In this document: piece after piece, positions 1-64,000 of the stretch
Layout of the letters: the number at the start of each line of letters is the position of its first letter
How positions within the stretch are numbered: position 1 is the stretch's first letter
Origin: Felis catus
Taxonomy: Eukaryota
DNA length: 64,000 nt
Direction of reading: 5' to 3'
NCBI RefSeq assembly: GCF_018350175.1
Contig: NC_058368.1
Location: forward strand, 32,056,001-32,120,000
Made by a program: the position numbers and the translations under genes
The notes under the pieces: generated by a model
Databases searched by the model: none
What the model was told of the DNA's origin: nothing
The model's input: the letters and a program-made list of their open reading frames with translations, nothing else

Positions 1-183
1 ACAGAAAGAGACAGAGCATCAACGGGGGAGGGGCAGAGAGAGAGGGAGACAACGGAATCTGAAGCAGGCTCCAGGCTCTGAGCTGTCAGCCCAGAGCCCG
101 ACGCGGGGCTCGAACTCACGGACCGTGAGATCGTGACCTGGCTGAAGTCGGACGCTTAACCGACTGCGCCACCCAAGCGTCCC
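1..183 (-). mobile_element. Young feline Can-SINE (SINEC_Fc-like), cut by window start
   Basis: Reverse-strand SINE body with CpGs retained: gacgcggggctcgaactcacggaccgtgagatcgtgacctggctgaagtcggacgcttaaccgactgcgccacc. Confidence 0.95.
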
Positions 184-2006
184 TATTTAAGGGAATTTAA
201 AGGCATTCAGGTAAAGAACCAGAAATGGAGTATGCCTGACTTTTAAGTTGCCATTTATTTTTTTAAGTCTGAATTTATAAACACTACAATATATATAATC
301 CATAAAAAATCTATTGAGTACCTACTGTGCTTAAAAATATCCCAAAACATTGTGGAAAATATAAAAAATGATTAGGTAAAAATACAGTAATCAAAATCTT
401 GCCAAATACATGTGGAAATTAAATCACCACATATTAACTTTAGTGACTTCAGCGTCTGTCACACAAACAAATGGAAACCTTCTTATCTTTGCCTACCAAA
501 TCCAGTTCATAGTGCCCTCTTTGAAGCTCACAGTGCTTTTTCCAAGAAATTTCTTAATGCTTTCTGGCCTCTGTTCCCTTAATATTAAAAAATATTACAA
601 GGTTTAACACTCCGTGATACTTTTGCTATGTGTTTCCTTAACTTTATTTCTACATGATTATGAGATTCTGGAGAACAGGGTATTGAGGTTTTCTATACAT
701 TTCCATATGTGTATTATTATGTGCAAACCCTGAGACATAATATTAATAAAATATTTAGAAATAAATGGGAATGTAATTATCATTATACTGTGCTTTCTGT
801 AGGAATGGTAGAAATATTACAAAGGAAAGGAGATCAGTCAATCTGGTGTAATCAAAGAAAACTTTAAGAAATAACTGAAACAATGATACCATTGGAGAAT
901 CATTGAACTGTAGATAAATAAAAAAAAAAAAAATCCCAGAAAATATAAGAACATCTAGACTAAGAAAGTAACTGCCATAAGAATATATTTTCCATAAAAT
1001 ATAGAGGATTGAAGTTTTTCCGAAGAAGACACTTTGTACAGAAAACCTGGGTAAATAATAATCAAATTATGAGGGTCAGAAAATGAAGGATCTACAAAGC
1101 AAAGCTATCAAGATGGTTTAATCAATTTCTAGTAGGTGATCAAAGTCACTAAAGAAACTACTTGATCATAAGTGTCAAATGCCAAAAGTAGGAGCTCAAG
1201 AAAATTATTTATGACAGATTTAAAAATTTAAATTAGTAAGATCAGTCTGAGGGAGTTCAATTGTTTAAGCTTGAATTGGGGAGAATCTCCACTTGGAGAA
1301 TAACAATGGCCATGAAGACCAAATTGGATCATATTAAGGACAATTGTAAAACATATTTTAAGACCATAAATTAAATAATTCATGACAGTTTGGATTAGGA
1401 AATGTGGGAAAGGGATGATTCAAATTACAGTCTATAAGGTAGGTAACTGAGGGAATGATGATGATAATGGTCCAGAAATATAGATATTAATATTTAAAGT
1501 CTGTGTTTTAACATGTCAAATTAAAAATTTTTACCATTTTAATTGAAGCACTACAGACATATAGAAGAGTGCACAGATCATAAGTGTACAGTTGAATGGG
1601 CAGAGTAAACACATTTGTGCAAACACGACTGTGGTCAAGTAACATAGCATTATATATTCCCAATTTACTGTTCATCTTTATTACCGTTGTGGGGATTTTA
1701 CACAATTTTTTCTGTGAATATTCTTGCCTAATTCTGTAGGTGCAGTTGTATACCCATTTAGGAAGTTGCTACTCATTGGGTCCATGCATGTTTAAATTTA
1801 ATAGATAAAGTCAAGTAGTATTCCAAAGTCTTATGACAGTTTGTATTCATAATCTGTACCGTATGAGATTCCACTTTCCTTTTGAAATGCCTTTTCTTTC
1901 CTAAATATTTTTTTCTGAGACAGTTATATCATCACTATTTTTGAGAGATGCAGAAGCTATATTATTGTAGGTATAAGAATAAATTAGTCCATGATTAACA
2001 GCACAT

Positions 2007-2136
2007 AATGAACTTAGTCTGTTTCTTATAGTTAATATTAAATAATATATAAAAGAATACTATATATTAAAAATGAACTTAGTCTATTTCTTATAGTTAA
2101 TATTAAATAATATATAAAAGAATACTATATATTAAA
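2007..2136. repeat. 65-bp direct tandem duplication (2 copies)
   Basis: aatgaacttagtct(g/a)tttcttatagttaatattaaataatatataaaagaatactatatattaaa at 2007-2071 and 2072-2136, one mismatch. Confidence 0.95.
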
Positions 2137-2653
2137 GGGTGCGATATACTTGAAATTTAAGACTTTACAGTTGAATAATATCTTAGCACTCAGTGAAAAC
2201 TTTCTTTCTACCACTGAGCCTTTTAAAGCATTAAAAAACAGCTGTCCAGCAGTTCAAAGTATTACAGGAGGTTGTAAAGAGCTTTGGATCACCACTGCAG
2301 CCATTCATACATGAAATTTGAGAAGGCTTTTGTGGGCTGGATGTAGTAGGTAATTAATTTGGGAAAATTCCAGAGGTTAAGACCAGATGAGCTATTTCAC
2401 TTCATCTGGACCTGCTGCTACTGATAAATGGTTGAGGAGTTTTTGTTTATGGAAGGAAACTTCCATAAGAGTTCTGCTTCTGCAAGAGGAAAACTAAAAG
2501 ACATCACGCAACATGGGTTAAATCTCACACCGCAAATAGCATGGTTGCCATTTTTGCAATGTGGATTCTTCTAAATGAGAACTTTTCCACATAAAGTGTG
2601 GAGGTGATGGCTCAGAGAATAAGAAATTGGTTATCACAATAACAGTAGTAGAA

Positions 2654-2892
2654 TTTTTTTTGTAAAATTAAAAACATTTTAATGTTTACTTGTTTTTGAA
2701 GGAGTGAGGGGGGGGAAGGGAGAGACAGAAAGAGAAAGAGAGGCAGAGAGACAGGGCGACATAGAATCCTAAGTGGGCTACAGGCTGTGAGCTGTCAGCA
2801 CAGAGCCCAACACAGGGCTTAAACTCACAAATTGCAAGATCATGGCCTGAGCCTAAGTCAGACGCTTAACCAGCTGAGCCACTTAGGGGGCC
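2654..2892 (-). mobile_element. Can-SINE
   Basis: SINEC body on the minus strand; tggttatcaca present on both sides (2628 and 2893). Confidence 0.9.
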
Positions 2893-4769
2893 TGGTTATC
2901 ACAGAACTTTAATGAGACTTGATAGGGGTAAGTAAACCGTGTACAATGTACCAGTAAGTTCACTAAAGTAGTAATTAAACTAAAAACTAAGTCAATAATT
3001 ATTGTCACTTAGTGGGAAAAAGGCATTGGTTTCAAAATTCCAATAATTTAATGTCTGCACCGGTGAGTTACTAACAAAAATATTGTTAACTTCTACAGAA
3101 GACATGCTTTTAGTAAAAATATAATCGGTAAATCTCTATAAGATGTATAATGAAATTACTGTAAAATTTAGCTTAATAGATAATTATGATATATCTGTGA
3201 TTTTGTCATAATAATTTTATTAGAAATATACTGCAAGTTCGAATGTCACCTATTCTAAGAAATTTGTTTAGAAACTGCAATTAAATAATTCAGAAATAAT
3301 TAATTCAGAAGACAACCCATTAAATTATAACCCTCCCCACAGGTTAAGTTGGTGCCAAATGTATTGTTTAATTTATCATTCTTAGTATTTTTAGACAGCC
3401 TCAAGGCAGAGAATGAAGTAATAATAAATAGGGAATAGTGGATAATTAGAGAAGGAAATGTGGAACAAAATTACTAAGGGCTTTAGGTGAAGTTCATTAT
3501 TACTATTTAATAGTGCCCAAGAGCATTCGATCAAATTATGGATCAAGTTTAAAAGTGGGCTGAATGAAATCCTTGTGGAGGAGAGTTTTCTTACTTTTTT
3601 TTTTTCCTCAGGATTCAGCTCAGTATTAAAAATATATATTCAAAATATCCCTTACAAGTCATATTTTGACCAAGCCTTATGGAAAATCACATTGGGGGGG
3701 ATTGTGGATGTAGATGTGAGGGTTAAGTCACATATATTGGGATAAGGGAGATTACAAAAATATAAAATAAAGACAAGGTGAGGGAAAATGTATAATCAAA
3801 CAGCATGAGCTTGTTTGTCAATAAGCTGTGTGCCACACAGACTGAGACCATTACATGATTAAGCAGTAAGGCACTTCAGGGATAACGGGTTAAGTGACAT
3901 ATTGTAAATCTAGCCCTCAGGCCATTTAGTGCATGGGGAAATCTCACCTTTCTAACTCCTTTCTTGTGGATCACCCTAGAGCGCCATATTTTCATTATTA
4001 AACTTTTAAAGGCATAAATGCATATTTACTTGTTTTTATAATTGTTTCATTTCATTACTGAAGTCATAGTTGTGCAACCTATGAATGCTACCCTGCTCAT
4101 GCGGTATAGAGTTATTCCTACCAGTTCTTAATTAAACCCAGTTTTTTTTTAGGCAAGGAGTAGGAGATGTGCAATTTCTGTTCATTCTGTACAGAACTAG
4201 GGTATAGAAATTTGTGGTCAGTGGAAACAAAGTGTGTTAGGTTTGTTTATCAACTGCATGCTGGAGGCTAAGTGATGTGCTTTGAAATTCTATCGGGACT
4301 AATAATAATGATATTAATATTAACAATAGGATGTACTTCATGAATTCTAAGAAATCTATGTCTTATTTATGTATAAGTTGACCTCACTTGTGATTTTATC
4401 ATGATACTAAGTAGCAGAGACTAATTCCCAAATGTCAATATATTTTGCCTATAAAAGAAATATATAGCCCTATTTCAAATGTTCTCTATACTAATGATAG
4501 CTAGATAGCTACACTATTGAATACATTCAAAAATCCTTGTGAAAATGATTTCTAACCTATGATGTCTAACCTATGGGGTGAAATATATTTTTGTTACTTA
4601 TTTACAACATCAGCATTTTGAAGCACGAACACTCAAAATTAAAAAAGAAGTAGTTCACAATGGCATTTAATGAGTAGAAAATCTCAAGGCTAAATTGCCC
4701 AATTTTATGAATCACTAATTCATTGATAATCAGTCTTATCTCAATGTGATTCAGTCCCCAGTTCCAAAA

Positions 4770-6430
4770 TATTCACTTTGGACCAGGCATTCTGCTAAGA
4801 CCTGGGAATATGTATATTAATCTTAGAACTCCCAAGATTCCAAAATAAAGAAAAAAGGTAGATACATACTCATCCATTTATGAATTGGATGTGCTGTGAA
4901 GGGTATCCACAAAGGAGGTCATGAAAGAGCAAAGAGGAAGAAGTCTTTATTGGAGAGGTATCATTTGAGTTAGACTTTGAAGCATTTGGTTTAGATATTT
5001 TCTCATTGACATAGATTGACAGAGATTTCAAGAAACAGTATTAGAAAATACTCAACTCATTTGTGGCAATGGTGAGTAGTCCAGTTTCTGAAGCATAGGG
5101 TATAGATTAAGTAGATGGTGAAACTGAGAACGGAAAGGTAATTTGGATCCTTTTATGAAGATCTGTAGGGTCAGTGCTAAAATTGCCAAAAAGTGCCCCT
5201 TCCTAATGGGAATTTATGGATGATTTTGAGTAAAGAATGGCATGACTTACTTCTCTTTTTGGAAGATGACTTTGATTTATGAAAACATTGATGGTGATTA
5301 AAAAGGGGAGGCTTTAAAGATTTACAGTACGGGGTGCCTAGGTGATTCAGTCTGTTAAGCATCCGACTTCGGCTCAAGTCATGATATCACTGTCCATGAG
5401 TTCGAGCCCCACGTCGGCCTGTGTGCTGACAGCTCAGAGCCTGGAGCCTGCTTCAGATTCTGTGTCTCCCTCTCTCTCTGCCCCTCCCCTGTTCATGCTC
5501 TGTCTCGCTCTGTCTCAAAAATGAATAAACATTAAAAAAATAATTAAAAAATATTTACAATATGAATAGAAACTTGATCATACTGGATTAGAAAAATTTG
5601 AACCCAGTGAATAGCATTGTTGGGAGGGAAATAAGAATCATTGAAGAGAGATCTAACAGGTGTTTATTACATTTTTTCAAGACAGAGATGATGACAGTTT
5701 GAAGTAAATATATCAAATCTCTATACATGGATTTCAGTGTGTATCAGGGGTAGTGGGACAGGTAACCACAAGAAAAGAAAATTTAGGTTTGTATTGGAGG
5801 ATCTGAATGGACTGGGACACAATTATTGGACACAATATGAAATGGATAATTAAAATATGAACAACTTTGGAGGGGATGAAGATGGTTAAGTTTAAAAATC
5901 ATAAATCTGAGATACTTGTTAGTTATCTAGATAAAGATAACAAATAGAAGCTTATTTGATTTTGGGTCTGAAGGAGCTTATGAAACATCATGTCTGGATA
6001 AAATATCTTAACAACTATGGTGTGTGTGTGTGTGTGTGAAGTGCATTCAAGATTAAGATTATAAGACTAGATGAGTTTAGGGCATATAGAAGAAAAAAAG
6101 ATCTGAGAGCCAAATCTGAGGACCTCAGATTTTAGATTTTGAAGGTTGGGTAAAGGAGGACATATAAGTAAAAGAAACTGAGATATGTTGATGAGGTATA
6201 GAGGCTAAGGAAAGAAAGTATATCATGAAGGAGAGAATTGTCAAATTCTTCAAATGCTAAGAGTTTGGATAACACATTTTAGCAACATGAAGATAATTGT
6301 AAACTTTAAAAAGGGTTCAGTACACTTTTGGTAATGAAAGCCAATTGGAATATGTTACTAGCAAAATGAGGAAGTGGAAATAGCAAATGCAGATAACATT
6401 TTCCAGATGTTTGGATAAGATGAGGAATAG
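4770..6430 (-). mobile_element. Degraded L2 LINE fragments (interrupted by a SINE)
   Basis: L2-antisense-like motifs such as ccaggcattctgctaagacctgggaata, ggagaggtatcatttgagttagactttgaag and gaattgtcaaattcttcaaatgcta; recalled similarity only. Confidence 0.55.
5331..5550 (+). mobile_element. Can-SINE
   Basis: ggggtgcctaggtgattcagtc head, CT-rich tract, aataaac A-tail; degenerate TSD aaagatttacagta / aaatatttacaata. Confidence 0.95.
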
Positions 6431-7766
6431 AAAAATAGATTAGACTGTTGGGACTTTTAATGTCAACCCATAATGTGCTTCCTACACAAATTCAAAATTA
6501 ATTTAGAGGTAGACACAGTAACCAAATAAATGGAATACTAATTACTATGAAATGTTTTATTATTGGTAAATTTTAGGTGGGAAGATACGGCTAAAGTATG
6601 CTTCCAACCTTCCAAGTGGACTTGCTAACATGCTCTGCCCCACCTCAACCTCTCAAAAGGTTATACTTTGAAACAGAGCTCCTAAGAGCAAGTTTCAATT
6701 TCCTCTATAGACACCCTTACCTCAAACTGTTGCTTGGTCCCTGTAGGGGGTTGGACAGCCCATGTTCTCATAGCCAGTAATAGATTAGCTTTATCCATTC
6801 AGGAAACCAGAGCAAAGACAAGCTACCAGAAAAATTACTCACATCCAGATATGCCCCATCCGCACTCAACATTGAATATTTTTACCTGCTGTTACCAATT
6901 TTGCTCAGCCATGGCTTAGTTATCCCCTTTGGAAGAAAAGAACAGAAGCCTATCCTGATTATCCTACTCTTAGCTCCTTCAGCTGCTTTCAAGATACTAC
7001 TTACTGCTTAAAATTGCTTCTTAGTTAATTACCCTGGTTCCCAAATAGGACAGTGTAGAATCTTTCCCTGGAAAGCAAATAATATATTAAATTAATTCTA
7101 ATCCCACTATGTATCCACGGCAGAATATTCGCTTTCTGTTTTATCATCCATTCATCCAGTGTATCTCTAGCCATGCTTTTCCAATTTGTCCAGTTGTCTT
7201 CAATGAAATTAAGTGATATTAGCTATGCAATGCCAGTGATATAATAGTATCCCCTGTTTGAGCAGAGCCTTTATTACCCTAAGGGAGGGAAAATATATTT
7301 CTCCGTCCTCCTGTACTACTGTCTTCCCTTCATTCTCTTAACATTCCTTAATTTGCCAGCCCAGTCAATCTAAGACCAATAGGGACAAGTTATAGTGCCA
7401 TAGGTCAGGTTTATAAACCTATCTCAGTGAGAAAAACTGTACACTCATGGAACCATGCAATTTTTCCACAAAGAAAAAAGAGAAGGTTACTATAAGATTT
7501 GGGATACGTGGCATTTAGGTGAAATCTAAATGAAGTATTGTTTCCATAGGCTAAAAACAAAGCTGGGCTTTCTGTAAAGGGGTCAACATGAGATCTGGTT
7601 TGAAAAGTGGACCCAGGATTCTGTTTCTATGGAAACTACAAAGTGAATTTAAATGTGGAATGTTGTGTCCAGAAAACCATTATCTATATCTCTGCACCTG
7701 GATTAAAAATTGAGGCTGCTCCTCTGTATCAAAATGACTTAGATACCCAAGCAAGAATAGCATGGG

Positions 7767-7797
7767 TTTTGTTTTGTTTTGTTTTGTTTTGTTTTGT

Positions 7798-7825
<28 letters not shown>
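7767..7825. repeat. (GTTTT)n microsatellite
   Basis: Perfect pentanucleotide run. Confidence 0.95.
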
Positions 7826-7828
<3 letters not shown>

Positions 7829-8278
7829 AGTGACATGCTTTCAAACCACATTTCTGCTGGCATAATTTTCAGGGCACAAAGTTGCTCAGTGATTAAGAAA
7901 TCAGTAGTCACTAAAGAAGGTGGTTGTTATGACACTTCACAGCTGCAGCATATCCTCAGAGACAGATTGTTTCATGTTAACTTTGAGCTGGCCTTGTCTG
8001 TTATCCCAGTGTAATGAATGAGACAGCCAATTTAAAATTTCTCACTAAGTGTTAATTTCTATTATTACTGATTTTTTAAATATCAGGATCTCTTATTTTT
8101 TTGCTATTTTCTTAGTCTGCAATGGTCTTGCCTCACATATTCATTTACGTCACACACCCTCACTTTTTTCAAAGTGCAGTTTTCTCATCCTATCTAAAAT
8201 TTCAGCTTTTCCCCCTAAAACTTATTATCGACTTCTCTGCATTATTTTCCTCTTGGCCCTTATCACTATGTTTACTTA

Positions 8279-8780
8279 GTATAGGAAGCAGCCTCTAAAA
8301 TGGTCCCCAAATGTTCCCCATCTCCTAGTATTCATGCCCCTGTGCAATTTCCTCTTCTTTAAATGTGGGTAAGACTCATTGACACATTTCTAACAAGGAC
8401 AATATGACCTAATGGCAGGTTGCCACTTCTGAGATTAGGTTTCAAAACAACAACAACAAAAAAAAATGATGGCTTCCAACTCTCTCTTTGGGGAAAAGAA
8501 GCTGCTACTATTTAATAAGTAACCCTATGGTCAGGATCATATGGCAAAGAATGATGTCTCCAAACAACAGCCAATAGACATGTGAGGGAGCCTGTTAGTG
8601 AAGCTTCTGACTGCAGCTCTGCATGAAATGTTGACAGCAGCCTATGAGAGACCCTGAACTAGAAGCACCCTAAGGAGCTGCACCTGGGTTTGGGACCCTC
8701 AGAAACTGTGAGATAATACATGTTTTAAGTTGTTTACTCTTTGACATAATTGATTATGCAGTAGTACTAGATAACTGTCA
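8279..8780 (+). mobile_element. MaLR solo LTR (MLT1F/G-like)
   Basis: gcagcctctaaaatggtcccca...ctcctagtattcatgccc start; cctcagaaactgtgagataata and tagataact near the end, typical of MLT1. Confidence 0.75.
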
Positions 8781-9389
8781 CTTTTATTTAGCTTGACTAC
8801 CATTTACCAACTAGAATATTAACCCATGTACGCAGTGATTTGGGTTTTGTTTTGCTTTTCCATTGTTTTCCTGTTGCTTAGAACTGGGAATAGCACTATA
8901 ATTTCATATTAATATACAATCATAAGGTGTCCAGAATTTGGCACTCTGATAAGGAAGTAGAATATGCAGTCTTAATACATCTAGCTCATCATGTAATATA
9001 AGGGTCCCTTGTCTGATCACAAAAGGGGTTTTATCCAAAGAAAATCCACTTAACAAAAGGCACAAAGAAAAGAGTAGCCTGGAAATTAGCAAGTCCTTTT
9101 GACACACATGACCCACATTACACATGGCTGATAATGTGTTGCCTTTCATACAAATGAAGAAATAAACAGAATAAGAGTTTATCAGCAGTACCTCAATCTT
9201 TTCTTCATTCTTGGAGGTTATTTGAAGAAAACTTAAACAGATGTTGTAGTACCAGTTTGTTGGTAAAAATAGCAATTTAATAATTGTATTCCTGATGAAC
9301 CACAGACTGCCTCCATTGGTTACTGAATTCTTGCTTAGCTATATCTACCAATTACTAAGCAAAGTGTTGTGTACTATAAAAAAATAGAA

Positions 9390-10900
9390 TTTATTTTGAA
9401 GATTATAATAAATTTCCCCATTTCTCTTTTGGTCACTCCGCTTGTCTCAGTGATCACATTTCTGTATGTGTGTGGGGTAGTTTCTAGGACCATCACTCTC
9501 TTGAATTAGCCCATTTTACTATCCCTGTCCCAATATATGCTGTTTTTAAAACTTTAGCCTCATTATAAATCTTAATAATTTGGGGCACAAGTTATCATCC
9601 TTTATTCTTTACATAAGGAATTTATATATTCTTTGGTATAGGTTCATTGGAAAGGGCTTATTGACCCCTACTCACAAAATTGTGAATTTCATTGAGATTA
9701 ATCTACAGTTCAAGATGGAAAGAAAAAAGTCTTTACAATAGAGTTTATCCTTACATAAATTTCTTTCACATCTTTAGTTCTAGACACTGTATTTTTGTTT
9801 TTATTACTGGTATCACTTTTTAAAAATATATTTTTCATTCTATATTGGTAATGAATAAAACTGTAAATGACAGTAATGTCTTACATGAAGAGAAGTCTTT
9901 GAGTTTGGTGTAACTAAACTCATCAAATTTGCCTCGTCATTTGTTCTGTAAAAGTTTAATACAAGAAGTTTCTTTTCTGCCTTTAGGACACAATGAAGTT
10001 TTCTTTAATTTTCCTTTATTAGCTTTACAATTTAACCTTCAAAATTAAATATTTAATCTATCTAGTTTCCATCCTTGAATGTCGTGTTTGATTAAGTTTC
10101 TTGTTCTCTGTATAGAGAGCTAGGGTTCCTGCTGCAATCTACTAAAACTCTCCATCTTTCCCCAGTGATTTATGCTAATGCTTTATTGTATGTGAAATGG
10201 CCAAATAGAAATGGTCTGTTTCTACCTCTATATTCTTTTAATTGGCTTATCTGTGTGTGTTCTTATAAATGCAAAAATTTAAAACTGTAGCATACTATAG
10301 TATATTTTACTTTTATCTTTTTAAAAACTTGTTTAGGCTCTTTGTGCACTCTTGTAAGTCTCTATACATTTTAGAGCATTTTAGGTTTCTCGAAAAGAAG
10401 AAAAGCCCTAGAATTGGGAATGCATAGAATTTACATGATTTAAAGATATAGGATAGATGTCTCATAGAAGAAATAAATTATTATCTAGAACATATAAATA
10501 CTTCCTCAAATTAACAACAAAAATACCAAAACTGTAATAGGAAGTGGATAAAGAATATATATTTAGGCAATTTACAGAATAGGAAACCGAAAAAGTCAAT
10601 AAGCATTTGAAGGCATGTGTTAAAATCATTGGCATTAAACAACGTTGGTTAAAGCAACACTGGGATATCATTTTCTACCTCAATTACTTTCACATAAGAA
10701 CACTTTGTAATCCCAAGTGTTGATGGGGATATTGTGTGAAATTGTAAAATCCCTCTGGTTATGGGAAGATCTTTGGGACTCTCTCAAAAATCTAAATACA
10801 ATGTTTTATGCTCAGCACGAAATAAGGGGCTCAGTATATTGTGTTTACTGCCTTAGACAATCAAGCTCAAGAAAAATTCCATCATATAAGAATGTGTCAG
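9390..10900. mobile_element. Highly degraded old L1 (L1M/L1ME-like) fragments, mostly minus strand with a plus-strand piece from ~10470
   Basis: Scattered motifs resembling the L1 ORF2 3' part (ctttccccagtgattt, aagcatttgaaggcatgtgttaaaatcattggcattaa). Confidence 0.45.
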
Positions 10901-11160
10901 CTTGAACAATAACACACCATTATCTTACCTTGCTCAATAAAAGGAATAAGAAATACAGATATCTTGGATATCCTAAAACCTATATTAAGATAATTGCTGA
11001 TACGTATCTCACACAGATAAAAAAGTCATACATACATTAATTTTTATAGACATAAACAATTTGGGGCAACTTCATAATGCCTGAATAGTAACAATGAGAT
11101 CTGTTGCAGTGTTTTCTATAACCATTAAGATAAGCAACACCAAGAAAAATACAGATTTAT

Positions 11161-11385
11161 GGGGTGCCTGGGTGGCTCAGTTGGTTGAGTGTCCAACTTC
11201 CGCTCAGGGCATGCTCTCACTGTTCATGAGTCCAAGCCCCACCTCAGACTCTGTGCTGACAGCTCAGAGCCTGGAGCCTGCTTTGGGTTCTGTGTCTCCC
11301 TCTCTCTCTGCCCCTGCCCCGCTTACGCTCTGTCTCTCTCACTCTCGAAAATAAACATTACCAAAAAAAAGAAAGAAAAAAAGAG
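11161..11385 (+). mobile_element. Can-SINE
   Basis: Full body; TSD aatacagattta. Confidence 0.95.
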
Positions 11386-11964
11386 AATAATACAGATTTA
11401 AATCTCCTAACTATGGTACATTTTTTTCTTTTCTTGCCTTTGATTTTTCCCTTTGATAATTATTCATTATCTTTACACATGTAAATGTCATTTGAATTTT
11501 CTACCTCATCAAAACTAAGTTACATCTGTGGTACATTATTTCTGTGTGTGCAGCATCAAAACGTTACATTTGTTTATCTTAAGGTACCAAAAAAAGTCTT
11601 TCTTCAACACGATGGACATTCATGTCATTAGTGTACAAGAGGCAGCAACGAAATGAATATGGAATCAAAGTACACATCAGAGTGATCCAGATGACAGAAA
11701 AAAATGGACATGGCAAGAGGACGACAGCTCAAACAGAGTTGAAAGCATCTTGTAAAAATCAAAGCAGTAATGAATTTCACTCGACACAACCAGCCCCTGT
11801 TATCAGGAGATGAATGGAAATCTCTGTTTTTCTTTCAGGGGTTAGAGTAGAAAATGAAAATGACAAGAAACCAGTGAAAGTTAGGAAGTTTAGGGGAAAA
11901 GTGCTACTCTGAAGACAGTTTCTTATTATGAATTCCATTTTATTTCAATGAATTCTTTTGAAAA

Positions 11965-12174
11965 TTTTTTAATGTTTATTTATTTTTGAGAGAGACAGAG
12001 ACAGAGCGTGAGTGGGGAAGGAGCAGAGAGCAAGGGAGATTCAGAATCTGAAGCCGGCTCCAGGCTCCTAGCTTGTCAGCCCAGAGCCTGGTGCGGGGCT
12101 CGAACCCACAAACCGCAAGATCATGACCTGAGCCAAAATCTGACGCTTGACCTATTGAGCTACCCAGGTGCACC
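11965..12174 (-). mobile_element. Can-SINE
   Basis: Full body; TSD tatttcaatgaattcttt. Confidence 0.95.
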
Positions 12175-13519
12175 TATTTCAATGAATTCTTTATGTGTTC
12201 AGTGAAGGGTTTAATCTCTCCAAAATCTATCCATTTGTCCTAACTACCAAACGCCCAAAATAATAATTATAACTATTTCCCCTACTTTACAGAATGATTT
12301 CTAAGATATTATTTCAGTTATTTCACAGGGTAACCAAAGGAGTTAAGTCGGGTATATATTATCAGCAAACCAGCATTGTATTTTAAAAAGTCAAGTTAGA
12401 AAGATCTTCTAAATAAAGAACAGAAAGGTGTGAACTAAAACCTAGTTTTTCTTACTCCAAATGCTGTATTGCTGCCATGACTACATTCTGCTATTATAAA
12501 AATGTAGTAGTTCTACGTAATTCAGCATGTATAAAATGAACTTTACTTAGGTTTGCATATTTAGGTAAGAGAGAAGTGAGTGATTATCACTCTAAATATG
12601 GCACCTTCTGACAGTCATGCTGATGTTCTATGAAGCAGTTCAAAAGACAGTCCTGTGTGTTTAATAAACATAGTTTTGGCTTTAGGATAGTTTTAGAATA
12701 ATCTTATTATTTGTGAGAAAAAAATTAAAAGATGTTAACATGCCCAACTTCCTTTTTTTTAAATACAGAATTATAATATATTTTGGCTCTTGAGCCTAAT
12801 GAGTAAGAAAAATGAAGTCGGTTGGGGGTGCATTTCTAGCAAAAATGGCAAAAGATTCAGATACAAATTTCAAGTGTACCAGCAGATTAAACTGCAAAAC
12901 AGTTTGCATGTAGACAAGAAATTTGAGCAATAACCCTGTGAGATTTCAGGAAAAAAAAGAAACTGGAAAAAAATACCACTGGCCAAAAAAAAAAAAAAAA
13001 AAAAAGGAATTGCTAGAAGAAGAGAAGCAATACAGGCAAGAAAAGGAAAGAAAGTAAATGAACTGTCAGCATGGGAACAAAGGTGATGACCAATGTCTGG
13101 ATCATCCAGTGAGGACTCATGGTAAACAATTAAAGAAGTTCAGTACCTAATTCTGGGCAAGATCTAATCTACCATAGGAACTTATTTCTCCCACTTATCT
13201 TTCCTCCATAACTCTATCCTAATATCTACAGACTATGATGTTTCTCTTTTTATTAACTCCCCACTCCCCATGTCCTACCATGACTTTCAATACAGATGAG
13301 TTATTTACTTTTCAGTGTATTCCATGTGTGAATCACTCTCGTGTTTGTTGTTCAGCTTTAAATTAAGAAAGAATGATTACAATGTTACATTTTTATTTTA
13401 ATTAATTTTTAATTTTCTTTTGTAAAAGAGTAAGGAGAATGGGGAACAAAGATTTAATATAATTGAACCTCTACAAACTATATTTTGCTCTAGTAAGTTT
13501 ATTTGCCTATATTTATATA

Positions 13520-13650
13520 TATATGTCATTTTCACAGTTTTTAAGTGTAAATTCCATACCATTAATTACACTCATAATGTTGTACAATCATCACCACTAT
13601 TTCCAAAAATTATTACTATAACAAAAACTCTGAACCTAATAAACAATAAG
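13520..13650 (-). mobile_element. Old L1 (L1MA/L1MB-like) 3'-terminal fragment, directly joined to the U6 copy
   Basis: ttaagtgtaaattcc...cattaattacactcataatgttgtacaatcatcaccactat...aactctgaacctaataaacaataa matches the recalled antisense L1MB 3' end. Confidence 0.75.
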
Positions 13651-13652
13651 TG

Positions 13653-13755
13653 ATATGGAATACTTCATAAATTCACTTGTTATTCTTTCACAAAGGCCAA
13701 GCTAAGCTTCTCTCTGTTGTTCTCATTTCTGTGTATGTGCTGCCGAAGCAAGTTC
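13653..13755 (-). pseudogene. U6 snRNA retropseudogene (near full length)
   Basis: Ungapped hand alignment to the reverse complement of recalled U6: about 77 of 103 positions identical, including a 16-nt exact block tatgtgctgccgaagc; several CpG-type decay changes. Confidence 0.93.
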
Positions 13756-14310
13756 TTGAGTCATTTTTCTCCAAGTAGTTTCTATGTTAGAGCTTCAGGA
13801 AGCCCACCAAATAGAATGATTGCATCCTTTTGGAAATTAGTAGTAAGAAGAATTTAGTTGTTGAGCCACCTGTGGCTTGGCCTTGCTTCATGCTGAATTC
13901 TGAATTGCCAAAATTCTTCACTCATTTTTATATTTCTAGGATTACATAGCACAAACCTAAGATTTGAAAGTGATGCAAAGCACAAACTTAGAATTATACT
14001 TCCTCAGTCAACTGGGGTTTGGTGCTTTGATTGATGTCGTCATTGTCATGCATGTGAGTTTATGTCTTCATCGTTTTTTTCACTAAGAATAATGAAGAAA
14101 TAGAATATGCTGACTTTAGAGAGTTTTTTTTGTTTTGTTTTGTTTTGTTTTTTGATTTTTTTTTTTTTTTACTTCAACTAGTATATGAAGTAGTACTGGT
14201 AAAGTAGGAATTTGAGAATGTCTACAAGGAAGTTTCAAAAATAAAGACATTTCTGTCTCAAAACTAAAAACCAGATATAATGGTAATAACAATACAGATA
14301 CAAACATATA

Positions 14311-14523
14311 GGGGCACCTGTGTGGCTCAGTTGGTTGTGCATCCGACTTCAGCTCTGGTCAAGATCTCACGGTTCATGGATTCCAGGCACATGTCAGGAT
14401 TTGTGCTGACAATTCAGAGCCTGGAGCCTGCTTCTGATTCTGTGTCTCCCTCTCTCTCTGCCCTTCACCTGCTTGTGCTCTGTCTCTGTCTCTCAAAAAT
14501 ATATAAACACTTAAAAGAAAAAC
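14311..14523 (+). mobile_element. Can-SINE
   Basis: Full body; TSD atacaaacatata. Confidence 0.95.
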
Positions 14524-15252
14524 CAAATACAAACATATAAAGAGAAAATGGCTATTAAATTCAGTCTATATATTTCTAATAAAAATGCCTTAGCCAGCCA
14601 CCCCATGGATGATTCTTTGACTCTTTTATGAAGTAGCTCCATATCAAATAAGAAAAATAAGTTTTAAATACATAGACTAGATTATATGAAATGACTTAAA
14701 GTATAACTGTATTGATAGAAAAATATTTCTAAGTAAATTAACCTGTAGATAACTGTAAGTACACTTTTATAACTTCTAAGCAAAATACATCACAACAATC
14801 TTACTTAAAAATTCCTCTGAAAAATATCCTTGCTTATTCTGGTTGTATTTATGTTAACCCAACACTACAAATTTTCTGAATATAAAATGTTGATATAAAT
14901 TAATTAGGTATATTTTGTTATTTGAACCACAGAGAAAGATAGCTGCAGCACTGGACTATAAAAGGACTTACTTTATTTAATGACTTTTCCCCTTTTATCC
15001 ACATAAACCATTCCATTCTCTTTCATTACTTTAGGCAGTTATGATTGAATTTTATATATTTTTATTTATATATATTCCAAAATAAGTCATTGCTTGAATA
15101 TTTATGTATGTATCATTTTCCTTCCTTTTTCACTCAGCTTAGTTCCTTAAAGTTGACATACATTAATATGTGTATATGGATGTATGTAATATAATTTATC
15201 TATCCATTTCTCAAGGGATAAGTACCTAAACTGCTTTTAAATCTTGGAAAAT

Positions 15253-15330
15253 GTATACACACACATATGCACACAAGTATACACACACATATGCACACAA
15301 GTGTGCATATATATGTGCATATATATACAT
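15253..15330. repeat. 24-bp tandem duplication within a purine-pyrimidine alternating tract
   Basis: gtatacacacacatatgcacacaa twice, followed by (TA/TG)-rich sequence. Confidence 0.85.
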
Positions 15331-15369
15331 ACATGATAAACATCAATATATATCAAACATATAGGTAAA

Positions 15370-15735
15370 AATCAAAAAAGGTTGTTAAAAATAAACTTGA
15401 GGGAATTTATATAAAAGCTGAAAAGATAAAAATGAAAAATGTAAGAGACAAGATCCAAAGATCCAAAAGCTGAATTAATAGGGGACTCTAGAAGAGCAAA
15501 CAGAAAATATTGGGAGGAAAAAATGTTAAAGAAATAATAGAAAATATATTCAGATACATAGAACATATATTTCAATTTGAAGGTTATTTTGAATGACCAA
15601 AATGAAAAAGAAAGCAAAACCTGAGAGTTCTCATGAAATCTTAAACATTAAGAATAAAGAGATCCTAAAGTTTCATTGTATATTATAAAAACAAAGTCAT
15701 TGACAAAAGAGAAGATAAAGATTTAAATCAGACTT
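15370..15735 (+). mobile_element. Old L1ME/HAL1-like ORF1-region fragment, resuming at ~16215-16265
   Basis: A-rich L1 ORF1-like sequence ending atcagacttt and resuming agcaacactggatggtggtagaaaatgg after the LTR. Confidence 0.55.
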
Positions 15736-15736
15736 T

Positions 15737-16214
15737 GTGTTGAGAAAGGCAATCTCCTTGTGCAAAGCTGGTACGTAGACTGGGCCTGGGGCTTGGAACA
15801 CTTTCTTACCAGGAGAGAAAGAACTCACACAGCTGTTACTACCCAGTGTGGAAATATCTTTTCCTGTTTCAGACTAAAGGAATCCCTCTTTGTCTTTGCT
15901 TGAAACATGTGACATGTGGCACCTGGCCAATCCCACTATTACATTTGTCACCAGGGAGGAGGGCACAGTATCTTTCAGGGTAGGCACCTGTCCTGCATTG
16001 GCCTCCAAGAGAGACCTGCTGACCTTGGAGGACCAGTGCCCACTATTGAAGTTGATCTTGTTCTGTCTCTTCTCCACATGAGTAAACATTGTTCTGTCCA
16101 CTGCTTGACTGTATTTTGTTCTTCTTGCTGACTCTGATAAAGAGATGTAGTGGGCAAAAGTAATTAGAGTCCTCCCCTAGGACTGGAAATCAGTGAATAG
16201 TAATATACTCACCA
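15737..16214 (+). mobile_element. Solo LTR, probably ERVL class (MER54/MER74-like)
   Basis: GC-richer ~480-bp block starting tgttgagaaaggcaatc, agtaaa polyA-like signal near 16081, interrupts an L1 fragment. Confidence 0.6.
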
Positions 16215-16599
16215 ATTTCCAGTAGCAACACTGGATGGTGGTAGAAAATGGAACCGTTTTTTCAAGGTTCACATTTTTATTTTGTTATTATCTTAGGAGA
16301 AAAATAAATATTAGTGGCCTAATATTGTAAAATTATTAGTGTGTCATAAAAATTTAATATTAGAGAAGGAAATGTAGAAGAATGTAGGAGGACATATATT
16401 TATCTTAAAATTTTGAGTTACAAAATATGTTGAATATTTATTGCTAAAAAATATATGCTTGAATATAATATTTAAATACATAATTGCACTTACCAAAAGT
16501 GCAATTAAAAGCACTAATAATTCATTTTTTAAACAGTTTTGAGAGAATTGTGTAAATAATCTAAATCTGCAATATTCATATGATAGCCACTGGATATTG

Positions 16600-17210
16600 T
16601 CTGAAGTTGTTAGATTCTGCACCTAGTTCAGATTCTGCACTCAATTCCAATGCATGAGTGTCTGGCTTCCATTACCTTGCTAGAGCTGCTCACAGAACTC
16701 AGAGAAACATTTTCTATGCTAGATTACCAGTTTACTATAAAAGGATAAAACTGAATAGTCAGATGGAAGAGATGCATAGGGCAAGGTTTGGGTGGGGGGG
16801 AAGGGCTAGGAATTTCCGTGCCCTCTCAGAGTACACTGCTCTCTTCAAATCTCCATGTGGCCACCAATCTTTAAGTTCTCTAAACCCCATCCTTTTTGTT
16901 TTTTATGCTTCCTTATTTAGGCAGGATTGATTAAATCACTGACTGTTGGTGACTGATTCAACTTTCAGCCCCCCTCCCCTCCCAGATGATCGGGAGGTGG
17001 AACTAAAGTTCCAACCTTCTATCACCTGGTTGAGTCCCAGAAAACCAGCCCCATTCTTAGGTGGCATCTAAAAGTCTCCTCATTAACATAGCAAATAACA
17101 TTTTTGATGCTGCCATCACTGAGGAAAATTCCAAGGATGTTAGGAGCTCTGTGCCAGAAATGGGGAGGAAGACCAAATACATATTTTGTTTTATAAATCA
17201 CAATATTACA
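16600..17210 (-). mobile_element. MER21-like LTR
   Basis: Minus strand begins tgtaatattgtgatttataa; contains ctcacagaactcagagaaaca and agatggaagagatgcatagggcaagg motifs recalled for MER21. Confidence 0.75.
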
Positions 17211-18490
17211 GTCATTAAATCAAGAAATAGGTATAATGATTTTACACTATTTTATACAGTTATTGAGATAAGCACCAGAATAAATAGAACTGAAAAGAGC
17301 TCAAAGAAGTCAATTCTAAAGAGTCAGACTGTAACTGGGGGAAAAAAAAAAAGCCCTGATATTGGCTTTTCATTATAATCTTTCTTGTCATTTTTATTTC
17401 TTATCATAAACCTATTGTACTTGGAGAAAACTATTATTAAAACTAAAGCAGAAAAAAAATATCTTATTGACATGAACTCTAAGCAAATTCTCTAAAGCAA
17501 GTTACATCTCACAGGAAAGGTGTTAGGTATGCATTTATCTGCAGTCATGAAAACTACCAAATTTCCTTGAACCTCAGTTTTTAAATTCTATTGTATTTCT
17601 TAAATTTTGTTTATCCAAGTGTTATAACAATATATCCTGGGGTCATGGCTACAGTGGCATTACTTCAATTACATGACTCATCATTGTACATAAGAACCCA
17701 GTCATTGAATGTCTGTTTTTAGTTTGTATGATGTTTAAGCATTTTTGTTTTCTTGATGACTTTCTTAAGTGTATATCTGGTGAGAAGCTCAAAGATCTTA
17801 AAAATGAAAATTCTATTTTGAAAAAATGGTGAAAATATTTTTTCATTACAAGCCTTCCTACTCATTTATATCCTTTTAAAAGTACCAGTTATAGTAGAAT
17901 ATCCTCAGTTATAGATGTGAAACTATTCTTAATAGGTTTGTTTAATCATGTATTACTTTGTATCATGAAAGTTTATTGATTTTCACATTATACATAATAT
18001 GTCTTTCTGAATGAGATTCATTTATGTTTAGAAGTGGGATATTCATAGTAAAACAATACAACACGTTATATTCAACTGCTTTTTTGATAAATTTGTCCCA
18101 AACAATTAAATCTTGAACTGCAGCATGTCAAAATGCTTATTAGTCATGTATTACTTTATCCTTTTTCTTTTGTTCTGCTTTCTTTATAATTTACCTTAGG
18201 GTTGTTGCTTCTCAAACTCCTTCATTCATCCTGTCCCAAGATCATGTGAATTCATTCATTTATATTTCTAATCAGGGCCACTGTTTTTCAGTCTTATCCT
18301 CACCCCCAGGAAAACACTTATCCTTAAAATTAATCATATCTATCAAATCATTATCAAGTGACCAGCTATTATACCCCGGACCCCCAACTTTGGAACATTT
18401 TTATACAGTTCAGATGGTCTTTCTAACATCCTGGGCAATGTTAAATTCATTTTTAATGAAATACAATATTCCTTTTCGTTTGTTCTTTAT

Positions 18491-18706
18491 TTTTTTTTTT
18501 TTTTAACATTTATTTATTTTTGAGACAGAGAGAGACAGAGCATGAATGGGGGAGGGGCAGAGAGAGAGGGAGACACAGAATTGGAAGCAGGCTCCAGGCT
18601 CTGAGCCATCAGCCCAGAGCCCGACGCGGGGCTCGAACTCACAGACCGCGAGATCGTGACCTGGCTGAAGTCGGACGCTTAACCGACTGCGCCACCAGGC
18701 GCCCCC
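18491..18706 (-). mobile_element. Young Can-SINE
   Basis: CpGs intact; perfect TSD tcgtttgttctttatttt. Confidence 0.97.
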
Positions 18707-18899
18707 TCGTTTGTTCTTTATTTTAAAACAACTTTCATTCCAAAGATCTGTAGATCTCCTCTCCTCTCCACGTCAGCAATATTGTTAGCAATGCACTGCG
18801 GGATCTTAACCTGCCCCATTTGTGAAATTCCATGTGTGGAATTTTACTATCTGACCAAACCCTTAAACCCTGGGGCATTCTTCTACTTCCCAATATACT

Positions 18900-19060
18900 G
18901 GAAAGTGAATGGGCTTTAAGTTTTACTTTTACTGACCATGTCGTTTTGGAATAATAATCTCTGAGCCACATTTTCTCTCAAATAAAATGAAAAAAAAAAT
19001 GCTACTTATCCCACAGGTTTATTTCAAATATATGTTTAAGTATATTGTTGACGATAGTAT
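18900..19060 (+). mobile_element. MIR fragment
   Basis: aatctctgagccacattttctctcaaataaaatg...ctacttatcccacaggttt resembles the MIR core. Confidence 0.55.
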
Positions 19061-19921
19061 ATCCATTTTTATTACTGCAGAAAGCAGTTAATTATATATT
19101 TTTCTGTACTTTGAGAAGAGTCAACAAGGTAAAAATCATTTTTAGTTTTACACATTTTTGATGTAACTATATATAAACTCACATATATGTCCTTAATTAT
19201 CATCTCAGGGAAAGATGGAAATTCCCTTACTTAATGGCTATCTTATTAAGTTGAGGTGTTTTTTTTTTTTTTTTTTTCGTTTTGCCTTTAAGGGATTAGT
19301 TGCAAGATAATCATCTCTTTCTCTTGCATTTTTATTCCTTCACCAGATTGTGAAATAATAATAGGATTAATAACCAATTAGAACCAAGGAGAATGTGACT
19401 GGAAAATGTCTAATCCTGTGGCCTCAGAGAACACATGAGATTGATAATTACCACTGGCATTTATGACCCTACAAAAATAATCATGTTTTGACATTTCCTA
19501 TATGATTTTTACAAAGAAAAATAAATTGGCAACACAAAACATAGCCAGCAATTATTCCTGGGGCTAATTCTATAATTGTAGGAATTTTTGTTGATAGGAA
19601 GATATGATCATACATTCAATAATTGTAGGGTTTGCCACAAAAATGAGATAACTTTATGTGCCATTTTGTCGTAATTATCACAAGAGACCACAGAATGTAG
19701 TTCAGTGGCTTTATATTTAGGGAGGAATTCAAGCACCTTCATTAAAAGATGCCTACAAGCTATCTTTAGATCATCAATATATGAAATTGGGGACTTTAGT
19801 AACAGATTTCTATTGTTTGTGTCTTTAGAGTTTTCTTAAAGCTTTTAATAATGTAATTAATGTCAATATTAGTCTATAGATTAATATACTTTTTCTTTTG
19901 CTAAATATTAGCTATTATTAC

Positions 19922-20108
19922 TTTTTAAGTTTGTTTATTTTGAGAGAGAGCGTGCACATATGAACTGGGAAGGGGCAGAGACAGAGGGAGAGAGTGTATA
20001 TTAAACAACACTGGCAGCACAGACCTAACTCAGGGCTTGATCTCACAAACCATGACCTGAGCCGAAATCAAGACTTGGAGGTTTAACTGACTGAGCCATT
20101 CAGACGCC
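19922..20108 (-). mobile_element. Older Can-SINE
   Basis: catgacctgagccgaaatcaagacttggaggtttaactgactgagcca. Confidence 0.9.
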
Positions 20109-20430
20109 TTTGTTAACTATTATTTTTATTCCATTAAAAAATGAGCTCATTCTGTAGGACTGTTGGATTTTGCAATACAGCTTTAAACAAAGCAACAGAT
20201 GATTTCTGGTTCTTTAGCTAGAAATTTGTCTCTAAATATGTCCTCCATTTCTACAACACACAATTTTCCAATATGTTCTTCAGCTACAAAAGCTGAATAT
20301 AGCAAGACAACAGATTTTCATTTTATATTGTCACATTTGATTACTTCTGTTTCAAGTCTTGTCTGAAACTCTGACATACATTTCAATAATTACTGTTGTT
20401 CCTATTTAAAAGTAAGCAGACTTCAAAAGG

Positions 20431-20485
<55 letters not shown>
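20431..20485. repeat. (TTTC)n microsatellite
   Basis: Perfect tetranucleotide run. Confidence 0.95.
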
Positions 20486-20825
20486 CCTAGTACTTTCTTA
20501 GGTGGGGTTTGTGTACCACCAATGCAGCACATTGTTTAATTGGCAAAAAACAGCAAACACTACTTGGGATAGGTAGAACAGGGCTTGCTAAAAGAGCCTA
20601 GTGAAAAAGTTTATCCAATATTTACATAGACATCTAAAGTGATTAGAATCCTTGCCTTGCATTAATAGTACTGACAAACCAAGGCCAAATCAGAAATAAT
20701 CCAATTGATATTGGGAAAACATAAAGATGGTTGCTATAACTACAAATATGTGTAAAATATAATTTTTGGTTTTATTAATCTTTATAAGCCTTAATTACAA
20801 TTATTCTTAATAATTACTTATGATT

Positions 20826-21027
20826 GGGGTACCTGGGTGGCTCAGTTGGTTAAATGTCCAACTTCGGCTCGGGTCATGATCTCACAGTTGGTGGGTTCAA
20901 GCCCCGCGTCCAGCTCTGTGCTGACAGCTCAGAGCCTGGAGCCTGCTTCAGATTCTGTGTCTCCCTCTCTGCCCCTCCCCCACTAGCACTTTCTCCCTCT
21001 CTCTCTCAAAAATAAACATAAAAAAAA
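20826..21027 (+). mobile_element. Can-SINE
   Basis: Full body; TSD aatt(a/g)cttatgat. Confidence 0.95.
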
Positions 21028-22923
21028 GAATTGCTTATGATCATCATGTTTCATATCATTTAAAATTATTGAAACTTTGCTATATATATGAATATCACAT
21101 GAGGCTCCTTATAAGCATTATTATTTTAATTTCTTTGAAATTAAGCATAATTGTTACAATGGCATTCATGTATTTAATTAGCAGCTGGGTAATGATTGAT
21201 TCTGTTATATCATTGGTAGATTAAGTTTTACTTTATGCATTTCTGAGGAAAATAATGAGTAAAGATCAACTAACCATTGATAGAATAAAACTTTATCTAT
21301 GTCATATGAAATCTAGCCTACCTGCCACTCTCCAGACTGAATGAGTTGGTCAGTGGGTGAGTGAAACAGTAAGCAAAGCAGATTCACAATGTAGTAAAAA
21401 TATCTTTCTTCCCAGAACGCAAGAATCTGCACCTAGGACCTTCACAGCAACCCACACTTGAAAGCTATATTTGCCCTACTCAAATAGAAGCAAGGAAAAA
21501 ATAAAGTCATGTTGATGTATATCACTTTCTGTATAACTGATGCAGTATCTTCAATTCAACTGCATTTTGTTCTTCTAGTTTTTAATGTAGACAAATACAG
21601 TTGGAGAATTTTTACTACTTCAAAATCAGTAGAGATGCTTATTATGTTGGTTTCTAAATTTACTATTGATTAATAAATATACTGTCATTCATCATATCAC
21701 ATTGTTTGCATTCCAGTTCATTAGCGTAAGTGTGTTAGTATTATCATCAAAATTATTAACCTATAAACACTAAGATGGGAGAAAGTCATTATCTTTACTG
21801 CTTTAAGAAATTCTGGAAGTTTTAATAATCTCTCTTCAATATGTTGCTCTAGAGAAAATTTGAAAAGTTATTTCGTTATGTAATACACACACAATATTTG
21901 CTTAATTTATAGTCATTTTAAATAAAGACTGTTTAGGTTCTCAGTCTTCAGTGTCAGTGTCAGGCTATGAAATCCAGAATGTTACCTTGGCTCAGTGTCC
22001 ATGGAGACAAATCCCAGATTCTACAATAGCAACAGGATTTATATGGCACTATTCCTACGATGTATCACTTTGGGCTTAATAATATTCTGTAATGTGACAG
22101 AAAAAAGCTAAAGTACCAGACTACTCAAATCCATGTTTAAAAGAATAGAATTCAATTTATTCTGAAAGTATAACAGTAACTCATTTCCAAATGACATAAA
22201 GAAAGCAGCGGGCATCAGATAAGTTTATTGCTATTTGTGTGAACTGTCAGGAAAAAAGAGAATTATCCAGTTGAGCATACTGAGAGACTTATTATCACAT
22301 ACAAATCATGCAGCTCAATACAGAAAAGTGGTCAGCATCATATGTCAAGAAGAAAAAATTGGAAGGAATCAAGTTGCTTGCCTTCCATCCAGACTTCTTG
22401 AGTTTGAGGGATTTTGCTTTATTATTAATCATTCTTCATTCTTAATACTCACATGAATGCACACATATATATACACAATCACCAATACAGTCAAATTAAT
22501 TATGGTAAAGCAAAATTGTCATACTTCAATATCCCGGATCATAATCTTTTGAAGATCTCCTTTATTAGGTTAAAACAACAACAACAACAAAACTATGTCA
22601 TTAAAAGCCTTTGAAGTTTGGACTCACTTTTATTTTATCTTTAAAATCAATAATCATTCAATGTGTATGGATTAGTGCATTTCTTGAAAGTCTATGTAAA
22701 GATAAGCCTAGAGTTGTAATACAGTTAACATTGATTGGGTACCAACCATGTGCTGGGCTAAGCATTTTAACATATGATATCTCACTACATAACAATCTTA
22801 TAGAATCAACCATTGAAATCCTGTAAGAAAGGAAAGGAAACTAGTCCTTGAATTTTGTAATTTATATGTTTTTCCAGTTTACATTTTCTGTTGATATTTT
22901 ATGTCCCTTTGCCTTTTGCTTTC

Positions 22924-23141
22924 TTTTTTTTTTTTTTTCAACGTTTATTTATTTTTGGGACAGAGAGAGACAGAGCATGAACAGGGGAGGGGCAGAGAGA
23001 GAGGGAGACACAGAATCTGAAACAGGCTCCAGGCTCTGAGCCATCAGCCCAGAGCCTGACGCGGGGCTCGAACTCACGGACCGTGAGATCGTGACCTGGC
23101 TGAAGTCGGACGCTTAACCGACTGCGCCACCCAGGCGCCCC
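22924..23141 (-). mobile_element. Young Can-SINE
   Basis: CpGs intact; perfect TSD tgccttttgctttct. Confidence 0.97.
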
Positions 23142-23562
23142 TGCCTTTTGCTTTCTATCACAATTAAATTGAAGATAATTTCATTATTCTTGAGAAATTC
23201 AAACAAATTTATTTTTATAAAATTGGAAGCAAATGCACTTTAAATCAGAAGGATGTTCTACTTTTGAAAGGCAAACATTTTCTGCAAGACAGTTTCTATT
23301 TTATCAAAATTAAGAGTGTTGCATTATATTTGATACTTTGTGATTGATGAACTTGTGGATTACCCTTTATTTTATATAATCTACTTGACTCAGTTTACTT
23401 TCTAATTAGCAGAAAAATGTGTCTTCTCTATCTGAGGCAAAATTTGTGTCTTTTCTCCATTCCCAGGTTAAACAAAATTTCAGTTTCAATGAGTAACTAA
23501 CCTTTTGAAATACTAATTTTTGTGTAGATATAAGCACTCTATTAGTGATCTTAAGTAATTTC

Positions 23563-23779
23563 TTTTTTTTTTTTTTCAACATTTATTTATTTTTGGGACA
23601 GAGAGAGACAGAGCATGAACGGGGGAGGGGCAGAGAGAGAGGGAGACACAGAATCGGAAACAGGCTCCAAGCTCTGAGCCATCAGCCCAGAGCCTGACGC
23701 GGGGCTCGAACTCACGGACCGCGAGATCGTGACCTGGCTGAAGTCGGACGCTTAACCGACTGCGCCACCCAGGCGCCCC
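23563..23779 (-). mobile_element. Young Can-SINE
   Basis: CpGs intact; perfect TSD atcttaagtaatttctt. Confidence 0.97.
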
Positions 23780-23814
23780 ATCTTAAGTAATTTCTTAAAA
23801 AGAAATAAGAAAAT

Positions 23815-24757
23815 GCACAAATGGCAAATAACTATATAAAAAGATTCTCCATGTTATATGTCATTAGACAATGCAAATGAAAACCATAAGATTCTACTAC
23901 ACAGCTGTTAGAATAGCTGAAATCTAGAACATGAAGAGCATCAAATCCTGGTGAATCCATGGAGCAGCAGGAACATGGGTGATGGGAACGCCCAATGGTA
24001 CAGCCCCATTGGAAACCAGTTTGATGATTTCTTATAAAATGCACACTCTCTACCTCTATAATCCAGCAATTATGTTCTTTATTATTTACCCAAAAGAGCT
24101 GAAAGCTTAGGTCCACACAAAAATCTGCACACAGATATTCAAAGTAGCTTTATTCATAATTGCTGAAACTTGGAGACAACCAAGGTGATCTTCAATAATG
24201 GATAAATAAACTGTGGTACATCCAGACAATGGAATGTTATTTAGAACTCAGAGAAAAAGGAAAAAAAAAAGTTATCAAACCATGAAAAGACATGGAGGAA
24301 ACTTAAATGCTTATTACTAAGTGGAAGAACCCAATCTGAGAAGGCTATATACTGCTACGATTCCAACTATATAACCTTCTGGAAAAGGGAAAACTCTGGA
24401 GAATATAAAAAGATCAGTGGTTTCAATGTGGAGAGGTGAATAGGCAGAGCACAGAAGATTTTAAATACAGTGAAAATATTTTGTATTGTTATAATGATGA
24501 TTTCTCCAAATTTATAGAATGCACAATAACAAGAAGGAACCCTAATTAAACTATGGATTTGGGGTGATTATGATATATGCATATCATAAATTCATTCTTG
24601 GTATAAATAAAAGTACTATTTTGGTAAAGAATGTTGATAATTGGGTTGGCTGTAAATGTGTGAGGGCAGTGGGTATATGGGAAATTTCTGTACCTTCTTC
24701 TCAATTTTACTGTAAATATAGAAGTGCTCTAAAAACAAAGTCTGAAATTTTATAAAA
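23815..24757 (+). mobile_element. 5'-truncated old L1 (L1MC-like), ORF2 end plus 3' UTR
   Basis: aatggataaataaactgtggtacatccagacaatggaa, catggaggaaacttaaatgc and gtatatgggaaatttctgtaccttc motifs. Confidence 0.85.
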
Positions 24758-25179
24758 GAAAATACTTTTTGTATGAAAACAAAAAATTCTTACCTTACCA
24801 GCTAGTATTAATTAACAACTTGAATGCTCACTTTTTCTTTAAGATCTAAGGTCTATGAATTTATTGTATAAAACGGAATATTATTGGGCATAAAATTGCC
24901 ATTCACCTCATTTAGAATGAGTTCTGAAGTGGATGCACTAGAGGTCAAATTGTTCTGAAAAAGTAAGGTAAAAAGAAAAAAAAAACATGGAGACAGCATC
25001 TTGTGTTTTTGTACTTTGAGTTCTCAGGTGAGTCATACCTAAGTTGTTACTTATCACTCATTAGTTTAATAGACATATTACAGTAAATGGGAGCCTATGG
25101 AGAATGGAGGAATTAAAGAGATTTTATATTCAAAAGCCAAGAGTGAGAAACAGTTTGCATTTATTAAACATTAATCTCA

Positions 25180-25990
25180 TTAGCTAGTTAGAATGGCTAA
25201 TATCAAAAAGAAAAGAAATAGCTTGTGTTGGCGAGGATGTGAAGAAAAAGGAACCTCCTTTATTGTTGGTGGGAATGTAAATTGATGCAGCCACTGTGGA
25301 AAACAGTAGCGGGATTCCTTAAAGAATTAAAAATAGAAACACCATATGATCCAGTAATTCCACTACTGGGTATTTACCCCAAGAAAACAAAAACACTAAC
25401 TGGAAAAGGTATATGTATCCTATGTTTACAGCAGTATTATTTTCAGTAGCCAAGATATAGAAGCAATCCCCAACTGTCCATCTATTGTTGAATGGATAAA
25501 GAAGATGATACATGTATTGATGGAAAATTATTCAACCATAAAAAAAATGAAATCTTGCCTTTTACAACAACATAGTTGGACAAAGAGGGTATTATCCTAA
25601 GTGAAATAAGTCAGACAGAGAAAGACAAGTATCATATGATTTCACTCATATGTGGAATCTATAAAGCAAAACAAATAACAAACAAACCCACAGACTCTTA
25701 AATAGAGAAAACAAATTGGTGGTTGCCAGACGAGAGGTGGGTGGGGGGATGGGTGAAATAGATAAAGATGATTAAGAGGTAAAAACTTCCAGTTATGAAA
25801 TGAATAAGTCATGGAGATAAAGAGTACAGCATAGGGAATATAGTCAGTAATATTCAAATCATGTTGTATGGTGACAGATGGTGACTAGACTTACCATATT
25901 GAGTATTGAGTAATGTATAGAATTGTCAAATCAATATGTTGTATACCTGAAACTAAAACAAAAAGTATGTTAATTATACTTAATAAAATT
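25180..25990 (+). mobile_element. 5'-truncated L1 (L1MA9/carnivore-like), ORF2 end plus 3' UTR
   Basis: agttagaatggctaatatcaaaaag...ccatatgatccagtaattccactactgggtatttaccc...atgttgtatacctgaaacta, ending aataaaa. Confidence 0.9.
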
Positions 25991-28862
25991 AGTCTCCTTT
26001 CCTATAAACACAAATTGAAATCTACTTTCCAATATTTGTCATAGTATCACATTGTTGTTTAACATCAGTTTTTGTAACAAAAATAAAAACCTCTAAACTG
26101 TGTGAACCATTTATGAATGACTTCTAAATAAGACTGCATATTGTGCCCATTATTACTTCCTGTATCCTCACTGGAATCACTTAAATATCCTACCACTACT
26201 TTAAAATATGTCTGGAACTGACAACTTGCATTCTTTTATTCCCAATCATAGTCCCTTAGACATTACCTGACATTTGATGTTTATGGTGTGTAATTTTTGT
26301 ATAATTTATAGTATCAAGATCTTGTTTAATAAATATTTTAAATCCAAGCTATTAATAAATTTGGGACACTTTGATTGACATTACCTATTCATGTAAAATA
26401 TGATGGCACCTTTTCTTACGGATTGTAATTTTTTTTGGTATTAACACGCTTTACTCTTCAGATACCTTTTTTTTTTTTGCATGTTATCAATTATGGGTCA
26501 TCTGGGTTGTAACATTTATCCAACATAATCAATAGTATAACTTGATTATTACCTGCCATGAAGTATCTGACTTGGCTACCCCAGGTATTTCTCGAATTTT
26601 TCATTTCCTGTGACATTCTAGTATTGTGTTAAAATGCCGTACCTGTAGACAAAGTTACCTCAAGGAACTTTTCAAGTCCATTTTCTACAGATTGTTAGTT
26701 GAAGTCAGTTGACACAGATCTCTCATTTCTTTAGGTTTTAAATGTGTCATTTTGAGTGATTATTCTATTTGCTGTTATGCACCTACTTTGTGGAACTCAT
26801 CACTACTTATTGACATTCTTTCCTTGGGTAAATTCTAAACTTGAAGCAGATCTCTTGTCACTGACTAGGTTAATGATATAGCTTCAGTGTTTTGTTTTGT
26901 TTTTTTTTAGTTATATGAAGCATTTTAAGAGCCTTTAGGCGGAAGGTTAATATAAATGTATAGGTCATTTAAGGTACATATCTGAGAAAGGATGCTAATG
27001 TTAGTATTGTGAAAAAAATATATCTGGTATTTAAAGTCCATGCAGTAATATATATTCAGTGAATTTTATCTTATCTTCGCAATACTTTACCCCCAAAATG
27101 AAGCAAATATAAATCTCAGCCTGAATAATTAAATAAATGAAATATTAGATTATATTTACATATGAATGTACAATCAAGAGATATTCAAAAGATATACAGG
27201 GGGAATAATCCATTGTGTAGATGATATAGGCTTTTCTTATTATTAATTTCTATATGGTGCACTCAGAAATGAACAAGGGCCAGAATCAGTAAGATACAGC
27301 CTTATGATACTGTTTGAATGAGTTTGAAGCGATCACAATAAATATAAAAGAAACCGAGATACAAATAGTAAGATTTGCTCAAAACTTTGGACTAAACTTC
27401 AGCAGCTTTTGATATTACTGTGTTATATCCATTTGCATAAATATTATTTTTCTGGACAAAAGAAATACACTTTAGTACAGTTTCAATAAAAGCATCATGA
27501 GAATATGCTAGCCATCATGTGGTTGGAGTGTGCAAGGAAAGGTAGCAAACTTGACCATGTTCACATTCATTGTGATGCTAACCTAGATTTACAGACCCAC
27601 AATAAATAGAATATTGTGTTGAAAGTATAAGATTGGGGGTTGGGAAACAGTGGGGAAAAAGAAAATTTAGTGAGAAGAAATGTTTTGCCTGATGAGAAAT
27701 GATAAACATGTTTATTTGTTTAAGGTATTGAATAAAATTTTTGCATCATTCATTTAATGGGGAAAAAAACCTGAACACATGGATTAAGGTAAAATATATG
27801 TATGATCATATAATTCTGCCTAAAATTTCTACTATAGTAAAAGGACATTTAAAAAATTTCTGTAATATAAATGTTGCCTTTTCCCTCTAAGAAAGAAATT
27901 TTATTTTGCATTAATATATATCTTTGAGAACAAGGTTTCATTATTAGCAATATGAGATTCTAGCCTTTTTTTAAAATATTAACAGAAAGACTTGGAAAAA
28001 GGATTATACCAACTCCAGAATTACTGTTATAAAAAAGAAACCTTTGATACCACCTCTTTGTGGTGTTTAGGGCACTAGGAAAAAAAACCAATTTATATAA
28101 ATATGACCTTATTTCTTAACGTGAGTTTATAAATTAGTTTTTGGGGTCATCAGATCTTAACATCTTATATTTCAGAGTAATAAAGTTTGAAAAGATGTCA
28201 ACTATACTTTTACCAAATATCTGACATTCTGATTCTTATTGTTTATTTGGGGTAAGACTGATGTATCAGACTATATATGATCATTTAAACTATTTGAGAA
28301 ATGGAGATTTTAAAACTAACGTAGATCTTCACCTCAAAGATATGGCGAGGTAATTTTAAAATAATCTTGTACCAAATTGACTACATGAAGGTAGTCAGGC
28401 CTATGGTTTTCAGAAGTAAAGACAAGAATACTGGTATATCTGTGCATGTGTGTGTATTGGGTATCTGTGTGTTAAAAAGAAAAATACTATTATATAAATA
28501 TATTTATAAATGTATATATGATATAATGTGTACACACATAGATTGTATACTTAAACATTCTGACATGGCATATGTACATATGTGTGTAAATATGATGTGT
28601 ATATTTATGTCTCTACGTATACTTATTATAAGAACACAGCACACAGATTTGTCATGTTCCACAAGTGATACTTGATTTTGAGAAGATATGTGCAATACTG
28701 AAAACCTTAATAAATGATTACCTCTAGGGTATAGAGAATTTATACAAATCAGTTAGTGGAAAACTTCAATAGAATAAAACTGTTCATTAGTTTCAGAATA
28801 AAATGTTTTAAAATCAGAAATGAGTAAGACTGATGAATACATAGAAAAATTAAAACTTTTCT

Positions 28863-29076
28863 GGCACCTGGGTGGCTCAGTCAGTTAAGCTTCCAAGTTT
28901 GGCTCAGGTCATGATCTCACAGTTGGTGAGTTTGAACCTCACATTGGGCTCTGTGCTGACAGCTCAGAGCCTGGAGCCTGCTTCAGTTTCTGTGTTTCCC
29001 TGTCTCCCTTCCCCTCCCCTGCTCATGCTCTGTCTCTATCTCTCTCAAAAATAAATAAACTTGGAAAAAAAAAAAA
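28863..29076 (+). mobile_element. Can-SINE (inserted in an old L1ME-like fragment)
   Basis: ggcacctgggtggctcagtcagttaag head, CT tract, A-tail. Confidence 0.93.
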
Positions 29077-29269
29077 CTTGTATACACTGCTTGTGTGGAT
29101 CAGTACACTGGTGGATCAATTTCTACAGTCACCTTAAGACAGATTTAGAATTGTCTAGCAAAGTGAAGAGGTTCATATCCTTTAATACTGTAGTTTGGCT
29201 CTTATTTATATACTTAAGATGTAGTAATATATATGCACAGAAAAAATATACATATAATACTATGTACTG

Positions 29270-29342
29270 TTATACTATACTACATACTATATATACTATA
29301 TACCATACTATACTATATACTACAGTACTATAATACTATATA
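29270..29342. repeat. Degenerate (TACTA)n repeat
   Basis: tatactatactacatactatatatactatataccatactatactatatactac... Confidence 0.8.
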
Positions 29343-29378
29343 TTTATACTCATTTATCCTCAATGTAAGATAGATGTA

Positions 29379-31797
29379 TAGTCATACCTCATTTAATTTC
29401 ACTTCTCTTTATTCTTTGCAGATATTGTATTTTTTACAAATTGAAGCCTGTGATAACTCTGCACTAAACAAGTCTATGGGCACCAATTTTCCAACAGGAT
29501 TTGCTCACTTCATATCTCTGTTACATTTTAGTAATTCTTCTAATCTTTCTAACTTTTTCATTATTATTATGTTTCTTATGGTGATCTGTGATCAGTGACC
29601 TTTGAAATTACTGTTGTAATTGTTTTGAGGCACCACAAACGGTACCATGTAAGATGGCAACTTAATTGATAAATGTTGTGTGTCTACAGACTGTTCCACT
29701 GACTGGCCATTCCCCAGTCTCTCCCCATCTGCTTGGGTCTCAATATTCCCTGAGACATGACAATATTGAAATTAGATCAATAACCCACAAATGGCCTCTA
29801 AGTGTTTAAGTGAAAGGAAAAATTACGTCTCTCACTTTAAATCAAAAGCTAGAAATAATTAAGCTTAGTGAAGAAGGCATGTCAAAGCTAAGATATGCAT
29901 GTCAAAAGCAAGGCCTCTTATGCCAAACAGTCAAGATATGAATGCAAAAGAAAATTTCTTAAAGGAAATTAAAAGTGTTACTTCATTGAATACAGGAATG
30001 ATAAGGAAGTAAAACAGACTTACTGCTGATATGGAGAAAGTTTTAGGGGGCTGGATAGAAGATCGAAGCAGCCACAACATTTCCTTAAGCCAAAGCCCAG
30101 TCAAGAGAAAGACTCTAACTCTCTTCAATTCTATGAAGGCAAAGAGGTGAGGAAGCATAACAAAAGTGTGAAGCAAGCAGAGGTTGATTCATGAGGTTAT
30201 GGGAAAGAAGCCTTCTCCATAACATGAAAGTTCAAGATAAAACAGCAAGTGCCACTAAATTATTAGTGGCTACAGCAAGTTATCTAAAAGATCCAGCTAA
30301 AATCTTTAATGAAAGTGACTATACTAAACAGAATTTCAATGTAGACAGAACACACTTCTATTGGAATAAGATGCCATCTGGGACTTTCATAACTGGAGGA
30401 AAGAAGTCAATGCTTGGCTTCAAAGCTTCAAAAGACAGGCTGACTCTCCCGTTAGGTGCTGATAGAGATAGTGACTTGAGGATGAAAACAGTGCTCATTT
30501 ACTGTTCCCAAATCCTAGGCTTTTAAGAATTATGTTAAATCTACTCCATCTGTTCTTCGTAAGTGGGACAAAAAAGCCTGGATGATAGCCTATCTGATTA
30601 AAACATGATCTACTGAATATTTTAAACCCATTGTTGATACCTGCTGTTCAAAAAAAAAAAGTTTTCTTTTTCAAAATATTACTGCTCATTGACAATGTAC
30701 CTGTCCCCCAAGAGCCCTGTTGGGGATATATGACGACATTCATGTTTTCATGGCTGCTAGCACAACATCCATTCTGCAGCCCATAGATCAAGAAGTAATT
30801 TTGACTTTCAAGTCATCTCATTTAAAAAATACATTTTGTATTAGCTGTCATGGGTAGTGATTTTCTGATGGATCTGGACAAAGTAATTTGAGATACTTCT
30901 GGAAAGGATTCACCATACTAGATGCCATTAAGAACATTGGTGACCTCACAGAAAGAGGTCAAATATTGACGTTAACAGGAGTTTGGAAGAAATTGATTCC
31001 ATGTCTTATAGTTAGCTGACTTTGAGGAGTTCAGACCTCAGTGAAGGAGGTAATTGAAGATGTCATGGAAATAGTAAAAGAACTAGAATTAGAAGTGGAG
31101 CCTGAATTGTGACTGAATTGCTGCAATCTCATGATAAAACTTAAACACACAAGGAGCTGCTTCTTCAGGAGGAGCAGAGAAGGTGGTTCTTGAGATGAAA
31201 TCTACTCCTGGTGAAGATGCTGTGATGCTTGTTGAAATGACAGCAAAGGATTTAGAATATTACACTTACTTAGTTGATAAAGCAGCACCAAGGTTTGAGA
31301 GGAATGACTCCCAATTTTGAAAGAAGATCTCCTGCGGGTAAAATGCTGTCAAACAGCATCGCATGTTTGAAATTGTTCATGAAAAGGAGGGTCCATCAAT
31401 GCAACAAACTTCATTGCTGCATTAAGAAATTGCCACAGCCACCTCAACCTTCAGCAGCCATCAACCCTGATCAGTCAGAAGCCGTCAACAATGTGGCTCC
31501 ACCAGAGAAAAGATATGACTGGCTGAAAGCTCAGATGATTGTTAGCCTTTTTTTAGCCACAAATTTTTTTTTGAATTAAGGTCTTTGCATTGTTTTCTCA
31601 GACATAATGCCATTGCACATTTAATAGACTATATAGCATAGTGTAAACATAACTTATTTATATAACACTTACATGGTGGAAGTATAACTTTTATATGCCC
31701 TGGGAAACCAAAAAGTTCATTTGACCTGCTTTATTGCATTATTCACTTTACTGAGGTGGTCTTCAACCAAATCTTTAATATCTCCGATGCATGTCTG
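29379..31797 (+). mobile_element. Full-length Tigger1 (pogo/TcMar) DNA transposon with a disrupted transposase
   Basis: Ends tagtcatacctc... and ...tctccgatgcatgtctg match the recalled Tigger1 TIRs (CAGGCATACCTC / GAGGTATGCCTG); TA on both sides; 2419 bp; ORF 30191-30526 carries FNVDRTHFYWNKMPSGTFI...GFKASKDRLTL, typical of pogo DDE transposases. Confidence 0.95.
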
Positions 31798-32588
31798 TAT
31801 GTATAACTATTATTTTATGCTACCAAGTGTTTAGAGGTAGTGAAATAAACTGTGGAAAAGTAGGACAGAAATTTGCTTTAAAACAAGGGTCATCACTGAG
31901 GAAACATGTATTTGACTTCACATCTAATTGGAAGGAAAATCAAGAGAGAGAAAACACAGGGAATAAAGGCTTAGGCTAATGTGGGATCTAGGTTAAGGGA
32001 CAGATTCAAGAGTAAAGATGTCAAAGTGACTTACAGATATGCTGACATAGGGTAATAATATGTGTAACCTAAGGTAGCAGTAAAAACTCTATTTAATATG
32101 ACCTACTGATTGAATGAGACCTGTTTGAAATACAAGGAAAGTTTGGGACTGTCACTGGAGCTTTGTTTCACTTGCTTACAAATCATGATATATGCAAAAA
32201 AAAAAAAAATGAAATGAGCAAGGAAACTCACAATAAAGAGAAACAGTAAATTATAATACCATACTTGAAATATGGGCATGTGGCTAATTCTTAAATGGAT
32301 TGTAAGGAAAATTTCAATATAAGAAATGATAAGTTGGATGCATTTATAAGATTCGGGGGGAAAGTATTATTCAAGACAAAAAAATTATGTAACAACTTCT
32401 ATTATATCTCAATAAGAGACAAAAATAGTATTTTCTATTTCCAACAGCAACGTAAGTGGGTATTTAATTTGCTTAATCAAATTTTTCATCTACAAACATT
32501 TTATGGTAGGGAATATGGGTTCTTAAGGATGCTTTCAGTATTTCATTGAGCATTTCTGTTTAATACAAATATCTGCAAAGGAGTTGTA

Positions 32589-32807
32589 TTTTTGTGTTTG
32601 TTTATTTTGAGACAGAGAGACAGAGAGAGAGAGAGAGAGAAAGAGAGAAAGAGCAGGAGAGGGGCAGAGAGAGAGAGGGAGAGAATCTCTAGCAGGTTGC
32701 CAACCCGGTGCAGAGCCCAACATTGGGCTCCATCCCATGACCCTAGGTTCATTACCTGAGCCGAAATCGAGTCTAATGCTCAACCAACTGAGCCACCCAG
32801 GAGCCCC
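32589..32807 (-). mobile_element. Older Can-SINE
   Basis: (GA)n tract and SINE head on the minus strand; degenerate TSD aaggagttgtatt / aaggaaatgtatt. Confidence 0.92.
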
Positions 32808-33888
32808 TACGAAGGAAATGTATTAATGAGCTTCCTTCAGTTGCTATAAATAAGTGCATCAAAAAAAAAAAAATTAGGTGCACTCATCTGTTGTATTTAT
32901 GTTACAAAGAAATATTTTAGAGCTAAAGCCAATTAAATTTTCAGTAGCTTATCACAGAAATTACATGAACAGGCAGACCAGTCTGGAATGACTCTACTAA
33001 GGGTGTTTTTAGAATATTTCCAAAAGCATTCTATTACCTGGATTACTATCACTGTGTTAAACTGTGGACCAAAGCAATGCCTTCTTTTTTTAATTTGGGT
33101 ATTTAATTGTTCTTTAACAATTATATTAATATTTTAATTTTCACTCTACTTATTTGTGACATACTAATTCCAAGTATATTTTTATTCATAAGATGCTAAG
33201 TGATAAAGCGTAATACTTAATAATTTCTCTTTAGAAAAGCAAAAAAAAAAAACAAAAAACAAAACTTGAGATCAGCATTTTTTAAACAGATGTTGCCTAT
33301 TCCACTGTACTTCTCAGGTGTGATCATGTTTAGTGTTAACAATCAAGTCATTTATTTATTTATAGCTATAGTTAGCATAAAACTCTAATTTCCTCATAAA
33401 TCTAACTGCTGGGAACAAAAGTGTTCCATGGAAACATTTGCCAAACCAAGGAAGAGCACTCCTCTCTCAGACATGCTGGGATGTGGTGTTGTTTGGGGGA
33501 TGCCTTGTTCTTCAGAGGTACTGCTGTGAACTGGAGTGAATAGGAACAAGTACTGAAGGAAAATTTGAACCATTCTAGAAATGTGTGTTATGCATATATC
33601 TAGACCATTGTTTCTTAAAGTGAAGAAATAGAAGATAAGAGAAAACCACTGGTTAGCGTGACTTACATTTTCACACAATAACACATAGATGTGATCTGAA
33701 TTACTTGTATTTGAATTTCTCATATTCTTATCCCTCTGTACACATTGCTAGGAAGAATCTGTTAATTTGGTGCATCAATTAAAAAAAAAGTAAGTTACTG
33801 TTACTTTTCCCTTTATAATGTTACATAAGCCTGTGGTATAATGGAGTAATAATTTATACAAAAATGTTTTAGTAGCAATGTATCTGTC

Positions 33889-34077
33889 GGGGCATCTGGA
33901 TGGCTCACTCTGTTGAGTGTTGGGCTGTTGATTTCGGCTCAGGTCATGATCCCAGGATCCTGGGATTGAGCCCCACATCAGCTCTGCACTAGGCGTAGAG
34001 CATGCTTGAGATATTCTCTCTCTCCCTCTGCCCCTCTCTCCAGCTCATACTCTCTCTCTAGAGTAAAAAAAAAAAAA
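33889..34077 (+). mobile_element. Older Can-SINE (first of a tandem pair)
   Basis: ggggcatctggatggctcac head, A-tail. Confidence 0.92.
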
Positions 34078-34082
34078 TCTTT

Positions 34083-34277
34083 GGGGCACCTGGGTGGCTC
34101 AATTGGTTAAGAATCCCACTCTTGATTTTGGCTCAAGTCATGATCTCATGGTCGTGAGATCGAGACCCGCGTCAGGCTGTGTACTAACACTGAAGACTGC
34201 TTGGGATTCTCCCTCTGCCTCTCTCTCTGCCCCACCCTCCCTCAAAATAAATAAATAAGTAAATATTTTTGAAAAAA
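34083..34277 (+). mobile_element. Older Can-SINE (second of a tandem pair)
   Basis: ggggcacctgggtggctcaattgg head; the pair is flanked by aatgtatctgt. Confidence 0.92.
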
Positions 34278-34455
34278 AATGTATCTGTGATACTATGGAT
34301 AAATTTATAAATGTTTATGTGTTGAAGCCAAATACATTAATCTGTGGTCATATTTCACATTTCCAGAGGTGAAAAGTCTACCAATCCCAAACAACTTCTT
34401 GTCCTTCTTGCCCTTCGCTTTTTCTTTCTTTCCACACCCCCCCCCCCCCGCTCCC

Positions 34456-34876
34456 ATGGTAAGAACACTAAACATGAGACCTATCCTCTTAAATATTTAA
34501 ATGTCCAATACAGTATTGTTAACTATAGATATGCTGTAAAGAAGATCTCTAGAACATATTCATCTTACATAACTGAAACTTTGTACCCATAGAACAATTC
34601 TCCTTTCCTACTCAGCCTCTGGAAAACAGCATTCTCCTCTCTGTTTCTATGAGTTTGACTATTTTAGATTATCTTATAAAAGTGGAATCATGCAGTATTT
34701 GTTCCTCTGTGACTATTTCATTTTAGCTTTGTGTCCTCCATGTTCATCCATGTTGTTGCCTATGGCAGGATTTCTTTTTTTTTATGTGAAATAATATCCT
34801 ATTGTATGTATATACCACATTTTCTTTAAGCATTCATCTGTTAATAGATATTTAGATTGTTTCCATATTTGGACTA
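34456..34876 (-). mobile_element. Old L1 (L1MA/L1MB-like) 3' end, non-inverted part of a 5'-inverted element
   Basis: Antisense L1 motifs: tctctgtttctatgagtttgact, gtggaatcatgcagtatttg, tatataccacattttcttt. Confidence 0.88.
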
Positions 34877-34880
34877 GGGC

Positions 34881-35202
34881 TGACTGGTATATGAAAAGTA
34901 GTCAACATCAGCAATTATCAGGGAAATGGAAATCAAAATCACAGTGAGATATTACTTTACATCTGTTAGTATGGTTATTATAAAAAACAAAGGGTGTTAA
35001 TGAAGATGTGGAGAAATTAGAACATTTGTACATTGTTAATGAAAATGTAGAATGGTGCAAACACTATAAACAAGAATATGGAGGCTCCTCAAAAAATAAA
35101 AATGGAACTAAACATGATCCTGTTATCCCACTTCTGAGTATATATTCAAAAGATTTCAAATCATGATATCAAAGAGATATCTGTACTCCTATGTTTATTA
35201 CA
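34881..35202 (+). mobile_element. Inverted L1 ORF2 3' segment of the same element
   Basis: Sense L1 motifs: atcagggaaatggaaatcaaaatcacagtgagat...atcccacttctgagtatat...ctcctatgtttattaca. Confidence 0.88.
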
Positions 35203-35731
35203 AAATTTATAGTTTTAATGAAATAAAGAGATTAAGTAATTTACCATTGTGGGTAGTACTCTACATTACTGAGTATGTTTACTCAAAGTCTGTTCATATT
35301 TGCTTATAATTTAGTAATGCACTCTTAAAATTATGGAATTTGAATGGGTACAGGTGCCTGAAATGAGTTAATTTATTTCGACAGTTTTAATAATGGGTAT
35401 GTGTGTGTGTGCTGAGTGGTGTTAAATTAAGTACAGATAGGGATTTGGCATACTATTGAGTTTATTAGATTCACAGACATTAATACATTTATACTTTCTT
35501 ATGAAGAAATTTTATAGCATATAAGTATCACAAAATATATATTTATGAAATTTCAATTATATGTATAAAACTTATCCATAAAATATGAATTTAATAAACC
35601 TCTTAAGTAAATGTATAGAATTAAATAATGTGCAGAATTAATATTTTGTGCAATGTGGAATAAAATACTCAAGTCTTAATTTGAGGCATTCAGTGATGTT
35701 TCAAGTGTTTGGTTAAAAAAGCTCTTTCCTT

Positions 35732-35957
35732 GGGACACCTGGGTGCCTCAGTTGGTTAAGTGGCCAACTCTTGATTTCCACTCAGGTCATGATCTCACAT
35801 GAGCCGTGGAGATCTCTTTGTGAGTTCAAACCCCCCATTGGGCTCTGTGCTGATAGCATAAGCCTGCTTGGGATTCTCTTTCTACCACTCTTTGCTCCTC
35901 TCATGTCTTGTCTCTCTCTCACCCATAAATAAATAAACAAACATACATTAAAAAAAG
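35732..35957 (+). mobile_element. Older Can-SINE
   Basis: Full body; TSD aaaaaagctctttcctt / aaaaaagttatttcctt. Confidence 0.92.
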
Positions 35958-36983
35958 TTATTTCCTTAGTTGAAAAGACAGTTATAATTTATTTTTGAGA
36001 GTATGGGACTTTGACCAAGAAAAAGATTTTAATGCAAACTAAAAAAAATTACACATTATTTCAGGCTACAAATTCCTTTTTTATATAAACGGGAGTTTAT
36101 ATAGGTTTTTTTTTATCCTATGTAGGGAAATTAAGGACCTGCAGATGAAATACTTGAGATCTATTAAGATGGATGTTCTTCTTACAGGTTTATATACCAA
36201 GTAGATACTTCTCAAGCTGATAGGGATATTTTAATTTATTGTCTAACCCCATGCAACCTACTTAGAAAAAATAGAACTAAACATTTCCAATGATTGCACA
36301 AAGCAGGAGGAGGCTTGGCCCTTGTTGTGCTGCTATTTTATACTTGTGCATGGAAAAGATGCACGAAGAACAAAGATAAACAATTTTCATAAGGAAATGT
36401 CAATGCAATCCCTTGTTAGTATTGATTTTAAAAGACTGTGACAGACAGTATCAAGATTTTATATCTCTTCAAAGTATAAAAAAATAAAAAGACCACGTCA
36501 TCTGTTGCAAGAGAGTTGGCATTATAGATGGAAGACAAAATCTGCCATCAACAATTCCATTGACCTACTCCAGAAGTTGAAGTGATATTTAATCCCTATG
36601 ACTCAAAGCATATGTCCAGAATAAGTGACAGACACAGATGTTCACCACTCCTGCTAAACTTTTCAGCCTGCATCTTCTTGTGAAGGGAAAGCAACCAGTA
36701 TCTTTTAACTCCATGTCCAAATTGAAATGAATCCACATAATATTTAGTCATCTCTGATTCTGCTACAGTAATATTCTTTGTTTTGTAATAACATAAATGA
36801 GCTAAGAATTGATTTCTATCTGCTTTCTCAGTAAAATTTCAGCCAGTCATAATGACAAATATGTTATGATCATGGATATTTATGAAGCACCCTGTCAGAA
36901 TAGCATAAGCTTGCATATATCAAAATGTATGTCTGAATATTAAAAGCAATAACTCATGATGACATCTACCCATGTACATTGAT

Positions 36984-37581
36984 TGTGACAATACTGAACT
37001 ACCTGAGGTCTGTGCTCCTGAAAAATAGCCAAAGTTCAGGAAATCATACACCCTCTTGTGTTCTGAGAAAAGGCTCACCTCAAAGGTGAGTCCCATAGGA
37101 CTTAGATAAACACATGTTCACCTATGACAAGGCCAGACAGAGACCACCCAAATTCTTTCTGTTGTAAGTATTTAATTGAAATCTTTGTACTCACTGACCA
37201 ACCTCAACAGAATACCTGCACATTTGACTTAACCAAAGTTACTTAAGCTTCTTTCCCTTGTCACAGGCTCTTGAACATTGACCAACCCTCAGTTTGGGTG
37301 AGAGTGGAATATGGAACAACCTTTCCTTAAGGACACTCTCGAGAATAGACTGGCCTCAGGGAAAGAAATTCCTGCTCAACTGTCCGATCATATCACTGAC
37401 TCATCCTACTTTTGGCCTCATTTATACCTCCTATAAAAGCAAATTCCTTTCTGCTGGACCTTTGAGACACTTGCAGATCTTATTATCAGACATTCTCCCT
37501 ATTCTAAGTCTCTCCCTGGCTGAGATAATTCTTTTGAATAAAATCTTTCCTTAGTTAAGTCCAGATTGGGTTTTTTTGGCA
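36984..37581 (+). mobile_element. Solo LTR, ERV1 class (MER34/MER90/MER110-like)
   Basis: TG...CA bounded ~600 bp; ctataaaag TATA-like site near 37431; aataaa near 37537 followed by tctttccttagttaagtccagatt. Confidence 0.7.
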
Positions 37582-37953
37582 ATCTCTTTTTCTCAGAATA
37601 TTCTTATTGAAGTTAATTTTGAAGTTCTAGCTGCACATATTTGCAAGGTGAAATTCTTAGAATCACATTAAATCTGTCAATCTAGTTTCACACTAATATT
37701 TAACCAAGATATTTTTGCTGTGTTTATTTAAAAATATCAAGTTACTTGATTATTGGTGATTATGTAGTGAATTTAGTATCTGTGGGCCATATAAAAGGAA
37801 AATATTTATGTGATAAATCTATAAAGTCTTTAGAGGTTTTCTAATCAGAGCAATCAAATAATTCCATATGAATAAGAACATCTATTTCAATGAAAACAAG
37901 AGGAAAATAAAAGTAAAATAAAAAGCAATTAATATATATTTATAGTCTCCCTT

Positions 37954-37954
<1 letters not shown>

Positions 37955-37987
<33 letters not shown>

Positions 37988-38050
37988 ATATACTATGTAT
38001 ATATAATATATACATAATACTTATGCATACATAAATATAATATTGATATA
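37955..38050. repeat. (GT)n microsatellite plus AT-rich low complexity
   Basis: Direct inspection. Confidence 0.9.
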
Positions 38051-38055
38051 CCAAA

Positions 38056-38385
38056 TGTTATAGTCTGGATTGTGTCCCCCAAAATTCATATGTTGAAGTT
38101 TTAACTTCTAGCATAACTGTACTTAGAGATAAGGACTTTTGGTAATTAAGGTTAAATGAGATCATATGAGTAGGCCCAAATCGAATAAAACTGATGTCCT
38201 TTTAAGAAAAGGAAAAAGTCCCAGGGATATGTGTGCATGGGGAAAAGACTGTGTGAGGACATTGTGAAAAGGTAGCCATCTGTAAGCCAAGGAGAGAGGC
38301 CTCAGGAGAAATCAAACCTGCCAACACCTTGATCTTGGCCACCTGGTCTGAGGTATTTTCTTGCAGCAGTCCTACAACCTTGCAC
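38056..38385 (+). mobile_element. MaLR solo LTR (MLT1B-like)
   Basis: tgttatagtctggattgtgtcccccaaaattcatatgttgaagt...aagccaaggagagaggcctcaggagaaatcaaacctgccaacaccttgatcttg. Confidence 0.88.
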
Positions 38386-38659
38386 AAAGACTTTAGGAAA
38401 AATTTCATAAACCACAGTTCACAGCCATGGTTTCTTATTGGTTATCAATTAGTAATTTTAGAATCTCTCTCAAATATTAACTTGACAGAAACTAGCCAAC
38501 ATCATTAATGAAAGATTGGATTTACGGTTGGAAGAAACTCTATCTAGGGTTATGTCAGAAATTCTCCTTTTCAAGGAATGGAAGAAGCAGCATCATTTGG
38601 CCATATTATGGCCATATTCTGTAGCACATTGCCTAACTCACATACCAGTGTTGCTGCCT

Positions 38660-38810
38660 ATTTACTGGATGATCTTCAACAGGTCACTTAATCTCATTGT
38701 TCCTCAATTAATAGTTAAATGGTGACAGTAATAGTACCTAACTATAGGTTATTATAAACATTTATAAGAAGATACATATAAAGAGCTTAGAACACATTGT
38801 TTCTGGCACT
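38660..38810 (+). mobile_element. MIR fragment
   Basis: aggtcacttaatctcattgttcctcaatt...gtaatagtaccta...taaagagcttagaaca. Confidence 0.65.
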
Positions 38811-38874
38811 TGAAAATTTCTCACTCAATCTTAACTCACCCTCCCCTCTCTCACTTTCTACCCTCCCACCTCGC

Positions 38875-38877
<3 letters not shown>

Positions 38878-38933
<56 letters not shown>

Positions 38934-38963
38934 CGTGTGTGTGTGCTTGTGCACACACACACA
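38878..38963. repeat. (CT)n / (GT)n / (CA)n compound microsatellite
   Basis: Direct inspection. Confidence 0.92.
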
Positions 38964-39434
38964 TTGGGTGTTTTGACTTTTTCTACAGTATTTTCCATCT
39001 TTAATCCCCTGCTAAGCAAATGATCGGTATTCTTTGAAATATAAAGGTGTGTTCTTTCAATTTTTCTATCCCCACATATTTCCATTTTCTTCCATAGAAA
39101 TAAAATCAAATGGGGACTTCAAGAAAGATGGCAAATTAGGAGAACCCTAAGCTCACATCATTCCAGAGATGCACCTAGATAACACTCACATGAGTTTAAA
39201 TAACCCAGAAAACCAATCTAAGACTGGCAGAACAAACTCTGTGTGACTAAATGTAAAGAAGAGGCCAGATCAAAGAGGGTAGGAAGAGCAGTGAGGAGGT
39301 AAATGAACCCTCAGGATTATCTGAGAGAGCGAGGGACACTGTAGGGTGGAGAGGGGAAACATACTCTCACACCAGGTAGCCCACACAGGGAAGATGAATA
39401 GCCATAACATTTGGCTTTAAAAACCAGAGGGGCT

Positions 39435-39658
39435 GGGGCGCCTGGGTGGCTCAGTCGGTTAAGTGACCGACTTCGGCTCAGGTCATGATCTCCTGCTCTG
39501 TGAGTTCCAGCCCCGCGTTGGGCTCTGTGCTGACAGCTCAGAGCCTGGAGCTTGCTTCGGATCCTGTGTCTCCCTCTCTCTCTGGCCCTCCCCCGTTCAT
39601 GCTCTCTCTCTCTCTCTCAAAAATAAATAAACGTTAAAAAAATTAAAAAAAAAATAGA
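39435..39658 (+). mobile_element. Can-SINE nested in the L1 5' UTR
   Basis: Full body; TSD taaaaaccagaggggc. Confidence 0.96.
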
Positions 39659-39802
39659 TAAAAACCAGAGGGGCCAAATTTTGTGAGTTCTTACACTCAG
39701 TGGAGCTTGACACCTGGAAATTTAAAAATCAGTAAGCTCAGCTCTGGAACAGTTGGGAGGACAAGAAGAAACAGTCCTCATGCTTAAAGAGACAGCCCAA
39801 CA

Positions 39803-40248
39803 GGGGGTGCCTGGGTGGCTCAGTTGGTTAAGTGTCTGACTCTTGATCTTGGCTCAAGTCATGATCTCACAGTGTATGGGATTGAGCCCCACATCCAGCT
39901 TTGTTTTTTTTTTTAATGTTTATTCATTTTTTTATTTTTTTAATGTATGAAATTTATTGTCAAATTGTTTTCATACAACACCCAATGCTCATCCCAAAAG
40001 ATGACCTCTTCAATACCCATCACCTACCCTCCCCTCCCTCCCACCCCCCATCAACCCTCAGTTTGTTCTCAGTTTTTAAGAGTTTCTTACGCTTTGGCTC
40101 TCTCCCACTCTGCCTAAATAACCCACATCCAGCTTTGAACTGACAGTGCAGACCCTGCTTGGAATTCTCTCTCCCTTTCTCTGTGCCCCACCCCTGCTCA
40201 TGCTCTCTCAATCAATCAATCAATCAATCAATAAAACATTTTTTAAAA
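39803..40248 (+). mobile_element. Older Can-SINE nested in the L1 5' UTR, itself interrupted at 39904-40121
   Basis: Head 39803-39903; remainder resumes aactgacagtgcagaccctgcttggaattc with a (TCAA)n tail. Confidence 0.92.
39904..40121 (-). mobile_element. Short 5'-truncated feline L1 (L1_Fc-like) 3' end inserted in a SINE
   Basis: Antisense of aaaactgagaacaaactgagggttgatggggggtgggagggagggg...tttgacaataaatttcat; perfect 16-bp TSD cccacatccagctttg. Confidence 0.92.
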
Positions 40249-40895
40249 GAGTGCAACAAAAAGACAAAGCGCTGTGGAGATGCAAAATAGAAGCAGCAGT
40301 TTGAAAAATGCCGGGGGTGTATAAAAAAGAGATTTGTTTACTAATCTCAGAGCATATTTTAGAAGATTTCTCTAAGAACAAAGGAGCTGCCAGGGACCAT
40401 TTCTCTCTGCTACCCCCAGCCTAGACATATGGACAGCTGTGGTAACCAGCATAGTGCCAACACTGGCTGTGTACCTTGTTAACAGGGTGGCCCACACTTG
40501 TGTTCTCTTGTGGATATGCCTGCTCCAGCCAGGCCTTAGCTCCAGGTCACCTCTCACAGCAGTCCCTCACAGACCTTGCTAACACAGCTTCTCCCACCCC
40601 TGAGGGTCTCCTGCAGTCCTGCCCCCTCAAATACACCTTTGACCAGAGTCTATTCATAGTGGTGATGTAAGCCTGGCAGTGTGCAGTCAGCCCTGAGAAA
40701 GGTCAGCACCACTCTTAAGTGACTCTTAAGTATGTGGAAGATAACCACATACACAGTCTGACTGTGGCCCCATTCTGGGAGCAGACATTTGATCTTACTG
40801 CAGGTTGTGCCCACAAAACTTCTGGAGAACTAGAACTTCTCCAGGAACAATGCAGGGAAAGTGCTCTGCAGTTTTGTGCCACTGCATCTCTGGCA

Positions 40896-41101
40896 GGGTG
40901 CCTGGGTGGCTTAGGGCCTGACAATTGATTTCATCTCAAGTCATGATCTCATGGTTCATGAGTCTGAACCCTGCATCAGGCTTTGTGCTCACAGTGTGGA
41001 GCCTGCTTCTGATTCTGATTCTTTTCCTCCTCTCTCCCCAACCACCTTTCCCACCCCTGCTTAAAAATAAATAAACATTAAAAAATTAAAGAAAAAAAAA
41101 A
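40896..41101 (+). mobile_element. Can-SINE at the L1 internal deletion junction (no TSD)
   Basis: SINE head follows the 5' UTR and its tail abuts ORF2 endonuclease sequence; the flanks share no repeat. Confidence 0.88.
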
Positions 41102-44100
41102 GGACTCATTGCAAACCTAAAACACACGTATATTAAAAGTAAAGGGATGGAAAAAAATATTATGCAAATAGAAGTGGAAAGACTTTAAAACAAAGACTGT
41201 AACAAGAGACAAAGAAAGATGCTATATAATCATAGAGGATGATCCAACAGGAAGATATAACTTTAATTATTTTTGCACCCAACATGAAAGCACCCAAATA
41301 CATAAAGCAGCTATTAACAAACATAAAAGAAGTAATCAATATTAACACAATACTAGTAAGAGATTTAACACCCCACTTGCATCAATGGACAGATCAGATC
41401 ATCCAAACAGAAAATGAACGAGGAAACAGTGGCTTCGAAGGACACATTGGACCAGATGGATCTAACAGATATATTCAGAACATTCTATCCTGCAACAGCA
41501 GATACATATTCTTTTCAAGTGCACATAGAACATTCTCCAGAATAGATCACATGTTAAGCCACAAAGCAACTCACAAAAAATTCAAAAAGATCGAAGTCAT
41601 ACCATACATCTTTTCTGACCACAATACTATGAAGTCAACCTCAAGAAAAAAATCTATAAAGAACAGAAACACATGGAAGTTAAATAACATACTACTAAAC
41701 AATGCATGGATCAACCAAGAAATCAAAAAAGAAATAAAAAAATACATGGAGAATAATGAAAACAAAAACACCATGGTCTAAAATATTTGGGCTGCCACAA
41801 AAGTTGTTCCAAGAGTGAAGTGTAAAGCAATACAGGTTTACCTCACAAAGCAAGAAAAATCTCAGGTAAACAACCTAACTTTACACCTAAAGGAAGTAGA
41901 GAAAGAAGAACAAACAAAACACAAAATTAATAGAAAGAAGGAAATAATAAAGATTACAGCAGAAATAAATAGAAACAAAAAAAATAGAACAGATGAATGA
42001 AACCCAAGAGGTAATTCTTTGAAAAGATCAACAAAATTGATAAACCTTAATCCAGACTCATCAAAGAAAGTAAGTCTCAAATAAAATCAGAAATGAAATA
42101 GGAGAAATAACAGCCAACATCACAGAAATACAAAAGATAAGAGAATATTATGAAAAATTATATGCCAACAAGTTGGACAATCTAGAAGATTCGGATAAAT
42201 ACTTAGAAACGTATAACCTCCCAAAACTGAATCGAAAAGAAATAGAAATTTTAAATAAACCAATTATCAGGAAGGAAATTGAATCAGTAACCAAAAAAAA
42301 CTCCCAAGAAACAAAAGTCCAGGACCAAATGGCTTCACAGGCAAATTCCAGCAAACATTTAAAGAAGAGTTAATGCCTATTCTTCTCAAACTATTCCAGA
42401 AAATAGAAGAAGCAAAACTTCAAATTAATTCCATGATGTCACCATTATCCTAATACCAAAAACAGATAAAAACACCACAAAAAAGAGAACTACAGGCCAG
42501 TGTCTCTGATGAATATACATGTAAAAATCCTCAACAAAATATTGACAAACAGAATCCAGCAATACACTTAAAAAAAAAATCCTTCATCATGATCAAGTGG
42601 GGTTTATTCCTGGAATGCAATGGTGGTTCAATATTTACAAATCAATCAACATGATATATACATCACAAGAGAATGGATAAAAACCAGACAATCATTTCAA
42701 TAGATGCAGAAAAAAAATTTGATAAATGTATGACATCCATTCATGATTAACAAAGCAAAACAAACAAATTGCTTAACAAAGTAGGTGTAGGAACATACCT
42801 CAATGAAATAAAGGCCATATATGAAAAACCCACAGCTAATTATATGCTCAGTGGTGAAAAACAGAGCTATCTCCCTAATGTAAAGAACAAGACAAGAATC
42901 TCCATTCTTATTATTCAACATAGTTCTGGAAGTGGTAGGCACAGCAATCATACCACAAAAAAAAAAAAAAAAAAAAAAAAGAAAAGAAAAAGAAAGAAAG
43001 AAATGTATCCATATTGGTAAATAAGAAGTAAAACTTACACCATTAGTAGTTTACATGATACTATATATATAGAAAATTCTAAAGACCACCAAAAAACTCT
43101 TAGAACCTATACATGAATTCAGTAAGATTGTAAGATACAAAGTCAGTATATAAAACCTGTTACATTTCTATACACTAATAATGAAGTATCAGAAAAAGAA
43201 ATTAAGAAAACAATCTCACTTGTTATTGAACCAAAAATAATAAAATACCTAGGAATAAAATTAACCAAGCAGGTGAAACATCTATACTCTGAAAACTAAA
43301 ATATTGATGAAAGAATTTGAAAACAACACAAAGAAATGGAAAGATATTCCATGTTCATGGATTGGAAGAACAAATATTGTTGAAATGTACACAGCACTGG
43401 AAGCAATCAATAGATTTAATACAATCCCTATCAATATACCAACAGCATTCTTCACAGAACTAAAACAATTAATCCTAAAATTTCTTGAAACCCAAAAAGA
43501 CGCTGAATAGCCATGGCAATCCTGAAAAAGAAGAACAAAACTAGAGGTATCATAAGATACCTGGATTTCAAGATATCCTACAAATCTGTAGTAATTAAAA
43601 CAGTATGGTAATGGCACAAAAATAGGCACATAGGTCAATGGAACAGAATAGAGAGCACAGGAATATACCCACGATTATATGGTCAATTAATCCTATACAA
43701 AGGAGGCAAGAGTATGCAATGGGAGAAAAGACAGTCTCTTCAACAAATGGTTCTGGGAAAACTGAACAGTTACATGAAAAGGAATGGAAGTGGACCACGT
43801 ACTTAAACCATATACAAAAATGAACTAAAAATGGGTTAAGGACCTAAATGTGAAACATGAAACAATAAACATACTACAAGGGAAAACAGACAGTAATTTC
43901 TCTGACATTGGCGATAGCAATTTTTTCTAGGTATGTCTCCTGAGGCAAAGGCAACAAAAGCAAAAATAAACTATTGGAACTACATCATAATTAAAGGTTT
44001 CTGAACAACAAAGGAAACAACGAACAAAACTAAAAGGAAACTGCAGAGTGGGAGAAGATATCTGCAAATGACATATCTGATAAGGGTTAGTATCCAAAAT

Positions 44101-44589
44101 ATATAAAGAACTTCTACAACTCAACACCAGAAAACCAAATAATCCAATTAAAAATGGGCAGAAGACATAAACAGACATTTCTCCAAAGAAGATAATCAGG
44201 TGGTCAACAGACACATGAAAACATGATCAACATAAGTAATCATCAGGGAAATGTAAATCAAAAATACAAAAAGATACCACCTCACAGCTGTCAGAATGAC
44301 TAAAATCAAAAACACAAGAAATAACAAGCGTTGATGAGGATGTGGAGAAAAAGGAACCCTCCTGTACTGTTGGTAGGAATGCAACCTGGTGCAGCTACTG
44401 TGAAAACCAGCATGGCTGTTCCTCAAAGAATTACAAATAGAACTACCATATGGTCTAGTAATTTCACTAGTGGGTATTTACCCAAAGAATATGAAAACAG
44501 TAATTCTAAAAGATACATGCACCCCTGTTTATGGAGTATAATTTACAATAGCTGAGATATGGAAATAACCCAATTTTCTATTCTAGATG

Positions 44590-44634
<45 letters not shown>

Positions 44635-44765
44635 ATTACTCAGCCATAAAAAGGAATGGAATATGGCCATTTGCAACAGCATGGATGGATCTACAGAGTA
44701 CAGTGCTAAGCAAACCAGTCAGGGAAAGAAAAATACCTTATTATGTCACTCATATATGGAACCTA
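41102..44765 (+). pseudogene. L1 ORF2 remnant (endonuclease, reverse transcriptase, C-terminal), with many stops and frameshifts
   Basis: ORF-track peptides FFSSAHRTFSRIDHML...FSDHN (EN), YLETYNLPKLN, IKAIYEKPTA and KWKDIPCSWIGRTNIV are canonical L1 ORF2 motifs. Confidence 0.95.
44592..44632. repeat. (TA)n microsatellite within L1
   Basis: Direct inspection. Confidence 0.95.
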
Positions 44766-45059
44766 AGAAACAAAACAAGTAAATAAAGAAAAAAGACAAA
44801 CAAAAAACCAGACTCTTAACTATAGAGAAGAAAACTGATGGTTAACAGAGGGAAGATGGATGGGAGGATGGGTAGCAGGTGAATGGATTTATGAGTACAC
44901 TTATCACAATGAGCACTATGTAATGTACGGAATTATTGGATCGCTATATTGTACACCTGAAACTACTACAACACTATACATTAATGATACTGAAAATAAA
45001 GGTGAAAAAAAGAAGAAATAAAAGCAGGTGGGAAAATCATTACTAATGTTCTCCCTAAT

Positions 45060-45125
45060 GCTGTACACCTAAACCTACACAGTGTTACAATGTCAATTAT
45101 ATCTCAGTAAAGCTGGAAGTAAAAT
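45060..45125 (+). mobile_element. Very short old L1 3'-terminal fragment
   Basis: tgtacacctaaacctacacagtgttacaatgtcaattatatctcagtaaagctgg. Confidence 0.65.
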
Positions 45126-48100
45126 CCTAGAAGAATACAAATTTTTCAACCTACTATGAATCATTAAAGACATATTATTTTTGTGAGGATTGGAAAAAAA
45201 TTGTGATAATAACGTTCTCCCTAGCCTTTGGTGACTGAGCAGCAAAAAGTTAAATTTGTCTGTTTTTTTTTTTTTTCTGTGGTATAACGTACAACAAATA
45301 TAGGATTTGGTACTTGTCATTTGATATGCTTCTTATCTCCAGAAAATACTGCTTCCTCAACACTTCAGTGTAAGGCTTAAGCACAATCTTTATAAAAATT
45401 GCTATAATCTACAAATATTTTACCCAGGATCACACCCAAGAATGTATATGCAATATCATGAGTCATTTTTAGCAGTCCACTAGTGCTATAGATTAAGATC
45501 CTAAAGAAAATGAAAGTCATGTACTAAATTACAACAGATGAAAACTACATGCACTCAAAAATCATTTTTGGCAACACCTATCTGAAAGTTGTTACTGAAT
45601 TTTGTTACTTAGCAGGATGCTGTCAAATAATTTATTAATAGACAAAAATCAGAGAAGTGAATCAAAAATCTCAGCATGTCCCTTAGACAGCCAACAATCT
45701 GACATCCATGTTAAATTAAACTCCAGACTAAGCTGGAGGAGGATGGTACCCTTCACCCCTATATGCATGACACTCAGATTTGCCATAGCACCCTTATCCT
45801 ATAAGAATTCTGTCAGTATGCTATAGATAATATTAAGTGGTAAGGCAGTATCAGCTGTAAAGACATCACAAATTAGAGTTTTATTAGTGGTTTTAAGTTT
45901 GCAGCTCTAATAGAAAATTTTTTTGAAGAGCAAAAGGAAGAGTGTATGTTCCGTAGACACACTAAAATGCTTTAGGAAGTAATGCATCTTTGTTGTCTCC
46001 AGAAAACTTACATGTAACCTATTATTGTGGAGCATGTGCAGATGGCCTCATTCTCTTTTTGTAAGTAAACCAACAAAAAAAGGTAGACCAAACCAAACCA
46101 ACAAAACTAAACTAAACTAAATATGTTTATGAAGCACAGCTGGAAGCCAAAATGAATTCAATGAGTAGTGTCTGTTACTAAACACAATATAGCTTTCCAT
46201 CACCTATAAAGTAGCTTCTGTTCAATTAAATTCAAGGAAAAACTACATTGATAGAAATAACATGTTTCAATACAATATAATACTAGATGGGTATATAGAC
46301 AGTTGTAATGAAATGATAAAACCGATAAAGTCTTTTATATAACTTAAAGAAGTATTTTGTTTATTTAGATATGCTTTTGTTTTTTACTATTATCAAGCAG
46401 CCAGTAATGGTTCATGATTCTTTATCACAGATATGGCAGCTGAAACTAATATCTGTCTTTATAGTAAATATAATTATATTCAAATTTTATGAAGGAATTT
46501 GAAGACTCCATTTTGTGACTGATTTTTATTTAGCCAATACTGAATATAATTTCTCTGGCTACCCCCCATTTTGGTATTTACAGTAATGTAAATACCTTGA
46601 TAGCAAAGCATGTGGAATCTAAATCAATTGGAATACCATAGATTTGTCAAAACGAAAGAATTTAAAGAAAATAAAACCTCAGCCTAAACAGTTAAAACTC
46701 TGTCAATTTGTAAAATGATGCTAATGAAGTAATATGTAAGACTACAACATATTTAAAGGCTCTTATCCCTGTTCTCAATCAGAAATATAGTGAAGGTCCT
46801 GAGTCCCTCCTTTGTCTTATAGTTTTTTTTTTTATTTTTCCACTTTTATTCTGATTCTATCATAAATTTGTATTAAAATGTCCAAATTTGTATAATCCCA
46901 TTTTCCAAAGTATCAAGATTTGCAGCTTAAAAATGGATTTTGAAACTAGAAAATGTGTGTTACCGCATGGTTTTGTTATTAGTTTGTACTCCAGGAAAAC
47001 AAACAAACAAAACTGCTCTGAGATTCAGTTCTATACTTACAAGAAAGGATACAACAAAAACTGGCATAGAGAATTATTGTAAAAAAAAATGCCAACACAA
47101 AACTGGCATTCCATGTGCTTCTTGATTTAAATTTATATACATTATTTTATTGCAAATTAAAATTAAAACTGGAATGCAAATTTAAAGATATAAGTTGTCT
47201 ACAATTCCATTTGATAATCAAATGTTAACTTTTCACTAATATTTAGTTATTACCTATTGTCAGTGAGTTGGATAAAGTTGTATATTTCATATCTTTACCT
47301 AGCAATATAGTATGTATATAATTCTCCATGTGTGGATAATCCACTAGAAGGAAAAACAAATCTTAAGATTTGCTTCTTAAGAAATTGGGTGAACATAGTT
47401 TCAAACGTTATCTCACATACACCCTGTACAACAGGTTTGTTTCACTGTTGCTGTGTTGTTTGTTTTTGTACAGATTTTTAAAAAATATATCTACCTTATG
47501 CATTTTTTCTGTAATTACCATGGTTTGGTTAATTTAGGCATGACTATATCACATCCATTCAGGTGTCCAAATTATTTTTTCCCTGAATTTACTTCTCTTA
47601 TTAATTATTCTATTCAAAAATCATAACACTAAAACTCTCTTCCTTGACTTGTAACTTTCCTGATTCTTTGTTCATTGACTGGCTACCTTTCAGAAACCAG
47701 ATGTTATCATCTATCATAACAGTTAAAATTGTTACTTTAATTTTAATGATCTGTTTCAGTAATTTCTTTCACATAAACATGCATGTCATTCCAGCTCCAT
47801 GAAAAAAAAATTAATACTGATTTTTATTATGAACTAAGGTAAACATCTCAACTTTTGAAAACACCAGTTGCAGTGATTTATTTAAAGCTACAGCACTTTT
47901 ATATGGAATTGTTTTCTTGGTGGTATATTTTATAACAAAGAGCTAATCAATGAATAATTAAAACACTGTTTTAGGTAGCTGTCAGATAAAGAACAAAGTA
48001 GATACAGGGGAGTATAATTAATTAATATCCTTCAGGCTCCATTGTGCTTTATTTTTTATTTGATATGACAAAAACTTAGAACTGTTTTGATTTCAAATAA

Positions 48101-48952
48101 AGCAAACCAACTTTAGCCTAAGGAGAAAGAGAGAATTTATCATGCGGGTATGGAGGAATCTCATTAAAAGAGGGGGAACACAATATGACCTCAGCCAGAA
48201 GTAGAATCAAGAAACCAAATACTCTTCATCCCTTTTCTTTCCCTTTTTTAGGCTTATCTTTTTTAGTGTTCAGTCACTGTCTTTGTTAAGTGAATTTATG
48301 TTTTCATAGATCAACATGAAGAAAGCGTTTTTGCCAATAACTCTTAACATGATAATTTTGTAGTCAACCTGTTTGCTAGCCTTTGATTAGCCTCCAGTTC
48401 TTGGAGAACTATGTCTGAATGGCCGGCCAGCTAACATCAGGCACTCTATCATGGTCTATTTTCCAAACTTGGCTGTGGAAGTTTTTAAAATGGCAGATCA
48501 TTGAAAAGTTTAGAGATGGGGCCCAGAAATGTAGCAATGGAGCTATAATCTTAAAGAGATCTGGCATACAATGGAGGGGGAAAATTCCCTAATTTGAACA
48601 TAATACATCATTATTTTCTTTACAGGAACCCCAAATAGTCACTTTAACGTAAATTTGTGATTACTACATATCATTATTTTAACACATAACTCAATCTATT
48701 GATAATATATGCACAAAATGCCAAAAGATATAAAATTTTGACAACTTCATATGATTTAACCAATATATTGGACAACATTACAATGTATACATTATCATGT
48801 ACTACATAAATCAATATTAAAATGGCTACCATTGCCAGACATCAATAAATAATCAATTAATTCATTTAACATAAGTTAATTGTGTACATACAATATGACA
48901 AGGGCTAATCTAGGAACTGAGGATACATTATTGAGTAAAACAGACAGACCTC

Positions 48953-49162
48953 GGGACACCTGGGTGGCTCAGTCAGTTAAGCATCCGACTTCAGCTCAGG
49001 TCATGATCACACTGTTCTTGGGTTCAAGCCCTCCGTCGGGCTCTGTGCTGACAGCTCAGAGTCTGGAGCCTGCTTCAGATTCTGTCTCCCTGTCTCTCTG
49101 CCTCTCCCTAGCTCACACTCTGTCTCTCTCTCTCTCAAAAATAAATAAACATTAAAAATATA
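48953..49162 (+). mobile_element. Can-SINE
   Basis: Full body; TSD cagacagacctc. Confidence 0.95.
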
Positions 49163-49629
49163 CCAGACAGACCTCTAACAATATTGTCAGAAAATGTTAA
49201 TATGTACTATGTATTAATCTTATTTCTAATTTATAAAAACATAGTTGGATTTCACTTATTAATATGCCTATGCTCTTTTCTTCATCATTAAATACATTGT
49301 TCTATTGGAGCAGAAGCATTAAAATTCTTAGAATAAAAATAAGTACATATATATAACAGATGAGAAAGAGAATCAGTCTTAAGAGCTGATACGGGTAGAT
49401 TTTTTCATGAGGTAAATAAAAATTAAGGGACATGGCTCTCATGCCAAATTTGTATCAAGTTATTCTAAAATTAAAAAAGCTATGTATCATATAAATATAA
49501 GATCTTGAGCCTTCAGCCTGAAATGTCAATGCTGTTTAAAGTTTGTTTTTTTCAACGAAGCATATTTCTATTGATAGCTTTTAAGGCTTTATTTTGGCAA
49601 AAAACACATATGACATATTTTGTCAATGA

Positions 49630-49950
49630 ACAAAAGAGCAGAAGAGTGAATTTGTTGCTCTTTGCTTTAGCTAGGACATCCATTTTTTCCTGCCCTCAGA
49701 CCTTGGTGCTCATTGTTCTCCAGCCTTTGGACTTGAACCAGGACTTGCACCATTTCTCCCTGCCTCTGTTCCCGCCTTTGCACTTCAACTGAATTACACT
49801 GCTGGCTTTTTTGGTTCCCCAGTAGATGGCAGACTGTGGTTTTTCTCAGCCTCCTTATTTGCATATGCCAATTCCTATAATACATCTCTTCTCTGTCTGT
49901 CTCTACATATTCTATTGTTTCTGTTTCTGTGGAGAACCTTGACAAATATA
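49630..49950 (+). mobile_element. MLT2-type (ERVL) LTR, 3' part
   Basis: ggacatccattttttcctgccctcagac...ctgaattacactgctggc...ctattgtttctgtttctgtggagaaccttgacaaata. Confidence 0.85.
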
Positions 49951-49964
49951 AAGCGGTTCAATTA

Positions 49965-50850
49965 AACTTATGGTTTTCTGCTGGCTGGATCCATCAATGT
50001 CTAATAGAAGAGTGTTGAAATATCCAATACTAATGGTGGATTTATATGTTTCTTCTTGCAGTTTTATCAGTTCTTACCTGATGTATTTTGACACAACATC
50101 ATTAGATGTATTCACTTTAAGAATTGTTATGTCTTCTTGAGGATTGACATTTTATAAATATGTAATGTCCCTTTTTTAAACCTGAAACTTTTCCTTGCTT
50201 GAAGCCAGCTTTGCCTGAAATTAATATTGCTATTCCAGGTTTCTCTTGATCAGCGTTAGCATGGTAGGTATTACTTTTAATCCATCTGTCTTTATATTTA
50301 AAATGGTTTTCTTTGAGATAACATATTATTCAGTTGTTAGGGGGTTTTGTTTGTTTACCTACTCCGTCAATCTCTCTTTTAATAGGTCTTTTCAGACCAT
50401 TCACATTGAAGGTGATTATTGATGTAATTGGACTTGTATTTGCCTTTTTTGTAACCATTCATTGCACTTGCTCATTGTTTCTTTCCCTCCTTTTCTACCT
50501 TCTTTGGTTTTAATTGAGTATATGATCCCATTTTCACTCTTCTCGCATATTAACAATACTTTTTTTTTTTTTAGTGATTGTCCTCAATTTTGCAGTATGC
50601 ATTTACAACTAGTCTATATCCATTTGCCAATAACACTGTACTGCTTCACAGTATGTCAAACATTATTCTCAATTCCCCCCTGATATCCTGTATAACTGCT
50701 GTCATTTATTTCACTTATCTATAAGCTATAGAACATATACCAAAAACATTATTACTATTAAATTGAACAATTTAGCTATTGGATCAGTTAAGACAAATAG
50801 AAGGTTTTTATTTTCATCAATCCTCTTCAAAATTCTAAAATTGTAGATGT
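49965..50850 (-). mobile_element. Old L1 (L1MC/L1MD-like) fragment, ORF2 5' region
   Basis: Antisense motifs gtgttgaaatatccaatactaatggtggattt, aagaattgttatgtcttcttg and agaccattcacattgaaggtgattattgat. Confidence 0.75.
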
Positions 50851-51206
50851 TTCTTCACTATAATTATGTTTAAAATTGTAATAACTTTTTCTTTTGGAAA
50901 AAAATAACCATTGATAATTGTTTAAAAATTTAGAAACGCAAAGTGAAAAACTTACCCTGACCCTACCACCAAAATGATATTATTGTTAAATCATGCATTT
51001 CTCCCCTCAATCTACCAATAGTATGCTTGGCTTCCTTAAATTTTCATGTTAGAGAGTATTCTAGATTATAGAATCTTAAAAACTATTGAATACTACTGAC
51101 TTCAGACTACTGACTTCATACTTGCAAGCAGACTCGTATCTTATACCCAGTTTCAGAATACATTGTAATGAAAGTTGATTTTTAAATATTATATTAAGAA
51201 AGAATA

Positions 51207-51420
51207 GGGGTGCCTGGGTGGCGCAGTCGGTTAAGCGTCCGACTTCAGCCAGGTCACGATCTCGCGGTCCGTGAGTTCGAGCCCCGCGTCGGGCTCTGGG
51301 CTGATGGCTCAGAGCCTGGAGCCTGTTTCCAATTCTGTGTCTCCCTCTCTCTCTGCCCCTCCCCCGTTCATGCTCTGTCTCTCTCTGTCCCAAAAATAAA
51401 TAAACGTTGAAAAAAAAAAA
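51207..51420 (+). mobile_element. Young Can-SINE
   Basis: CpGs intact, homogeneous A-tail. Confidence 0.97.
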
Positions 51421-51560
51421 GAACATGCTTTCTCAACCTAATATTAGAATAAGTAGTTATCAATTACATTACTCCTAATAATCACAATGGGAAAGGACAA
51501 AAATTTTAAGTCAACAGCTAGTGCCAGGTACAGATATATAGATAAAAATATATCTAAGGT

Positions 51561-51780
51561 GGGGAGCCTGGGTGGCGCAGTCGGTTAAGCATCCGACTTC
51601 AGCCAGGTCACGATCTCGCGGTCCGTGAGTTCGAGCCCCGCGCCAGGCTCTGGGCTGATGGCTCAGAGCCTGGAGCCTGTTTCCGATTCTGTGTCTCCCT
51701 CTCTCTCTGCCCCTCCCCCATTCATGCTCTGTCTCTCTCTGTCCCAAAAATAAATAAACGTTGAAAAAAAAAATTAAAAA
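51561..51780 (+). mobile_element. Young Can-SINE
   Basis: CpGs intact; perfect TSD aaaaatatatctaaggt. Confidence 0.97.
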
Positions 51781-52400
51781 AAATATATCTAAGGTGTGAA
51801 GAGATTCTTAACGGTAGAACCACAGGCAATTCTTTTTCAAAGAAAGACAGTTGTTACAGAGGCTCCAAACTACCTTGGGTTTCTGTAATAAAAAGAAGCA
51901 ATAAATCACACCATACATGTTTGATTTCAAAATAAAATCTAATATTCTTAGAGGGTAAAATAGTGAACATTTCTCTTGATTTAAGCTGAGTGTCAGTTAT
52001 TCCTTGAAAGTTAAAGTTAAGTCCTCTGCTTCTTATTGTTTATATATAAACAGCTCTGTAGAACAAAAGAAAATGAACAACCAGTTCATTGGGTGTCCGG
52101 TTTTGGTAATTCCAATTATAATTTATTTTTCTTTTTTAGGAACTACTTTACATACATATATTTATTTAAATGTTGAAATAGTATGAATTCTTTTTTATAA
52201 ACTTACAAACTTTATAAACATAATTGAATATATTCAGACTATTGTGAATTAGTGTATTATCAATAGAAATGATCTATAATTAATTAGCCATCATTTTATA
52301 ATTAAGTTATTTCTTATTTTGGATTTAATGATAGCATTTAATAGATAGCTCTATAGCTGTTTATATTTTTGTACTTTTAATTTAAATAAACTCTTATTTA

Positions 52401-52458
52401 AACTCAGTAAAATTACTCAGTGAAATTAACTCAGTGAAATTAACTCAGTGAAATTACT
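52401..52458. repeat. 14-bp minisatellite (aactcagtgaaatt) x4
   Basis: Units at 52401, 52415 (13 nt), 52428 and 52442. Confidence 0.92.
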
Positions 52459-53616
52459 GAGAAGACAGAGCAGTATTTGAGTTGAGAACATTTGCTGAAG
52501 TGGTTGCCCTGTTACTTGGGGAAAGGAGACCAAGCCTAGAATATGCCAGAGTAAGGAGTCTATATGATCCCACTTGGCTGAAATCCTAAAAACATCTGTG
52601 CTTAGTATAAGAGTAAAACTAGAAATAAATCTGAACCCCATATTCACCTCAGGTGTCTGCATTCACACTCAGAAATTCTTGTTTGAAATTTTAGAGCTCA
52701 TCAAACAAGGAAAAAAATTAATTTTGCTACCAAGAAGATCCCTTATATAGACTTGTAGCTAACAATGACATATTTAGGGGTCCAAATAATCAACAGTTAA
52801 TAATTTAGGTGAAAATACGGCTGCAGAAGGTTAATAGAAGTAAGTTCAGATTACTCTGGAAAAAACACATCTTCATTTTATGCCTTAAAATATTAACCAC
52901 CAAATGCAGAGTTCCAAAGGAAATGTGAAGCACAAAATATTTAGGAAAATTACAATGTACAACATTTAAAACAGCACAGAGGCTGAAAAAACAAAAGCAA
53001 TTGGAGTTTTCAAGCTCATACTATAAAAGAAGCATCTCTTAATCTTTTAAACAAATAAAAGTTTAAAATATGATTAGTAATGGTCTGTTGTAATTTTTGA
53101 TAGCCATTGACTTTAAAGATTTGAGTTCTTACTGTTTCTTAGTGTTTCGGTGTGTCTACTCTAAACTATGTATAATTGATTTCTCTCTTTGTCCAATGTG
53201 AAAGTATTTATCTTCATAAGAATATTTGTTCCATTTAGATTTATTGTAACCACAGATATTTATATTTATTTCCACCATCTTATTTTATTCTTCTTATTTT
53301 TTACTACATCTTTTTTTTTATGTGTACTTTTCTCTTTTCTTGTTTTCTTTGGACTTTTTCTCTCATTCTACAAACTTTCTCTAGTATTTGGGAATTTATG
53401 TACTGATTATAATTGTACATATGATATAAATGTTAATAATCATTCTGAACTCATTGTAATATTATTAACATTTTTATTGCCCACCTAAACTCTAGAAAAG
53501 TCTTAAAACACTTTAAGATCTATCATCCATTCCAATTAAATATTACTTTTGTCATGTATTTTAGACCATGTTACATTATTGATTTCATCATGCTTTTTTA
53601 AAAAAATAAAACTAAT

Positions 53617-53851
53617 ATTTTATTTTTAATGTTTTTAATTTTTAATGATTATTTATATTTGAGAGAGAGAGAGAGAGAGAGACAGAGCATTAGTGGGGAG
53701 GGGCAGAGAGAGAGGGAGACAGAATCTGAAGCAGGCTCCAGACTCTGAGCTGTCAGCACAGGGCCTGATATGGGGCTCTAACTTATGAACTGCGAGGTCA
53801 TGACCTGAGCCAAAGTCAAATGCTCAACCAACTGAGCCACCCAGGTACCCC
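53617..53851 (-). mobile_element. Can-SINE
   Basis: Full body on the minus strand. Confidence 0.93.
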
Positions 53852-54050
53852 AAGCTAATGTTATTTTAAATTTAATGTATATTTTTATTAATTTGTTGGT
53901 TCTTCCTATTTTTTTCAATTGCAGAACTTCCATTTGCTATCACTTTCTCCTTTTTCTTCTGATACAACATTTTGAATTTTTATTACTGAAGGTTTGTTGG
54001 GGGCCAAACTGGGTTTGATTTTGAAACTGTATTGTCATTATACTTAATTC

Positions 54051-54236
54051 TTTTTTTTTAATGTTTATTTGTTTTGAGAGAGAGAGAGAGAGAGAGCATG
54101 AGCAGGGGAGGGAAGAGAGAAAGGGAGAGAGAAAGAATCCCAAGCCTGACAGGTTAGGTCCCACCAATCACAAGATTATGACCTTAGCAGAAAATTACAA
54201 GTCAGTGGTTCCACCAACTGAATCACCCAGGTGCCC
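54051..54236 (-). mobile_element. Older Can-SINE with an internal deletion
   Basis: TSD tactt(a/c)attctt. Confidence 0.9.
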
Positions 54237-54837
54237 TTCTACTTCATTCTTAAAGGATATTATTCAGTATAATATTCTAGATAAACAGCATATTCTTACT
54301 TTCCCACAATTTCATTATATCACTCTACTAACTTCATTGTTACTCTTAAAATTGGGTATCAGTTTTATTTTTGCAGTCTGAAGTTAATCTGTCACTGATT
54401 TTTGGTATTTGAAGGTCTTCTCTCAGTCTTTAGCTTTTTGAGTCATTATCTTCATGTATAGAGGTCTACATTTGTTTTATTAATAGTACTTGGATTCACT
54501 GGGCCCTGTGAATATATACATTATTTTATTCCATCATTTGTGGAAAACTCTTGGCTTGTATATCTTCAAGTGATATCTATGACTTAATAACTTTTTTTGT
54601 CTTTTCATAATTCTCATTTCATCCAATTCTCTTTAGACTCTGTTCATGTTTTCCATTTTTTAAATCTTTCTGATACATTCTGCATAATTTCTATATATTT
54701 CACTGTTCTCTCCTGAAGACTTAATTTGTGGTTAAACTCAAACACTGGATTTTACATTTCAATTATTTTATTTTGATTCATTTTTTCTCTTATTTTATTT
54801 ATAGAATTTCTCTTTGGTTCATTAATAAATTGCTTAA

Positions 54838-54904
54838 TTTTTTTATGTTTATTTATTTATTTTGGGGGGGGAGAGAGAGAGAGCATATGCACAAGCAAGA
54901 GAGG

Positions 54905-54948
<44 letters not shown>

Positions 54949-55072
54949 CCTAAGCAGGCTCTGAGCTTCCAGCATGGAGCCTGATATGGGGCTCGATCTC
55001 CCTGACTGTGAGATCATGACCTGAGCTGAAACAAAGAGTTGAACACTGAACTGACTGAGCCACCCAGGCACC
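54838..55072 (-). mobile_element. Older Can-SINE
   Basis: Long (GA)n tract; TSD tgcttaat. Confidence 0.93.
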
Positions 55073-55224
55073 TCATGCTTAATGTTTTTATGTTTAAGCT
55101 CTTATTATATCTGAGCTGTTTTAATTATGTGTCTAGTAATTCCTTTATGTTAAGTCTTTATCAGGTCCTATTCTACCTTTTGTTTTTGTGTGTTGTGAAA
55201 TTTGTATTTGTGGATATATTGTAA

Positions 55225-55232
55225 TGTGTGTG

Positions 55233-55283
<51 letters not shown>

Positions 55284-55307
55284 TGTGAGAGAGAGAGAAA
55301 GAGAGAG
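55225..55307. repeat. (GT)n/(GA)n microsatellite
   Basis: Direct inspection. Confidence 0.93.
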
Positions 55308-55434
55308 TTACTCATTTTTCCTAGAGCCTTATCTAAAGATAACTTTTGAGGCCTGAGAAAATTTGTACTTGCTTCTGTCATACCCGTCAAGACACTAAAG
55401 GTCTGGGACCATTTTTAACAAAATCATCAGCTCA

Positions 55435-55630
55435 AGGTTCCTGGGTGGCTCAGTCGGTTAAGCATCCCACTTCGGTTCAGGTCATGATCTAGTGATCTGT
55501 GAGTTTGATCCCCATGTTGGGCTCTATGCTGAAAGCTCATAGCCTGGAGCCTGCTTCTGTTTCTGTGTCTTCCTCCTTCTCTGCCCTTCTCCAGTTCACA
55601 CTCTCTTTCTCAAAAATAAATAGTGAAAAA
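55435..55630 (+). mobile_element. Can-SINE
   Basis: TSD aaaatcat(c/a)agctca. Confidence 0.93.
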
Positions 55631-57014
55631 AATCATAAGCTCAGTGTTTCTTGAACATATAAAATGGTATTTATTTCTAGTTCCCACTGCACTAAAAGTG
55701 TATCCATGTGGAGGAATCAGCTTAAAGTAGTATATTTCTTATTAAATCAAATTACTTTGATAGTCCTAGGGTCCAGTGAGATCATGAAAATCAGAGGTTA
55801 CCATTTTCCTGGCTTGGGAAATACCTTCAAGGCAAAAGCAGTCTTACGGATGAATAAAGCAAGACTCTAAGAGTTGACAGCACTTAGAGTCTGGGCAAAA
55901 TAAACCATGTGTTGTTAATGTTAAAAGAAGAAACAGTAAACTAAAAGAATTGCTGATGCTAGCACTTATTTATAAAGGCACAAGGATATATATTTATAAA
56001 GGGAGTGCCATTGTCTTAATATTAATTTTAACAATTATTTTCTAAGTTTATATTAAATGTGCAAATTATTATTTTTTACAGCAAGTTGAGGGCAATGAAA
56101 TATCCCTTCCATAAGCCAAACACAAAGGCAGTATGCCTGAGCATAGAATACTTAAATCACTAGGAATTAGAAAACAATGGCATCAATCTCTATGAAGAAA
56201 TAAGGGAGTAATTCCCTCAGAGTAACAGATTTACTGGAAGCCATTTTCTGCTTATATTAGAGGAAAGGAAACCTAAACAAAACACTTGATGGGGTGTTTT
56301 GTGTTGTTAAATTGTGTAGAAGAAACTGAACATTTGTAAAAGAATGGTAATACCTGAAAATCAGAAAGCATCTCCAAATGGGTCACCAATGATATGAAAA
56401 ACTTAAAAAAGCATCATCAGTACATGGAAAAGTTCAAGGCTGATGGAATCAGGATAAATATAGTCTTGGGCCACATTTTCTAATAGCTTCTGTGAGTTCC
56501 TTTGTAAGGAAAAATTAGGAATCAATAATACTTTTACATTTACTATTAAACATAAATTAACTCTAGTTTAAAACATATTTAGATTATTTTCATTAGTTTT
56601 GATTCAGTCATTCTTGTATTCTTGACTTCATAAAATCTCAGGATAAAGATTCTTCCACTTCAATGATACTTAAATTTTCACAAGCTATGAATTTATTTGA
56701 TAATCTGTTAAAAATGTATGTGTTCTTTCCACTAAATGTACGTATGTGTGCATGTATATTTAAACATACTAATTTAAGAAACCTCACTCTGTGTATTATA
56801 GTGAGATGATTTCTGCCTGATATCTATAGTCAAAGCAATAATAGAAACACTACCTCTCCCTCACAGAATGTGGCCTCAATGAGGACAATTTTAATCTGGG
56901 TGTTATATCTGCAATGTATCATCTAGCTAATGAGTGACAGAGCCTTCATTAGAGTTCATGTATTCTTTGGCATGGTCCAGTAATCATTATACTATATCAC
57001 AATGTTTTATAAGA

Positions 57015-57423
57015 TGTAAAGATGTTTGATGACAAGGTGCAATGAAATGACACTTAGAAAGCTGAAAGGCAGAATTTGTTATTTACAACCCCAAAAGAGA
57101 TCAGGATGCCAGGCAACGTCACACAGGTGTTTGTACCTGGGAGCAGGGTAACAGTAAGTTAGAGCTGTAGGGAGCAGTGTATGTATTGCAAGCAGGGTGT
57201 GGTTTGGCTACTTGAATAATTTCCCAGGTTCTGGGACATAGGATGGCTATCCCTAAATGTCTGGTAGCTGGCTGGGGCTGATTAAGTTGTGTATCTGTTC
57301 AGAGCCTTATCAGAGATGACTTTGGGAATAGGTTCAATTGGCCATTCCAGAGGGGAACTAACCAGCCACTAGCCAGGGGTTCAAAACTGAGTCAAGAGAG
57401 TATTTTTTTAAATATATTATACA
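57015..57423 (-). mobile_element. Probable ERVL solo LTR (MER76/MER77-like)
   Basis: GC-richer block with a cttgaataatttc motif; minus strand starts tgtataatatattt. Confidence 0.5.
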
Positions 57424-60400
57424 AAAGGTATGCTTTTTACAAGTTGATATACAAGGATTTTTCTTTTGTTATTTTTTTTTCTATTAACCAAAAGACACAT
57501 TCAACATTTTAGCTCTCCTAGTGTTCTTTATTTTTCTAACTGGAAGATATTTTTTCTTATGCTTTCAATATCAAACTCTAGTACAGATTCAATAAGTTAT
57601 ATAATGAACAGTGTCCAAGACATCTGTGAAAAATATTTCAAATTTGACAGAAGACCCTGAAGCTACCTAACTGAACCTGACCTCTTGATGGTACAGAGAA
57701 TCACGGGTAACATGCCATGTGCTTTGTTCATTGTTCATTGATATATTGGCTTGTCTCAGAATGTGATTTTGTTTGGTGTTTCTTTTCTGAAATTTCTTTA
57801 CTGTATTGGGTGTTTAATTAGGGAATTGTGTATCATAGTTTAAAATCTGTGAAAGTTCTCCCTAGTAAGGCTTGATTCACTCTTAACAAGACCATCTAAG
57901 AAGGATCTAAAATACCATGCTGATGCAAACTGAGCATTGAACTGCCTATGAATAGAAATACTGAAACTTGCTATTTGCCTACACACCTAACTTCTATTTA
58001 CATAATAAATAGACCCATGTGGTAGGAGAAACTGGATCAAAAAATTGAATTTGCTAACCAAAATTCCACTTATTTGGGTGTCCTGCAATTCTTCTGAAAT
58101 TCTAAAATAAAAACATGAATATTAGGTATATAGGTTCTAAGCAGAACAAGGCATGACCGAACCACATAAACAGTAGAAAAATAAAACTTCTCCTTTTTCA
58201 AAAGATACCACGTTTGTATACTGTGTGCATATATGATCTGATTTTTTTCCTTCTTTTTAGAAAATGTCTGTGCTAGGGTGAGGTCATTATGACCAAAGCT
58301 GTACAATTTGTTTTAGGTCAATTAACAGATTGAATGGGACGATACCTCACTCTTAGGTGAGCAAAATCATTCTAAGACTTTCTCTGAAGATATTCTATTT
58401 TCATAATAGTGAATCCAGTTCAAAAACTAGATCTGATCAACATAGGACCTCTCAAATGACCTCCCAAATGCTGAAAACTGCCTAACAAAATCATTCTCCT
58501 ATCACTTTTACTCCTAACAAATCAGAATAATGTAAATTTTGATAAAGTTAACCAGAAAGCACAAAAATATTGATAGATATGGTAAATGGACCATATACCA
58601 AGGGCTTCACCTGAAGCATTGTGAATATGTTCATGTTAAATTACAGCATAGATAATGAGGCAGAGTGGAGTTCCGATGCTATGAGCTTCAACTACTTGAG
58701 TTACTTGAACTCTAGTTTCCTCACCTCAAAAACAAAAATAATATTGCTTTTCTATTCATCTGGGAAGAGTCTTATGACTTAAAGAAATACTATCATGAAA
58801 TGACTTCTGAATACATGAAAAGATTTTATAAAAACAATGATATATATGAAATGACTTTAGATTATCATTTATATCTTAATTGATTAATATAAGAATTGAC
58901 TTTTCTTTTATACCTAAATCACTTTAAAATATAAATATATAATCATATCACACAATTGCATATATAACATATATTTCAACATATCATTTGCTGATATTAT
59001 TGGGAATAAAATGATTCCCAAATGTTTTAAATTCTGAATGCATGTTAATTTACAGAATCCTCCTAACAATCCTATGAAGTAGGTATTCTGGAATGAATGA
59101 GAGGATAATTTTTTTATTGGCATTTTAACCAGTAAGGAACTCTTGACCTTGCTTTCTTGAATGTTTCTTTGTATTACATGTTGCAAATGCACAGTATTCT
59201 TTAATACAAGAATACAGATTTTCATGCTCAATAAATAATAAATAACTTTTAGATTTTTCTGTGGATAAAATACAAAATTATTGATATTTTCTCCCAGTTA
59301 TATATTTAGTTACCCATACATTGCATCTTGTGAAGTTTACCCAAGCTACTAAATAGATTCCTTCCCATGAATTTAACTCCTAAATATCATTTCTTATGTT
59401 ATTTGAAAACCCCTTTCTTCCATTTATTTTAATGGAAGAAGTTAATGCAAGTATCCTCTGCTTTTTCAGATGTTGTGATTCCTACACAAATCAAAATTGT
59501 GTTTTATAGAGAATACTGAGGCATAAATCTTCAGTCACTTTGCTTGAAAACTAAAGGGTTTAAACCCAATTATCTTAATAGTTTGATGCTGCTGTAAAAT
59601 TCTATGAGGTTGTGACTACATGATTTCTTCTTTGGTATGAGATGATTTTCTCAGGAATCATCACTTGCTTACACTCTGGGGCTGAAACCTTCCTGTGCAA
59701 AGCTTTCCTAAAGCATTGTCCAGTTTCATTTAAGAAGCCAAGAGGATGAACATTCCAGTTGTCATTTTTTGTGATTACATTTCCACAAACTGAAACTGCA
59801 CACTAATTTATTTTCTTTTTCCCTATTATGTATTGAAAATATAGTTGGATTTTTTTCCAGATCATAAATGAGGAGTTTACTCCAGTCACTACTCATTATA
59901 TCACACTGGACATACGTCACTCTTTGATATAACTCACTGCAGCTGTGTAGCCATCTGAGTTTGAACCCATTTGCACAATGAAGGGGGGAAAAGTGAGAGG
60001 GAACGCATTTACTCTCCATGAGAAATCACTAAGTATGATCAATGGACAAAATTTTAGTGAGGGACAGTATGATAACCATGTTATCGTAATTAACACACAT
60101 AATCCCTTCTAAATATAACACCCCAACTTAATAAAACAGCATTTCCTATCAAAACTGGACCTAAAAATCAGCTATGTCTTTAGTTATTGAGACACTACTA
60201 GTTATTTGGGGAACCTACTGTTTTAGATGAAAGTGAATCATACAATTGGTCTTAAATAGTTGAAGATTTATGTAGGTCTAGAAAAGAATTTGTAATGAGA
60301 AATTTCTGGTCCATTCTCTATAGAGCATAATGTAATATTTACAAAATAGATCTTGTCATTTTTCTTGATTATACATTCCTGTGTATTCCGGTTTTATTTA

Positions 60401-60785
60401 ATGCATGATAAAATGAAAACACTACCATGTCCTAAAATGTTCTAATTGAGCTGGGCCAGTATAGTCTTCCCTTCTGATCTTGCCACTCTTTACCCTGATC
60501 CGTATACTTCAGTGACAGTGGCCTTTTTCATATGTGGTAAATTTGTTCCCAACTCAGACTTTATTTGCTTGGAATTCATTCACTTTTAAGAAATTTTTCA
60601 TTCAAGATATGGGGAAGTTGAATGGCTGAAATGGAGTCCATGTTTTATATTCTTCTCACTATGGTGCTTTCCACAATGTGGATGCTAGAGGGAAAGTAGT
60701 GATGGGCCACTCAGGGGACTTGAGGAAGTGGCTGTTTATCAAAACTGTTTATGAATTATCTCAATGTTTTGTTGGCTGGCCATAC

Positions 60786-61219
60786 TGTTGGAGGAGGTCA
60801 TTCAAGAAGATGTAACCACAGGTTTGACCCATGAGCTACACCTGTCCACTTAGAAGCTCCTCAGCCCCTTCTCCATCCTTGGAATGTGTGTTCTGCTTGC
60901 CTTCCCCACTCCCAGAAGCTGCCCCGAGGATAAAAACTTGAGATAGAAATGTGGTGATGATACTATCTCAACCACCATCTACACTGGATCTAGTTAAAGT
61001 CTCTCTATAAATTTTTAAGATTCTGGTGGGTAGATGCAGAGGTATACTTGTTTTGCAGCCACCTAAGTCAAGTCTCATAAGTAAGTTCCCTTGCTTATTA
61101 AATCTGCCATCTACCAATGTGGAGTGGTCTTCCTCTTTCTTTGGTCTCTCCTTGCCCATCATGACTACATAGGCTGGTTTTAGTTCTACCTGGGAAGCTT
61201 CTAAGGTTGCAACCCAGCA
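60786..61219 (+). mobile_element. Solo LTR (ERV1-like, probably carnivore-specific)
   Basis: TG...CA bounded ~435 bp; ctataaa near 61005; attaaa polyA-type signal near 61097 in taagtaagttcccttgcttattaaa. Confidence 0.7.
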
Positions 61220-61368
61220 ACTACAGCATATTATATGCAGTCACATAAATACACAGGTTCAATAACTAGAATACAAGATCATTGAAAGGATGAACTGAAT
61301 CATGTCAATTGTTTTATACTCTCTAACCAGCATAATATTTACCATTTATTGAACATAAAATATACATA

Positions 61369-61831
61369 GAGTAGCCGCCCCCCTCCCCGATCTGTGGTTC
61401 CAGTTTCTACAGTTTCTGTTACCTGTGGCCAACCATGGTCCAGCTGCAGGTTATTCCCCCTGAGGATCATTAGAAAGTCAGTAGCACCTAATGTTATATC
61501 CTGATGCCTACATCATTCACCTCACTTCATCTCATCACTTAGGCATTCATCATCTTACAGCATCCCAAGAAGGAGAGTGAGTATACACAATAAGATATTT
61601 CATTCACATTCACATAACTTTTAGTACAATATTTTGTTATAATTGCTCTTTTTTATTATTAGTTATTATCATTAATCACTTACTATGCCTAATAAAGTTT
61701 ACCATAGATATGTATGTATAGTATAGGAAAAAATATAGTATAATATATATAGTGTTCAGTACTATCTTCAGCCTCAGGCATCTACAAGAGTTTTAGAACA
61801 TATCACCCACAGATAAGTGGGGGAACTACTG
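61369..61831 (+). mobile_element. MER44-type (Tigger7-derived) non-autonomous DNA transposon
   Basis: Degenerate TIRs gagtagccgcccccctccccgatctgtgg / ccacagataagtgggggaactactg; internal cacattcacataacttttagtaca motif. Strand nominal. Confidence 0.85.
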
Positions 61832-62317
61832 TGCACATATTTAATGTTCCAAATTACTCTTGCTTATTCTTATTATCTCTTGAGCAAATTAAAAGTCAAC
61901 TTTCAACAAATATTGTTACCACCTAGTGCTCTAGATGACACATAAAGAAATGTAAGTGATCATTTTTAATTTGATTCTTCAATTCCTTGCTATTACTTAC
62001 TTACATTAATAACAATCAATATAGCTTAGTATAGTGAAATACAACAAAGACAAATAACTCTTCATTGCATATACATTACTGTTTGGTTTGTTTCTATGTG
62101 GTGTCAGTTTCCCTTAGTGTTAATTTTTAAGAAAAAAGGTACAGCTTTTGAAATTCTGTGCATAGTTCACACATACAAGTATATTTATTCAGTTATCTCT
62201 TTGTTACTTCCCATTACACCTTTTTGTAAACATCCCTATTTCAAGTATTCATTGTCATCATTCCCTTTAGTAGCTCTGAGTAAACCTGATAGCATCTCCT
62301 AAAGAGAGAAAAATCTA

Positions 62318-62585
62318 TATAATATAATATAGTATAATAAATATAAGTAATATATAATTATATGCATGTATTATATATAATATAAAAATAATATGTGCAA
62401 TATATAATATCTTACATATATATCATATAGCAAATATATATTGATAATTAATAATAAACTGATCAATAAATATCAATCATGTATTTTATATAAAATATGA
62501 ATATAAATGTGAGTGATATAATATTCTAATATAATTAATTAATATAAATTAGACTGTATAATATGCTAACAGCACATATATGCTA
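62318..62585. repeat. AT-rich low-complexity junction DNA
   Basis: Near-pure A/T tract abutting the truncated SINE half. Confidence 0.85.
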
Positions 62586-62693
62586 GCAGCATGGAGTCTG
62601 ACACAGGACTCCATCCCAGGAACCATGAGGTCATGACCTGAGCCCAAAATCAAGAGTTGGACACTTAACTGACTGAGCCTCCCAGGCACCCCC
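62586..62693 (-). mobile_element. 5' half of a split Can-SINE
   Basis: Minus strand reads ggggtgcctgggaggctcagtc...gtcagactccatgctg and then stops; no CT tract or tail. Confidence 0.92.
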
Positions 62694-62739
62694 AGAGAAA
62701 GATTTTAAAAGAGGAAATGGAATAGTTAGAATAGCAAGA

Positions 62740-63130
62740 ATGAGGTTTGGAACCAGGAAAGTTCCTGGCTTGTTTTGAGAAGATGTGCTTATGGTGCACT
62801 TAGACCATATGGTGTATCGTATAGATGGTGGGCCAGGCTGCAAAAGGTATTAAAGGCAGGATAAGGAGGTTGGTGTCTTTTGGTGGCAGTGAGAAAGGAG
62901 ATAATGGAGGTTTTTAAGCAGAGGAATGAATGACAACCAATCTGAGTTGTAAAAGAACATGGTGACAGAATGGTGGATAGTATCTTAGTCGAAAAGAGAC
63001 TGAAAGCAAGGAAGTTAGTGAGAACACTGAACTGGTTCAGAAATAAGGTGAAAGTATCTGCTACGTAGAGTGGTATTACAGGGGCTTGGGAGAAATGGAT
63101 GGATTTCACACACACTATGGTATAAAGAGC
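62740..63130 (-). mobile_element. L2 fragment
   Basis: atggaggtttttaagcagaggaatga...agactgaaagcaaggaagttagtgagaa resembles antisense L2. Confidence 0.6.
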
Positions 63131-63264
63131 TGTAAAAGATACATATTGATTTAACACTTTTCATTACATTTGTTTGTAACTGATTAGAGTTTTACTTCTC
63201 CTGATATAAGGGTAGTACAAGGAGCTATAGAAAATTCCCTAAATTTATACCTTTTGTTTAAATA

Positions 63265-63385
63265 TTATACATATATATATAGCATATGCATGCCTAACAT
63301 ATATGTATACATACATATATATGTGTATGTGTACATATATATGTGTACATACATACATATATATGTATATACACACATACACACC
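63265..63385. repeat. (TA)/(TG)/(CA) compound low-complexity repeat
   Basis: Direct inspection. Confidence 0.85.
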
Positions 63386-63634
63386 CGCAGGCACACATGC
63401 ATTATTAAGCATGTATCAAAACTGAAGGTATTTAAGAGAAGAGAGTCATCTCCTAATTTTAAAAATTTTTTTTTTATGTTTAACTGATTTGATTTCCTTA
63501 ATTAGAAAATACAATATATAACTTCCATTATGGAAGACTTTCATATATATATGAAAGAATTTATATGATATTTATTTATATATATTATATATTTACATAT
63601 TATATAGTATATTATATAGTCTAATTTATATATA

Positions 63635-63774
63635 TGCTGGGGGTTCTCTCTCTCCTTCTTTCTCTGCCCCTTCCCCACTTATGTGTGCACATGTTCTCCC
63701 TCTCTCTCCCTCTCTCTCTCTTTGTCTCTCTCTCTCTCTCTCTCTCAAAAATAAATAAACTTTTAAAAATAAAA
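63635..63774 (+). mobile_element. 3' half of a split Can-SINE
   Basis: Begins tgctgggggttctctc (consensus-like tgcttgggattctctc), CT tract, aataaataaac tail; no tRNA-derived head. Confidence 0.92.
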
Positions 63775-64000
63775 TAAAATCTTTCTCTAATCTGAAAGGA
63801 CTTTGCTTAAGAATAGCATTCTGACTCAGTAGCCAATTTACTTGAAACAGTATATTTGTTGCAACCAATATATTGTGGAATACTGGAAAGCAGGCATACA
63901 AAATATTGTGCTGTTTCGAACTGAATTCATTTAACTGACCTGCCAATTCCCACATTTTCTCATTCACAGTTTGCATTTTCATGTAACTTTTAACTGAATT

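Follow-up and report, generated by a model that had tools for sequence, protein, structure and literature searches.

Why do two pieces of a carnivore SINE lie on opposite strands at one locus of the cat genome, each bordered by a copy of the same 14-nt sequence, with one of the copies turned around? Small inversions that lack flanking repeats are difficult to detect, and their origin is more difficult still to account for. The split SINE at this locus helps with both: it yields the ancestral orientation without an outgroup, and its junctions point to a likely route, fold-back or template switching on AT-rich microhomology.

We studied the locus within the window, that is, the whole 64-kb stretch of DNA that was analyzed. 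The window has a GC content of 34%, contains no N, and carries more than 20 CanSINE copies that fall into three age classes, the young copies presumably being of the cat-specific kind. Several other features of the window were recorded along the way. Two old CanSINEs stand head to tail at 33889-34290, where the second begins directly after the A-tail of the first, and another old CanSINE (35731-35945) has a 16-nt insertion within its tRNA-derived part. An element with inverted ends and no second copy in the window lies at 61372-61830; we take it to be a Tigger/MER-type DNA transposon derivative. A stop-to-stop frame of 181 amino acids (41236-41781) presumably stems from the endonuclease region of L1 ORF2. 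On the minus strand, 13649-13751 matches U6 snRNA over the full length of the model with 51 bits and is probably a retrocopy, and an AT-rich tract at 2007-2136 contains a 65-bp tandem duplication whose copies match at 98%.

One SINE in two halves

An earlier note on this DNA, made from the letters alone, had proposed that a minus-strand SINE head stops about where a plus-strand SINE tail begins. A profile built from the seven old CanSINE copies in the same window bears this out: the head covers model positions 1-111 (62692-62580) and the tail begins at model position 116 (63634), which leaves a gap of four positions and no overlap. The head is indeed a 5' half on the minus strand, but the left limit of 62586 given for it falls short, as the head reaches 62580.

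The two 14-mers named in the same note are exact reverse complements, as it had stated: the sequence at 63775-63788 on the plus strand recurs inverted at 62694-62707, each is present once in the 64-kb window, and the match cannot be extended at either end. The inverted copy directly borders the minus-strand SINE head at its first base, and the plus-strand copy follows the end of the A-tail of the 3' half. Read in the SINE sense, this TSD lies at a TT/AAAA site, the motif of the L1 endonuclease (10.1101/2021.12.20.472354); the TSD proper may be 13 nt long if the first T is counted as part of the tail. The chance of such an inverted match is 2.3e-5 under an order-2 model with 40 x 8 allowed positions. 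Among the SINEs of the window, a TSD-like match that reaches 14 nt joins 7 of 23 heads to their own tails, the split SINE being one of the seven, versus 1 of 506 mismatched head/tail pairs, and that one is a poly-A run. Direct TSDs around an internally inverted insert were not found, since the 14-mer is inverted and no direct match longer than 7 nt occurs near the left edge; the 7-nt direct repeat (62310-62316 / 63776-63782) was dropped as a candidate TSD and the 14-nt match preferred.

An ordinary nested insertion at 39803-40245 served as a control: its SINE halves lie on the same strand, overlap on the model, and are accompanied by a direct 16-bp TSD. There, an old CanSINE is split by a minus-strand insertion of about 220 bp that has a T-rich end and a perfect direct TSD (39888-39903 / 40122-40137); we take the insertion to be an L1 3' end.

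Extent of the putative inverted block

Five rearranged versions of the locus were examined alongside the sequence as it stands. When 62580-63633 is reversed, a single SINE match appears that spans model positions 1-161 with 103.5 bits, versus 80.3 bits for the head and 7.4 bits for the tail as they stand, scored against the profile of the CanSINEs of the window. Reversal of the block proposed in the earlier note (62586-63535) leaves the halves apart, and its right end has to be moved from 63535 to about 63633. The central idea of that note, one SINE cut by a local inversion, is nevertheless well supported by the inverted TSD, the complementary halves, and the element restored upon reversal. 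Judging from the sequence, we consider it very probable that a local genomic inversion of some kind took place here.

Because reversal of 62580-63633 restores the SINE, the simplest block ends at about 63633. The far breakpoint most likely lay within a single AT-rich tract that is now in two parts (Table 1). The size of the block is 1,054-1,073 bp, depending on the limits taken. The far breakpoint has no SINE match, and a retrotransposon is found at one breakpoint only.

Table 1. Features of the split CanSINE locus, with positions in the window
Feature	Position	Strand	Basis or remark
AT-rich tract, left part, with degenerate 50-bp and 41-bp repeats; probably the part left in place	62315..62560	.	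12% GC over 62315-62564
27-nt inverted duplication, copy 1 (19 nt plus the 8-nt microhomology)	62542..62568	+	25/27 match
Inverted block, ~1.05-1.07 kb, junction 1 to junction 2 (putative)	62561..63633	-	Reversal restores the SINE; reconstructed from one sequence
Junction 1: 7-of-8-nt microhomology, tract versus reverse complement of the SINE end	62561..62568	+	Post hoc chance ~0.002
Templated repeat of the broken end of the SINE head, 17-nt spacing	62561..62577	-	13/15 to 62578-62592
CanSINE 5' half, old type, model 1-111	62580..62693	-	Profile
5' TSD, now inverted	62694..62707	-	Unique 14-mer
Former upstream flank, 822 bp, inverted; includes a microsatellite	62708..63529	-	No second copy in the window
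Pair of adjoining hairpins, with stems of 7 bp and 10 bp, at the outer margin of the right AT-rich tract	63522..63557	.	0/1000 shuffles with two such G/C-containing stems (post hoc)
AT-rich tract, right part; probable remainder of the left tract, moved by the inversion	63530..63633	-	11.5% GC
27-nt inverted duplication, copy 2	63605..63631	-	25/27 match
Junction 2: no homology, 2-3 extra A/T bases	63632..63633	.	Sequence
CanSINE 3' half from model 116, with CT-rich region and A-tail	63634..63774	+	Profile
3' TSD, original place	63775..63788	+	Unique 14-mer

Within the block, 62760-63100 is presumably L2-like, and a (TA)/(CA) microsatellite at 63266-63379 has strong hairpin potential. An Rfam search of 61800-64000 gave 44 matches, many of them to miRNA families, all under the gathering score and centered on the microsatellite region (63260-63460); we read them as chance. 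The strand skew of 62708-63260 is reversed relative to its flanks (+0.41 versus -0.20 and -0.10); however, an old repeat could cause such a skew, and it was not counted as evidence. A second copy of the block or of its flanks was not found within the window. Exact-pattern scans gave 0 matches for the left flank in metagenome contigs and 0 matches for a SINE stretch in viral, metagenome, and genome contigs, and a blastn search of phages and plasmids with 61840-64000 likewise found nothing. A search for sequencing runs with 58000-64000, confined to PacBio libraries, listed none, and no weight is given to this.

Junctions in AT-rich DNA

Both broken ends of the SINE run into AT-rich tracts (62315-62579 and 63530-63633), which the earlier note had left uninterpreted, together with a 27-nt inverted duplication. 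Only five segments of the window have a GC content of 12% or less, and three of the five are located at these two junctions. When the tracts are joined and the 27-mer is counted once, the 41-bp array grows modestly, from 2.0 to 2.5 copies. Likeness between the tracts beyond the 27-mer is marginal, with 42-45 of 1,000 shuffles scoring as high.

The score of the 27-mer itself was reached by 5 of 1,000 shuffles, and the best of 12 other AT-rich tracts scored 17 versus 21. One of its two mismatches falls in the 8-nt stretch in which the left copy is derived from the SINE. The segment 62561-62575 repeats the broken end of the SINE head (62578-62592) at 13 of 15 positions, a match equaled in 2 of 1,000 shuffles. 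Four model positions of the SINE were lost at the break. The statistics for the microhomology and the hairpins were picked post hoc, after the sequence had been viewed. Among exact inverted repeats of at least 14 nt within 2 kb, outside SINE-SINE and simple-repeat matches (33 matches sorted by eye), the TSD and the core of the 27-mer are two of only three, and they sit at opposite ends of the inverted block, one at each. The third, an exact 14-nt repeat at 33324-33337 / 34464-34477 with its copies 1.15 kb apart, is probably due to chance. In this reconstruction from one genome, the junctions show the hallmarks of a microhomology-mediated template switch or a fold-back inversion: microhomology of 7 of 8 nt, no long inverted repeat, a gain of 27 nt, and a loss of four positions.

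A proposed single lesion in an integrated SINE

The reading that we favor, with a probability of roughly 0.55, is that one break or stalled fork in an integrated SINE was followed by fold-back or template switching onto AT-rich microhomology about 1 kb upstream and by end-joining to the SINE tail. An old CanSINE would have inserted through L1 target-primed reverse transcription, the established route of such SINE insertion, with a direct TSD of 13-14 bp. An AT-rich tract of about 330 bp would already have been present about 0.8 kb upstream of it. A double-strand break or a stalled fork near SINE position 111-116 would then have produced a free 3' end, which may have undergone one slippage, copying about 15 nt of its own sequence a second time (the repeat itself is observed). 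The slipped end may have paired with the 7-of-8-nt inverted match in the AT-rich tract about 1.05 kb upstream and been extended from there; the match is observed, and the pairing is our proposal. Had the fold-back opened 27 nt into the stem, or had the template switch overrun its start by 27 nt, the 27-nt inverted duplication would have arisen. The other end would have been joined without homology to the SINE tail, with the loss of four model positions, and the outcome would be a 1.07-kb inversion with the SINE head and the 5' TSD inside it. A single lesion in the SINE would thus account for every junction feature. The inversion is most likely a neutral scar.

Two published patterns bear on this proposal. 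Self-annealed break ends are described as leaving homology at only one of the two junctions (10.1101/2024.12.14.628481), and AT-rich and poly(dA:dT) DNA is described as enriched around template-switch points (PMC7954356).

Subfamily and age of the SINE

The element has the hallmarks of CanSINEs: a tRNA-derived head, a CT-rich region, an A-tail, and a TSD at an L1 endonuclease site. The head is of the old type by +18 bits over the felid-type profile. The tail prefers the felid-type profile over the old one by 15 bits, a value that falls in both calibration ranges (old, -17.8 to +9.7; felid-type, -51.2 to -5.1; tail, -15). It also has a C after TTCT, which is present in 6 of 7 old copies and in 0 of 16 felid-type copies.

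At position 39, the head reads TCTTGAT, one mismatch away from the 7-nt motif of subfamily I that the text of PMC4084570 places near position 36, and the 7-nt motif of subfamily II, placed there near position 118, is absent from the head end. The corresponding B-box column carries A, not T, if, as we infer, this column equals position 70 of that paper. Going by the motifs named in its text, the head fits feliform subfamily I of PMC4084570, which that study traces back some 50 million years, to the feliform ancestor. Relative to the majority of the other old copies, the head differs at 22 of 109 positions and, outside CpG-like columns, at 8 of 83 (10%).

Order of insertion and inversion

The inversion is likely to have followed the SINE insertion. 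On the one hand, divergence cannot order the two events, because the divergence of the TSD does not exceed that of the duplications that arose with the inversion (0 of 14 versus 3 of 38 mismatches; Fisher p = 0.55). At the 10% non-CpG divergence of the head, the probability of a 14/14 identity is 0.05, and the perfect TSD is thus somewhat unexpected; of the other old copies, five of seven have a recognizable TSD, each with 1-2 mismatches. The event duplications (3/38, or 1.6-23% pairwise divergence) are likewise less diverged than the 10% of the head predicts (P = 0.055). They do differ, however, which makes a recent polymorphism improbable unless the differences stem from error-prone synthesis.

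On the other hand, a later inversion is supported by the normal 5' junction, the four-position gap between the halves, and decayed-CpG states in the duplicated SINE end. In both copies of this end, TG and CA occupy two positions at which old copies vary in the manner of decayed CpGs; this suggests that the SINE aged in place before the event. Since the old copy at 35731 has the same TG/T/CA states, the support from the shared states is weak to moderate; these states could have been inherited from the source gene.

Alternative explanations

The inversion may instead have been coupled to the insertion: break ends made by L1 ORF2p would have self-annealed during SINE integration, and an intact SINE would never have existed here. 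L1 insertions with flanking inversions of about 0.9 kb and preserved TSD-like overlaps of 4-15 bp have been reported from cell clones and cancers, and in one of them the inverted part includes L1 sequence (10.1101/2024.12.14.628481); a TSD no more diverged than the event duplications is what such coupling would leave. However, the 5' TSD is joined normally to SINE position 1, which implies that a full-length cDNA was made and joined, and the halves meet within four positions, as predicted for a break in a finished element. The decayed-CpG states common to both copies of the duplicated end also speak against coupling, as do event duplications that are less diverged than the head predicts, although the same holds for the TSD. 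We regard it as unlikely. If it did happen, fold-back on AT-rich microhomology during integration would have produced, in a single germline step, a SINE insertion and a 1-kb inversion with both TSD junctions normal. In our literature search, cases of this kind came up for L1 only, in cell clones and tumors (10.1101/2024.12.14.628481), and none for a SINE or in the germline. A different sequence of events, with a rather low probability, starts from two breaks (~62315/63530 and within the SINE), between the ends of which polymerase-theta-type repair would have synthesized both AT-rich tracts as filler. Such synthesis would fit the hairpins that mark the right tract at its outer margin, the templated copy of the broken SINE end, and the first 11-12 nt of the left tract, which recur twice and inverted in the right tract; synthesis in three modes, both in cis and in trans, is on record (PMC4912351). 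Yet the insertions described there are short, with a median of 7 bp and occasionally more than 25, which argues against fillers of 250 bp and 100 bp and led us to take the tract as older than the inversion. An older tract is also suggested by its internal repeats, which match at 75-82% versus 93% for the 27-mer, and hairpin density in the tracts is not raised overall (229/300 and 52/300 shuffles reach the observed level).

The remaining explanations are weaker still. The layout of an inverted 5' part, a forward 3' part, and a small deletion at the inner junction is that of twin priming, a process credited with about 85% of human inversions under 2 kb, arising inside L1 (10.1101/2021.12.20.472354). 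A longer RNA containing flank, SINE, and both TSDs could have been copied in this way, with everything from 62.57 kb to beyond 64 kb being the insertion and its 5' part inverted; the window ends 212 bp past the TSD, and a poly-A could follow further on. Such a retrocopy is improbable, as it leaves unexplained both the inverted copy, at the inner junction, of 27 nt from the left flank and the AT-rich tracts at both sides, and 63789-64000 contains no A-run of at least six, no AATAAA or ATTAAA, and no direct repeat of the left flank longer than 7 nt. It is very unlikely that the whole AT-rich tract was first inside the SINE and that 62315-63535 was inverted. The geometry works, with head and tail on one strand and direct TSDs, but a prior insertion of about 350 bp in the SINE is needed, and reversal leaves about 350 bp inside the element; why copies of the 27-mer end beside both SINE ends, and why the edge of the right tract (63529-63571) repeats sequence from inside the block, is then not accounted for. 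That two unrelated SINE fragments came to be flanked by a chance 14-mer is highly improbable: the felid-type preference of the tail would suit this and lies inside both calibration ranges, but chance would have to account at once for the TSD (2e-5), for ends that complement each other, and for the 27-mer (0.005), and the C after TTCT in the tail agrees with an old-type head. An assembly error is hardly credible, in spite of both junctions being in low-complexity DNA, because a misjoin would not yield diverged duplicates (2/27 and 2/15 mismatches), a loss of four positions, and a templated repeat.

Comparison with known inversions

As reconstructed here by break, fold-back or template switching, and end-joining, the locus works like known small inversions of the class with a retrotransposon at one breakpoint. 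In the human-chimpanzee comparison of PMC2603318, an L1 or Alu is reported at one breakpoint only in 63 of 203 non-RRMI inversions; microhomology is proposed for them, and inversions are polarized by TSDs. The cat locus likewise has one break in a retrotransposon and the other outside any copy, microhomology, and TSDs that give the ancestral state. It differs in that the element is a carnivore SINE, the event is deduced from a single genome with no outgroup, and the microhomology, the inverted duplication, and the templated repeat are visible at the base level. As in RRMI, displaced TSDs reveal the inversion, but RRMI, as described in PMC2603318, needs two inverted copies and gives two chimeric elements with swapped TSDs, whereas here one element with one TSD pair is in two halves. 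RRMI was therefore rejected, as neither two inverted copies nor swapped TSD pairs are present.

Template switching, FoSTeS, MMBIR, and alternative end-joining have in common with this locus the lack of long repeats, short microhomology, a small deletion and duplication at the breakpoints, and an AT-rich start (PMC7954356, PMC3439969, 10.1101/2021.12.20.472354). In the four-point notation of PMC7954356, we would assign our reconstruction to the order 3-1-2-4; the short-range events described there have a median of 12 nt and a maximum of 128 nt, whereas about 1.07 kb is inverted here. The inversions induced by L1 in 10.1101/2024.12.14.628481 resemble it in their size of about 1 kb, their place beside a TPRT site, the TSD that is kept, and homology at one junction only; however, those described are somatic or from cell culture and occurred during L1 insertion, whereas here a SINE is cut mid-element and both TSD junctions are normal. 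Twin priming also yields an inverted 5' part, a forward 3' part, and a small consensus deletion between them. Its TSDs are direct and flank the insert, whereas at this locus the 5' TSD shares the inverted orientation of the head and is separated from the tail by 822 bp and an AT-rich tract. A twin-primed SINE was rejected on the ground that the 14-mer is inverted, not direct. Small inversions with micro-deletions and micro-insertions are known in mouse (PMC3439969) and in human (PMC12350158, 10.1101/2021.12.20.472354). The literature search, with most subscription papers outside its scope, turned up neither this locus nor any carnivore SINE divided in this manner.

Implications

No gene or function is implicated by the inversion. 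Its layout, with SINE halves that lie on opposite strands and complement each other on the consensus and with one TSD copy inverted, can be searched for genome-wide, which would count such events and give the share that is coupled to insertion. If the SINE belongs to subfamily I, then hyenas, mongooses, or civets may keep the intact allele, and the locus would then be a two-step phylogenetic marker with low homoplasy.
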